A DNA stretch of 64,000 nt from Octopus sinensis (lineage: Eukaryota). The notes under the pieces were generated by a model, which saw only the letters and a list, made by a program, of their open reading frames with translations, had not been told where the DNA came from and did not search any database. Positions within the stretch are counted from its first letter, which is position 1, and each line of letters opens with the position of its first letter. Location of the stretch: assembly GCF_006345805.1 (NCBI RefSeq), contig NW_021832222.1, forward strand, positions 62,001 to 126,000, in the 5' to 3' direction. The position numbers and the translations under genes were made by a program. This document shows positions 1 to 64,000 of this stretch, piece by piece.

Positions 1-884
1 TCTACAAGCTTCATCATTTGCTTCTTAAATTATAAATATGCTGGACCATATTTATCCACACAATTCTTCCCCATATACAATAAATTGTCCAACTACGAAA
101 AAGTCGAATGGAATAAAAGGTTCCATTAAACTCTAAACATCCTGAGATATATATCTACACTCCATGCCAGCATAGTGACGTGTTTGGCAATTTACGTTCT
201 TATGAGTGACGATAATCTCATCTCTGAACCACTATGGTTTCTAAATAGTTTTAAATAGTTCAGGCATCGATCCGATTCGGCCGTGTCTCTTTGCGGTGTT
301 GTTGTCGGCTATCTCGTTTTTGGTGCTTTTTGTACTGTTAATATTAAAAGATTTTATTATTTTATTCAAGTCGGTCAAATATTTTGGTGTCGACATTATT
401 TCATTTTTTCACCACATAATTTCCATAAATGCATATTTTTATGCGATGGTTTGATGATTGTTTTTAAACTTTATAGAGATATAAAACATGTCTTTATTTC
501 TCAATGTTTCGCCTACTTTCCGAGGCATCGACGCCCTGTATAAACTTCAGGTGAATTTCCCTTATTATTGAAAGATGGGGCTTCACTGTGATTGGATCTA
601 AAAAAACAAGTAAATATATTTTGGTGAACGGAGTGATGATGACGATTCTTTTTTTTGCTTGTCGTGTGGCCGTGATCCCCTTTTTTTGGATGAAAGTGAA
701 TTCTGTTTATGACACTCGTGGCTGGAGAGAGTTGGGACAACTCAGTGTGGTTTTGTTGTATTCCTGTATTGGACTGGATTTAATTAATTTGATTTGGTTC
801 TTTAAAATCTTCCGCGGATGTCGTGCAATATGTCATCGTTTCTTCTCTTGCAATAATAAACTTGGATCAGATCAAGAATTTTGA
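1..884 (+). CDS. TLCD4: TLC-domain membrane protein (TLCD4/TMEM56-like), 5' end outside window, several micro-introns
   Basis: Spliced translation gives KVEWNKR|YISTLHAS, FRLLSEASTPCINFR|WGF and NGVMMTILFFACRV...LDLINLIWFFKIFRGC, matching TLCD4 motifs (EWNSR.VST.H, FRLLAELSSPFVNQRW). GT-AG introns at 120-146 (27 nt) and 551-574 (24 nt); stop TGA 882-884. Confidence 0.8.
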
Positions 885-1659
885 TATTTTCAATTCCGGC
901 TCAGAACTATTAATATTTGTTTCCATTAAGTATATTTTAATGGGAACGTATAATTTGTTAAAATAATGTATTTTTCATTTCCAGTTATTTCAATAATCTT
1001 GTTAATTAAAACAAACAGGAAATTTAAGACCCGATCGTGTTAGTGATAAAATTTAATATCAAATTGCAAAGTATAAGAAACTTTCAATTAAGTACAAAAT
1101 ATGTATTTAAGTACTTTGCAATAAAACTGTCACAACAATTACTTCATTTATTTTTTCATTAATCAAATATGTAGTATCATAGTGAATCTTTATACTAAAA
1201 ACCACATAATGTTTGCAAAAAATTATTTTACTGGGAGAAATTAAAATTTTCAATGTATTAATGGTCAGAAATAACAAAACAAACTATTATCAAATGATAC
1301 CGTCTGGGAGATATTTTCATATTCCTTACTGAACGCAATAACGGCGATGTTTCTGATGCAGTTAATTTGGTTGAAACAGAAGGTAAATTTTTTATTTCTA
1401 AATATAATAGGTCTATTGCGGTAAAATTTTTATACCACAGATCCACCCTCAATGCTTAGATGTAGCGGTGGTTTCCGAGTTAGGATACAATCTCTTAATG
1501 TGAAAGAGAAACACCTTCACAGGATGTTGAAACCTTATGGCCCTGCTGCAGAGACACTAACTCTTCTACGTAAAAATGTTTTTGATGGTGTTATTAAAAT
1601 TGTCAAACATGTCAATATTTATAAATGTTTAGAAATGTATTTTTTGCGTCCATAGGGTC

Positions 1660-3300
1660 GTCTTTATCCAATCATTGCAAAAAAGCATATGGCTACTAAG
1701 CGTGGTAAAATGTTAAACAATGATTATCTACGAAGACACAGTGAGATTGTAAAGTGTATCCATCTTTATTTGTGTATAGTCTATGGCAGAGTTTTCCAGC
1801 TTTTTTTACGCGCCTCCCTTGAGAAAAAGTACAATCTTGCGCCTCCTTTATATTCCATATATAATACAATTATTATTTTATCAAAAACAATTTTTTAAAA
1901 CAAAAAGGTAATTGAGATAATTTTTTCCATCTTGGCGCAAGTTTTTAAATCTGGGTGTCATCGCAGAGAGTGCTACTCTTAGCTCATTAGTCACTACTAA
2001 ACGAGTTCGATATTTAGATTTAATTGCAGCTAGTGCAGAAATCCAGTTCGCATAAATATGAAGTAGCAAATGGCAACAAAACTTCATGCATTGCTTTATT
2101 CGAAAAAATTTCATATTCCGTTCTTACATTCAACCAAAAAGAAATTAGCGGTTCTCTCTCAAATTTTTGTTTCAATAATGTATCGCATGACAATTCTATC
2201 AATTTTCTTTTTCAAAGTTGTCAATGCAAATTGATTATCTTCTTCATCAATAAATGGATTCTGTATCCATTCGAACATTTTACAGTCGAGATCTTTAAAT
2301 AATAGGAGCAAAATGCTTCAACAAACAATCCAAATGTTCAGCAAATATGTCTTTGTTTGCTTCAATGTTCACTATGGCGCAAAAGGTGTTTAAAAGTGGA
2401 AACATGTCATAGATATTTTTTTGTATATTTGATTCCATAATACCAATTTTTTTATAAATGCTTTTATTTTGTCCTTTGAGAGAATAAATGTAGTTGTGGT
2501 CCCCTGCATGATTTATTCTAGCGACTGTGTTATCAGCAAGCGGTATTTGCTGTAATTGTTTTGCATAGGATTCGCCAAACATTGCTTCAACCATATCGAT
2601 AGCTGCTGGCAAACTAGAGTTTCTCCGATATTGTGCGGTTTCTTGCATTTTGCAATCCTGTAAGAAACTTTGTACGATGCTAGTAAAGCATTTGAAGAGA
2701 CAGAAACAAGTTTTTTTTAACGATTTCGTTTGGTTATCAAACTCTTCTAATTTTCTTTTAAAAAATTCTTCAGACTTATGGACATGTTCAGAATGCATCG
2801 TTCAAAATGTCTTCTTAATTTGCATGGCCTCATACTATCTGCTGCAAGTGTTTTGAGGCAAAGCAAACAGAGGGGTTTTCCATAGAATCAACAAAGATAC
2901 GTGTGAATCCTAACAATAAGTAAGATGGAAAGTATTTTCTTGTCTTTGGAGTGGTATTGATTATTCCAATCATTTTGATTTTTGAACCATCGTCAAAATC
3001 TTTATTATTCGTGAATTTTCTTTTGCAACCACTCAAGAATTTATTCATGTGTTAAAATTATTTAATTGTCTAATAAATTAAATAAATTTTGAAAAAATAT
3101 AATTTTTAAAATAACTCTTATTATCGGAATATAGTCACGTTTTTTACATAGATATAATTTTCTAAAAATGTTTCTGAAATACTTTTCGCGCCTCCCTTGA
3201 CACGAGTCAACGCCTCCCTAGGGAGGCGCGCCTCCCCATTTGGAAACCTCTGGTCTATGGTATTAGAAAAGGAAGGAAGATAAAGGCTCTTTAAAATTAA
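1660..3300 (+). mobile_element. Decayed R4/Dong-like non-LTR retrotransposon fragment, split by a Buster element
   Basis: HMATKRGKMLNNDYLRRHSEIVKCIHLYLCIVYG (1689-1786) resumes after the 8-bp TSD as IRKGRKIKA (3261-3290). It parallels HLATRCNRMLNSDYTRRHNEIVKCIHMHLCRKFGFKKSKRLK in the element at 3.7-7.2 kb. Confidence 0.75.
1787..3252 (-). mobile_element. hAT Buster/ZBED5-type DNA transposon, internally deleted and frameshifted
   Basis: TIRs CAGAGTTTTCCA (1787) and CAGAGGTTTCCA (rc, ends 3252); exact 8-bp TSD GTCTATGG (1779-1786, 3253-3260) with the central TA typical of Buster. Subterminal CGCCTCCC motifs include a perfect 18-bp palindrome at 3211-3228. Transposase pieces: RKYFPSYLLLGFT, LPAAIDMVEAMFGESYAKQLQQIPLADNTV, LLPFATSYLCELDF, AIKSKYRTRL. 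Confidence 0.92.
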
Positions 3301-3698
3301 AAAAGCAACTTCCTTTTTGCTTGAATTAGAAAAAATTGCTTGTTCCAATTAGCACCATTGATTAAATTTTGTTGTAAAATGATATCAAAACATTGGATTA
3401 TTTGATTTTTTGTTTTTTTCCAATAACTATCAGTGCGAATTTAAAATCAGTTCATGATTTAAGAATATGTGCTGAGAAGGATATTAGGATGTATCTTTTA
3501 CAACAGATCCGAAAATAGAAAACAAAACAGACAACTCAATAATCAAATATTTTTTTCCTTAATTTTTTAAAAATCAATAAGGGGGAGAAATATTATTTAT
3601 ATGCCAAAGGGTGCGTAAAAAAAGCTCAAGAATCATTAGATATAAATTTTATGTTTCATCATATCTATTTGAAGTAAGATAAGTATTATGAGGACGGG

Positions 3699-6600
3699 AG
3701 AAAAATAATTGTTTTGTGGTGTACGGATGGTTGGTTTTTCGCAGTCTGAAAAAGTCATTCCCATGGACGGATCCACAGAAATTTTAACAAATGGAACTCA
3801 AGAAAGTGTGGACCTGACAGTTCATGGTCATCCTGATGCATCGGGCAATTGCAATTACGGACCCCCACAGACCCCTTCAACTTTGATTCCCATGAAAGCT
3901 ATTTGTGAGTCAATCGAATCTTCCAACCCTGGAGAATGGATGTCATCTCTATTGATTTGTGTCAAAGACCGTCTTAAACGAGTCCCCAGAGGAGGTTGGC
4001 CCCTCATTGCTACATATTTTAATTCTACATTCGGAAAAAAGAAATCAATATATGAATTAAAAAAAACTTGCTTCTTGAGGAATTATAATTCAAATTGATG
4101 CAAATAATTCTAAAACAATCGATGCGAGGCAACAGACATGGAAGATACCGTCTCAATATGTAATCACGAGTTAATCGAAATAATAAATAAATCATTGATC
4201 GAATATACAAAAACAACCTACCTACAAGTATTGAAGATATTTCAACTCTGATATATTCGCGCAATGTGTGTATCAACAAATTACAATGAGAGATCCATTA
4301 AAACGAATTGGAGCAGAGAATACAAAATAAAATTGAGTCTTTGACTGAAAAAAATATATTAATATCAAATACTTTATGTCTACTATCAAAGACGAAGAAA
4401 AGAAGAAAGTCGTTGATATTTTATGTTCTTACAATTACAAAAAATCCAAAAGGGGAGAATTTGAAAGAATCTCGACAACAATCACAGACCAGATTCGAAT
4501 TCTAAACAAAAAGGTGTCTATTGCAGATTCAAGGCGACAATACGGAATTGATAATCGGAAGTTTGAGTTGAATCGAAGGTCGTTCTACAGAAACCTCCAT
4601 TCTAACTCTGATAATCCTTTGATTGATTGTTTCGACACATCTGATTGTCTCAAATTTTGGATGGACGTCTGGAAGAAAAAGGACAAAAATGAGTTAAGTT
4701 TTGGAGTGAATAAGAGAGTTACTGGTGCTGAGCACCATGACTCCGACATCAATGACGAGTTCATTTTAAACTTAATTGAATCTCTTCCTAACTGGAGAGC
4801 TCCGGGATGTGATTGTGTATACAATTTTTTCATCAAAAAATTGGATTCTCTTCACAAATTCCTATTTCAAGAAATCAGAAATATTATTAACGGAACTAGT
4901 CACCCGCAAAGTTGGTTTTATACTGGAATCACTTACCTGATCCCAAAGAAAGCAACCTCTATTTACCCCAAGGACCTCAGACCGATCACATGTATGCCAT
5001 GTTTGTACAAACTGGTTACAAAGTGTGTGAATGAAAAAATTGCAATATATGCCGACACTTACAACTTGATAACTGAGTACCAGCTTGGAACTAAACGACA
5101 TTGTCAAGGAGCAAAAGAACTTGCATTTTTAAACAGATGCGTCAACAAAGCGCACGATAATAAATTATTTTGTGCATGGATCGACGTCAAGAAAGCATTT
5201 GACTCAGTTAGTCATGACTTTCTTGTTGAAATCCTCGAAAACTCTGGACTGCCTAATTGGATAACTAGTTTTATTATGTCAATTATTCCAAACTGGAAAG
5301 TCTCTTTGAGATTGGGAAAAAAACAGCTGGGGACTGTTAATATAGAACGTGGTATACTCCAAGGCGACTCTCTGTCGCCCCAATTATTTGTACTTGTTTT
5401 GGATCCGTTAAGTAGACTTTTATCTTCAAAATATCCAAATATATCGATAAATTCTGGTGACATTAATTCCTTAACCTTTTCTACAAATCACTTCCTATTC
5501 ATTGACGACTTGAAGCTATTGTCCAAAGAAGAGGAGACATTGGCGTGGATGATGGAAGATGTGAACTATTACTTTGAATCATCTGGTCTGGAGAGGAATT
5601 TCGATAAATCAGCAACAAATAGTTACCTATTAAGAAATGATGGTAAATTGATGGATGGTCTGGACAGCTACAGATATTTGGGAGTTTTAGAAAACAGATG
5701 TAGTGAAGTACTCAAAGAAGACGTACTCAAAAATATTAAAGAAGAAATGCAAAACCGTATTGAAAAGTTATCGGAAACTAAATTAAACTCAGTCAATTTA
5801 TTTAAAGCAATCAATGAACATGCTCTATCACTGTGCAATTACTATATTGGACTCATTGACTTAGAACCCTGTGAATTTGAAGAAATTGATAAATTAATCA
5901 GAAAAATACTTATGAATTTGAATGTGCACATGAAACCAGCTTGCAAAGAGAGACTTTACTTACCGAGGAATATGTTTGGAAGGGGATTGATATCTATCAC
6001 TTTCAAAGCTGAGAAAATGTTGTTTGATTTCAAAACAAGTCTGGAAAGGCGAAAATTTACTTCTCTGAGGAGTGCAGGAATTCTGTGGGCTGAACAACAA
6101 AGAAAGTCACATATGGCCACAATCACAGAATTCTTGCAAATAAAATATGAATCAACCCAGCACATTGAACAGACACTAAAGAGTCTGCAGATTGAGTGTC
6201 TGTTATCAGCTATTAAAAAGAAAACTCTCCATTCAAAATTATTTGAATCACTTGATAATGAGACTTTCGATATACAGACATCCTCAAAATGGATTGTAAA
6301 AGGAAATATTTCCCTAAATCTGAAGCCATGTTCTTCCTTCTGCAGGACAGGAATATTTTCTTCCGCGAGCTTGGTTCGAAATGCCCACATTGCAAATCTT
6401 CTAATAAGACAGTCGACCATTTGGCAACTCGATGCAATAGAATGCTTAATTCCGATTATACAAGGCGACACAACGAAATTGTTAAATGCATACACATGCA
6501 CCTATGCAGAAAATTTGGATTCAAAAAATCAAAAAGGTTAAAGACTCACTCTATCCAAAGCGTAATTACCAATGATCGTGCTGAATTGCGAGTTGACACT

Positions 6601-7193
6601 ACTATCCCTACCGAGTCAAAAATTCAATATAACAAGCCGGACATTTTCCTATACGACAAAAAATTAAACCACATATGGCTAATAGAGATTGGAGTTACGT
6701 GTGTGGATAATTTAAAAGCAGTTGAAGTTGAAAAACTTCATAAATATGATATCCTGGCAAGTGAATTAGAAATCATTTACAAAGCCAAAGTCAAAATACT
6801 TCCGATTGTCATTACCTGGGATGCGATCACCTCCAAGTATTTTAAAATATACATGGATTTGATTGGCATTAAAGACAGTGTTCTGGCATACATCCAAACG
6901 ATTGCATTAAAGAAGACGTTGGAAGGAATGTTCGTAGAATATAAACATGGTTTCGAAGACGTAATGACTAAAGCATTGATTCTCAACAAAGATTATGCAG
7001 TGTGGAACACTCACCAAAGGGGAGCTAACTCGATGAAGAGGAGACATGATGAGGTGACAGAAAACGAATACTCTGAGGAAGGACAAATTAATAGCAAGAG
7101 GATCACGAAAGATGATGGTGCTGTTCAGGGAGGCCCAAGACAGTAAATGAAAAATTTAGTTAATCTAACTTTTAATTTATCATTAATTGTATT
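3699..7193 (+). mobile_element. Near full-length R4/Dong-like (RLE-type) non-LTR retrotransposon; single ORF broken by frameshifts
   Basis: RT motifs NWRAPGCD, LRPITCMPCLYK, WIDVKKAFDSVSH, GILQGDSLSP, FLFIDDLKL, YRYLG (ORF 4376-6541). C-terminal CCHC knuckle CPHC...H...C, RHNEIV, KPDI, IEIG and KLHKY of a PD-(D/E)xK endonuclease (ORF 6289-7146). Flanked by 13-bp direct repeat TTATGAGGACGGG (3686-3698, 7194-7206). Confidence 0.9.
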
Positions 7194-7379
7194 TTATGAG
7201 GACGGGTTTTATCATTAATTTCTGATCTTTAATAGGGTTTTATCATGTTGATTTATTGTAAAAAAGTAATATCGCAAAAGTGTTGATTTATTGTAAAAAG
7301 TGATATGATTAAACTAAAGAACTTTTATAAATGCTGTCACAAATTTTTTCTTAGTTCAGGCAAAAGTGATAAAAGATTA

Positions 7380-7640
7380 ATCGAAGGGAGTGCCAGCAGC
7401 CTGGCGGATCGCCAAACTGTTCCCCCGGATAACGGCAATCGAGAACCGCTGAAAAAGCCAGTCCACCTCCCGAGGATCGTGACTGCGCATGGAGATTTTG
7501 GCCCCGAGCTTGCGGAGAAACTTTTCCGTCTTTTGACCAAAAGCACCCGACGTCTAAAACATATAACTTTTATCAAGGTCAAACTACAAGACAAACCCAA
7601 CTATTACGCATTCCTTGGCAGACGTTTACTATGCTGCAAA
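7380..7640 (+). mobile_element. Possible CRE-like endonuclease 3' remnant
   Basis: GC-rich island translating PRIVTAHGDFGPELAEKLFRLL, resembling the PIVVETSGVFG motif of the CRE element at 42.6-45.8 kb; weak. Confidence 0.35.
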
Positions 7641-7779
7641 TTTTTATCAAAAATGTAAAAATTAATATTTATCAGGTAATTCATTGAGGTCTAAATGAGA
7701 TAATTTTATGTGTTGAACAATTAAAAATGTGATAAATTTTCCAAAAGTTAAATTTACAATCATAATTTATTGAATAAAA

Positions 7780-7990
7780 ACAACTTGCCGCCCAACATTC
7801 CTTTGTCCCTCTGACATTCGAGACCTCAGAGCCTTTGCCTCACAAACATTCGAATTTCTGAATGACGTCGGCCTTTATTTGCATGCGAATCCTCTTGGCT
7901 AAGACAGAGGATCTCGTTTAAAAAGCTATCCGCTTGACAGGGATCTAACCGTCCTCTGTAAATGCTCGCAGATTTAACATGTTTCTCTTT
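7780..7990 (+). mobile_element. CRE-like endonuclease 3' remnant
   Basis: LAAQHSFVPLTFETS...FEFLNDVG matches the F.P..(V/F)ET.G...L..LG C-terminus of CRE-clade proteins. Confidence 0.5.
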
Positions 7991-8187
7991 TCGGACTTTT
8001 TTCGTTTAATGTTATTTAATTGAATTAATTAAAACTTAATACTTCCGGGAAGCAACTGACACCATTTAACGCTTCAGCGTTTATTTTTTTATTGATAATC
8101 GATATTAATCGTAATTGGTCATAAATAAGTTGAGTGTGCACGAACATTTGTTATGTATGAATATATTTATTTTAAATAGATTATTAA

Positions 8188-9258
8188 ATGGCTGACAGTC
8201 AAGTTAGTGTATCGTTCGCAGGATGTGGATTCCTTGGAATATATCATGTGGGTGTGGCTCGTTGTATGCAAGAACACGCCCCTCATTTGTTTACTGGTCG
8301 ATTTTTGGGCAGTTCTGTTGGTGGTCTTATTGCGGCCTCATTAATATTGGGGCATCCTCTTTCAGTGATTTCTGATCTCATGATTGATCTGAGCACACAA
8401 GCTCGTTGTCGTTTTTTAGGCCCTTTTCATCCTTCGTTTAACTTGTCTAAAATACTCAAACGAATAATAAAGAATTCATTTCCTCCTAATGCATATCAAC
8501 TTTGTTCTGGAAGATTACACCTCTCTCTTACTCGTCTTTCCGATGGCAGTAACGTTATTGTAAATCAATTTGATTCAAATTGCGAATTAATTGACGCTTT
8601 AATGTGTTCATGCCATATTCCTATATTTTCTGGGCTGGTTCCCCCTAAATATCGCAGGGTTTTTTATGTTGATGGATTTTTATCTGATAATTTGTTGGAA
8701 TTTGACGAAAATACAATCACTGTGTCTCCGTTTTGTGGGTCTGTTGATATTTGTCCTCGTGATTTTTGTGAAATGCCATTTGGTTCGTTTATTGGGAATA
8801 CTCCAATGCAGTTCACTCTTTTTAATTTTTCTCGACTCATTAATGTCGTTTATCCACCCTCTAGGAGAGATCTTGCCTCCATTGCTCGTCAGGGATATCA
8901 TGACGCTCATCGTTTTATTCTGTTCTATTCTTCCCCGTCATCTCCATCTTTTCTATGCCACTATGCCCCTCAGTCCAGCTGTTCGTGCTGTGTGAATGCT
9001 TACTATAATCCTACACAGGATAGAAAATCTATGATCTTTAATTACTCAAGAATTATATCAAGTTTCATTTTATTGCCACTGGAAATGATAATTTCGTTTG
9101 TTTTTCGCTTTATTGCATATTTTCCTGAATTTTTTGGAGATTTGAGGCTATTTTTTCGAATTATTTACAGACAGTCTAAAAATGGATTGAAAAGATCTCC
9201 TAAAATGATTTTATATTCAAATGGGGATATACTTGCCACGTTTAAACTTTTTATTTAA
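8188..9258 (+). CDS. PNPLA2: Patatin-like phospholipase / triglyceride lipase (PNPLA2/ATGL-like)
   Basis: 356-aa ORF with SFAGCGFLGIYHVGV oxyanion motif, nucleophile GSSVG, SLTRLSDG, CSCHIP and YVDGFLSDN (catalytic Asp). A possible in-frame 27-nt intron lies at 8992-9018. Confidence 0.9.
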   Translation: MADSQVSVSFAGCGFLGIYHVGVARCMQEHAPHLFTGRFLGSSVGGLIAASLILGHPLSVISDLMIDLSTQARCRFLGPFHPSFNLSKILKRIIKNSFPPNAYQLCSGRLHLSLTRLSDGSNVIVNQFDSNCELIDALMCSCHIPIFSGLVPPKYRRVFYVDGFLSDNLLEFDENTITVSPFCGSVDICPRDFCEMPFGSFIGNTPMQFTLFNFSRLINVVYPPSRRDLASIARQGYHDAHRFILFYSSPSSPSFLCHYAPQSSCSCCVNAYYNPTQDRKSMIFNYSRIISSFILLPLEMIISFVFRFIAYFPEFFGDLRLFFRIIYRQSKNGLKRSPKMILYSNGDILATFKLFI

Positions 9259-9476
9259 TTTAGATATTAATTTTTTATCTTTATTTTTATATTGGTGGAC
9301 CTTTTTTAAATAAAATAGTAGCTAAGTGATTTATGTACAACTTATTTTTACAGTAGCTATATTATTAATGCTGCCTATTTTTCTAATAATAATTAAATTA
9401 TTCAAATTATTGGATTTATAACTACCTTATATCAAAAATAACTAAAACTGATAATTTAAATTTATTTCAGTCCAAA

Positions 9477-10439
9477 ATGTCAAAAAATTCATCGACATTG
9501 GAGTCTTTTAGTCGAAGAGATTTGGTCACGTGGGTCAACGTCTGTTTAGAGTCAAACTTGGAAAAGGTTGAAGATATGTGTACAGGTACATTTATTGTGA
9601 TTATAATCAATTAAACACTTTTGATTAATTAATTTAGGTGCTGGGTATTGTCAACTAATGGATATGCTTTTTCCTGGTTTTAAGTCATTTATCAATATTA
9701 GGCTCAATTCCACTGAGGAAAGTAAAATTTCAAGCAAAAACCGAAGCAGATTTTATTCAAAATTTTAAACTTATACAAGACGCTTTCAAAAAAATGAACA
9801 TTGACAAGGTTGAAATAATTAAAAAAATCATGTTTAGAACATTCTTGTTGAAAAACTAATTCCAGGACGTTTACAAGACAATCTTGAGTTTCTACGATGG
9901 TTCTATAAATTTTTTCAATCGAAATATGAAGAGAAAAGTAAATATGAGGCATCTATTGCTCGAATGGGACAAATAATTTCTCCTTTTTTAAATTCTGTCA
10001 AAAATAGATCAACTGAAAAGCAGATTCAAAAATGTTCGAATACAAACGATCGAACAATTCAATCCAAAATGAAATCTGCTTCTCAGAAACGTTTATTCTG
10101 CATGATTTACCTTAATAGCTTCAAATACAATTGTTAAAAGTCAGTCTGATGGATCGCAGCGGAAAGAATCCAGAGAAACTGTCGATGAAGTGAAAAATTC
10201 AATATTGATTTATAAAATAGTTTGAACATTTGTGTGTGAAGAAAGAAAGAGATTTCTATTTTGAAAAATTAAGGAAAATTGAAATTTTGTGTCAGACTAA
10301 CAGTCAGCCGGATCAATCTACACTTAAAAAAATTGCTGACATTTTGTACGAAACCGAGGTGTGCATATTTGCTAAAATACAGGACGGATTCATAATCCCT
10401 GAAAAAAACGTTTTAGACAGCGAGGCCTGCTGCATGTGA
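9477..10439 (+). CDS. MAPRE1: Microtubule end-binding protein EB1 (CH + EBH domains)
   Basis: MSKNSSTLESFSRRDLVTWVN...DMCTG|AGYCQLMDMLFP (CH domain); KERDFYFEKLRKIEILCQ...IADILYETE|DGFIIPE (EBH domain). Confidence 0.93.
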
Positions 10440-11394
10440 TTTATTATATTGATTTTAGTCATTCTTGAGTTTGGTTTATTATCTGTTGATAATGGTGCTA
10501 TTAATTTCCGATATTAATTACATTGTGAGATCAATAAAATACGCGAAATCGTAAATTATTAGTCCTAAGAAGACATGGGACATAAAAGCCAGAGGTTGAA
10601 CCATTGTCCATAGTTACTAAATCTAGTTGATGATCAGAAAAACTACTTGTAGTTAATTTTGAAATTAATTTAGTAATTTCGACAATCATCCTGATATTTC
10701 TCGTTTTGAAGCCAAAAAAAGTAAGCTGACTGCAACGTAAATAGATTAGAAATGTTTTTTTAGAAATTGCATCGAGATGTCATATTTCTTAAATCATAAA
10801 ATATCTTTATAAATGCATAATAACTAGTTCTTCCTTATACCGTTATAGGGCAATGATATTTATGAGAAACTATTTATTTTACAAATTTAAGAACATGTAT
10901 TAGTTATAAGAAATTAAAGCATCATTAAATAGATTTCACAATGACCATATAATACTTCCAACTTATGATTAAAATAATTTCAGACAATTCAAATTTTGTA
11001 CGAGAACAGATAAATTGTGGATTCGCAGTTTTTGATTCTTCCATTGCCTCAAAAGTGTTCTTTGCAGTAGCATGAGTAAAATTAGAAATAGATTCCAAAC
11101 TTTCGCTGTCCAGAGTGCTAACGATCACTTGTCCTATGGGGATAGCTGAATTAAAATATGACCTTCGTGGTTAAAACACGCAGTCCCCTTCACGTTTTTA
11201 TAGGTTTTTAATTGATTTAAAAGTTGGATTGTACTTTCCTAAAAATAAATACAAGCAACACCATTCGTAATAAATAATATTATTGTTTTTTTAATTTAAT
11301 TATTCTTAATAGTATTTAAATATATTCGAATTCTATGAATTCTTGAAATTTTCCGAAATTTATTTATTAAATTGAAATTTCTAACATTACCAGA

Positions 11395-12145
11395 TATTTT
11401 TTCCAAATGGTTTCTACAATCAACCACAATAAAACTGAACATACGAAATTTATTCGATCTGAACGAACTCATGATGAGCCCTGGAGAAGACAAAAAAAAG
11501 TCGGATCTCTCTTAGGGGACTCTGAAGACATTATGCACAGAAAAATACTATCAATTGCCACATACAATAAGTTATGAACATCTGGCGCCTAAAGAAGCTA
11601 ATTCAAAGACAAAACTTAAAATATACAACACATTTGTTGTCCCAGTCCTAATGTACAATGGATCGACGTGGGGAATCAGTAAGACCGATATGAACAATTT
11701 GGACCGATTTCATCGGAACCAACTGAGAAGAGTGATAAACATGCAATTCTCAAGGAAAATAGCAAATTCCACCCTATACAAAAGATGCAATTCGAGACCG
11801 ATCTCTATGGACATCCTGGAGTCCAGATGGCGACTCTTTGGACACATATTAAGACTTGACAGCCTCACTCCGCCGAATATCGCGATGGAAAACTACTTTG
11901 CCCATTCCAAAGGAGACTTCCGTGGAAGACCAGGGTCACTCTGGCTACCACGCTAAATGAAGATCTAGCTGGAATTAATAAAAAACTGAAAAATGGCGAT
12001 GATCTCGACTCACTCAGGACGATCGCACTGACCGGAGAGCCTGGAGACGCATGACCGGGAGAATTTCAATGGTGGCACAAGGAAAGCTTAATTAACTTAT
12101 GACTTTTCCGAAAGTGCTTTATAATTAATTAATTAATTAATTTTA
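11395..12145 (+). mobile_element. 5'-truncated RTE-clade non-LTR retrotransposon (3' end)
   Basis: KKVGSLLGDSEDIMHRK, KTKLKIYNTFVVPVLMYNGSTW, RWRLFGHILRL, FRGRP; ends in a short 3' UTR and an (AATT)n tail at ~12122-12141. Confidence 0.85.
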
Positions 12146-12229
12146 ATCAAAAAATCACAACATTTTTTGAGTTTAAGACGGGCTATGTAAGTTTTAGAAT
12201 ATTATTTCGGCTAAAAGAATAATTAATTA

Positions 12230-12560
12230 ACATCATGCACGAAATATTAATCAAGGCAAGTATGATCTCCTTGAACGAGCTAGAGCTGTTTAAAGTCCAT
12301 GTCATTCCGTGTGATGACATGGGATGGCCACTAAATACCACAAGGGGTACTTAAGACAGCTGGGTGTAGTCTCTACAGGCTTATACAACTGTTATTAAAA
12401 GGACTCTGGAAAGTGTCTCGTTTGATGGTCCTTTCCTGATATTTATTAAGCGAGAGGCGTTGGAATGCACCTTCTCAGAGGTCTACAGTGCTAGAGAAGA
12501 AGAGGAAGAAGGGAAGGAGGTGCGTGGAGTGCCATCTCTGTTCATTTCAAAGGCTCTGGA
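12230..12560 (+). mobile_element. Decayed 3' endonuclease fragment of an R4/Dong-like element
   Basis: Frameshifted KYDLL.NELE...HVIP..MTWDG..TKYHKGYLRQLG...QAYIQ...KRTLESVSFD, colinear with KYDILASELE...PIVITWDAITSKY...LAYIQ...KKTLEGMF at 6740-6940. Confidence 0.65.
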
Positions 12561-12609
12561 CTTAGGCAATTATTTAGTTTTTTTATTAATAAAGGAAGAA
12601 TAGATAAAA

Positions 12610-14021
12610 TTATTTGCTTTTTACTTCATTAGTTGGCACGAAAAATAAGGCAATTACCACAGCAAGCAATATGGCTGCAAAGACAAAAAATATCAGTCCC
12701 GAATAAACTTTTAGTGATGCCGCATATAATGACAAAGAAATCGGAGAAATTAAAACTCCAATTAAATTTTCAGACAGGAATACACACGTGAAGAGACGTC
12801 CTGACAATTTCAGAGTAACTGAGAATACCTTTTTCATCTTTGTGTACAAGTGAAGAAATAATTGATTTAATGTTAGCAAGAATAAGAACGAAAGAAGAAA
12901 TAAATGCTCCTCCTGATAAATGACTCACAAAGTTTCAAACCGATATATAAAACCAATTTTGAGTTAGCAGTTCCGAATATTATATATCCTATTAAATTTA
13001 TCACCAATGCGGTGAGGGATAATTTTTTTAGTCCGATTAGATCTTTATATAGTAGAAAGCACCCAGCAAGGCAAAACACGGTTCCCCACACTGCGATATT
13101 TAAATTCAAAAAGCTATAGTGAGCATTTTCCATTATAAATGGATCGCCACTAACGTAAAAGTAATTTGTTATTGAAAAAGCTATCAAATGAAGTCATTCT
13201 TTAATATAACCTTCTATAGTAGAGAATATTGCAGCATAAAACAGCATATGCAACAGCAAAATCTTTTTATTCGAGTTTTTCCGAAAAACGTCGACAAATG
13301 ACCTATAAATTGTAAAATTTATCAAAAACGTCATTTTTGCCTTAAGAGAAAGATTTTCAGACAGAGCCGCGTCTGGTGTGAACAAAAATGAATAAAGTTC
13401 GCAAAATCCGCACAATGAAAGTACAATTACCAGGGATATAAAGTATAGGCCCCTGTCTGTTAGGAATCCCGAAGAAATAGTCCCGGAGATAAATCCAATT
13501 ATATAAAGCAGTTCAGAAAATATGGTTCTTTCCGCGACCAATTTGGGATTTGCTGTTTTTAAAATAAACGTGTAACATGTCATGGAAAACACAATGTCTC
13601 CTCCAAAGATAGATTTGAAAAAGGCTGCCAGGATTGTGAACTTTGTAGGAAGTTGGTAAACGACACAAAATATGAGACATATTATTCCAAGGGAGTTACT
13701 GAACATTGACAATATTAATGAAAGTTTGTATTTTCCTTCGTCGATTTGAGCACCAAAATAAAAGCCAATAAAAGTTGTCATAAACAGATTAAGAAACAAA
13801 TATATTGCCATTATATGACTCGATTGTGATTGAACAACTATTCTTTTGGCTAAAGTACTGTTGTTCGTCATATCATTTGAGCGTAAAAAAGAGCAATTTC
13901 CGTAAGTTTCTTTACATTTTGACTCATAAATAAATGAACGGAGTAAAATAATTTCAAAGGCCATAACAAATGTAGAAACAAATAGAATTGGTTCAGCTAT
14001 TTTGATTACAGTTAATTTCAT
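12610..14021 (-). CDS. MFS transporter, SLC46 (PCFT/heme carrier)-like
   Basis: Three hydrophobic ORF blocks joined by short introns: EPILFV...YESKC..TYGNC (extracellular Cys loop), VQSQSSH, FGAQIDEGKYK (loop 2-3), GIVFSM.CYTFI. About 12 predicted TM segments. Confidence 0.75.
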
Positions 14022-14153
14022 TATTTGTGAATTTTAAAATAAATTAGGTCTTGTCCATATGAAAACAAATTCAATTTTTAAACGATTTTTAATGAATTTT
14101 AAACTTTCCAAATTATGGGAAAAAAGATTTATTTAAAACACATAACCCTGTAA

Positions 14154-16548
14154 TTATTTATTAAGAAAATCTTTTTTTTGCTGCAGCAAAAGTGATTCAA
14201 GATGATCTGCTCTTTTAACTGCAGCCTCATATTGGACTTTCAAACTATTAACAACTTGGTCCCTTTTCTCTAACGCTTTTGTAACCCTTTAAAATTAAAT
14301 AAAAGACAAACATCTCATGAACTTGCTGAAGTTCATCTTCTTTCATTTTTAGAGCTACATCATTGGCTGCTCTTATTCTCTCTATGTCAAGTTTAGCTTT
14401 TGTTGAAATCTCCGATTTTTCATTCATTAGACGTCTGTTTTCTTCGTCTGTCCGTACAATTCGTTCAATAAACTCTTGCCGAACTATTTCCGCTAATTTA
14501 TCTTTCTCAGAATTAAATATTTCTAGTTTCTATAGATATTATTTGCTGTATTTTTATTTGCCTTTTCTCTTTCATCAATCTCATAATCTTTTTTATTAAG
14601 ATTTACACGCAGTCTTTCACATTCGCTTTCCTTCTCGTAAAATTGTGCCTACAACTATTTTATCAGAACCTCTACTTTCAATTCAGCGTATTTGTTCCTT
14701 AAATCTTTTTCTGATGTTTCCAAATCAGATTGTGCTGCTTCATATCTGTCTCGCATCCGACTAAAATGTGAACTTTGGAAAGAATAACTTGATGCGATTT
14801 TCTGCAGTTTTTTCACTTTCTTGAAGCTGACGACGAGTCTCTTCTTCCAATTTGGCTATGGCCATTTCAATTTGTTTGTCCCGTTCTATACGTGCATTAT
14901 CACGGATTTTTCGTTCACACTCAATGAGTTTGCTTTCCTGTTGCTTCATCATGTTTTGAGTCCAAAGTTCCTTTTCCAAATTGGCTTTTTCCTCAATACA
15001 TCTTATTTCAATCTAAAACATAAAAAATTCAAAGTACTTCATGACGATTTTGTTGATCACTTTGAGCCTTTTCATATTCAAGGCGCATAAGTTCAATTGT
15101 TTTGACGTGATCTGTCATGATTTCTCTTCTTTGAACGTCCAATTCTTCTTTCATGCTCTTGTACTGACTTTCAAGACGAATTTTTTCCTCTTCTACTTGC
15201 TCAGAGAGCTTCTTTTTATAGTTTTCTGTAGCTTGTAGTTCGTGTTCGTACTGTTTTTCGTAACTGAAATTATCAATAAAAACTAAACCTTCTTTTTGCT
15301 AATTCGCGTTCTCTTGTACACGCAGCCTCTTTTTCCAGTGACAACTGTTCTCTTAGATCATCGGTAAGTTTGATGTATCGTTGAGAGACTCGATCTTCGG
15401 TACCCCTTAATTCTGCTTCATGAACTTCCTTCAAGGCTTTTATTTCTTGTTTGTTTTTAGAAATTAGTTTTTTTATTTCTGGCTCTAGACCTTTTATAGT
15501 AATTTCCTTTAAAACTGAAAAATCCAACTTTAAAGGTACCTTTATTCTTTCGGTTTTTTCAGAAATCCATTTTTCTTGCTTTAATTTTTCTGAAATTTCA
15601 CGTTTTTCTGCTATTTTGGTTAATTCTAGTTTGTGACTAATTTAAGTTCAATTTTAACAAAAAAACTTTTCTGTCAGCACCGAAATCTTTCGAGAATATT
15701 TTTCTTCAAGAGTCTTTAATTGAGTCACCAACTGATCACAACGTGTCATCAACTTTTTTTTGTCGTCGATTAACTATTTTATAATTGAAATTAAAAACCT
15801 TGTCGATAAATGAAAGATGCGAGTTAATTTTTTTTTCTTCCTCCTTTTTATTAGAATCCATAGAAGTATTCATTTCCGACTTTAATTGTTGCTTTTGTTT
15901 TTCAAAAAGTGTTTTTTGGTTTTCCTAAAATTTATTTTAAATACGTGAACTAAAGTTTGTCGTAGAGTATCGATAAGAGATTCCTTCTCCTGATTTTCGT
16001 GTAGTTGCCTCGCCAAGTATTCGGAAAGTTGAGTAGCAGCGTGTGATGCATGTTGTATTCGTAAGTCATTTTCATGCATTGCATTGCTAGTTATTTCTTG
16101 ATGTAAGTTTTGGTTTCGTTTTACTAATTCCTAATTTACTGTTTGCTGTTGGTGTAGCTGACCTGGTTAAGTTGACCGAGACGTTCGTTTTTTTCAGATT
16201 CGTTCAAAAATAGGATGACCTTGTTTAATTTGTCCTCGATTTCTTGATTTGAAGATTCTCCAAACAATTTTTCACTTTTGTGTGTTTTCGATTCAAATTG
16301 TGGAAATTCTTCTTCTTTTTCTAACAATTTAAGAGAATCCATGATCTCTTCCATTTTCTCAGCAGAGTAGTAAGACGATACACTGCATTGGTCCCATCTT
16401 CCACTCTCTTGATCCTACAAACACGTTTAGTTTTGCGATTTTACCGCATCAATACTTTGCTTATAATTGTCGACGTCCTCAATTTTCAAAATTTGATTAT
16501 CAGCCTTTGAATAAATAAATCAAATCTAACCTCCGGATATTCTTCCAT
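14154..16548 (-). CDS. CEP131: Centrosomal/centriolar satellite protein CEP131 (AZI1); start approximate
   Basis: KEITIKGLEPEIKKLISKNKQEIKALKEVHEAEL...ACTRERELAKRRF, ERIARIERDKQIEMAIAKLEEE and C-terminal QYEAAVKRADHLESLLLQQKK match CEP131 coiled-coil blocks; stop TAA at 14154-14156. Confidence 0.85.
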
Positions 16549-16965
16549 TTTATAATTTTCTTGTTCATTTTTAGTGTTATTTTTAACTCTAATTAAAATT
16601 AAAAATTGAATAATTGAGAACTCGTTTTTGTATTTTCTATTTTTAATATTTTCTGTAACAAATATGGATGAATTGACACTTTTCTAAAAATAATTTTTCA
16701 AAATATTAGAAAAAAAACGTGGACAGAAGGATTTGTAGTTTTACGAATCGATTTTGATGATTTTGGAACAACGCTGTTGCTTCGTGACATTGCTATACTA
16801 TGGAAACAATAATTTTAGAAATCTGTTTAATTCAAAAACTAACAATTAAATAAGATAATAAGTCACAAATTTATTCGAATGTTAAAATATTGAAATTTTA
16901 TACCATTTAATGATAATTAAATCTAATGTTTTTTTCAGATATTCCGTAATAATCATATTATAATA

Positions 16966-17844
16966 TGTCACATGCCCTGTTCGTTACCATGCCCGCTCGT
17001 TACCATTGCTCTAAATTTTTAAAATTTCAATTTAAAATATTTAAATGATTGAAATATATTTACTTATTAATTTAAAAATTAATAATATTATGGATTTTTA
17101 TTTTTTCAATGCTTAACCATTATCATTAAAAAACAATAAATTAAGCATGCTGTTTTATCTCATGGTTATGGTTAGGGTATAGGTTAGGGTTAGGGTATAG
17201 GTTAGGGTTTGGGTGAAGGTTAGGGTTTGGGTGAAGGTTAGGGTTTGGGTGAAGGTTAGGGTTTGGGTGAAGGTTAGGGTTTGGGTGAAGGTTAGGGTTT
17301 GGGTGAAGGTTAGGGTTTGGGTGAAGGTTAGGGTTTGGGTGAAGGTTAGGGAATTGGTTGGGTTTAGGGTTTGAAAAAATTTTTCGTTTTAAACTTCAGA
17401 TCTATATATGATTTTAAACTAAAAAACTGGATAAAGTTTGAGTTTTTTATAAGAGATCTACAGATGATTTTAAACCTTTATCTTTTTACATTTCAAAAAA
17501 TGTTTTAAATAACACTAACAACTGGTTAGAGTTAATTATAAAACTATCAAATTATGTGCCTTTAAAGCGTTTCACACAATTCACATTTTTAAAATATGTT
17601 TTAATGTGCTTATCAGTCAAAATGGTTTGTTGTATAAAAATATTATTTTAATTTATTTGTTTTAAAGCATCTTTTAGTATATCATTAAATTGTACTCTAA
17701 TTAACCTAATATATAGGTTGAATTTTATGTCGTTGTGATTGATTATTAATTTTTCTAAAAAATTGAAAAATCATTAATCAATTATTTCTCAGAAATAATT
17801 CGGAGGTAACGAGTGGGGCATAGTAATCCCTGAGGCATGTGACA
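16966..17844. mobile_element. Non-autonomous TIR element (Ginger-like MITE) carrying a telomere-like array
   Basis: Termini TGT...ACA; TIR TGTCACATGCC (11/11) + 7 divergent bp + TTAC(C/T)ATGCCC..CTCGTTACC (~39 bp in total); exact 5-bp TSD TAATA (16961-16965, 17845-17849); non-coding AT-rich interior. Confidence 0.85.
17164..17372 (+). repeat. Interstitial telomere-like hexamer array with 18-bp higher-order unit
   Basis: GGTTAT GGTTAG GGTATA GGTTAG GGTTAG GGTATA, then 8 exact copies of GGTTAGGGTTTGGGTGAA (17200-17343), then a degenerate tail. Confidence 0.97.
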
Positions 17845-18724
17845 TAATAGAACTGACTACATGATGCCATTTCTGAGTAAATCGCAGACATAAAATTAAT
17901 TGTAAGTCAATAATTATGATATCTGATTAGCGTCAGATTACTCTATGTTTTTAAGAGAAAAGTTTCTTTTAATACGATACATCTGCCATTTAAAGCAAAA
18001 ATGCAGTGAATAAAACTGAACAATTATTTTCTCAACGCCTCCCACTATACCCAAAAAGTCGATCTTTAAGAATTTCATTTACTATCTCTAAACTATTTTC
18101 TGAAATATCTATTTGAAACTTTGCAGGATGTTCTTAATGATTTTAAAATAATTGTCTACTGTTGGTTTATTAACGAGGTGAGGAAATACCGGTCTTTCTT
18201 TTTTCGAAGAGACTACGCTGTTGGTAAAACCAATTTATATTGAGAAATAGATCGAAACTTAAAAAAGTTGATAGATAACTCAAAAATACATCCTCTTTAG
18301 GTATGGTAAACCTTTTTATTTATATCGGCACAAAACTACAGCATAAGAATCTTACTATGCTTAATTGCGATAAATATTCTTTCGAAATTTTGTGACAAAA
18401 GTTTAAATTATGATAGTGATCTGGCTTTTACTTAAATCAAAAATCTAAAGACAATATTTTTTAGTAAAATACGTAACTAAAAACTCTTTATTTTTAAATT
18501 TGGTTGGATTTGGTTGAAATGTTTACAAATATTTTTATTGTACTAATAATTGAAAATTGATCAACTCAAAGGTTGGGTAATCATTAATGGAGTATTTTTT
18601 AAAGATAAAAATTGCTAAAAACCAAAAAAGTGAAGGTACATAAAAGCTTTAATGGATAATTTAGAAACAGAATAATAGTTCAAAATAATAAAAATGTCAA
18701 GAAAAACATTTATTAGATATTTAA

Positions 18725-20656
18725 CTACAAATAAATATTAAAATCAAAATCAAGTATTTCCATTTCATCAAAGACAAGAGGACATTGTTTAATTGAAATA
18801 AACTTAATTGCAGTACATCCTCGAAGCGGCCCCAAATCAGAAATATTTTTTATTTCTAAAAAAATAATGATAAATCAAATACGGTTTTTATCAAGATTCA
18901 ATTCTTCGAGATAGACAGAATCCTCCAATCCACAACAATTCATAATATTGTTAGAAGAAACATCAAGAATACGAAGATATCGCAATACATTGAAATGACA
19001 AAGAGAACAAAGGCCAACATTAGAAAGACACAGCTCGTAGATTCCAGCAAAGCACAAATATGCAGTTGAATCCGCAGGAAGTCCTCTGAAAACCACGTCA
19101 GTATTATCGATCCCACCATAATTTTTGACCACGCAAAACACTCTGCAATAAATTTATCCGCTAAATATATTTTTATTCCACAAAACCTGGATGAAGATAT
19201 CGCTCATGGTTTCTATTACTTTCACGAAGTTTTGCAAATATTGTTTTGATTTCAGTGTTATTATCAACATTGGAAATTGCTTGCAAAATCCAGGCTAAAT
19301 GAAACTGCGCATCTAACACCCTAAATTCAGTTTTTAATACTACTGCAATCCGGTTCAAATAACAGAAGCTGTCTTAAAGAGTCAAGTTGTCTAGAAATTG
19401 CGTGTTTGACTCGGATTGGACAGCGAATAACTTTCCTGTAGTAACAAAAAGGGGCAGTAAACCTATTCCAAGGATGCCAGTCCTCGACACGAACAGTCCA
19501 ATTTAACGAAGAATCAACAAAAAGACATTTCCCACGGAAAAATAATTTTATTTTAGACACTTCACTTTCCAAAATTTCCATCGACAGTTTCGCAATCTAA
19601 AAATTTCTAACTCTCAGATACCCATAAATCTCCATATATAGAGTTACTAGGTAGTGCATATAACTCAGTGATATCCACAGAAACCTCAGTCCCGTCTTCA
19701 TAGAAGAAAGAGGCACTAAGAGTCTCTTTCAGTTCAGAAATCTGAATATAAATCAAAAAGTGACCTCGACTAGTTTATCAAGAAAGAACACGATTTCTTG
19801 TCTGTTCTTATCAAAAGTGAATCCCATCAGTCTGGGGACATTCAAAATGCAATCTTCGCTCATCATCAGCCACCGATAGTAAATCCAGGCAGTCTCGTCA
19901 TAAGGATCAGTGTAATATGCGTTTTCTATCAATTGGAATTCTAAAATAAACTTTTAAATAAAACCAGTCTCCAATAACTCTTCATTTGGCTGTTTTATAC
20001 GGGAAGTCAAAAGTATAGAACGGTAATGCCAAGATGAATAATTCGAAAAGTTAGAATTTATCAAATCAAGAGTGAAATCTAATTCTTGATCCAAAGGCAA
20101 TTTTAGCAAATCGACAATTCTTCTACGATAGTTCCAACAGTGGACTAAAATGGGATATAAATAGTCATACAGTTCTGACCATCAACGTCTAATAATTGCC
20201 TACACAAGCTGAGTTCTTCTTTTAAAGAGACAAATTCAGGGTATGTCTGTATAAGCCATAATCTGTGATGCCAAACGCAGTAGCATTTTGGATGGCTCAT
20301 TAGACATCTTTTTATTAAGGAAAGTTCATTTTTGACAAGCTGTGAGTCAGATCTAGGTCTTAAAAATCAGTCTTTACTCCATTTTTAAAAAAATTTTGCG
20401 ACGAATACCCCACAATGTATATATGTCTTGAAATATATTTAAAACACGTGAAGTAAGTTCGAGTAATTTGTCATTATTTTCATCCTCGTTAACCTGACAG
20501 TTAAAAGTATAAAACAAACAAGTGAAAATATATTTTCCATCACATCCTGAAATTTTTTGACTTTTACTTTTTCATGTTCACGGCGACTGGGGTCGATGGA
20601 ATCTGTGCGAGGTCTTCCGTGCTATAAAATTAATTTACACATGTGAACTACACCAT
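18725..20656 (-). CDS. RABGGTA: Rab geranylgeranyltransferase alpha subunit (PFTA repeats, Ig-like and LRR domains)
   Basis: ATG|HGRPR N-terminus; WNYRRRIV, NFSNYSSWHYRS, FYTDPYDETAWIYYRWL; LRR LRILDVSSNNI...LEELNLDKN|QIKNISDLGPLRGC; stop TAG 18725-18727 after a 27-nt intron (18856-18882). Confidence 0.92.
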
Positions 20657-20929
20657 TATTTGGTTATCCTATAAAATATTTTTTAATAATTAACAATGAA
20701 AAATAATTTAGTTAAATAAAAATATTCCACAATTTTTCAACATTCTTAAAATCCATGAATAAACATTTCAGTCATGTCTCGTAAATTAAATTATTTTTAT
20801 TAACCGTCTTAATATTGGGTTTACCAACATAAACGGTTATTCACTCTCAATCTCATGTCATACAAACTGCCAATCACAATCGACCAAACGCGCAAGGGTC
20901 CTGCCTCAGTCCACTTTTCTACAATTTGG

Positions 20930-21600
20930 TAATGAGCAGTTTCCCTTTGCCCCCCCTCCGACATCCGAACAACTTTGCTTTCATATGAAGTTCTCGTCCT
21001 AGACACCTCAAAAAACGCAGACTTCAGAAAGAAGGCTTGCCAAATACATTGAGGTGATAAAGGAGTGGTGTGCCAGTAAGCGGCTCTCGTTAGCAATGGA
21101 CAAATCCACTTACCTGCGAATCAGCACAAAAAAGTCACCAGATCAGAGTCCCGGCCTCCTAGCTGAAATTATACACTACCTGGAGCTTACAATTGACGCT
21201 AATCCGGGTTACTGTCTGCATGCCAAGAAAAAAAGAGCAAAAGCCATCGCAGCTCTCCGCCTCTTAAGAAGCATGCATATGGACCCAAAGACTTTCCTTT
21301 TCGTGTTCCACGCAACCATCCTACCCAGCTTGCTGTACTCGATAAAAGCGTGGTTCTACTCGAAAGATTTTGGGAAAATTAACAGGAAATGCGAAAAAAA
21401 TTCGGCCCTATGCACTAAAGCTAGCTTACAGACTTGACCTACGAGGCCCGGTCCGAAGCAAGTTCCCGGAGAAATTGAGAAATCTATCCGGGCTTTCCCG
21501 AGACGATCTCAAGTGACCGACCTATTTATCAATCGGGACCGGTAACCGCCTAGCTTGTCTCCGGACAGCGAATAGACGTTTCCTCAGAAGAGTTCGACTG
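20930..21600 (+). mobile_element. Decayed CR1/L2-like non-LTR RT thumb fragment
   Basis: IKEWCASKRLSLAMDKS...YLELTID...ALRLLRSM...FHATILPSLLYSIKAW, typical of the RT C-terminus of APE-type LINEs. Confidence 0.65.
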
Positions 21601-22039
21601 TAGCCGTCTCGTTGTATCAGACGTCAAAATTTCTGTCACTGTCTCTGTTTTTGCAATACAATGGATTACTTACTCAAAAATGCTTATGAAAGAAGATTAG
21701 ATATCATCCGGTTTCTGTGGTCAATTTTAATAATAGTGTGAATACAATCAATTTAGAAAAAACTTGAGTTGATCACCTTTCTGTCGAGATGAGGAGATGC
21801 CTACTTCAAATTATTTTTTATTATGTGTTCAATAAATAAAAATAATCCATTTGATTGCTTTTGTTTTAAATTTCACAAAAATGGGAGAGCAGCTATAAAC
21901 CGTATATGTTTTGCTTTGTAAAAATTGTAAATTTTAAACAGCCAAAGTCATCAGTTTGCGGTGTGGTTTTTGTGGTCACTTTTGAAAATAATGTGGATAC
22001 AATCAATTTAGAAAAAAAACTTGGCTTAATTGCACAATA

Positions 22040-22410
22040 AAAATAAAACTTGTCGGGTTGGATTGCAGAGATGGAAAAAGCCCATGTGGCATGACTACAT
22101 TTCTATTCAATCACGGAAAATGTTTCATCATGGGACGCGATATGCTCTACACATTCTCAGCACATAATCTAATCTCGACAGTTTTGAGCCCGGCTCGGGG
22201 GCAATACACGCGGAACTTGCACAAAAATACCCGTCCCTGACCAAAAACCACACATTTGCACTAATAGCCGTTAAGACATTTGGGGTCATCGGTCCGGAAT
22301 CGTTTTCTCTTCTTCGTCGGCTGGCAACGAAGATTGCAAGAGAAAATTAAAATTCCAACGAGACTCGTCATTTTTTCAACGAGTTTCAGCCCATCTTATG
22401 CGCCGGCAGC
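22040..22410 (+). mobile_element. CRE-clade endonuclease 3' remnant
   Basis: LDCRDGKSPCGMTTF...KYPSLTKNHTFALIAVKTFGVIGPESFSLLRRLATKI...FFQRVS, colinear with LDRGDGKRPDG...KYQSL...PIVVETSGVFG at 42.8-43.1 kb. Confidence 0.75.
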
Positions 22411-22784
22411 CTAAAATAATTGTTCTGTCTTTCCTTTCAAAATTTAGTTCACTTTTAATAGTTTTCCAAGTCATTAATTTTAATGAGATGATTTCAATAA
22501 GAAAAAAGATTTCCGAAAATTGGACAAAATGCTTATGTTTAAGTGCTGCGGAAATCAATTTATCTTCAAATCCTGACGTGTCCAATGGCAATAAATTTGA
22601 TTTTTAAACAATAAATCATAAATATTGATATGATTAAGTGGGTCAAAATATTTAAAAATCGTATATTATGACAATTATGTATAGAACGGTCAGATTATTA
22701 ACATTTATTTTTTCATTAAAATTAATAAAAATTGAAGAATAAACGATTTATTAACACAAAAAATAAAATTGGCCGTAAAGAAAA

Positions 22785-25700
22785 TTAGGAATCCCTTGAA
22801 AAGGGACTTTTTTGATATACTTCTGCAAAATCTTCGGCGTTTTTTTTCAATGTAGTAAAATAATTATTATATTGTTGAAGCAATTTCCTTGCCTTCAATA
22901 AATTATCATTCAGTTCTTCATTTTCGAGTGTGATTCTTTTACTTTGTTTAGTTAATTCCTTTAAGAACTAAATCCGATTAAAGAAAACCTTATTTTCTTT
23001 TAGGAGAACTTCAATTCGTTCAGTCAACGACTCAATTTCTGATGTGTGTTTCTATCTATTTTCTCAAAATAAAAAAGTACCGTTTTAATCGAGTGCAATT
23101 CCATTTTGTATTTTGAAAGTTCCTCTTCCGTCTCTTTTTTTTGTAAAGCATACTCACCAATCTGCTTATATTATAAAAGTGACCACCTGAGTTTGATACT
23201 GTTCGAATTCCCTGGCTAATTTTTGAGATTCTCTGGTAAAATTTAAGATTGTAGAATTTTCAGAAGTGTTTGGTTTGGTTAATGTTGAATAAGGACTAAT
23301 ATTATGCTAATGAACTGACCTAAATGAATCTTTTGAAACATCTGTTCTTGACGCTGCCACCATAGGCTCTTTTAAAAGTGTTTTGTAAAACTAAAAAAGT
23401 TAGATTATTTTATTTACTCGGTCAGCAGAATGATCAGATGAAAAACCAAGACCGAACTTAGTTCCGTGAATTAGGTCTGGCCACTGAAAAAATTTTGCAG
23501 AGGTTCTGTTGAGTTTGGAATACCCGGGAATCACACTGCTCAACAACTTGAAGATTAAATAATAGTTTTCACACGCTTGTTGAATCTGAGAAGATTAGTC
23601 GTATTCCATTAGAATCAGAACATATTTCAATATTCACAGCTTTTTTATCAAAAAGTGGAACCCATTTGTTATGAGTTTCCTCATCAATTTGGAATAAATG
23701 CCCACAAATATCACTCATTTACTTAGCCGTTTAAATTGCGGTGATATATTCGATTTATTAAAGCTATCAATTGACGCCGCCAAATAACCGCATAGTCGCA
23801 ATAAAGAAAGAATTCAAATTTATTGATCGACATCATTAATTAATAGTCGTTGTCTTAAATGGGCTATTTCGATTAATCCAGCATTTTCAGCGTTGAATCG
23901 ATCTCGATGGAGTGAGACTAAAAGTTGGAGATATTAAAGATTACAGCTGTTCAATAATTTTTCAATTGAAATTTCCTCGTTGTTCCACTTTGTTTCAGTG
24001 CTTAGGATAACCTGAGGAGGTTCTTCGGATTCCCGACTAAATGATTATAGGGACTTTAAATACATTTGTTCTTCCTTTTCTATTCGATTTTTTTCCTTTT
24101 TCTTTAAAATTATTTATCAAAAGAACAGTACATTATAATCGATGACTGCCTGTGGATTTCTGACAAAAGTCGGATATTTTCCAATTGGGAGAGGACTAAA
24201 TGAGGCAAATGCTGTGCGTGGGTGAATGTCTGATGGGGTAATATCGTTTATTTTGTAAGCTTCTGATAATACACGTTCAACATTAAGGGGGTTGAGTTTT
24301 CGGAAATAGTTCTATACATATAACAAATCATCCTCTACCAAGAAATCTTCTTGAGAGTATATATTTAGAAGGGCTCGACGACTGCATGTGCAATATGAAA
24401 CCACGCAAAATAGTAAGAAATATGGATCATGGCTGACCAAGTGATCAAAGAATTGAAGCCACTGGTCGCTAGGAAAAACTTCGGTAAAAAATGACTTGAG
24501 CAAAGACCATGCATATATCTATTTTTGGTATATATTTGTTAACTTCCGTTGTAACGTTATTCCAAACTAAATGCTGGATGAGTTCTTTGTCGTAGAACAT
24601 AAGAATGTTTTCAATCATTACTAGCACGTTTAGTGGTGGTCCGGGCATGAAATCAAACCAACATGAACACCAATTAACTAAATTGACTTGTGATAATTAC
24701 CGAGAACTGTAGCGACCGCTTCAAAGCAGGTCATATGGTTGTTTTGGAAAACAGTTACAAATGGAAAAGCAATCTGAGCAGTAAACCCCGATTCAGCGGC
24801 AATGGGAGACCAATATGACAAAGCAGACATAACTCTAGAAATAGAGAGGAGTAATATTTACTTTTTAAACACACGTAAAAGCTTTCTGTTCTTTATAGGA
24901 AAGTCTTTCTCTACGTTTCTATAAGTTGGGTGAACTCCTTTTTCAGTCAGTTGTGAATAGTTTGAATAGTTTTCTGGAAGAGAAAGAAGTTTCCTCCATA
25001 TAAAGAGTCTGTATTTGTTTGGGAATACATTATAGGCTTTGAGTAGGAGTCTTAATTCAGAGCGGCTAACTTTCTCACCCGAGTTGTGGACAATTTTGGG
25101 CTTTTTTACGCGTTTTAATGCAATTCCTTGTGTGGGAACGAAACTTAACAACTTTAAATATTAATAATTAAAGAAATACTTTTTTTATTTTTGAAATTGT
25201 GTTTTTCCAACTGAAAATCAGTGCCGAACCGTTTTCAGAAATAACGCTGCATAACTGACTGTTGCCAGTTAAAGAGTTTGACTCTAGATTGACTCCAAAA
25301 AAGTTTTTTGTTTCAGTTATTTCAAAATTTTCTGCATTTAATATACTTAGTTCATCTCCTGCTTTCCAGATAAGCAAAATCTAATCGAAATAGCTTATCA
25401 TTTAGTTACTTGAGAAGTGATTCCATTTAGTTTAAATTCTAAAAAGTGAATATCGATAATTGCGTTTGAAGTATTTGAATAAGTATACATCAATTCATAT
25501 GATTTTAGAGAAAATAAATAAACTATTGCCGATCTGCCAGATATAGCCAACATCTGTGAATTTCTGAAGATAGGTTTATTTATGATTTTACTTTGATATT
25601 GTGAAATGTTTGTAACCTGTTTCTAATATATTTTCTGTGGGTAAACTAAACAGTTTCCTGCCATCTCTGGCTCCCAAACCATAAATAGAATTGTCACGAT

Positions 25701-26331
25701 AAACAACGAGAAGAACATAACTATCGGCAGTGAAAAGAATCTGAAATGATATAATAATTCGAATACTTCGGCTAAACCAATATCATTCTCGATCGAAAGT
25801 TTTCTTGAATTAGATAAATTGGTCAAATCCAAAATGCAAGCTGAATCGATGGAGGTGGTGACAGCAAACAATCCAGAAACGTGGATTTGAATAGAAATAA
25901 CAGCTGTTTTGTGGCTTTTAAAAGAAGCAATTTCTTGTTCAGTTAGAGTGTTTATTATTTTTAGACTTTTATCTACACAACCAACTATAATTAGATTTTT
26001 TTCAATGTTCAGTGCGCTGCATTTGCTTGTAAGTTTGGTTATATGTCGGTAACTAGATTGTGAATATTTAAATATGTCGAACCTGTTGCCAGAAATATCA
26101 AATATGTATAAATTTTCCCCAGAATCAACTCCTACGAGCGTATTAGAAAGCCGGTCAAACGCAATTTTGCGAAATAAATAATGTTTTCTGGTTTTATTTC
26201 CATTTGAAATAATTTCTACCAAACAGCTAATCACTGCTAGGATGTTATATACTTGTATTTTGTTGAGGGATGAGGTTTACTGTCCCATATCTTTCCTTTT
26301 TATTTTTTCCTACGTTACACAGTCGAATCAT
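22785..26331 (-). CDS. TBC1D31: WD40 + TBC domain protein TBC1D31 (WDR67); start approximate
   Basis: GKIWDSKPHP, N-terminal WD40 (YIFDISGNRF, SHKTAVISIQIHVSG), TBC block LLLKAYNVFPNKYRLFIWRKLLSLPEN...FPIKNRKLLRVF, LSALSYWSPIA, CSCWFDFMPGPP; C-terminal coiled coil ending KSPFSRDS*. Confidence 0.9.
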
Positions 26332-26430
26332 AATAAATGTCGCTAAGCAATTTACTTTTAATTATAAATAAGAATTTTTATGTTTTAAAAAACAGCAAAG
26401 GCAATTTCTATAATGAAATTGAATTCAAAT
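26332..26430. promoter_or_regulatory. Putative very short bidirectional promoter between TBC1D31 and UBR1
   Basis: Head-to-head genes whose earliest recognisable coding sequences are only ~100-130 bp apart; AT-rich spacer. No specific motif identified. Confidence 0.45.
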
Positions 26431-29400
26431 ATATGAAAAATCCTAGAAATATAACAAATGGATTTCGAGAATATTGAATTATATAAAATTTAGTATTTCG
26501 GTAGTATTAGAGATCCAGGGAGTTATGTGACGAACTCAACCAAGTAAAAAATCATTCTCTTTAAAATAAGAATAAAAAAATCTTCATTTATTTAAAAATA
26601 TTATACAAAATAAATTGTAGTTAGCTGTGGTGTCCTTCTGTTTGACAATGCATGACCTATATTTTTCAAATCAGATCCAGGAAATAATAAAAGACATCAA
26701 AATTAAAGAAATATTAAATCAATACCACGAAATACTTAATGATGAATCCAAATCAAAAATCATCGAACCTCTTTTTGAATCAATAATCAAACAGCACGGT
26801 CAACTACCATTCCGTGAAAAACACGGATTTTGTAGCCAAATTTTCAACAACGGAGAACTTTTTTTTATTTGCAAGTAACTATAATATTGACTTATCTCAG
26901 TGACTGTGCGAATGACCCCACATGTGTGTGGTGCTACGAATGTTTTGTTAAGAGTGAACATATAAATCATCGTTATCAAGTTTTATTTATATTTTTATCA
27001 AGTTTTGTGTGAGTGGAGGATCAGGTTCGTGTGATTGCGGTGACGTGGAAGCATGGAAACAATTCCCAACTTGTTCTTTACATTCTTCCTCCCAGTGTGA
27101 TTTCCCAGTTATTGAACTTTAAATATTAATAGGAGTCTTCTCCCATCATTTCAACTCTCGGTCAAGTTTTTTTGGATATTTTGAGGACTACTGCCATCAG
27201 TATCTTCAATGTTCCACTCTTTTTTGAGTCACTTTCTCCTTTTTTGAGAGAAATTCTTCTCCCTGAAGACTACGTCCTTTGTTTACTGAATGATGAACTT
27301 CACAATTTTTCTGAAGTGCTTTACGGTTGAGTTGATTTGTATAGGCATGTGAATCCATAATGACTGGAATTCACTGCAATTCACGCCAAGCGGATCACAT
27401 TGCTTTGAATGTAGACAAGCGAGTTATCTACGACTATGACTTGTAGGGACGAGATGTACTTTTTCAAGGAATAGAGTCAACATGTTTAAAGATTGGGCAG
27501 ACTATCACAGTATTGGCCTGGTTTGATTGTTTTAGACACATTCACGGAATTTAAACGGGTCTATGCGGACTGAGGTCATCCATGGAGTCGTTTTTATGTT
27601 CCAGGAAATAGCTCTTGCAACACTAATTCATTTTCTGGAATATTTGGAGAAATATGGTGATTTGTGGATGATTAAACCACGTAGGCTATTTGGAGCAATT
27701 TTGTCAGAGTTTGGTCCTCAGAAATGACACAATCGAATATTTTATTCGTCCACTGTTAGAACAGAACACCCGACTGTGGACAGACGCCAGAACTACATTT
27801 CATAAAATATTATTTCTGGCTATCAGACTCAACACTCCCAACAAATTGGAGTTTGCTCGCCTATACACTCAGGTTACGTAATAATTATGAGAGTTCTAGT
27901 TATATCCAAAGATTTTCAAATGGTACATACTTGAAGAAGGGGAGGAGGAGAATTCGATTATCCACGAGACTGTCCAGTTCTATACAGTCCCCTCCGTTGT
28001 CAAAACTCTCATTGTGGAGACTGATTTGTTGCAAATTCTATTCCGAACTGCAATCGAGAATGTCCGTTCTTTGACATTCAGTATATATTACATATTTTAC
28101 CACTATAGATAATTATATAAGGAATCCTCCCCGTTTTTATATAGTTCCCGACATTGAGTTGGACGTCGAGTCCTATAACGAATTTCCACTCAAAACGAAC
28201 AGAATTTTATATTCAATCAAGCCAATCAAGTTGTTGTGCATAAAATTAGTCCGAGTTATGTTCTTGGAGTATTGAATGACAAAAATAACTTTGGAGATGT
28301 CTTTAAGAGAAAAATATTGAATGCCTTCGAAGAATTTCTCGACTTGGCCACAATTTTTCAGGTTTGTTTGATTGGGAGACATTTCAGCACATCAACGCGG
28401 TGAAGAAAAGCACGAGGGAACATGTCATTCGAGAACACTCGTGGAGAGAGGCCTTCATTATGAATTTCAATCTTTACGGGATGTTTGATCGCTTTTTAAC
28501 CATTCTGCAAAATAATGTGTGTATTGATTCTGATTCCAAGACTGAAACTCTGATTGATGCTTTCTCCATACTTAAAACACGACTGGGGACGTATTTGACC
28601 AATCAGCCGTTCTTCCGTCGGAGTATGGTGACTGAATATTGTAAAATGAACTTTTGTTATAATAGTTGCTGGAAATCACGTGCATGTCTTGGATTATACA
28701 AACAGTAATGATGATTTGTCGTTCCATACTTCTCTTACTAATATGCTTCCCGTCTTTGTGCTTAGCCTTCAGGCGATTGACCGAACCGTCCACATTTTTG
28801 GGGAATGTGAAGTTTGTTATTTCCGGGAGTTGTAGAATGCACGAATGTTGACTCCAATGTTGGCGATGGAGCCATCACTTCAGTCAATTCTTCTGTATTT
28901 GGAAACCATGGCTGGCCTGTGGAAAATGAACGGACTGTCAATGACTTATCAAGTTAGTTGGACTACATAAACATAGGCCCAACACTACTACGCACATCCT
29001 CTGTCTCGGAATATGGGCAATTTGGACATTTTGATGTTACAACTCTGTGCTTCGTCAATTCCGTCCGACGATTTCCTCAGAATCTTGCTTGTCAAGTTCA
29101 AAGTGGCACGTTTTTTGAGGTTTTTGTAAAATTAATGGCAGTCCTAATCAAACTGACTTTCATGAGACATCTTCTTCGGGGGACCAACAGAGGGTGGAGT
29201 ACGCCTCCAATTTTATGCAGATTATAATCAGAGTGATATGTATATTTATGTCTAATTGTCGAGTGGAGAGATATGTCATTGGATTGGCAGAAGTGACCGA
29301 AAATGACGTAATGAAATATGAACTGATCAATGCCCTTGCCGCCAATATATCCAAATACAGTCAGATCTTTGACCGCTTTCAGGTTTAGTTGTTCCGTTTT

Positions 29401-32400
29401 TATGTCACAGACTGCAAAGAACATGAAAGAACATGATTTGGAAGATGTTCTTCACCAAGTGGCCAATGTGTGGTAATTTCTCATTTTTGACTGTTTTCAG
29501 TACGAAGGAGAAGCAGCAGCAGTACTACGAACTCAAAGACGAGTGCTGGGAGATGTACAACCCACATTGTTACAATTTGAATTCGATGGAGAGAAGCATT
29601 GTAGACACTTTTTTTGTATCACTAGGCTCATGACCGATGTCTGAAAATTGCTAAAAGCATAGGAACTACATTTGGTAATGTCACTGTATTTATCAATAGG
29701 GTCCTTTTTCCCAGCAAGGGTGCCTAAATTTGTGGGATATTTTAAAAACGTTTCTGGGATTCTGACAAGCAATGTGTTGATTACAATGTTAGAACAGGAA
29801 TTATCACTATTGGGGACATCCATTGCCTCTGAATCACTCTTAGAATCTGTATATAGTCGATTATCTCACAGTAGTTGTTATACCTTGTTGGCATTAGTCT
29901 GATTGACAAACAGTGTTCTCCGAATGTGTCTTTTTTGACATCCATTCTCAGTCCAGTCGGGCATTATTTCGAAAGTTTCCACGAAGAAGTGTCGGGGCTT
30001 TATTCTTATATTATGAATGTTGTGTGCTCGTCTAATGCCTAGGAATTAAAGAGAATAACAGGGGCTGACACATCCAGTTGTATTAATACTAAAAAGTCGA
30101 ACATTGATAACAAAAATCGAAACAAAAAACGGAAAATTGATAAATTAAGAGAACGGGAAATGGATTTGATGAAGAATCGGCGGAAAAAGGCGATTGAACT
30201 CATGAAGGAAATGCTTGTGGAAGGGTTCTCTCTCATTTCTGACATTAGCAGAGAAGGGGAGGTCGAGGCAGAGGAGATCACGGCAGAATATACGGGGGAT
30301 GAGCGAATTTGCGTGCTCTGCAAAAACATTTGTCAGCCAACCATATTATCGACCGAAAGATATATAGTCATGCCAGTGTTTATACAAAAGTTACTTTTTA
30401 CTGATACTGACTCGTCAGATCGACAGTCCTCCATCAGCGTCCGGGGGATACTTCGAATGAAAATAGGGATTATATGCCTTGGGATTTACCCATGGGAGTA
30501 TTTGTCTCCACGTGCGGACATGTACTCCACGTGGACTGTTTCAAACTTTATCAAAATTTGAACGAAAACTCACATGTGGACAATCTATACTACATTTGCC
30601 CACTCTGCAGTCGTCCTGGACTTGCCACAATTCCAATACTGCCCTCCTTTGTTTCAACACCCTCGTTGGGGTATTATAGTGGTGAGGGATTGTAGATTCC
30701 ACTACAACGTGGAATTGGAGTTTTCCGATTGGTTGGCTAATCTGGTCAAGTCGATGAGGTCATCCCTCAGACAATACTTTGATGACGCGAAAGACCCTGA
30801 AGGTGGTGGCATAATGTGTATTTGAAGCATTGTTTGATATATTTGACCCATGTCCTATCACCACAGCCACTAAGCAAATGGCCAAGAGTGTAAGTCGTAA
30901 TTTCCAGACATTTTACAACTACGTCGCCAGTGCAGCCGGGGCCACCATATCAACTGAGATTGTGGAGAATATTAAAAGTTTTTTCCACAGTGTTACTCGG
31001 GTTGATTAAATATATTGAATCTTGTAGTTATTTGCCGATTCAGACGAGTCTCTCTTTATTATTCCTTCATACAGCTGGGAAACGATAGCCTATACCATCC
31101 GTTCATTCGGTAGTGGAAATTGTTTAATCAGCAGAGAATTTGATGACATTTGATGGAAACTCATTGGCGAACAGTGCGGAGTTGTACTGGAGGGACTATG
31201 ACTGTATCAGTGTCACCATGAAGGCACACAGTGCTCTCCTCACTGTTATTCCAGAAGAACTCGTTGAGAAATATTCTGTCAAATTCCTTGCATGTATTTA
31301 TTCTAGTTATTCACAGTTTTGTTGGCACATGGGGATTTTACTGAACACAAGACGACATCAATACTGGATGTGGATGCATTTCATTTCCTAGTGAGTGTGG
31401 CCTTGTCTGTCTCCGCCGTGTCGTCCTTTGATGTTAATCTTACCAATCATGTTTTCCAATTTATTTACATATTCCACTTGATTCAACTGTTCCTCACTAG
31501 CCGTAATTGGTTTGTAATAACTTTAAGGCCCTGTGGAAATTAGTGAAGGTGATTTATCAGATGAGACCTGTTTTCATCAAATTATGGGAGTTATTGGGTC
31601 TTCGTTGGGGTTAGTGGCCACTTTCATGCTAGTCTCACATATAAACGATCTTTCGACGTGCAAAAGTTTGAGGAATATTTGAGTGAGGCATCCTTCAGTT
31701 TTGTGAGGTGTTCTATCATATTCTTCACGTTACTTGGAGATAAACCTCCTTCGTCCTTCAAATCTGGTTTATTGTCGACTAATAATCTAAGCCAATTTGT
31801 TTACGACTGTGGACATGATGAATTACTGTCTGGGTTCGTCCTATGTCTCAATTATGGACTTTCTGGAATCTTGTCTCTCTACTGTACTCAGACTGACTAG
31901 AAGGTGGTGTTTGTTTTTCATATTTCCAGTTGGTGTCGCCCACATATTTTGGCTCAGCAGATGCCTTATCTGTCATGTCCACGATATCCCTTATCTATTC
32001 GTACATTGGTCCCTTTGCAGCATTCATTTGCTGATCTATACCACACTTGCTACCAGAAAAGGTTTGATAGAGTTGACTAATAGTTTGATGTCTTCATGAT
32101 GATTCATTTAACTCGAAAAGGGTGTATTTGCCCGGAATATGTTTGACATGTGGGGAGTACACTTGTCTCTCCTGCAATCAGGCATCCACTTCGTTGGCAA
32201 ATCACTCGTCCGGTTGCTTTTGCTATGATTATCTCATAATATTTGAGTTGGTGTATATTTGGTTATGTCGTATAGTGTTCAAAACTGTGTCATCATTCTT
32301 GTTGGAAACGCAAAACGGAACTTTGTTGAACACTCTTTATATTTGGATAAGTATGGGGAAGATGATATTGGATTATTGTACTTTTATTATTATATATTTC

Positions 32401-32517
32401 AGGCACAGAAATGTTCTCACCTTTTCTACTTACCTTCATATTAAATTCACTCGTTTTTGGTTAAGTCATTCAATTGTTACAGATTTTGCTCATTGGAAAT
32501 CTAATCGAATAACCTAA
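26430..32517 (+). CDS. UBR1: N-end rule E3 ubiquitin ligase UBR1/UBR2-like; start approximate
   Basis: UBR box CSQIFNNGELFFIC..CANDPTCVWC..CF...GSCDCGDVEAWK; ClpS-like LLNDELHNF; RING STCGHVLHVDCF...ICPLC; C-terminal CLTCG...HSSGC and LYLDKYGEDDIGL; many 22-30-nt introns. Confidence 0.92.
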
Positions 32518-33899
32518 ATTCTTATTTTTCATTCAAATTTTCTTAAAATTTTCAACTCCATATGTACTAGATTAGCAAGGCAGTATCTTAAATTAACGAT
32601 TTTTTTGATTTTAAGCAATATTTTTAAAAATTATATACACGAATATATTTTAATCTGTGTTTATGTACGATATCGAGCCCATGAACTATGTTTTTCGTTC
32701 AAATATCAAAGTCTCAAACGTCAGAAAACTAACGATTTTTTATATACCAAAAGAACGAATCATGACAGCATTGTTTTCTACTAGCAAGCTGATTTAACGT
32801 ATGAAAGGGTAAAACAAGGAACTTAAAAAGAGCCAAAGAATTAATTAATTTTTTTAATTTCATAAATAGAATTCAAAATTATAAGAATCTGTACTAATAC
32901 ATTTTAAAATTATTAAAGTATTTTACCTTTGGTGGTGCATGCGATTCAAACTTACTGGTTATGTTATGTATTATAATAATATATCAAAAATTGGATCCAT
33001 CAAATGGTAAAAATTCCAAAAATTAATACAAGCTTAGAAACCAGTACATTGTATAAATTTTTCCATACCCACCTCGAGTTTTCTCTTTAAGTAAACCTCT
33101 AATAGTCGAATAAAACGAGTTAGACAAGGAGACATAGTCTCATTCAACGTGTCCACACATAAAAATGTTTTATATGCCTCAAATATTCGAGTAGAAAGAA
33201 CATCAGAAAGTTTCAATACACCGGTAATTTTTTATTTGATTTTTAGACACAAAAAGAGTCAAATTTGTACTACAATTCAACACATCCTTCAAAAGTAGTA
33301 AAAAACAATATTTATAATTAAGAAAGTAATTTTGGACAAATGTAATTACTTGAATGAATATAAATCTGATGAACTGTTTTTACTTACAAAATTTTATTTT
33401 TAGTAAAGAAGACTTGGATTGTCAAACACGTGATTTTTTTGGAGCAGGTTTGTGGGAAAATGAAAGAGTTGTTCTTGTTAAAGTTCAGTTTTACTTTATT
33501 AATATATTAATAGAGACATAGATCTACAAAAGATGACGATTTACTATGAATTTAATCTTAAATCATATTTTTAGTAAAATATTTGTTTTTTCGTTTTTAA
33601 TTAGCTAACAAAAATGTGAATAAATTAATCATACAGGTTGTTGCATCCTGCTAATGATAAATGAGACTGCGACAAAGCAAAGGTCGTTTTGGGCCTGTCA
33701 AAAAGAATTATTCTCATTTTATTTGCAAAATTACTTTATTTGACATGTTTTAACAAAATTACTTTATTTGCGATGAGCTTGGTTGTATTTTTTTATCTTG
33801 AGTAAAGATGTTGTACTTGTTCTTTTGTATTAGATCTGTCGTATTCAGTATTAGGGTTACTGGATTTGGAGCTTATTGGTCTTTTGAGCTCGGATATGA

Positions 33900-35960
33900 A
33901 AATTATTTAGATAGTTTGATAAAATTTTTTGGAGATTTTTCGACATAATAATTTCGATTTTCCCATCAGGAACGCGAAAGACACGACAAGTAACAACATT
34001 TCGTGATCCCGACATGCGCGAGGAGACTCCTCACGAGACACTCCAATACATTTGTCTTCCTTTCGCATTTTGTTAGACGTTGTCCACGTGTGGAGAAAAG
34101 CACATGTGCGCATCAAACGTAACTCCTAGGATTTTCTGAGTCCGACAAAAACGGAATTTCGTGATTGTCGAGGTTAAGAACCACTGACTTCTTCCCAAGT
34201 CTTTTGTCTAAGGTGAAGAGGGAGATGCTGACTTTTCTTGGCAAGTTGATTCAACCAAGTTCATCGAAAATAATAATATCAAAATATTATTTTCGTTAAC
34301 TGGTAGAGGCAGGTCAGCAGTAAAAAGGTTGAACAGAGCGGGGTGATAGCGGGTAACTTTGCGGAACTCCGTTTATTGGAGGAGTGATCTTGAATTTGAT
34401 TGTCCAGTGAAAACACGGCCTCTCCGACCACTGAGAAAGTTTGATATCCACAGTTTAAGTTTGGCTGGGATTTTTGCTATAAATATCTTCTGAATAAGAA
34501 TTTTTCTCGACACTGAATCGAAGCTTTTTTTAGGTCAATAGTACAGAGAACGGTCTTTTGGTGAGTGTGCTTTTGTGAGAATCCTTGCTAAATAAAGCTA
34601 GTCAAACTGGATAAGTGTGTCAGAGTGGATCTTCCTTCTCAGGCTTGTCAGGGAGATAGCCCTTGATCTTCCAGAGAACAAGTTTTTCCAGGACCTTCAC
34701 ATGGAGTGATTATGGCAACTGGTCTGTAGAAGCTCAATTCCTTTTTCGGTTTTCCCGATTTGAGGAATGAGTGTAGATGGGTCATTTTCTACAGAGAAAG
34801 AATACGGTTTGTGTTGATAGAATGATTGTAAATTTTGGAAATTGCAGCAATATTATGGTTTCCGATGTTCTTTAAAAGAATCATTGGGATTTCATTAGGT
34901 CCGCTTGAGAGTGTTGACTTGATTGACTTTAATACATTCAACACATCTTTAATTGGTTTCTGCCTTTTTGTTTTTTTCGAGATTGACAGACCTTTGGTAG
35001 TCGTTGTGCAAATTTTTACGTAGAACTTTGTTGAGATTTTTTCGTTGTGGTCATCCTCCGAGGGCTTATTCTCAGCACAGGCCGTTTCCCGGTGGCCTTC
35101 CAAATTGATAGAGTCTAACTGTTTCTGTTTGTAGAGAAAAACACCCGGGACCATTGGACATAGAGCTCCTTGCTTCTTATTTGCTCGTTCAAGGCCTTCA
35201 ATCGGATCATGATCTTAAAGTTGATTTGACATGTTTTTTGAGTTGGGTTTTTTTAGGCGTGCTTTGCCAACTCTTCTCGAGAATGTTTTGTGATGTTTTA
35301 GAACAGACATAGAATGAGCGACCGAGATAGAACTGTTGACATAAACAATTATTTTGTCCAGAGGATTGTAATTGTCTACAAAAAATTCTGAAAGTATTAT
35401 CAGTAAGCTTTTGGTAAATAATCAAATCCGTGTGTTTGTAATTGATTAAACATTCTTTTGGGGAACAGTTCTTCTTAATTCTCTAATAATAGGATTGTGG
35501 TCACTGCTGGAATTATACGATAAAGACCAGGATGTTATTGTAGACAGGGCGGGAGAGCAGAAGGTGATGTTGCCTTATCAGTTGCCCTGTATGGGGTTCT
35601 CGAATTTTTTGTACGGTCATTCAGGACCGTAAGGGAACCGATTTGCGAAAGTAGTTGCTTCCCGCTTGAGTCCGACGTTTATCTAGCAAACCAAAGGGGG
35701 TGCTTAGCATTCATATCTCCTCCAATGATCACGTCTTTTAGAGGAATGTGTAGGTACAATATAGGACTTTGGACAGGAGCTGGGCGATATTCAGATCAGC
35801 AAGCAAAGAACGGAGTTCCCTCTGACATTGTTAATGTTTAGTTGGAGTATTGTTATTTGTTATTTGCGATATTCTGAGGATTTCAATCTGGCCATCGATG
35901 GAAAGTTCCCCGATGTGTAGCCGACAAGCCGAAAAGGGGAAATTGTTTAAAAGCATAATT
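33900..35960 (-). mobile_element. Heavily decayed Vingi/I-group APE-RT non-LTR retrotransposon
   Basis: ILQLNIN (APE start, ~35840), TLSSGPNEIPMILLKNIG (RT start), QKILGVTFDAHMCFSPHVDNV (RT thumb, ~34070-34140); many stops and frameshifts. Confidence 0.7.
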
Positions 35961-36052
35961 AATATATTTGTATTATTTTTAAAAATTAAATAATTAGAAT
36001 TAAATTAATATTAAAAACAGCGTGAATATTCATAAAATCCATAGGAATTAAC

Positions 36053-38006
36053 ATGGTTGTTTGTGTGCACATTTTTACTAAATAACATATTAAAATAAAA
36101 TTAAAATAATCTAATTTTAACTAGCAAGCCCCTATTTTAATACTGAAAGAAGGCACTGATGAGACACATGGGAACTCCCAAGTAATAACAAACATCAATG
36201 CCTGTCAAAAACTTGCTCAATCAGTTCGGACCACCCTCGGCCCATTAGGAATGGACAAGCTCATAGTCAATGCAAGTGGTAATAATTTATGCTAATTTAA
36301 CCTAATAGGCGACACAATCATATCAAATGACGGTGCCACTATTCTTGACAGTCTCAATGTCTCTCATCCAGCAGCAAAATTGCTTGTAAGCATCGCCAAG
36401 GCTCAGGATGATGAGGTCTTACTTAATATTCTATAATAGATTGGAGACGGAACCACAACTGTGGTCTTACTGGGAGCAGAGATAGCCGCAAAGTTGACAG
36501 GACATGTTGAAAATGGAGTTCATACCAGAAATATTATTTCTGCTTTAAGAAAAGCTTCCCGACTTTCACTACAACTTGTAAATGAGCTCAAAGTTGATGT
36601 ATTTGGGGGGAACAGGAATGGAAACGACGAAATGTATATTTTTTGTTCATTTTTGTAGTCTACAAAGACGTGTGTATGAAAATTGTGCCAAGACATCTCT
36701 GAGTTCCAAAATAATATCTTCTAACAAGGATTTCTTTGCCAAAATGACTGTCGATGCTATTTTGACGAGTTTTGTGGACCCAAAGATCGTAAATGGGGGT
36801 CCGAGGGTGTGTAAGATGGCACAAAGGTCAGTCAAGGAGATGATTGGGATCAAAAAGATTCCTGGTGGGGCCTTGGAGGTTATTTTTTGAATGTTGGGAT
36901 TGATAGGACTCGTGTTTGATAAAGGGGGTTGCCTTCAAAAAGACATTTAGTTATGCTGGGTTTGAAATGCTTCCAAAGAAACAGAAAAATCCAAAAATTG
37001 CTCTTTTGAATATCGAATTGGAGTTAAAAGCTGAAAGAGAAAACGCGGAAATGCGACTGACATCGACAGATGTTGAAATATATGATTACTATCAATAGGA
37101 ATATCAAAGAGTAGTGGAAGCAGAGTGGAGAATATTATATGACAAGTTGGAACAGATCTACAATTCGGGTGCGACTGTAATTTTGTCAAAGCTGCCGATT
37201 GGAGACGTTGCTGTCCAATATTTTGTCGATTCGTTTGAAATTTGTGGATTTATATTTTTAGTGGAATTTTTGTTGCCGGACGTGTGCCTGAAGATGATTT
37301 GAATCGGACGATGTATGCCTGTGGGGGTTCGATCCAGACTACGTCGACTTCTCTGTGTGACGCGGATCTCGGTCATTGTGAGTTATTTGAAGAGATTCAG
37401 ATTGGTTCCGAAAGGTATTTCTGTTTGTGTGTTTCAGATATAATATATTCACTGGGTGTCCAAAAGCAAGGTCCTGTACAATCTTAATTCGTGGAGGCAC
37501 TGAGCAGTTTATGGAGGAGACGAGTCGATCTCTTCATGATGCACTGATGGTGGTGAAGAGGTCTTTGGTGGCCGATTCCGTGGTGGCTGGTGGAGGTGCT
37601 ATTGAAATGGAGTTGAGTCGTCGTCTTCGTCAATATGCACTCTCAGTAGCTGGAAAAGAACAGATTATTATGTTTTCGATCGCAAAGGCGTTTGAAGTAA
37701 TTCCTCAGCAGTTATGTGAAAATGCGGGATTCAACTCCGTTGCTTTGATGAGTGAACTTCGGCAAAAGCACGCTTCTGGTTAGTGTCCCTATGTCGATCT
37801 GTGAAGGTATGACATGGGCTGGGGTCGATATTGAGAATGAGGGGATATGTGATTTGATGGACAAGTCTGTTTTTGAATTGGCCTCCATGAAGATCAACGC
37901 TTTCACGTCTGCATTTGAATTTGCTGTAAGTCTTCTTAACGTGGATGGGACTGTTAAAAATCCAAAGGTTTCGAGGGAGCTGCCTAACGAAAAGCGCCCA
38001 TTTTAA
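36053..38006 (+). CDS. CCT7: T-complex protein 1 subunit eta (chaperonin CCT7)
   Basis: M|[50 protein letters not shown]|[48 protein letters not shown]. Confidence 0.97.
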
Positions 38007-38138
38007 TAATTTGATTACTCTTTTTTCCTTTCGATACAATTTTTCTTGAGTTTATTATTTCAAAAATTATCTAGTTTATCCAAACTATGTTTTATTGAGT
38101 TTGATTTGATCAAAGTTAATGTTTTAAAACGTGTTTAT

Positions 38139-39359
38139 TTAGTTTTCCTTTTCTAATGTATTGGACTCCGGATTGTAGTTGTCCCCCATTTTCAAGTTGC
38201 GAAATAGCATTGGAACTTTTTTTTGGTGATGCATAAATTTAATCTTGAAATATAGGGAAATTAATACTGATAGCTTTTTAATGTCCTCATATATATTTTC
38301 TACGTCGCCCTGCGCTTCTTTTTTCTTTGATGAATACTCAAATCTGTATTATCAGAATATCGCAGTACTTGTAGTAGTAAAAGTAATCTTTTATTCTCTG
38401 GTACACAAACTCTGCAGTGTATGACGAGCGAAAGATTATTTTGATGCTCTGATCATGCTTTTCTGTGCACGAATCGGTTTTGTTAAGAATCACTGTAAGT
38501 ACATTGTCCTGTAATGAAAATTTTGGCAATATCCTCCACGTCATTCGGCGAATACGAATATATTTGCTATATAGAACGATTCCGCAGAACCCAACACCAA
38601 TTGTAACATCAGTATAAGACTTGATTTTCTGGTTTTTAAGTTTAAAATATAAATACTTTAATCGGAAATTGTTCATATCCGCACAGAGGGATTAGCTTGA
38701 CTAAAGATAAATATATACTGACCGCTGTTGCATGAGATATGTCACTAAATCTCCAAACATTTTGGCTACCTGTATTCCTCGATGAAATAAATTACGTAGT
38801 CGTAATATAAATTGTAGTATCCACCTGATTTTATTCCACATTCTTCGAGTATTGGTTCTATTTTCATGAATTTGTGGCATTTGATATGCATTTGTAAAAT
38901 GGTAAGACGGAGTAGCATCATTTTTGAAATAGGAATTCTATTTCTGGACTGTTTACTTACCCTGTGACTTTGAATTCTGTGATAATTTCACATGCCGCAA
39001 AATATTGAACTATTTCCTGGCAGGTGGTCAGTTCAGTCGGATGATAGCGCATCCCAAAAGATATTCGGTCTTTTATTACTTGAGTTATAAATACCATGTT
39101 TAATGGCGTATTTACAAACAACTTTCGCCAAGTCAAACCAAATCTACATGATTTTTATTATTATCACTCGAATGTCGTTTTTACGTACAAACAGTCCGAA
39201 ATATCGGTTCTGGTTTGCCTTTATTTCTTTGCATATAATCTTTACTAAGTCACCCCCAGTTGTTACTGACTGAAATAGTCATTACCGGTGTACAGAAATT
39301 TTTATAATTTTTTCCGTATCGTCGGGAAGTTTAACTCGACAATTTTTGAATTTATCCAT
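38139..39359 (-). CDS. FERM-domain (Band 4.1-like) protein; ends approximate
   Basis: CRVKLPDD, RYFGLF, FGMRYHPTELTTCQEIVQY (F1 lobe), YLSLVKLIPLCGYE (F2) and DVTIGVGFCGIVLY...RIRRMTWRILPKFS (F3/PH-like lobe). Confidence 0.62.
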
Positions 39360-40289
39360 TTTAACGTGTTTCTAAATATAATTTAATATTTTGATCACTA
39401 CAGATTATGGATTATGAATAGGGAAATTTAAGTACTCTCAAATATTGATATATTTTTAAAATAAAAATAAATTTTATAATTTTAATATAAACAAGGGCAA
39501 AATAATAGCAAGAGGATCATGTTATTATTTTAATATAAAATTAGGAGAAAATATATAAAATATTTTTTAAGAGAATGTGCAGTTTCGAACTGGCCAATTT
39601 TGGGAGAAAGGTATATCATTTTGTTAATTAAAAATGTGGAACAAAAACGGAAAAATATTAACTTTAGAAAACATTTTAATTTATGTAATCAAACAAAAAC
39701 AGATTTGCTCACGGAAGAGAGTAATAAGTTCATTAGATGAAAACAACAAATAAAGGTTGATATTTAGTTTCAGATAGTCACAAATGTATCGAAAAAATGA
39801 TAACTTAAAGAGCGACTAAAAGATAAAATATTACAATTTTCTCTAGCTTGATATTTTTTGTTCGAGATTTAAATTTAAGAATCAACTAATGTTAGTCTAA
39901 TCTTATTATTCAACACATTCATTTCGGAATTAACGAATTTATTGCATTTGATATAAATACTGATACAAATCCCTTGTACTACATCGTTCAAGTAACGTAG
40001 GGTCACCAAGAATGGAAAGTTAATTACGTAATAAATTGTTTTTGTCCGTATCAACAATTTCAGTATCTGGATTTTGTAACTTCAAAAATTGATATGCAAT
40101 TAATTATGATTATGTATGATTGGAATAATTTATTAAAGTTAGTTAAAAAATCTTTAAAAGGTCACGAATGAAATCTTCAAAAAATTCAATTCTTAATTTT
40201 ATAGAATATTTTTATTAAATTTGAAAAATTAAATATCAAATTTTATAAAACTTATTATTTGTTAGGAAAAGTTTGTGGCTAAATTTTAA

Positions 40290-41160
40290 ATGATTATCTG
40301 CGATTCGCATACGATAGTATTCATGAGACATGGAGAAAGTCTATATAACAATGAAGACAAATTCTGCGGATGGCATAACCCAATTTTATCCGAAAAAGGA
40401 ATTCTACAAGCAAACGATGCAGCTGATGTAAATTGATATTTATTTTTAGATGCTTTATAATGGAAATTATCAATTTGATGAAATATTTTGCAGTGCTTTA
40501 AGTCGAACTTTACAAACTGCCGAAATAATAAAAAAGAAGTTGAAATCTTCTGCAACAATATTAGTAGACTATCGCCTTAATGAAAGACATTACGGTCAGT
40601 TACAGGGTTACAAATACATATTTACTTAAGGGCAAATCAAAAAAGATATGGTCAATATTCATGGTTCAGACCAAATTGCTATGTGGAGAAGATCTTACAG
40701 AGAACGTCCTCCTCCAGAGACCAAAGGAATCTTATATTTTGATCCAAAGCTTTTGGTTTTGGTAAATTGTTTATATTATAGCCTAATAATTATGATATTC
40801 CTAAAACTGAAAGTTTATTCGACACAGTTAAACGAGTTAGCGAATTGTGGAAAGATGAAATTTGGCCTAAAATACTTGTAATAAAAGTAGTTATGCGGTA
40901 TTAGGCAAAAAAGAAATTATTAATTGTGGGTCATGGAAGCAGTATTCGCGCTTTAGTAATGATTCTTAATAAATATTCGGAAAAAGAAATAGAAAAAGTA
41001 AATATTCCTAATGGTATTTTGAATGGTTTAAAAATAAGCACTTCCTCTCGTCTACCAAATCGACAATTCTAGCAGAATCATTAATAAATTTTATTTGGCA
41101 GATGAGGAGACTGTCAAGGCTGGTGAATTGTTTGCTGCAAAAATAAAATCAGGACACTAA
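40290..41160 (+). CDS. PGAM: Cofactor-dependent phosphoglycerate mutase (PGAM/BPGM family)
   Basis: VFMRHGESLYNNEDKFCGW (catalytic His), SALSRTLQTA, RLNERHYGQLQG, WRRSY..PPP, TESL.DT..RV, IIVGHGSSIRAL; 22-nt intron 40428-40449. Confidence 0.93.
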
Positions 41161-41994
41161 ATTATTGATAATAATTCGATATTCAATTGATTATTTTTTT
41201 GATAATTTATTTTTTATCATTCACGCAGTTTTGTAGTCATTATTTGGTCTATGATGGGGAATTCAAGTTGTTTGAAAAATATTTCAGATAACACCATAGT
41301 CAATGCAATTCTTTCTAGGGAGCCTGTCATGTTGAGACTGTACTTATCTATTTATTTCTGACTTTCGGTCTTGGCATCAGTTCCACCTTTTCTTTTGGTC
41401 ACTGAGTTATGGCTGAATTTTGTAGGTCTAATTAATCATTCTACTTGCTATGATTTAAACTATCTATGATGATTTGTGGTCCAGCACTTGTCGGTTTTTT
41501 AAAGTCAAATAAAAATTGAACGTTAATAAATATGAATCAAAGGTTAATTACATTTTACTTCTACTGAAGAAATTAGAAGTCGATTTTTGACTAAACAATT
41601 TTTAGACAAATTCTGCTATCGAAAGATATACAACTTGATTTTAAGCATAGTCTTTATGAAATAATCTAATTAAGTACTGAGTTTACGGAGTGAACAAGGG
41701 ACGGCTATCTACATATTTCCCTCCCATCTTTTATTGCACTTTTTTCTGTCCCGCATGAATCCACGCCGAAACAATATGAGAAAAATATTTAAAATAACGG
41801 AATAGTGGTCTACCAAGTCAGTTGGATTTATCAATTTTAATGGATTTGGAAACGTTTGGAAAGCTCTTGATGGACACCGAAAAAGAACCATTAGAATTCC
41901 TCGCTCTGGGATATTCTCGCCGAAGGGCGATGAACTTTGGGTAAGATCAAACCTTCCTAAAAGAAATCCCCTGCTCATAGAAGTGGAAAACACT

Positions 41995-42636
41995 TTAATG
42001 CTCTTCAACTAAACATTAATGGATTTAAAATAAAAATCAGAGAGCTGTACTCACTACTGACAAACCTGAAAAGTAACGTGGCTATGATACAAGGGACCAA
42101 GCTATTTCCTAATGATCATACCCCCACATTCCCAAGTTACAAGGCTATCAGGATAGATTGCAAAGTGAATCGAGGTATCTCTTTCTAGTTAGAACTGCTC
42201 ATTCTAGTTAGAAATAACTTGAAATATATAGATATCTCCTTAAAAGTGATAAAACTTATTGAAGCTGATGAGTTTACCAAAATAACTGGGATCTCGTTTG
42301 AAAGAAAGAAGGGAAGACTATCAATATGTACATTCCGCCCCTGGCACATGTTTAAAGAAATATATTTCCAAATTCCTCAAAACTGGCATGAATTGATGAG
42401 GTTAATGGGGATCTGAATAAAAAGCATCATTTATGACTGTCATCTCAGATGGTCTCTTCAACAACAATAAATGATTCATCAAGAAACACAAGGAATCCTC
42501 TCAGGGTGACGGATGAGCCCACACTGAATGTTACACTTTGCTCTTCATCTCTTTCATCTATTACTGATTGGTCAGTCTTTCACGAAACAAGAATTGACCA
42601 CAATCAATCGTGGTGAGAATCAAAAAGTAGGTCAAT

Positions 42637-42673
<37 letters not shown>

Positions 42674-45600
42674 TGTAGTAAGGGTCAAACTACTAAGTAA
42701 AGTCAACAAACTAATAAATTCTCCCAGCGAGACGGAGGGAACAGCTGTTGCCACGCATGACAGCCAGCAGGATCCTCTGAATGAGGAAAGTAAATTCCCT
42801 AGGGTCCTTGGACCGCGAAGAACAAAGATTCCCAATTTCTTTAGGGAAGTGAGGGTCCGGAGCCAAAGACGCCGGAAGTCTCGACAACGATTGGCCAAAA
42901 CCAAAAGTCATCCATCAAAGACTGATATTTCCGGCACTTCGAAAGCTCAGCCTTATTAGCACGAGACCCAGCAAGAGGCCGATTCGTTGATGAAAGACTT
43001 TGAGAAGGTATCCACACAAGTGGAATCCCAGACCAAAGGTCTCCCAGAATAAAACGAGAACAACGTAGAGCCGTCCGGCCTTTTCCCGTCACCACGGTCG
43101 AGACCCTTAGGCTCAAGGACAGAAGGGTAGCCGGCCTTTTCGAGTGAGTCGAGAATGATTCTGTTAATCGCCGAATGGCGTGGAATACGACCCGCGCTTT
43201 TCTTGCAGGAGAGGGCATGGAGCCCGTATACGTCCATAGTAGATCCGCACCGGCAGGGGTGGGGACTACAGATCGGAAGTCCGAGGCGGAGGCAAATGCC
43301 AAAACGGAGAGCGTCGGAGTCAAGACAGGTGTCCAAATGGGTCGAAGGAAGGCAGTTAAGCCAAGAGCCAGAATGCGGTTGGCGGCTGGCACGGTAACAA
43401 GCCAGTCTGTGCTGGTTCAGGAGAGCCTCCAACAAGTCCGCATGATGCTTACTAAGAATTTTATCCCATTCACGTTGGAGGGACCTATCAGAAGGGAACT
43501 CAAGCCCTTTTTCCTTCCAAGCAAAAGTGCAGAATTAATATCAGAGTCCAAACGAGATCCGGCGATTTTTCAAGAATCTTATGGACAAGAAGATACAATC
43601 CTGAAGACGATGAAAGGAAAGCGGGAAGAGAAATGTCGAGAGCCGAGCGGAGCCCAAGCCCACCAAAAGGAACAGGAAGTTTGGCCTGACGCCAACCGAC
43701 ATCATCGAACTTGACGTTAAAAATAATCTCGGCTGAAGAACGCACCAGAGCGTCAAAAGACTCCAAAGCAGAGGGAACAGAAAAGCAACAGGAACTCCTT
43801 AGGACATATTGATCCTCGGAATCAAAAGAAAGTTTTTTTGGATAAAAAAAGCGGGATGGGGATCGATGTCCACAAGTTTATCACAAAGAGAAGCAGAGCA
43901 TTTCTCTTGGAATCGAGAATACGAGAGACCGATTGGTGGTGGATCGGGGCACCCAGGATTCAAGTTCAGAATAAGAGGTCTGCCTCAGATCGGGCAAGAG
44001 GCCACGAAACTGGGCAAAAAGGTCTTCGAAGGTGAGGTCTTCGACGTTAAGATTAACGATTTCAGATTTTAGAGAATTGATTTCAAGACCAATAGATGAC
44101 AACGCCGGAGTAGAGATTGCAAGTCGTTTAGCAAAATGTCGGGCGGACCACCAATAGTACAGTCGTCCAAATCCAAATATTAAGAGGGGACGCAATCCTG
44201 CGGGCGACAAAGTCCACCGAGAGGGCAAATAATAAAGGACCCAAAGGATCGCCTTGCTGTACGCCACAGGAAGACGAAATGAAAGAATCGCCAGCAACCA
44301 AGAGGCTCGGGTTACCATAAGAAAGAAAAATGAAGGGCAGCAGAGAAGGAATTCTGGCCTTGCAAACCTCAAGAAGATGCTTTCTATTGAGCGAATTGAA
44401 AGCGTTCTTCACATCCAATTTTAATAATAACTGGGGCCGCTCTGAGAGACGAGCCGATTCAATGAAACACCGGGCAGCGTGGACCGAGGCCTCGCACCCA
44501 CCAGGTACCCCCACACCCAACTGAATGGGCTGGAGTTCGTCGCTAATAGAAGGAATTACAAGCTTGCATCCGACCTTTGCAAACAAGCGACGAAAAACGT
44601 TCCCGACGGCAATAGGTCTGATGCCGCCGTCTTTCTTCCCCAAAGCAGACAGGTTCGCAGAGAAGAAGAGCAGTCTGGCATGCTCGGATATGTCCCCACG
44701 GAGAAATAGGTTACAAAGCTTGGCAATGGATTGAGAAAGACGGTTTCCAGCCTCAGCAGTATTGGAGATGAGGTCCATTAAGTGAATGGGACGGAGACCG
44801 TCAACACCACCACTACTGTTCCCCCTGAAAGATTTCAAAGCAAACAAAAGTTGTTGGACAGATGAAGAGGCGATCGAGACCTCCTCAGGGGTCCGGGCAC
44901 AAAAGGCAGGGACATCGCCAGCCGGGTGCTTGGCGCTGAGAATTTTGAGGACATCCGGGGTTATCGAACGGACGGAATCGGAGACGAAAGAATACGGACC
45001 GCAGAGCCGACATCATGCGCCATAAGGCAGGAATTGACACGTTTGCGTAAACGAATACGATTATCTTTAAGAGTAGTTGGTTCATGGGACTTGCCCAGAA
45101 GAGGAGGCAGAATGAAGGAATCCTCCATGAACTTATTAATATTTTCCTTGATGGAAGAGGAAAGGGATTTTACCGAGCCCAAGCCTTGAACTGGGGAGCC
45201 CAGGGCAAATATGGCAAAGCAAAACAAACGGTTCCAATTCGGAATGGACTGAACACAAATGACTGACTCGATCAAAGCAGACAGAGCCTTCGCCGCGGAA
45301 AAACGGGCAGAACGAGGAATTCTTATAGGAATACGATAGGACGCCCGGTAATCACGAGCGAGTCTTAAGACAGACTCTGGATTAAGCAGGAAGGGGTCCG
45401 GCGAAGGGATAGGATTAGTAAAATCAGAGGACCCGGTACAGATGGCAGGAGCGAAATATGACGGGGGGAAAGAAGAGCAAGCAGAGCAAACCCATCGGGA
45501 AGGGAAGAGGCAGATTTCTTAGAAAGCTTGATGCAGGATAAATGGAAAAGGCATAACAACAACGGTCACAACGGATGGTCTTTTTCCGATTATTACGGAT

Positions 45601-46815
45601 ATTGCAAACAGAAAGACAGACATAGATATGGAAAATTAGAATTAGCAATAAATGGATTATTGGTGAGATAGAAAGAAAGAGAAAGAGGAAAAGAAAAACA
45701 AAAAAGAGAAAGGGAAGCAACAATGGATTATTGGATAGCAAATAACAATGAAAAGAAAAAGAAAAAAGTGCACCACAACAGCAATAATAGATTTACTAAT
45801 GTATAAAATTACAATGCTATAAACTAGACATGGTTCAAGAAGTCTTAAGAAATCTTGGAAGCCAAGCTAAAGAATTGTTATCAGGATAGCTTTAGCTCTC
45901 TGGAAAAGCTTATCAGCTACTTTACGAAAATAATTTTGGAAACAAAATCAAGAGCTATGCCCAAACGTGAATTACATTCAGCCAGCAAGTTGTCGAGGGA
46001 GGACTGCCTTGATTAAAGGATAAAATTATCTCAAGAAATCTAACCGAATGAAATTGGATATAAAGCTTCGGATCAGAACATTGAACTAATAAGGTCGAGA
46101 ATAAAACCTGGAAGACCTAGAGATGACTCCGCCTCTTTTAGACATGTGTTTCCCTAACAAAAATTTTGGAAAGGTCGGTGCTTGGAAGAATAAATCAATT
46201 TTTGCCGGAAAGGCCATTTCAACGTGAGTTCAAAAATGAGAAATCCACGTATATATACTTATAGACATTGACTGATTTCATTCGTGTAGGATTTGCAGAC
46301 AAACCGAGGCAATTAAAAACAGTGCTCTGTTCCGTCAATATACACAAAGCTTTTGACTAAGTTTCTAAGAAAAATCTATCATGGAAAATATTTTAAACAG
46401 AATCTCCAGGTAAGCTTAAACTACAGATCACCAACTTTCTAGGTGGACGAAGAAGACTGAAGTCTATTTCACGTTTCACCTATCCCCTGGTCTATTAGAT
46501 CTTTTCCTGGAAAACCTCCCGCAGATGACATTGTATTGGCTTTACGGGATCGAGACATCCAGAAGACCACTAAAATGTTCCAATTTAAACTGGATCGGCT
46601 AAATCACTCGCTAATGAATAACCGGCTCGTTGTGAATGCTGAGAAGTCATCTAAGAATAGGAAATGAGATAGTTCTTTTTAACCTGAACAATGTCATCAT
46701 ATCTTTCAACAAAGTCAGAGGATCTTAGAAATAACTCTTGATATCCATCTCTGTTTTTCTCCAAATGTAGATAACATAGTTATGAAATACGAAAAGAAAA
46801 TGAACGTGGTATAAA
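41995..46815 (+). mobile_element. Decayed Vingi/I-group APE-RT element interrupted by the CRE element
   Basis: ALQLNINGFKIKIREL...VAMIQGTKL (APE, 41995-42150) left of the insertion. Right of it: VLRNLG, KPGRP.DDSASFR, KAFD, ADDIVL and ILEITLDIHLCFSPNVDNI (RT, ~45830-46815). Confidence 0.7.
42639..45780 (-). mobile_element. CRE-clade non-LTR retrotransposon with poly(A) tail; 5' boundary approximate
   Basis: 33-nt poly(T) on + (42639-42671) is the poly(A) tail. RT SSGGVDGLRP, KKDGGIRPIAVG, QLGVGVPGGCEA, LDVKNAFNS, GVQQGDPLGPLLF; LPVPFGGLGLR; CRCG...HALSC knuckle, RHSAIN, GKRPDG, WDSTC, KCRKY endonuclease; N-terminal PHD-like Cys/His pattern at ~45470-45620. GC-rich relative to flanks. Confidence 0.9.
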
Positions 46816-47137
46816 CTTATTGGGAATATGGAAGAATAGTTCTCATCTGGTCTTGGCAAACATACATCGTCAATAAATCAAACCATGCTTGGAAACCGCT
46901 TTTATTTTTGACAAAAAGGAGGAAAATAAAAGAGGATAAATTAAGGTCGTATAGAAACAAACATTTCAGGCTGACCCCTCTGGAGGATCTGATTAATTTG
47001 AACTCTAGAATGACGGTTGTATCGTTCATGGGGTTCCTGGGAAAATTACCCAGCAAAGATGAGGTCGCTTGTAAAGTTGAAAAATATAACAGAAAAAAAG
47101 TTTATTTCCCAAAATAACGAAAAAAACTCAACCAAAA

Positions 47138-48186
47138 TTATTTGCTGTAATTATAGAAGCCTTGTTTGGTCTTGACCCCCAACTTCCCCTCAGCCACCAA
47201 TCTATCCAAAACACTGATCGACTTAAACTGAGGATTGTCTGGCTGAGCCTGCGCCCAAACTAAAACACATTCCAAAATAAAAATGCCAACAGTCAAGAAT
47301 GAACTTGATAGTATCGAGGCCAATCAGATCCGACAATTCAAAAGGTCCAATTGGGTAATTTGCTCCCGCTTTCATAGCAGTGTCGATATCTCTCAACTCA
47401 GCATCCCCTCTGTCGTACATTAACATGGATTCTATGAGATATGGCAAAAGGAGACGGTTCACAATGAATCCTGGAGTGTCCTGTTACTGTTGGAAATAAA
47501 AAACAAGCCTTGCATTGGACAAATGTCTTTCCTAAAGACTCGACATATTTTTTTAGCATTTCAATTGTGTTTTGACTGGTTTTTGTGAGTTTTACTACCT
47601 CGACCAATTTCATTATTGGCACAGGGTTAAAGAAATGGAGTCCTACGCATCTCTCAATCCCGTCGATTCCTTCCATAATATCACCGACGGGCAACGAGGA
47701 TGTGTTGGTTGCAAAAATTGTGGATTTTTGGCACATTTTTTGCAAAGATCCGAAAATTTGTTTTTTTACTTCCAATTTTTCAACGACGGCCTCGATAACT
47801 AAATCCGCAGATTTGGCCACACCCATAATGTTTGAGGTGAAATTTATAGATTTATCACAACTGTTGATTCTACTTATTTCTTCCTGGAATTTTTTATTAC
47901 AAAAATCAACTTCGGAAGCCCCGAAGATTTCAGTTTCCTGGCACTCAATTTGAGTCCCCGAGATATCATGGATTGGCTTTTTGATAAAATTTCTGAGTTC
48001 ATATCGACCACACTGACTTGATAGCCACCAATTGCGGAGACCTTGGGTTCACTTAACTATTTAAACTTGAGCTATTCCTGATCCCATTTGGCCTCCGCCG
48101 ATAATTAAAATGTTTTTTATTCCGAGATTTTGACTGGAACTGAGATATCGAGCAACAATTTTGGCAATTTTTAAATTTAGTACCAT
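47138..48186 (-). CDS. HADH: Mitochondrial short-chain 3-hydroxyacyl-CoA dehydrogenase
   Basis: [13 protein letters not shown] (Rossmann), [40 protein letters not shown]|[41 protein letters not shown]. Confidence 0.96.
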
Positions 48187-49124
48187 TCACGACAGAAAAC
48201 CAAAACAATAAAAAATATTTTTAATCAACATATTTTGTAAATAAATCCAGAATATGTAAAATAAACTATATAAAAAACAGCTCATAAAAGTACAACGATT
48301 ACTGAAGGGAAATGTCAATTCAAATAAGTGCTTATCGATTTTTATGAAGAAGTGATTTTAATAATATGCGAGGACTATATTTCTCATGAATGATTGTTTA
48401 TAGGAAGGTGATCTGCGATTGACATGAGACACGACTTAGGTCATTTACATTTATGATAATTACAGTCAGAATAAAAAGGCGGATTATAATGAATCCTAAT
48501 GGTCAGAGAGCCGAGAAAAGGGCAATTAATCGGCACAGCGGAAATGATTTGGGCTGGAAACTAATATTTCTATTATGGATTGTAGATTTTATTGAAAATT
48601 TGGTCACAAAATGGATTATGTTAAAAAATCAATTCTGATTAATGAAAAATGTCAAACTTGTGACCTGTTCTAAATTATGTTATCAAGTCAGTGGAAAAAT
48701 AAAAGAATTTCAAATAAAGGAAGAAAATTCCCAAAAGTTTGTGCCAATATTGAAAACCAAACTTAATAATAAACGTGTCAATAATACTTGTATTAATGAG
48801 ACAATGTAGGGAAGCCACGGTCTCTTATGCCGCATGAATGTGACCAGAATCCTTACACATTCGTCCTTTAACAATGTCGTCCAAAGTTTTAATTTTACAA
48901 ATATTCGATTTATTTATGGATTTTTTAAATTTATCAATTTTTATACGACTGACATGAATTGTGAGAATTTGTTGAAAAATATGATTTTGGCACAATTAAT
49001 GTTAGCCAATTGACTCATCATGAATTATTAGAATTTAATTATTAAATTGTTTATATTATAAAAGAATTAATTTTTAAAAAATATTATAAATAAACTTTGT
49101 GTCTTTAAGGCTATTGTCCCACTA

Positions 49125-50001
49125 ATGGATGGTTATGACTACATTTATAAAAGTAAGATATATTGGCTTTTATATTTAATAATCAAAAACGAAAAATATT
49201 CCAAAAAGCATAAATTATGTAGCAATTGTGGTCTATATTTATTACTAGCAATTAATCCTGTGGTATTATAACTTCCTCCTATAGTTGTACTGGTCGGCGA
49301 TTCGTCCGTCGGTAAAAGCAATCTTCTCTCCAGGTTTACCAAAGATGACTTTAATCTCGAATCCAAAAGCACAATCGGTGTTGAATTCGCCACCAAGTGA
49401 GCTATTATATATCACTACTTTTCACACCTGACTTATTTTCTTAGAACAGTTGTCTTGGATGACGGAGTTCGAATAAAGGCACAAGTGTGGGACACGGCTG
49501 GACAGGAGCGATACAAAGCAATAACCAGCGCGTAGTGTCCAGTCCATATTTGTAGATACTACAGGGGTGCGGCTGGGGTTATGTTAGTCTATGATATAAC
49601 CAAACACAAAACATATGAGAACTGCACTGAATGGCTTAAAGAATTAAAAGAACATGTCGATTCTTCTGCTGTTGTACAACTGGTCGGGAATAAAGAGGAT
49701 TTGCAGCATTTGAGAGCAGTTTCTGCCAAAGAAGGTGCGAGTTTCGCTGGTTATTTGTTTGGGATATTTCGTAGAGGAAAATGGTTTATTTTTCATGGAG
49801 ACGTCAGCTTTGGGGAATGTGAATGTCGAGGAAGCATTTGGAATTGTATTGAAGGGTGAGTTCACTTTTATTTATTGGAAAGAAATATTCAAGCGAAAGT
49901 CGCATAATTTGGCCAAGGATATTGAGGTGGGTGCAATCAAGCCATCATCACAAACTGTCTCCCTCGGCAAACAATCAAATCCCAACAAAAAGTGTTGCTG
50001 A
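49125..50001 (+). CDS. RAB11: Rab11-family small GTPase
   Basis: MDGYDYIYK|[44 protein letters not shown]|YYRGA, GNKEDL, ETSAL, C-terminal CC; introns of 24-27 nt (e.g. 49532-49555) plus longer 5' introns. Confidence 0.96.
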
Positions 50002-50121
50002 TAAATATTAAGTTTATTTCATATGATTCTGGCTTAATACTAATAAAGTTATTTTACGACTTTGTAAATGAAGTAGGAAATTACTTAATGCAACAAATAA
50101 TTAGTAGTGTTAGTACAACAA

Positions 50122-51778
50122 TCACGTCCTCAACCAGTACATTTGTGTGCGCAAGTTATTGTAGTTCGCCAACGTCTCCGTAGGACCTGCAACCTCAGGA
50201 ATCAGCAACACCAACCAACTGCAGCCAATACAGGACACTGGTCGTACACGTAGCGATGGACAGTCTCCCTTAAAGCCTGAGTACTCACTGCCTCAATTCT
50301 CGACTCCAATTCATGCATTGGAAGAATCCTCTCACAGTAAAACACATCCCTGATAAACCAATCACACCCACCTGGCCATATCCCAACAACGCTTTGTAGG
50401 ATTAGTCCAATCCATCAATAAACGAGTTCTTAGAGACGCTCGAGCTCTTTCCACCTCGAATTGACTTATGTTAGAGGACTGTCTCATCCATTCTTGCTGT
50501 ACAGCCTGCACTAACGAGTATACTGTCGAACGAGGAGCCACAATATACTTCCCCCTATCAATGAAATGACCAAACAACCACAGCCCAGTCGACTTGTAAC
50601 ATAAATTGAAAGGAGAGACGACCTCCCCCAATCCAGCCGCCTTCCTCAAAAGAGGAGACGCCAAATCAGCCCCTCCTGCACTTTCCGAGGCACTCCACTG
50701 CCCAGTCAGTGCATTGGCCACATCCAAGGCAATTCTCGAGTCAATCGCGGAATACCGCGGTCCCTGAACTGCCAAAGCCACATGTGCATAGTCCATGTCA
50801 TCATCTCTCAACTTCATCTATGAAATATGACTGCTAAATCGACATCTGAGCCAGTATAACGAAAGTTCTCAGTCAAATTGGGCACGGAATGTTCATATGT
50901 GTTCTCCAACTCTCCAAAAAGTCTTTCTCCGGTTTTTAAAAGTTCATTTTGGCTGAAACTTCCACCCGATCCTACCAAAACCATCCGAGTTGGCTTAAAA
51001 TGAGTTTTTGCGAATTCTCTCAACAAAAACCGATCCAAAGAACTTTTATAACTCAAAAAATGACCACCGAATATTATTTGTGGGACCAAATGAAGACTGG
51101 CCGAGAGCTGTGCCCTGATAGGCCGTGGAGTGCAAATAGTCCATCACAACCGTCTCATAGTCACTTTCCAATTCCTAAAAATATAAATTTGTGAAAATAA
51201 CTCCGAGATTTTGAAGAATTTCTCTTCTTGCATTTTCTACATCAATTTCCTCAAATTTGGCATTCAAAATGAGGTCGGAAAGTATTTCAAGGGCTAATAA
51301 AGTATTAAAACTAACAAAACCTTTATCGGAGTCCTCAGAATTGCAGTTTATGACATAACCTGATATTTCACGTGATATATATAGTCGAGGACAGCTCCCA
51401 TGCCTTCTACCTCCCGTTTAAGTTGATCTCTGTTCCTTTTGAATGTCCCCTTGGTGGTCAAAATGGGTTTCCGTACCCTGAAAGCCACGTTGGCTATAAA
51501 ATTGGTGATTCCGTTATTTGTGGTTGATTCATTCGCGGAACCGACGTCGATAAAAATTCCGATCTGTGATTTTAGGGGTAAGTAGGACTGAGGAGTTTAG
51601 ACTGGGGCTTGGCTGGGTGGCTATTCTTAGTCCATTCTTGAGTGTGGTTAGATTGGATGTATCGAGTGATCTTACTGTTTGTGGATATGTTGATGTATTG
51701 AAATATCTTTTTGAAATATTTTTCTATTTAATTATATTTGATATAAAATACCGAAAGGCAATTAAACAGGTTCCACAT
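50122..51778 (-). CDS. UQCRC1: Cytochrome bc1 core protein 1 / MPP-beta family (M16) with degenerate metal site
   Basis: LTTLKNGLRIAT, IGIFIDVGSANE...NNGITNFIANVAFR|GT, FRYTGSD|, LRDDDMDYAHVALAVQG, FNLCYKSTGLW, YVYDQCPVLAAV|GPTETLANYNNLRTQMYWLRT*. Confidence 0.85.
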
Positions 51779-51979
51779 GAACACACAAGTGAATTAATAT
51801 TGTAAAAATACTAAATTAATCTAAAATAATTACTCTAGGTAAAAAATTAAATTTTTTAAGTATGAGAACTCAATTGTCGATTCGATGCCATTTTCAAGTT
51901 AATTTGTCTATTAAAAGCTTCAAATTGCAAACATAAAAATCAAATTTGTAATTACGAAAGTCAATGTTGCAATCAGATA

Positions 51980-53782
51980 CAGTAGACTATTCATTTAACG
52001 AAAATGAAAATTGAGCATTCGTTAAATGAATTTAACGAAAAAAATATTTTAATTAAAAATTTGTCATGTAATCGGTAATTTTAGGTTCCTTCTTTTTAAT
52101 TTTTGCCAATATATTTCTCAAATTTGTAATTAGGTGAATATGTTCACCAGATTCTTGCAAAAAATATTTTTCAATATTTTCCAAATATTTAAGTGCATCT
52201 GCATAACCAATGGGATTGTCATTTGTGCTATCTATTTCTTCATGCTCATTTTCTTCCTCACATTATATTGTATCAAGATACGCGTTTTCTTCGCAGACGA
52301 CAGGTGCACAGACAGGAAACTCAATCATAATTTCACTTTTATTATCTTTAATTGTAAGGTGATTTAAATTTAATACCTTTTTCGTCAGTGGATTCTTCAA
52401 GTATTTTTTCATCTATCTTCGCCCAATTATTTAATGCCTTGTTAAAGCAATTTTTGATAGTGTCACTGTGACTTCGTTCCAAGCCTCAATAATTAAAGGT
52501 AGAGCATTCACTAATTTGAATTTGGTAAGTTCATCTGTATATGACAATGTTCCTATATTTGTTCCCATACTCAAATTTCTAGTCATTCCTTTTTTATACA
52601 ACGATTTAAATGAATGCACAATCCCTTGATCAATTGGTTGAATCTTAGATGTTGTCTTTTGAGGAAGAAAATACAATTCGATATTACTGAATTCGCTATC
52701 AAAATAGTGAACTGGCGCATTATCTAAAGGAAGCAAAATCTTTCTATTTCCACACTCATTTTGGAATTTAACCGGTCAACCCAGTTTTTAAAAATTAAAC
52801 TGGTCATCCAAGATTTATTGCTATTTGCATATTGAATCCCAAGATTATTCATATTAATATTTTTAAAACCATGAGGATTTTTGAATTTTCCGATTACCAA
52901 CGGATGCTCTTTATCTCCTTCCATATTTGTGTATAATAACAGTGTTATTCGTTCTTTAGAAAATTTTCCTGAAGCCCTTGATTCGGAGTCAAGAACTAAT
53001 GTTTTTTTTGGAGTACATTTGAAAAAAGGGCAGTTTCATCGCAGTTGTAAAAATTTTTCGATCCATATTTTTTAACATGGCTGCAAAGCGTTCATATGAA
53101 TCTATAAGCAAAACGGGATCCACTATTGTTCTTCTCCAGAAATCGTGAGTGTTTTTATTTTATACTCTTCCTTAAAGCGTGAAATCCATGGGTGAGATGC
53201 TTTGAAATTTTCAATATAAAATCGTTGAGCAATTTTGAGTGCCATTTCGCGTACCATTTCATTAGTTATGGTGTAATTACAGAAACGTTTGTTCTGAATC
53301 CATGCATATAGTGGTTCATATATCTTATCAGTACAACTTTTAAATGTAATATTCTTTTTTTGTTTGTGACGCCTTGATCCATACAATTGCATTTTCTTCA
53401 ACGTTGAATTTATCACTCCAATAGGCATATTAAACCGCTGAGCCAAATTTTCTTGAGTAACAGCAGGATTATTCTTCTTGAAATCAATAACTTCAAGTTT
53501 TTGTTGAATTTGATAAGTTTTTCTTTTTTTCTTCATATTGTTCACCCTTGCACACATGATTTACTACAAAGAAATAGCGAGGAAAAATTATTTTAAAATT
53601 TTATCAAAAATTTTAATTTTCGTTATTTAAATATTCGTTAAATATATTTAAATATTCACTAATACAAAGAAAAAAAAATTTTATTTTTGAATTTATCTAA
53701 GGAAAAACGTAAAAAAATATTTTGACTTTCGTAAAATGAATATTTTCGTTAAATTTTTTTTCGTTAAATGGATAGTCTACTG
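51980..53782 (-). mobile_element. pogo/Tigger-like Tc1/mariner DNA transposon, frameshifted
   Basis: 24-bp TIR CAGTAGACTAT(T/C)CATTTAACGAAA (1 mismatch) with TA TSD on both sides; HTH-psq + CENP-B HTH (ORF 53123-53557, FKASHPWISRFK); DDE_1 pieces PLVIGKFKNP, KSWMTS, LDNAPVH, FLPQKTTSKIQPIDQGIV. Confidence 0.93.
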
Positions 53783-53949
53783 TAATTATAAATGAATTAC
53801 TCAGTTGGATTGAAGCTGAGCAAAACCAGTCGACCTATAATAGCCAATGTAAATTCACCTGAAAATAAATAAAAGAGAATACATTATTTGGATTTCCTGT
53901 TTAAAATAAGATCTGCTGGAAGAAGTTTTGTTATGACTCCAAATTCGAG

Positions 53950-54240
53950 AGATTCTAACTTATATAAGTGCAATGTCTGCTTCAACATTGTTTAATTTTC
54001 AATGCAAAAGATGTTCTTACAGAGAAGATTGTAAAAATGGATGAAAGAATTAATTAATGAATGCAGGTCTTTACAAGATTCTACTTTTATAATTGACAAT
54101 GCTCCTGTTCACAATCAATTGGAATCAATTGTGAAGCAGGAAGAAAATGTTGAACTTTTACGATTGGCTTATATTCGTACATATTAAGCCCGATTGAATT
54201 AACCTGGAGTACTTTTATAGCAGAAATAATAAAATGCTAA
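53950..54240 (+). mobile_element. Decayed Tc1/IS630-like transposase fragment
   Basis: IIDNAPVHNQL...LLRLA.YS.ILSPIELTWS, the D...(P)YSPxLNPIE.W signature of DDE_3 transposases. Confidence 0.6.
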
Positions 54241-54420
54241 GAGAAAGATGTCAATAATTCTATAGGCTAAGAATATTGGAAGAAATTGGGGTCAATAATT
54301 CTATATAGACCAAGAGGGCATAATGCCAAGATAAACTCTGGCCGCTGCTGCTCTAATAAGACTTGAATACTTATTTTCTCCGATTTTGTAATTTGTGAGT
54401 TTATATAAATGTGGAAAATA

Positions 54421-55007
54421 TGTGACATGGGCAACGCGTTACACATGGGCAACCGGTTACAATTGTAGGTTGGTAGTAGGTGTTTATAGTAGGTTGGTAG
54501 TAGGTCTCTCAACAATTTATTCAGATTTGCATTTGTCAGACTTCTTTTTTATAAATCTTCAAAAGAAGTATGCGACAACTTAAGATCACTTTTCTACCTA
54601 TATGGACCTTGAAAAGATTTTGCAATCAGATAATGGTTCAGAATTCAAGAATGTGTCTCTGAGAGATCTATGCGAAGAGTTCAATCTAGTTCAGATACAT
54701 GGAAGACCAAACAATCCCCGTACACAGGGGATGGATAAATTCGAGTCTCCTTTCTATCCGGGCGCTGAAATAATTAACATTTTATCAAGTAATCGAGTCG
54801 AGGCAAATCAATCATTTTTATTTAATAGATAAAATATGATAAAGGAGAGATTTGGACGGTACCAATTGCAAGAGTAAAAAATGATTAATTTTAATATTTT
54901 TTGTTAAAATGCATTATTCTTTCAAGTTATTCGATGATTAAAAATTGACATCTACAAGGTCAAAAATATAACCGGTTGCCTATACGTATCCAGCCGCCCA
55001 TGTCACA
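54421..55007 (+). mobile_element. Ginger2/TDD-like DNA transposon deletion derivative with integrase remnant
   Basis: TGT...ACA termini; TIR TGTGACATGGGC (12/12) + 15 divergent + GGCAACCGGTTA (12/12); 5-bp TSD AAATA (54416-54420, 55008-55012). Retroviral-type integrase core KILQSDNGSEFKN...IHGRPNNPRTQG at 54602-54730. Confidence 0.88.
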
Positions 55008-55173
55008 AAATATACATTTAATTTATAATTTCTTTAACTATAAAGTCGAATCAAAGCAAATCCAATTCTTTAAGCATCACACGTGGGGAGTAGAATCAAT
55101 CTTAGTTATTAAAAATGTGAATTTATATTCTTTTTTTATTGAAAAAACATGTTTTATGATCAAATAGAATTAT

Positions 55174-55878
55174 TTAAGACGAGTTTTTATCGAATTCATA
55201 GTTCATTTTTATAGTATCTTTAGCAACAACATTAAACTGTATTTTTACAAATCCCTGCGTCTGCACATTGACCACTATCAAAAATAAAAACAAAAAACTA
55301 AACATTGTCTGTCCTCTCCAGTGGCCAGGCGTCTCTCATCTACAAAAATAGGATACTTTCCCGATATTGCCGCCATAAATGAGCCATATGTGGAAGAAGA
55401 CTTGGGAACAAACATTGGGATTTCAAGAACGTGACTATTTCTGTTTGAATAATGTATTACTTTCCAGCGACAGTAGGAACATGGCATAATCCATATCCAC
55501 AAACATGTTCACGACCAAAACTATCATACGAACTGCATTCTACAATGATTTGTGGCCCTAATGGATTGTTGGGATATTCATACAGCCAAATGGATTTGTA
55601 CTTTTAAAGGTTATGTCGATCGGGAAGTTGACAACGAATTCTTTTCTGTAGTCAAAACTATGTCGGATCATTTGAGAGATTCCTTCTTCAAGACCCTCGA
55701 AAATATATATATACATGTACTGATATTCGTTGCCAGTCATCTCCATAAACGAATGAATATTTGCAGTATATTTCACTTTTTAGCGGGAACTGAAAATATT
55801 TATTTTTGAGAATACTTTGGCTGTTTCTATTTGACCTTTTACCATCAGCATAAATACTGAAATTTCATTGCTTTGCAT
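55174..55878 (-). CDS. B9D1: B9 domain-containing protein 1 (ciliary transition zone, MKS module)
   Basis: [15 protein letters not shown]|FP...[13 protein letters not shown]...|[23 protein letters not shown]|[24 protein letters not shown]...TQGFV.IQFNVV; reconstructed with 24-28-nt introns. Confidence 0.93.
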
Positions 55879-56124
55879 TTATAAAACGACTTTTATTTCC
55901 ATAGATACATTTTTTTATTTTTATTTGACACAAAACAAGAATTGAAGTAAATATTAATTAAATAATCTTCTCCTTCTATTCGAAGTGATTGTTGACAGGC
56001 ACAGGGGATGTAGACACGTTTATTTGTCAAGTTTTATACTATCATTAGAATATTTAGAAAAATAATTTTTGTAAATGTTTTACATTTAATAGTTAAGAAA
56101 TTTATAAAAAAAATAATTTATGCA

Positions 56125-58157
56125 ATGATCAAGAACTACTTTCTGGTGGTGACCGATGATGAAATTGAAAGAGGTAAATAAACTTAAATAAAAATAAAGA
56201 CAATTTATCAATATTAAACTGCCATCAAAACATTTTGGACAAAGCAATCCTATCAACAGAATCCACCGGACAGAGCAACTCATATTTAATCCCATTGGCC
56301 CACAATAACATGCCCTTACACGTGCTGGACGACATGTCCGTGGATTATTTGATGTGTTATTTAATTTCCAAACAGCGAGAACAACGAATAGCCTGCTCGT
56401 TGTATTTTTCTCACATTTTTAGACAGCCATTGAAAAGTCTAATTTTTAAAAATATTCACAAAATTGCCACAATTTTATCAAAAGGTAAAATAAAATAAAT
56501 TTTTGAGAACGCGGGGTTTTTGTGGACGTTTTTTGTTTTGTGGAAACGGATGAATCGCTCTCGTAAAAAATGACATAAAAATTGTAGCAAATCTAAACTA
56601 AATGGCCTGAAACGTCTCCAATTGTGGAATAATGCCTCGATTAATATTATTTGCTTAAATAAGGACAAAAATGAGGAGTCGAAGGTCAGAAATCTGGCCG
56701 ATCGACACGCATTTCGTTTCCATAGGACTTTTATATCGTCTGATCACAACAATCTTGTTTGGCGTGGTTCTATTTTAATTGATAATGTTTATTATTCTTT
56801 TTATTTTAGAAAATTGTTGCAATCGGCTGCCAACTAGTGGAAAAGAATGTCACCACGTCGGATCATTATGTATGATATTTATTTATTATTTATATATTAT
56901 GTAATTAATAAATAAAAATATTAATTAAAATATATAGAAAAAATTTATGACATATAACTATGGGGCGTTCTATGGAAATATTTACGGACATTTTTCTCCA
57001 CACTCTGTCCCGAGTTACTTACTCGAGCCCGTCGAAATGGCTTTACAGTTCAACGAAAGGTTTATTTCCCGCCAAAATTTCAGTCATTCTCAATCAATCG
57101 CTTTTTGTAAACTATTAAAAGAATATCAAAATGTTCGTTAAAAATATATTTTTAGTCGTTTTTTGTTCTCCGCATTTACATGTCGAGATCACCGGTGGAG
57201 AACCCGTACGGGACAGAAACCAACTCTCTCTCTGCGTGGATAAAATGGACACAAACCACACCAAATGAGCGGAATGAATGTGAAATGTGTTTTTATTTGT
57301 AGTATGGACATATCCCAGCAATCCTGTCATTTCTAAGTACGAGACATTTCATTTTCTGCTCACAGGCAGTGCAGAGGACTCCCAATCCAGTATTTCTGCA
57401 TTCCTCCTCCGCTCTCCACATGATTCCTTATTTACTAATTTAATACAAATTAACAGTCAGGTCAAACTACGGAAAAACATGTTTTTGTTGTATTTATGCT
57501 TAGAGAATATTCTGATGGGAATTGTATTGGGAATATTGGTTGGTTGTCCACCACTGATTCAGTCCTTGCTGTCATTCGGGCTATTGGGGAGGATTGTGAC
57601 GAGAAAAATGTGTTTGAAAAGTTGAAATCGGTTTATAATGAACGGACATTCTCCGCGGATGTCATTTCAGGGAATGAGGATATGACAAAGTTTGATTTGA
57701 GATTCCTTCAGCTGTTGAGTCAGAAAACTAAAAATCAGGATTTTTGTAAAGTTTTGGCTGAGAAAGTATTTTTTGTTTATTTTTTGAGACAATAAATGTG
57801 CCTCAAGTGAAGGATGAGGAACAATCTTTGGTTGAAACTGAGTCGGGGAATGTGGGGAATTACAGTCATGTTATTATATTTATTATATTCTAGTTTCTCA
57901 AGGCTGTTGTGGTTAGAGTGCTCAAAGAGAACAAGATTGAGAAATCAGATGTTATATTCACTCGATGTGCTCTCCGTTTGTTTAACGTGACTAAATCTTT
58001 TATTAAGGTGGTGGATTGTGTTTATATTGAAGGATATAAGTGACCCCATGACACTGAAGAAGTCGATTGTGTCCATTTCTAGAGCACAGGCACCGCTTGT
58101 TGGATTTGTTCTTTATTCTTGTAGATTATTCAGTTTGAAAAAATGCAGAATATATGA
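56125..58157 (+). CDS. MTBP: Probable MTBP (Mdm2-binding protein / Sld7 orthologue, replication initiation)
   Basis: Continuous spliced ORF through ~12 micro-introns. C-terminus LKAVVVRVLKENKIEKSDVIFTRCALRLFNVTKSFIK|DI resembles the MTBP C-terminal domain (LKEVV..TLKKH.I...H.CF..CSQRLF.ISKFYLKDL); the rest is not independently recognisable. Confidence 0.6.
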
Positions 58158-58269
58158 TCCACTTTTCTTTATACTTTGATTACACGAATAATTTTTTGTC
58201 CTTTTTTAACTTTTTATTCATTTTTATAAAAAATTATTAAATAATTAAACAAAACTCTGAATCGGAAAA

Positions 58270-58979
58270 TGTTGGTAGTCTGTGTTTATTTTCCGAGTTG
58301 GGAAATTTTTAAAGCAAGTCGAAAAGACAAAGAAAATAGACAGGATATTAGCAAAAATAATTTGCACATAAATTTTCTAAAGTTGATTTGGAACCAAGTT
58401 CTAAGGGTCACCGGGAACCCATGGGAACATTGCAAGTTTTGATAGTTTTAGTCAAAGGTGACGGCTGCTGTTATTCCCCAAATGAGCTTAATCCGTTAAT
58501 TAGTAGTTACAACATTATAAATTAGTATATCGAGAAATCAATGCGAATATATATAAGTTCATCGGTGCCAATTTATATAAATGAATCCTTTTGAATGTAA
58601 ATGTTTAAGTTGCATAAATTTTTGGAATCGGAATAATATTTGGTGCAATAATCAGACTTTCTCTTTTGAATCATTTTGCGAAAAATTTAAAATAGGAGAT
58701 CGGGTAATTACGCACAATAATTTTACTGGTGAATAAAAATAAAAGTTAACGAACTAGGAACCATCAAATTTATTACAGTTCTCAAAAATTCATTTCGATT
58801 GAAGGGAAACGTTTACGTGGGGATAAAACTCGACAAAATATGTTCAGCACATTTTATAACAAATAGTCAATTTCCTGGCCTTTTCCGGAACAGGTTCCGA
58901 CCGAGCAATCTTTTTCTGCCCATTGTGTCGTGGCATTATTGTTTCAGTCGACGATGTTAAACTTGTCTATTCGATCTAA
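58270..58979 (+). CDS. Small spliced gene with divergent C-terminal CAP-Gly-like domain; 5' structure unresolved
   Basis: FKIGDRV...ELGTIKFI...VYVGIKLDKI|FNFLAFSGTGSDRAIFFCPLCRGIIVSVDDV follows the CAP-Gly pattern (GTV.Y.G...WVGVELD...DG...YF.C...GIFV); 25-nt intron 58842-58866. Confidence 0.42.
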
Positions 58980-59099
58980 TAAACTGACATTTTTATTAAA
59001 TTTTATTCACATTCTGATTTGGATCTTCTCTTGGAGTTCGAATTCCTCATAATTATGGCTCTTGATCATTTCTTCCTCAGACCGGATTAAACAAATTTT

Positions 59100-59594
59100 G
59101 GATTCCGCGGGCCAGACTATTAATTTTTGAATTTTTCGATTTAACAGAATATTTGCTGTCTAAGCTTACGATGGTGAATTAATTTTTCAGATCTGAGTCA
59201 TATTTCAAATCAAACATTTCCAATTGTAAGTTAGATGCAAGATCAGGAATATTTCAAGTGAATATTGATCGAAAACAGTAAATTTATTTTCAAGTTCACA
59301 GAAAATTTCAAAATGTGTCGAAGTAATCCTATTATTTTCTCCTTGTAACGATTCATATCAACATTCAATGTTGTAAAAATTACACTTTTTAAACAAGAGA
59401 GCAGAGTGCGTCCTGCAAAATACAGTGAAATATCCAAAAATCACATCCTCCATTTGCAGCTTGTACCTTCTCTTTAAATTGAGCCACAACGCCAGTTCAT
59501 TGATGGAGCACCATCTGTAGCCACATTAACAGCACGTCCCCATTCCACTCTAAACCTATCTAAGAGATTTAAATAAGAGATTTCAATATTCCAT
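59100..59594 (-). mobile_element. hAT transposase fragment, GTF2IRD2/SPIN-like
   Basis: LDRFRVEWGRAVNVATDGAPSM...FHCILQ (TDG and CxxH-region signatures) and LQLEMFDLK; subterminal GGCCCGCG motif near 59105. Confidence 0.7.
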
Positions 59595-59602
59595 TTGCCT
59601 TA

Positions 59603-59926
59603 GTGGTGTGGATGCTCTTTGGACATGTCCTAAGAGCCTCGGAAATGACGCCGGCCAATCAGAACATGGAATCCTACTTCTGCTCATTAAATAAAACGGC
59701 ATATAGGGGCCGACAAAGAACAACATTACCGACTACGCTCGACCATGATCTCACGTCGATTGTAAGGAAACTGAAATCGGCCAATAATCTGGACGAACTG
59801 AGATACCTCGCACGTAACAGGGGAGCGTGGATACGACTAACAGAGCGTATCCTGAGTCGGATGGCAAAAGTGGAATCTTAATTAACTTTTTGATTCCGCG
59901 AGATTGCTTTAATAATAATAATAATA
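59603..59926 (+). mobile_element. 5'-truncated RTE-clade element (3' end)
   Basis: WMLFGHVLR, YRGRQRTTLPTTLDHDL, LRYLARNRGAW; 3' UTR and (AAT)5 tail at 59911-59925. Confidence 0.85.
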
Positions 59927-60514
59927 GTGGTGTCAATCATATGTATCAAATCAAGGAATTCCTCTGTGAACGTGAAATCCTCGTCCACGCCACGAATGAA
60001 TTAAGTTAGTTGAACCACATCTATATAATGTAGCACTGTCAATAGCAATAGTAAAGATAATGAATGAACTGATTTTCGTTTTGAGTTGTTTATGAAAATC
60101 AGTGGCAGGTTTTGTAATATTGTTTGAAAATCCTTAAAAGCCTAACCAGGTTCCATCTGGGTTTGGAAATGTATATCTAAAGAACGGCAGTCCTCACAAA
60201 TTGCAACGAGGGCTGGTTCTGTACGGAGGAGAGTGACTAGCTTATCAAACAGTTGGAAAAGACAAGACGTTTCGCTTTGAAAATGGCATATGAGGTAGAA
60301 CTTGATGGAAGGCTACAAGACTCACAAGAATCCTCTGTGCCCACGATCTGAATGGTCCTGGCAAAAAGTTGTGTTAAGTAATTATAATTGGAATTGGCAT
60401 TGAAAAAGACACTTTGGTGTTTTGTTTTTATCTCTTCGTTAATGACTTTTTCTTGTTTTGGGGGTTTTGGTTTTTCTTGAAAAATACAAAACTATTCTAT
60501 TTTAAGAGACAATT

Positions 60515-62460
60515 TTTTATTTATTTATCCCCGGCCCCTTCAATTGAAGGAAACCGGTGGCTAACATGAACGAAAGTGTCAATGTCGGACGCTCCCAAAG
60601 ATCTCAGATCGCGATCCGGTGTTTTGAGGAAGCAGAAGGTGGGCCTGGACACGAGAAAAGGTCACTGAGAGAGTGGGATTCGTGGATTCGGCAAGGCCTA
60701 TTCTTCGCAGATAATTGCGTAGCCCAATATGATGGTCACAGCGGAAAATGGCCAAGTTCACTCGGGCTTCTCTCTCGAGAGAGGATTCGATGTTGTTTAT
60801 TAGTGGCAAAATGCGCCCTAGAAGCTTGTTTATTTCAAGACATTTGATTGCCTTCGTAGCTACCAAGTCGTGAATTCTCTTCTGGTTATTGTCCGGAAGA
60901 AATAGTTTAAGCATGCGGATTTTGTCCGCGAAGGTCGGAATTATTTTCCTGTTATTGGAGGAGTGCCAGAGAAAGTAGGCGGGGTGATTTAGCTTTCGCC
61001 ATTTGTCAAGAAATTGTAACCCAAGCATTTCAAAATGGTCTCTGATAGGAAGGATTTTCGATTCCCAATGTAAGTGGTCAGTAGGTGTCGTTTTTAGACA
61101 GCCCGTAATAATTCGTAATGCTGAATTTTGGGTTCTCTGAAGTTTTTCAAGGTTTGCAATAGATAAACAGGAGCCCCAAGCTGGGACAGCGTAGTTCATT
61201 GTTGTTCTGATAAACTGCTTGTATACAGTTATTAGACATGACGTCCCCGCAATAGCTCGAAGCACATTGAGTTTTTTCTGGGATTTTTCACAGATGTATG
61301 AAACATGTTTCGAGAAAGATAAACAGCAGTCAAATTTCAGACCCAAGATTTTTGGGGAATTTTCAACTAGGAGTGGAATGTTGTCTAGGAATAGTTTAGG
61401 CTCTAAGTAGAACTGATTACGGTCAGTTGTGAATGGAGTAACAGATGATTTGGATGTGGAAGGTTGAAGAAGATTGCATTTCAGCCAAAACGATAGAGTG
61501 TTCATGTGTTCCTGCAGAGATCCAGAAGCGGTGTTAATGTTTTGGTGGCAAGAGACAATAATTATGTCATCAGCGTAGGAGAGAAGTAGAATATTATTGT
61601 TCGTCGGGATACTGGACAGATGTAAGTTAAATAAAGCAGGTGAAAGAACCGAGCCTTGGGGAACCCCGTTAGGCAAGTATTTGTAACGTGAGTAAGAGGA
61701 CATGATTGTCGTGCGACCTAGACGCCCAGAAAGGAAAGAGAGTAACCATGACTTTATTTGATGAGGAAATTCCGTATCGATTATTTTCCTACACAGAACA
61801 TGTCTCGACGTTCTGTCAAATGCTTTTTCAATGTCGATGGATGCAATAAGTGTTATTTGAAGAGGATTATGATTGTTAAACCCATCCGCAATGAATTGTG
61901 TCAGTCTTGAAAGATGGGTCAAAGTGGAATGCAAAGAACGAAAGCCGTGTTGAGATTCAGCAAATGGAAGGAAAGGTTTTATGATGCTCAGTACTACTCG
62001 TTCTGTTATTTTTGAAACCACTGAAATCAAAGAGATAGGTCGAAAAGAAGAAGAGTCAGAGGTATCTCGATTTGGTTTTGGAATATGGATGATGATCAAT
62101 TTTTTTTCAAAGCATAGGAACCAAACCATGGTCGATCGAGTATTCGATTAAATTGGTCAGGGCCAGAAAGCCATTTGGACCGAGATTTTTTAGATGGTGG
62201 ATGACAAGACCATCCGGACCTCTGGCATTAGAATTCCTCGAGTTAACAACAAGCTGCTTTGTAAGTGATTCCGGGATGTTAATAAAGTGCGTAGAATTGA
62301 CATTGGAATTAAAATGAGATTTTCTTATGAAACGGAGATTCTTTGGGGTAGGAAGGTGACTAATTTTTGCATAATGACGAATTAAGATGTTAGCTTGATC
62401 CCGAAAGGATAGGACAGATTTTTCGGACGAGATGTCGGTGGCATTTAGAGAGGGCATGTT
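60515..62460 (-). mobile_element. 5'-truncated Vingi/I-group non-LTR retrotransposon (RT and C-terminal region)
   Basis: ARGPDGL, IPKPNRD..SFRPISLIS, QHGFR, SIDIEKAFD, GVPQGSVLSPALFN, YADD, PKILGLKFD, TPTDHLHWESKILP, frameshifted H...LFSCP...DLWERP; (TAAA)n tail ~60515-60528; nonsense/frameshift lesion near 62105. Confidence 0.88.
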
Positions 62461-62699
62461 TGCCTTGTGTGAATTTTTCTGAGGGTTCTTCAGAAACCAC
62501 GGGATGCAGTATGTGGGGATATAGATGTGATAAAATCATTCCATTCTTTAGTTTTATGTTTTTTGAAAAATTCGTCGATTTGTTTGTTGATTTCTGCTAG
62601 ATATTCCGCATTTCCATTTACAATTTTTTATCGATAATTAAATTCTAGAATCTAGATATTTGTATCTGACGTTAAATAATAATTCAAAATTTTAAATAC

Positions 62700-63120
62700 A
62701 CCATCTGTTTTGGAGAAAATTCCGGACGAATTTGAGAGACGGTGTTTGCACGTTAAGCAAAAAAAGACTGAACACGTAAGAATCGCAAGGGAATCGAAAT
62801 ATATTAATGAAAGCTGGAGGAAAAAAAGGAAATTGGGATTATTACTTGGTGATAGTAGGACATGATGTACCGGAGAGTTTAGGCCTCTGCAATGTACAAG
62901 AAAATGCAAAAGATTTGGAATGGCCAAAAAAGATTCCTAACAGAAAATTATACGCTATGACAAATTATACGCTATGACCAATAAGCATCAATATTATAGA
63001 ATCAAGATGGAGGCTGTTTGGACACGTACTTAGGATGGACGTAAACATACCGTTCAGAGGAAGGCCCAGGGTCACTTTCCCTGTTGCACTAAACAAGGAT
63101 CTCAACGGAATTAGAAGAAA
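62700..63120 (+). mobile_element. Internally deleted RTE-clade fragment
   Basis: KTEHVRIARES...SWRKKRKLGLLLGD, SRWRLFGHVLRMD, FRGRPRVTFPVALNKDL; 17-bp tandem duplication at ~62946-62979. Confidence 0.7.
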
Positions 63121-63369
63121 AAATTTAAATACACTTTTAAACTTTTCTCGCGAACCGTATCCCTGTCACCTCTGATATAGACTCTAAAATAGACTTTTGT
63201 TTGGTCTTAATATTATTTTACTGCTTGTTTTGATATGAGTCAATGATTTTGATGTTTCACTTTTTAGAATTTTTATATATTTCTTGCTAGAATGTTAATT
63301 AGTTAATGAAAGTCTGGGTTACCATTACCAGTGCTATTAAAAAATACTTTGATTTCGCTATTGATTTCG

Positions 63370-63620
63370 CTTGTGTCATGTTCTTAACTTTTTCATCATT
63401 AATCTTTTCCATTCGTTTTGTTGTCTTGCTTTTCTTTTAATTTTGTCCAGATTGTCAACATCCTTCAATCGGCCCCCGATAACAGTTTTCAAATATCCTC
63501 GGATCACATTATAATTTATTCTGGTATTCACAAGCGTGGTCTTGCCTTCGTATTAAAAATCGACGTTTGAATAGACACATCTATTTTAGCTATACTTTCC
63601 ATAAACCTTCAGTATCAATA
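63370..63620 (-). mobile_element. Possible highly decayed RTE 3' end
   Basis: GKTTLVNT...GGRLKDVDNLDKIKRKARQQNEWKRLM resembles the LK...DL..LR..A.DR..W.RL terminus of the other RTE copies. Confidence 0.4.
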
Positions 63621-64000
63621 AAAATATGTATTAAGTTTTTCTGAACCCACATTATTCCAAATTGCTTGAAAGTTAGTGAGATTTTTCATTCAAGTTGTCG
63701 TTGAAAAACTATGAGAAGGTGGCATTTTTCTCCGTTGGATTTAACATTGTACTAACATCAAAAGTTTTTTAATAAATTTCTTTTATAGTCTAACAAGATG
63801 CCATAAACAATAAGAAAGGCGCCCCTTAAAATTTTACTATTAAACGTGTTTTAGTTTTTGCTCTATTTGGTCAGAAATGGCATTATATAACTAAAATATG
63901 GGACCAGTATATATGAAATCAGAATGTGAGTCTCAAAATATACAAAATTCTAATCGTGAACGTGAATACAAGTGCAGACAAAAGCAAAAGACTCAATTTG

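Follow-up and report, generated by a model that had tools for sequence, protein, structure and literature searches.

What is the short element with telomere-like DNA inside it that lies in a 64-kb stretch of an Octopus sinensis contig, and does its internal array amount to telomeric cargo? The whole stretch of 64,000 nucleotides, called the window below, belongs to assembly GCA_006345805.1, which rules out the dicyemid host that an initial reading of the letters (the sequence-only reading) had brought into play. The element, designated E1, is probably a non-autonomous cut-and-paste transposon of the Ginger2/TDD type with a passenger minisatellite.

Boundaries and ends of E1

The features that delimit E1 are the following.

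16966-17844, plus strand: element E1, 879 bp, candidate non-autonomous Ginger2/TDD-like element with TGTCA...TGACA ends
16961-16965, no strand: left copy of the TAATA target-site duplication (5 bp)
17845-17849, no strand: right copy of the TAATA target-site duplication (5 bp)
16966-17004, plus strand: left terminal inverted repeat, TGTCA followed by two tandem units, CATGCCCTGTTCGTTAC (16971-16987) and CATGCCCGCTCGTTAC (16988-17003)
17805-17844, minus strand: right terminal inverted repeat, with a diverged outer unit and a conserved inner unit, ATGCCCCACTCGTTACC

E1 begins with TGTCACATGCC and ends with GGCATGTGACA, and the TAATA on either side is an exact 5-bp repeat that does not reach a 6-bp match. 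The inverted repeat of ~39-40 bp comprises an outer stretch of 11 perfectly paired nucleotides, 12 diverged nucleotides and then an inner block of the form ATGCCC(N1-2)CTCGTTACC. Local alignment of the left with the right end gave a score of 32, as compared with 12.2 +/- 2.1 (maximum 20) for shuffled sequences. Each end consists of TGTCA and two tandem units of 16-17 nt, as found by TRF (16971-17006) and from the alignment, and these units are presumed to be transposase-binding sites. The sequence-only reading had described a non-coding element of 879 bp with TGT...ACA ends, bipartite inverted repeats of ~39 bp and a TAATA duplication, all of which was confirmed at 16966-17844.

The whole 64-kb window was scanned for inverted repeats with TGT...ACA ends and a length of 10 nt or more that also had an exact 5-bp flanking repeat, and the scan returned E1 and a second element, E2, at 54421-55007 only, with 0.04 matches per window (maximum 1 in 200) under a first-order Markov null. 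The longest open reading frame of E1 has 53 codons' worth of residues (53 aa) and lies within the array, and tblastn revealed no integrase similarity or remnant in the element. The Rfam and tRNA scans of the E1 region were empty, and there is therefore no sign of an origin from a SINE or an RNA gene. E1 is short, has no coding capacity and shows both terminal inverted repeats and a target-site duplication; this is the structure of a MITE, and its 879 bp place it at the large end of the MITE size range. The name MITE also implies a large number of homogeneous copies.

Within the 64-kb window E1 is present as a single copy, blastn yielding the self-match only. The exact two-module pattern of its inverted repeat had no match in viral or metagenome contigs, and two array units in tandem (36 nt) had none in metagenome contigs. 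A pseudo-protein joining all stop-free segments of the six-frame translation outside the array matched nothing in a collection of 5.8 billion proteins, and neither the 18-mer nor the inverted-repeat sequence was present in the literature searched.

A sister element and integrase-only relatives

The second element retrieved by the scan retains part of an integrase.

54421-55007, plus strand: element E2, 587 bp, internally deleted, Ginger2/TDD-like, representing a sister family
54416-54420 and 55008-55012: AAATA, the 5-bp duplication of E2
54523-54733, plus strand: integrase (rve) remnant within E2 (Pfam rve, E=4.8e-5; HMMER, tblastn)

E2 is bounded by TGTGACATGGGC...GCCCATGTCACA (TGTGA...TCACA) in a 39-nt inverted repeat of two units, and its AAATA duplication is exact and not extendable. 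A frameshift divides the remnant into 54523-54609 and 54614-54733; it includes DNGSEF...GRPNNPRTQG and corresponds to residues ~168-237 of relatives of ~450 aa, about 70 residues of the rve core being left. By tblastn it is 69-72% identical to microsporidian integrases, and its closest protein matches (67-72% over ~40 aa) come from the two integrase-only elements L002 and L006 described below. Its best relatives in an HMMER search of a representative library are proteins of ~420-460 aa with H2C2 and rve and no RT, the source names among the relatives including KRBA2-like and SCAND3-like, and genes of the KRBA2 and SCAND3 type derive from the Ginger2 clade (PMC3575427). A word-based protein search with the 82-aa remnant gave no match, the relatives having been found by the full HMMER scan.

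Apart from the ends, no homology between E1 and E2 was detected, their best internal alignment being an AT-rich low-complexity stretch without meaning. Plain local alignment of their ends scored 15 versus 11 +/- 2, which is not significant, and the pattern used to count end motifs in E1 and E2 was taken from those same sequences. An alignment of eight ends, from E1, E2 and two integrase-encoding elements (L002 and L006), contains 11 invariant columns, and the exact 12-mer GCAACGCGTTAC is common to L006 and E2.

L002, from the microsporidian Dictyocoela muelleri, is 1796 bp long, with TGTCG...CGACA ends, an inverted repeat of 213 nt and TATTA as its 5-bp duplication; L006, on a Logan contig, encodes an integrase of 600 aa and has TGTGG...CGACA ends, a two-unit inverted repeat of ~41 nt and probably a 4-bp duplication. 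Both resemble E1 in having TGT...ACA ends with two tandem units of ~17 nt behind the terminus, and the flanking repeats are AT-rich in all three, with 5 bp in L002 as in E1 and 4 bp in L006. Unlike E1, they are autonomous elements of 1.8-2.2 kb with an integrase gene of 450-600 aa and without a telomere-like array, and their hosts are very distant from octopus. The KRBA2/SCAND3-like loci of Mercenaria (L003, L004) are multi-exon gene models, and no inverted repeats flanking the integrase were found in a scan of L003.

Superfamily assignment and proposed transposition

Because E1 contains no protein remnant, its superfamily has to be read entirely from its ends and its duplication. The termini of E1 (TGTCA...TGACA) and E2 (TGTGA...TCACA) are both of the form TGTNR...YNACA (PMC2836005), and both elements have AT-rich duplications within the 4- to 5-bp class (TAATA and AAATA, respectively). 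Ginger2 elements have TGTNR ends and duplications of 4 or 5 bp in AT-rich targets (PMC2836005; PMC10045372), and E1 is like Ginger2/TDD in its TGTNR ends, its terminal inverted repeats and its AT-rich insertion target. The duplication of 5 bp is shared with TDD-4 and TDD-5 of Dictyostelium, whereas metazoan Ginger2 families are reported to have 4-bp (TATA) duplications and inverted repeats of 50-180 bp (PMC2836005), the ~39-40 bp of E1 and E2 being slightly less than this; in the integrase-encoding relatives the repeats range from 41 nt (L006) to 213 nt (L002). As to the combination of H2C2 and rve without RT or RNase H, E1 is non-coding and E2 keeps an rve core remnant whose relatives have this composition. 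MITEs derived from Ginger2 are known, namely Ginger2_NA of Bombyx and Rhodnius (PMC3845634). The design of the ends, the AT-rich 5-bp duplication, the rve remnant of E2 and the integrase-only elements elsewhere all lend support to the Ginger-like character proposed from the letters of E1.

Four other groups of elements were considered and rejected for E1. Polinton/Maverick elements have 6-bp duplications and AG...TC ends. GingerRoot/IS3EU elements have 6-bp duplications, mostly TA...TA ends and no HHCC motif, and IS481EU elements, which are reported from parabasalids only, have duplications of 4, 15 or 25 bp and likewise no HHCC motif (PMC10045372). Ginger1 is characterized by 4-bp duplications of CCGG or CCGT (PMC2836005).

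If E1 is of the Ginger2 type, a trans-acting transposase, containing an H2C2 zinc finger and an rve DDE core, would bind the tandem units and process the CA-3' ends of the element as retroviral integrases do. The ends would then be joined to the target with a 5-bp stagger, giving TAATA on either side.

The internal array

Two repetitive features lie inside E1.

17164-17373, plus strand (the G-rich strand): telomere-like minisatellite, 210 bp, ~12 units of 18 bp
17372-17475, plus strand: imperfect 56-bp tandem duplication, two 48-nt copies with 73% identity, directly after the array

The sequence-only reading had placed a ~200-bp array of TTAGGG variants ~200 bp from the left end, and both values hold, the 210 bp starting 199 bp inside that end. 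As for its nature, an array of G-rich hexamers is indeed present, but it is an 18-bp minisatellite and not a real telomeric tract. TRF gave a period of 18, 10.4 copies and 97% matches, and the unit is TTAGGG-TTTGGG-TGAAGG. In the centre, eight identical TTAGGGTTTGGGTGAAGG units (17202-17345) are flanked on both sides by diverged units, through which the 18-bp periodicity continues. Canonical TTAGGG accounts for 13 of the 35 hexamers, 22 being non-canonical, and occurs as a dimer once; a pure (TTAGGG)n core is not present, and the array lacks the tandem run of a telomeric or interstitial telomeric tract. It is therefore described here as telomere-like and not telomeric, on account of the 13/35 canonical hexamers, the one dimer and the true period of 18 bp. 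Within the window, 13 of the 17 TTAGGG hexamers are in the array, as are all ten occurrences of TTAGGGTTAGGG with at most one mismatch, for which 0.12 would be expected.

The array is best read, from its sequence, as a passenger minisatellite. It may have started from a short (TTAGGG)3-like seed that became an 18-bp unit, which slippage during replication, or unequal exchange, would then have multiplied; divergence of the edge units and a recent re-expansion of the centre would account for the eight identical copies.

Surroundings of E1

E1 lies between two genes, in an unremarkable intergenic region: on one side is a coiled-coil gene, upstream of which E1 lies and for which a CEP131 start ~420 bp from the element had been proposed, and on the other a RabGGTase-alpha gene. 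The distance stands, a minus-strand ATG at 16548 being 418 bp from E1 and fitting that start, but the coiled-coil exons have no Pfam match. A neighbouring patatin-like protein is alone in its cluster and is on record from a single contig. At most, the array would place G-quadruplex-prone DNA with one AGGGTT half-site per 18 bp upstream of the coiled-coil gene.

Discussion

The ends that point to Ginger2 would also suit the solo LTR that remains of a Gypsy-like retrotransposon after LTR-LTR recombination, with the minisatellite in its U3/R region: Gypsy LTRs typically have TGTNR...YNACA ends and 5-bp duplications as well (PMC2836005; PMC10045372), LTRs of 879 bp are not unusual, and copia-type Pol proteins (P0038, P0044) are among the weaker integrase matches of the E2 remnant. 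However, an inverted repeat of ~40 bp with two tandem units per end is the design of L002, L006 and E2, the integrase remnant of E2 is bounded by inverted and not by direct ends, and by blastn the window contains neither E1-related gag, RT or RNase H sequence nor a further direct copy. We regard a solo LTR as very improbable. For E1 as a Ginger2/TDD-type transposon, what has to be weighed is how the array came to be there. Insertion of telomeric repeats by telomerase or end-joining during double-strand-break repair, as for mammalian interstitial telomeric sequences, followed by degeneration and re-expansion at this one locus, is rather unlikely. In vertebrates, telomeric repeats are known to be inserted where breaks have been repaired (PMC7215372), and each 18-bp unit opens with a constant, canonical TTAGGG; against it, neither a pure (TTAGGG)n core nor informative junction microhomology was found, and a period of 18 bp kept up to the edges of the array is explained equally well by minisatellite growth from a short seed.

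It is improbable that the array is a family cargo, that is, that a multi-copy Ginger2 MITE family has it in the majority of its copies and thereby spreads interstitial telomere-like sites through the octopus genome, where they might be bound by TRF-like proteins or fold into G-quadruplexes. In the tandem-repeat MITEs of molluscs and insects, core repeats of variable copy number are family features (PMC3879986), TTAGGG is the telomere motif of cephalopods (PMC13218726), and the diverged edge units suggest an array older than its last expansion. E2 even has a short G/T-rich repeat (54465-54505) in a position and orientation equivalent to those of the E1 array; however, that repeat has no hexamer period, and the E1 array itself has a single TTAGGG dimer and mostly non-canonical hexamers. 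The loci of autonomous relatives (L002, L005-L008; four loci) have no telomere-like array, and the array is therefore not a superfamily feature. That all members of a multi-copy octopus family of Ginger2-type MITEs possess the 18-bp array is likewise improbable. A telomere-like array inside a Ginger2 element was not encountered in our literature searches.

Among known systems, the mollusc and insect MITEs pearl, DTC84 and DINE-1 resemble E1 in being short and non-coding with an internal tandem array of variable number, but they duplicate an AA dinucleotide, carry short inverted motifs in subterminal position and are probably related to Helitrons (PMC3879986). Their order of L, core repeats (~100-170 bp), tetranucleotide microsatellite and R is not found in E1, which has neither the AA duplication, nor such core repeats, nor the microsatellite. 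The pearl-type link of transposons with satellite-like DNA in molluscs is nevertheless the best analogy for how the E1 array may behave. Short interstitial telomeric sequences of vertebrates (PMC7215372) are like the array in being short, non-terminal blocks of telomere-like hexamers, but they are near-perfect (TTAGGG)n at repaired breaks, whereas the E1 array lies inside a transposon and has a higher-order period of 18 bp, two hexamers of each unit being non-canonical.

The proposal that E1 supplies telomere seeds or takes part in chromosome breakage and healing or in programmed rearrangement found no support. Mobile elements with host telomere-type repeats do exist, such as ciliate TBE1/Tec and, in rotifers, the telomere-associated Penelope-like elements and Terminons; their repeats are located at the termini or form them, and are linked with either the ends of chromosomes or programmed elimination. 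In contrast to the terminal telomere repeats of ciliate TBE/Tec elements, E1 has TGTCA...TGACA at its termini and a degenerate array in its interior, and no DNA elimination is known in octopus.

E1 is a neat further instance of familiar phenomena, of modest novelty. It would bear on the biology of telomeres and genome rearrangement only if the array were a conserved cargo; were all members of a multi-copy family to carry it, the family would count among the main sources of the telomere-like, G-quadruplex-prone sites scattered over cephalopod genomes and would be the first known integrase-related DNA transposon with such cargo. As a passenger, the minisatellite adds one more mollusc transposon with tandem repeats. 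Together, E1 and E2 would document elements of the Ginger2/TDD type in a cephalopod; this superfamily is rarely annotated, and an octopus repeat survey does not mention Ginger. They would also bring to an animal the 5-bp duplications previously linked to Dictyostelium TDD-4/5 and not to animal families, and the two tandem units of ~17 nt behind TGTNR, common to the integrase-only elements, offer a concrete guess at where the transposase may bind.

Structure of E1 and of a second element in the window

The element under study, E1, and a second Ginger2/TDD-like element, E2, comprise the following features:

16961-16965 and 17845-17849, target-site duplication TAATA of E1
16966-17844, E1, 879 bp, 5' end TGTCACATGCC and 3' end GGCATGTGACA
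17164-17373, G-rich strand +, telomere-like array of E1 (TRF: period 18, 10.4 copies, 97% matches)
54421-55007, E2, 587 bp, ends TGTGACATGGGC...GCCCATGTCACA, 5-bp duplication AAATA
54523-54733, frameshifted integrase-core remnant of E2, DNGSEF...GRPNNPRTQG (Pfam rve, E=4.8e-5)

The inverted TGTCA-type ends, the exact TAATA duplication, the non-coding character and the array described for E1 from sequence alone were all confirmed. The ends of E1 can be aligned across about 40 nt, the outer 11 nt being identical and followed by a diverged stretch and then by a conserved block, ATGCCC(N1-2)CTCGTTACC; local alignment of the left with the right end scored 32, as against 12.2 ± 2.1 for shuffles. Alternatively, each end may be parsed as TGTCA plus two tandem units of 16-17 nt (TRF), those at the left being CATGCCCTGTTCGTTAC and CATGCCCGCTCGTTAC. 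No open reading frame of E1 exceeds 53 aa, no integrase similarity was found in it, and Rfam and tRNA searches of E1 gave no match. Further copies of E1 were found neither in the window (blastn) nor in viral and metagenome contigs or the protein collection.

Only E1 and E2 were recovered by a scan of the window that required TGT...ACA inverted repeats of 10 nt or more bordered by an exact 5-bp repeat, the first-order Markov null being 0.04 per window. E2 has an inverted repeat of 39 nt (score 38 versus 12.3 ± 2.2) with the end layout of E1, TGTGA being followed by CATGGGCAACGCGTTAC and CATGGGCAACCGGTTAC as the two tandem units. The similarity between the ends of E1 and E2 is architectural and statistically not strong, and the two-unit motif count used a pattern taken from the very ends being counted. 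Just inside the left inverted repeat of E2 lies a short G/T-rich repeat (54465-54505, two copies of GTAGGTTGGTAGTAGGT), which has the strand and element end of the E1 array and is not hexamer-periodic.

Relatives of the E2 integrase and superfamily assignment

Searched in full with HMMER against 1.84 billion representative proteins (E up to 1e-3), the E2 remnant gave 100 matches. The top full-length ones, of 420-460 aa, combine an rve core with an H2C2 zinc finger and lack reverse transcriptase, and a few weaker ones are copia-type Pol proteins. Source names among these relatives include KRBA2-like and SCAND3-like, gene families derived from the Ginger2 clade (PMC3575427). The nearest relatives (P0002, P0003, P0004, P0011 and P0101; 60-72% over about 40 aa) are proteins of amphipod microsporidia, namely Dictyocoela, Cucumispora and Nosema granulosis; this closeness may reflect horizontal transfer among genomes associated with marine and freshwater invertebrates, or merely sparse sampling.

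Two autonomous relatives were readable as DNA. In Dictyocoela muelleri (locus L002), a 1796-bp element with TGTCG...CGACA ends, a 213-nt inverted repeat (98%) and a 5-bp duplication TATTA encodes the 450-aa integrase P0101, which shares 69% identity with the E2 remnant. The other, on a Logan contig (L006), encodes a 600-aa integrase between TGTGG...CGACA ends; its inverted repeat of about 41 nt, which again consists of two tandem units ending AACGCGTTACC, has the exact 12-mer GCAACGCGTTAC in common with E2, and TTAA is present on each flank of the element. Alignment of the eight ends of E1, E2, L002 and L006 revealed 11 invariant columns, including TGT and the closing AC of the first unit. In the autonomous Logan element, a tRNA T-arm-like string, GGATTCGAACC, also occurs subterminally (L006 270-330, L007 62-122); ARAGORN called no tRNA at this site.

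Ginger2/TDD elements are characterized by termini of the form TGTNR, duplications of 4 or 5 bp, AT-rich targets and a transposase that combines HHCC with DDE (PMC2836005; PMC10045372). E2 and its relatives fit this description, E2 through an rve-core remnant whose best relatives have the zinc finger, and E1 shows every feature that a non-coding element can. E2 represents a sister family to E1, and the placement of E1 in the superfamily is based mainly on it. E1 is thus predicted to be a non-autonomous Ginger2/TDD-type octopus transposon with a telomere-like minisatellite; MITEs derived from Ginger2 have already been described (PMC3845634). A solo LTR would likewise have TGTNR ends and a 5-bp duplication, but this origin is improbable, since the two-unit inverted ends of E1 match those of integrase-only inverted-repeat elements and the integrase remnant of E2 is located between inverted ends. 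As a Ginger2/TDD-type transposon, E1 would be mobilized in trans by a Ginger2-type transposase binding the paired units at both ends, processing the CA-3' ends and integrating with a 5-bp stagger.

Host and genomic setting

Genes and transposon remnants of the window are as follows:

4376-7146, +, non-LTR retrotransposon ORF (Pfam RVT_1 match at 4376-6541)
8188-9258, single-exon patatin-like protein
14248-16548, -, coiled-coil gene, 5' side toward E1
18875-20517, -, RabGGTase-alpha-like exons with PPTA repeats, right of E1, 3' part of the gene facing E1
44128-44847, -, putative non-LTR retrotransposon ORF (RT-like by eye)
52431-52736, -, pogo/Tc5-type transposase remnant (DDE_1)
53123-53557, -, pogo/Tc5-type transposase remnant (HTH_Tnp_Tc5 domain)
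60579-62129, -, non-LTR retrotransposon ORF (Pfam RVT_1 match)

The patatin-like protein near E1 maps to contig VCDQ01003531.1 of GCA_006345805.1, an Octopus sinensis assembly (PMC10700109), which contradicts a dicyemid host. E1 is intergenic, between two minus-strand genes. A minus-strand ATG at 16548, 418 bp from E1, fits the position of the proposed CEP131 start, CEP131 being a putative identity. The window also abounds in remnants of other transposons, of non-LTR reverse transcriptases as well as of the pogo/Tc5 type; a run of 33 T (42639-42671) may represent the poly(A) tail of a minus-strand element lying upstream.

The telomere-like array

In hexamer register, the 5' units of the array read TTATGG TTAGGG TATAGG and then TTAGGG TTAGGG TATAGG; the centre consists of eight identical units, TTAGGG TTTGGG TGAAGG, and the 3' units read TTAGGG AATTGG TTGGGT and then TTAGGG TTTGAA... 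The resemblance to the host telomere repeat is real, because TTAGGG is the sole cephalopod telomere motif determined experimentally (PMC13218726). With its 18-bp period, 13 canonical hexamers among 35 and a single TTAGGG dimer, however, the array is a minisatellite and not a telomeric tract, and the term telomere repeat of the sequence-only reading has to be qualified accordingly. The 18-bp unit seems to have arisen from some three hexamers of telomere type. The periodicity persists across the diverged edge units; the edges are older, and the centre has re-expanded recently. The array also contains 19 of the 21 G-quadruplex-like motif starts of the window. Immediately 3' of it, within E1, lies an imperfect 56-bp tandem duplication (17372-17475), which suggests that local duplication was repeated in that region.

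All four examined loci of autonomous relatives lack a telomere-like array, which is hence not a superfamily feature. The preferred reading of the array is that of a passenger minisatellite, which would have grown by slippage or by unequal exchange; tandem repeats that lie inside the element and vary in copy number are already known from MITE-like elements of molluscs and insects (PMC3879986). The array could be a cargo of the family, could have expanded at this locus specifically or could have been inserted during repair, three origins between which the E1 copy alone does not discriminate. The sequence-only interpretation is supported in part: the ends, the duplication, E2 and the relatives speak for a Ginger-like non-coding transposon; a role in seeding telomeres, in chromosome breakage and its healing or in programmed rearrangement is without support, the array being internal, degenerate and situated in ordinary octopus intergenic DNA. 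E1 would gain interest only if the array were a conserved cargo of its family.
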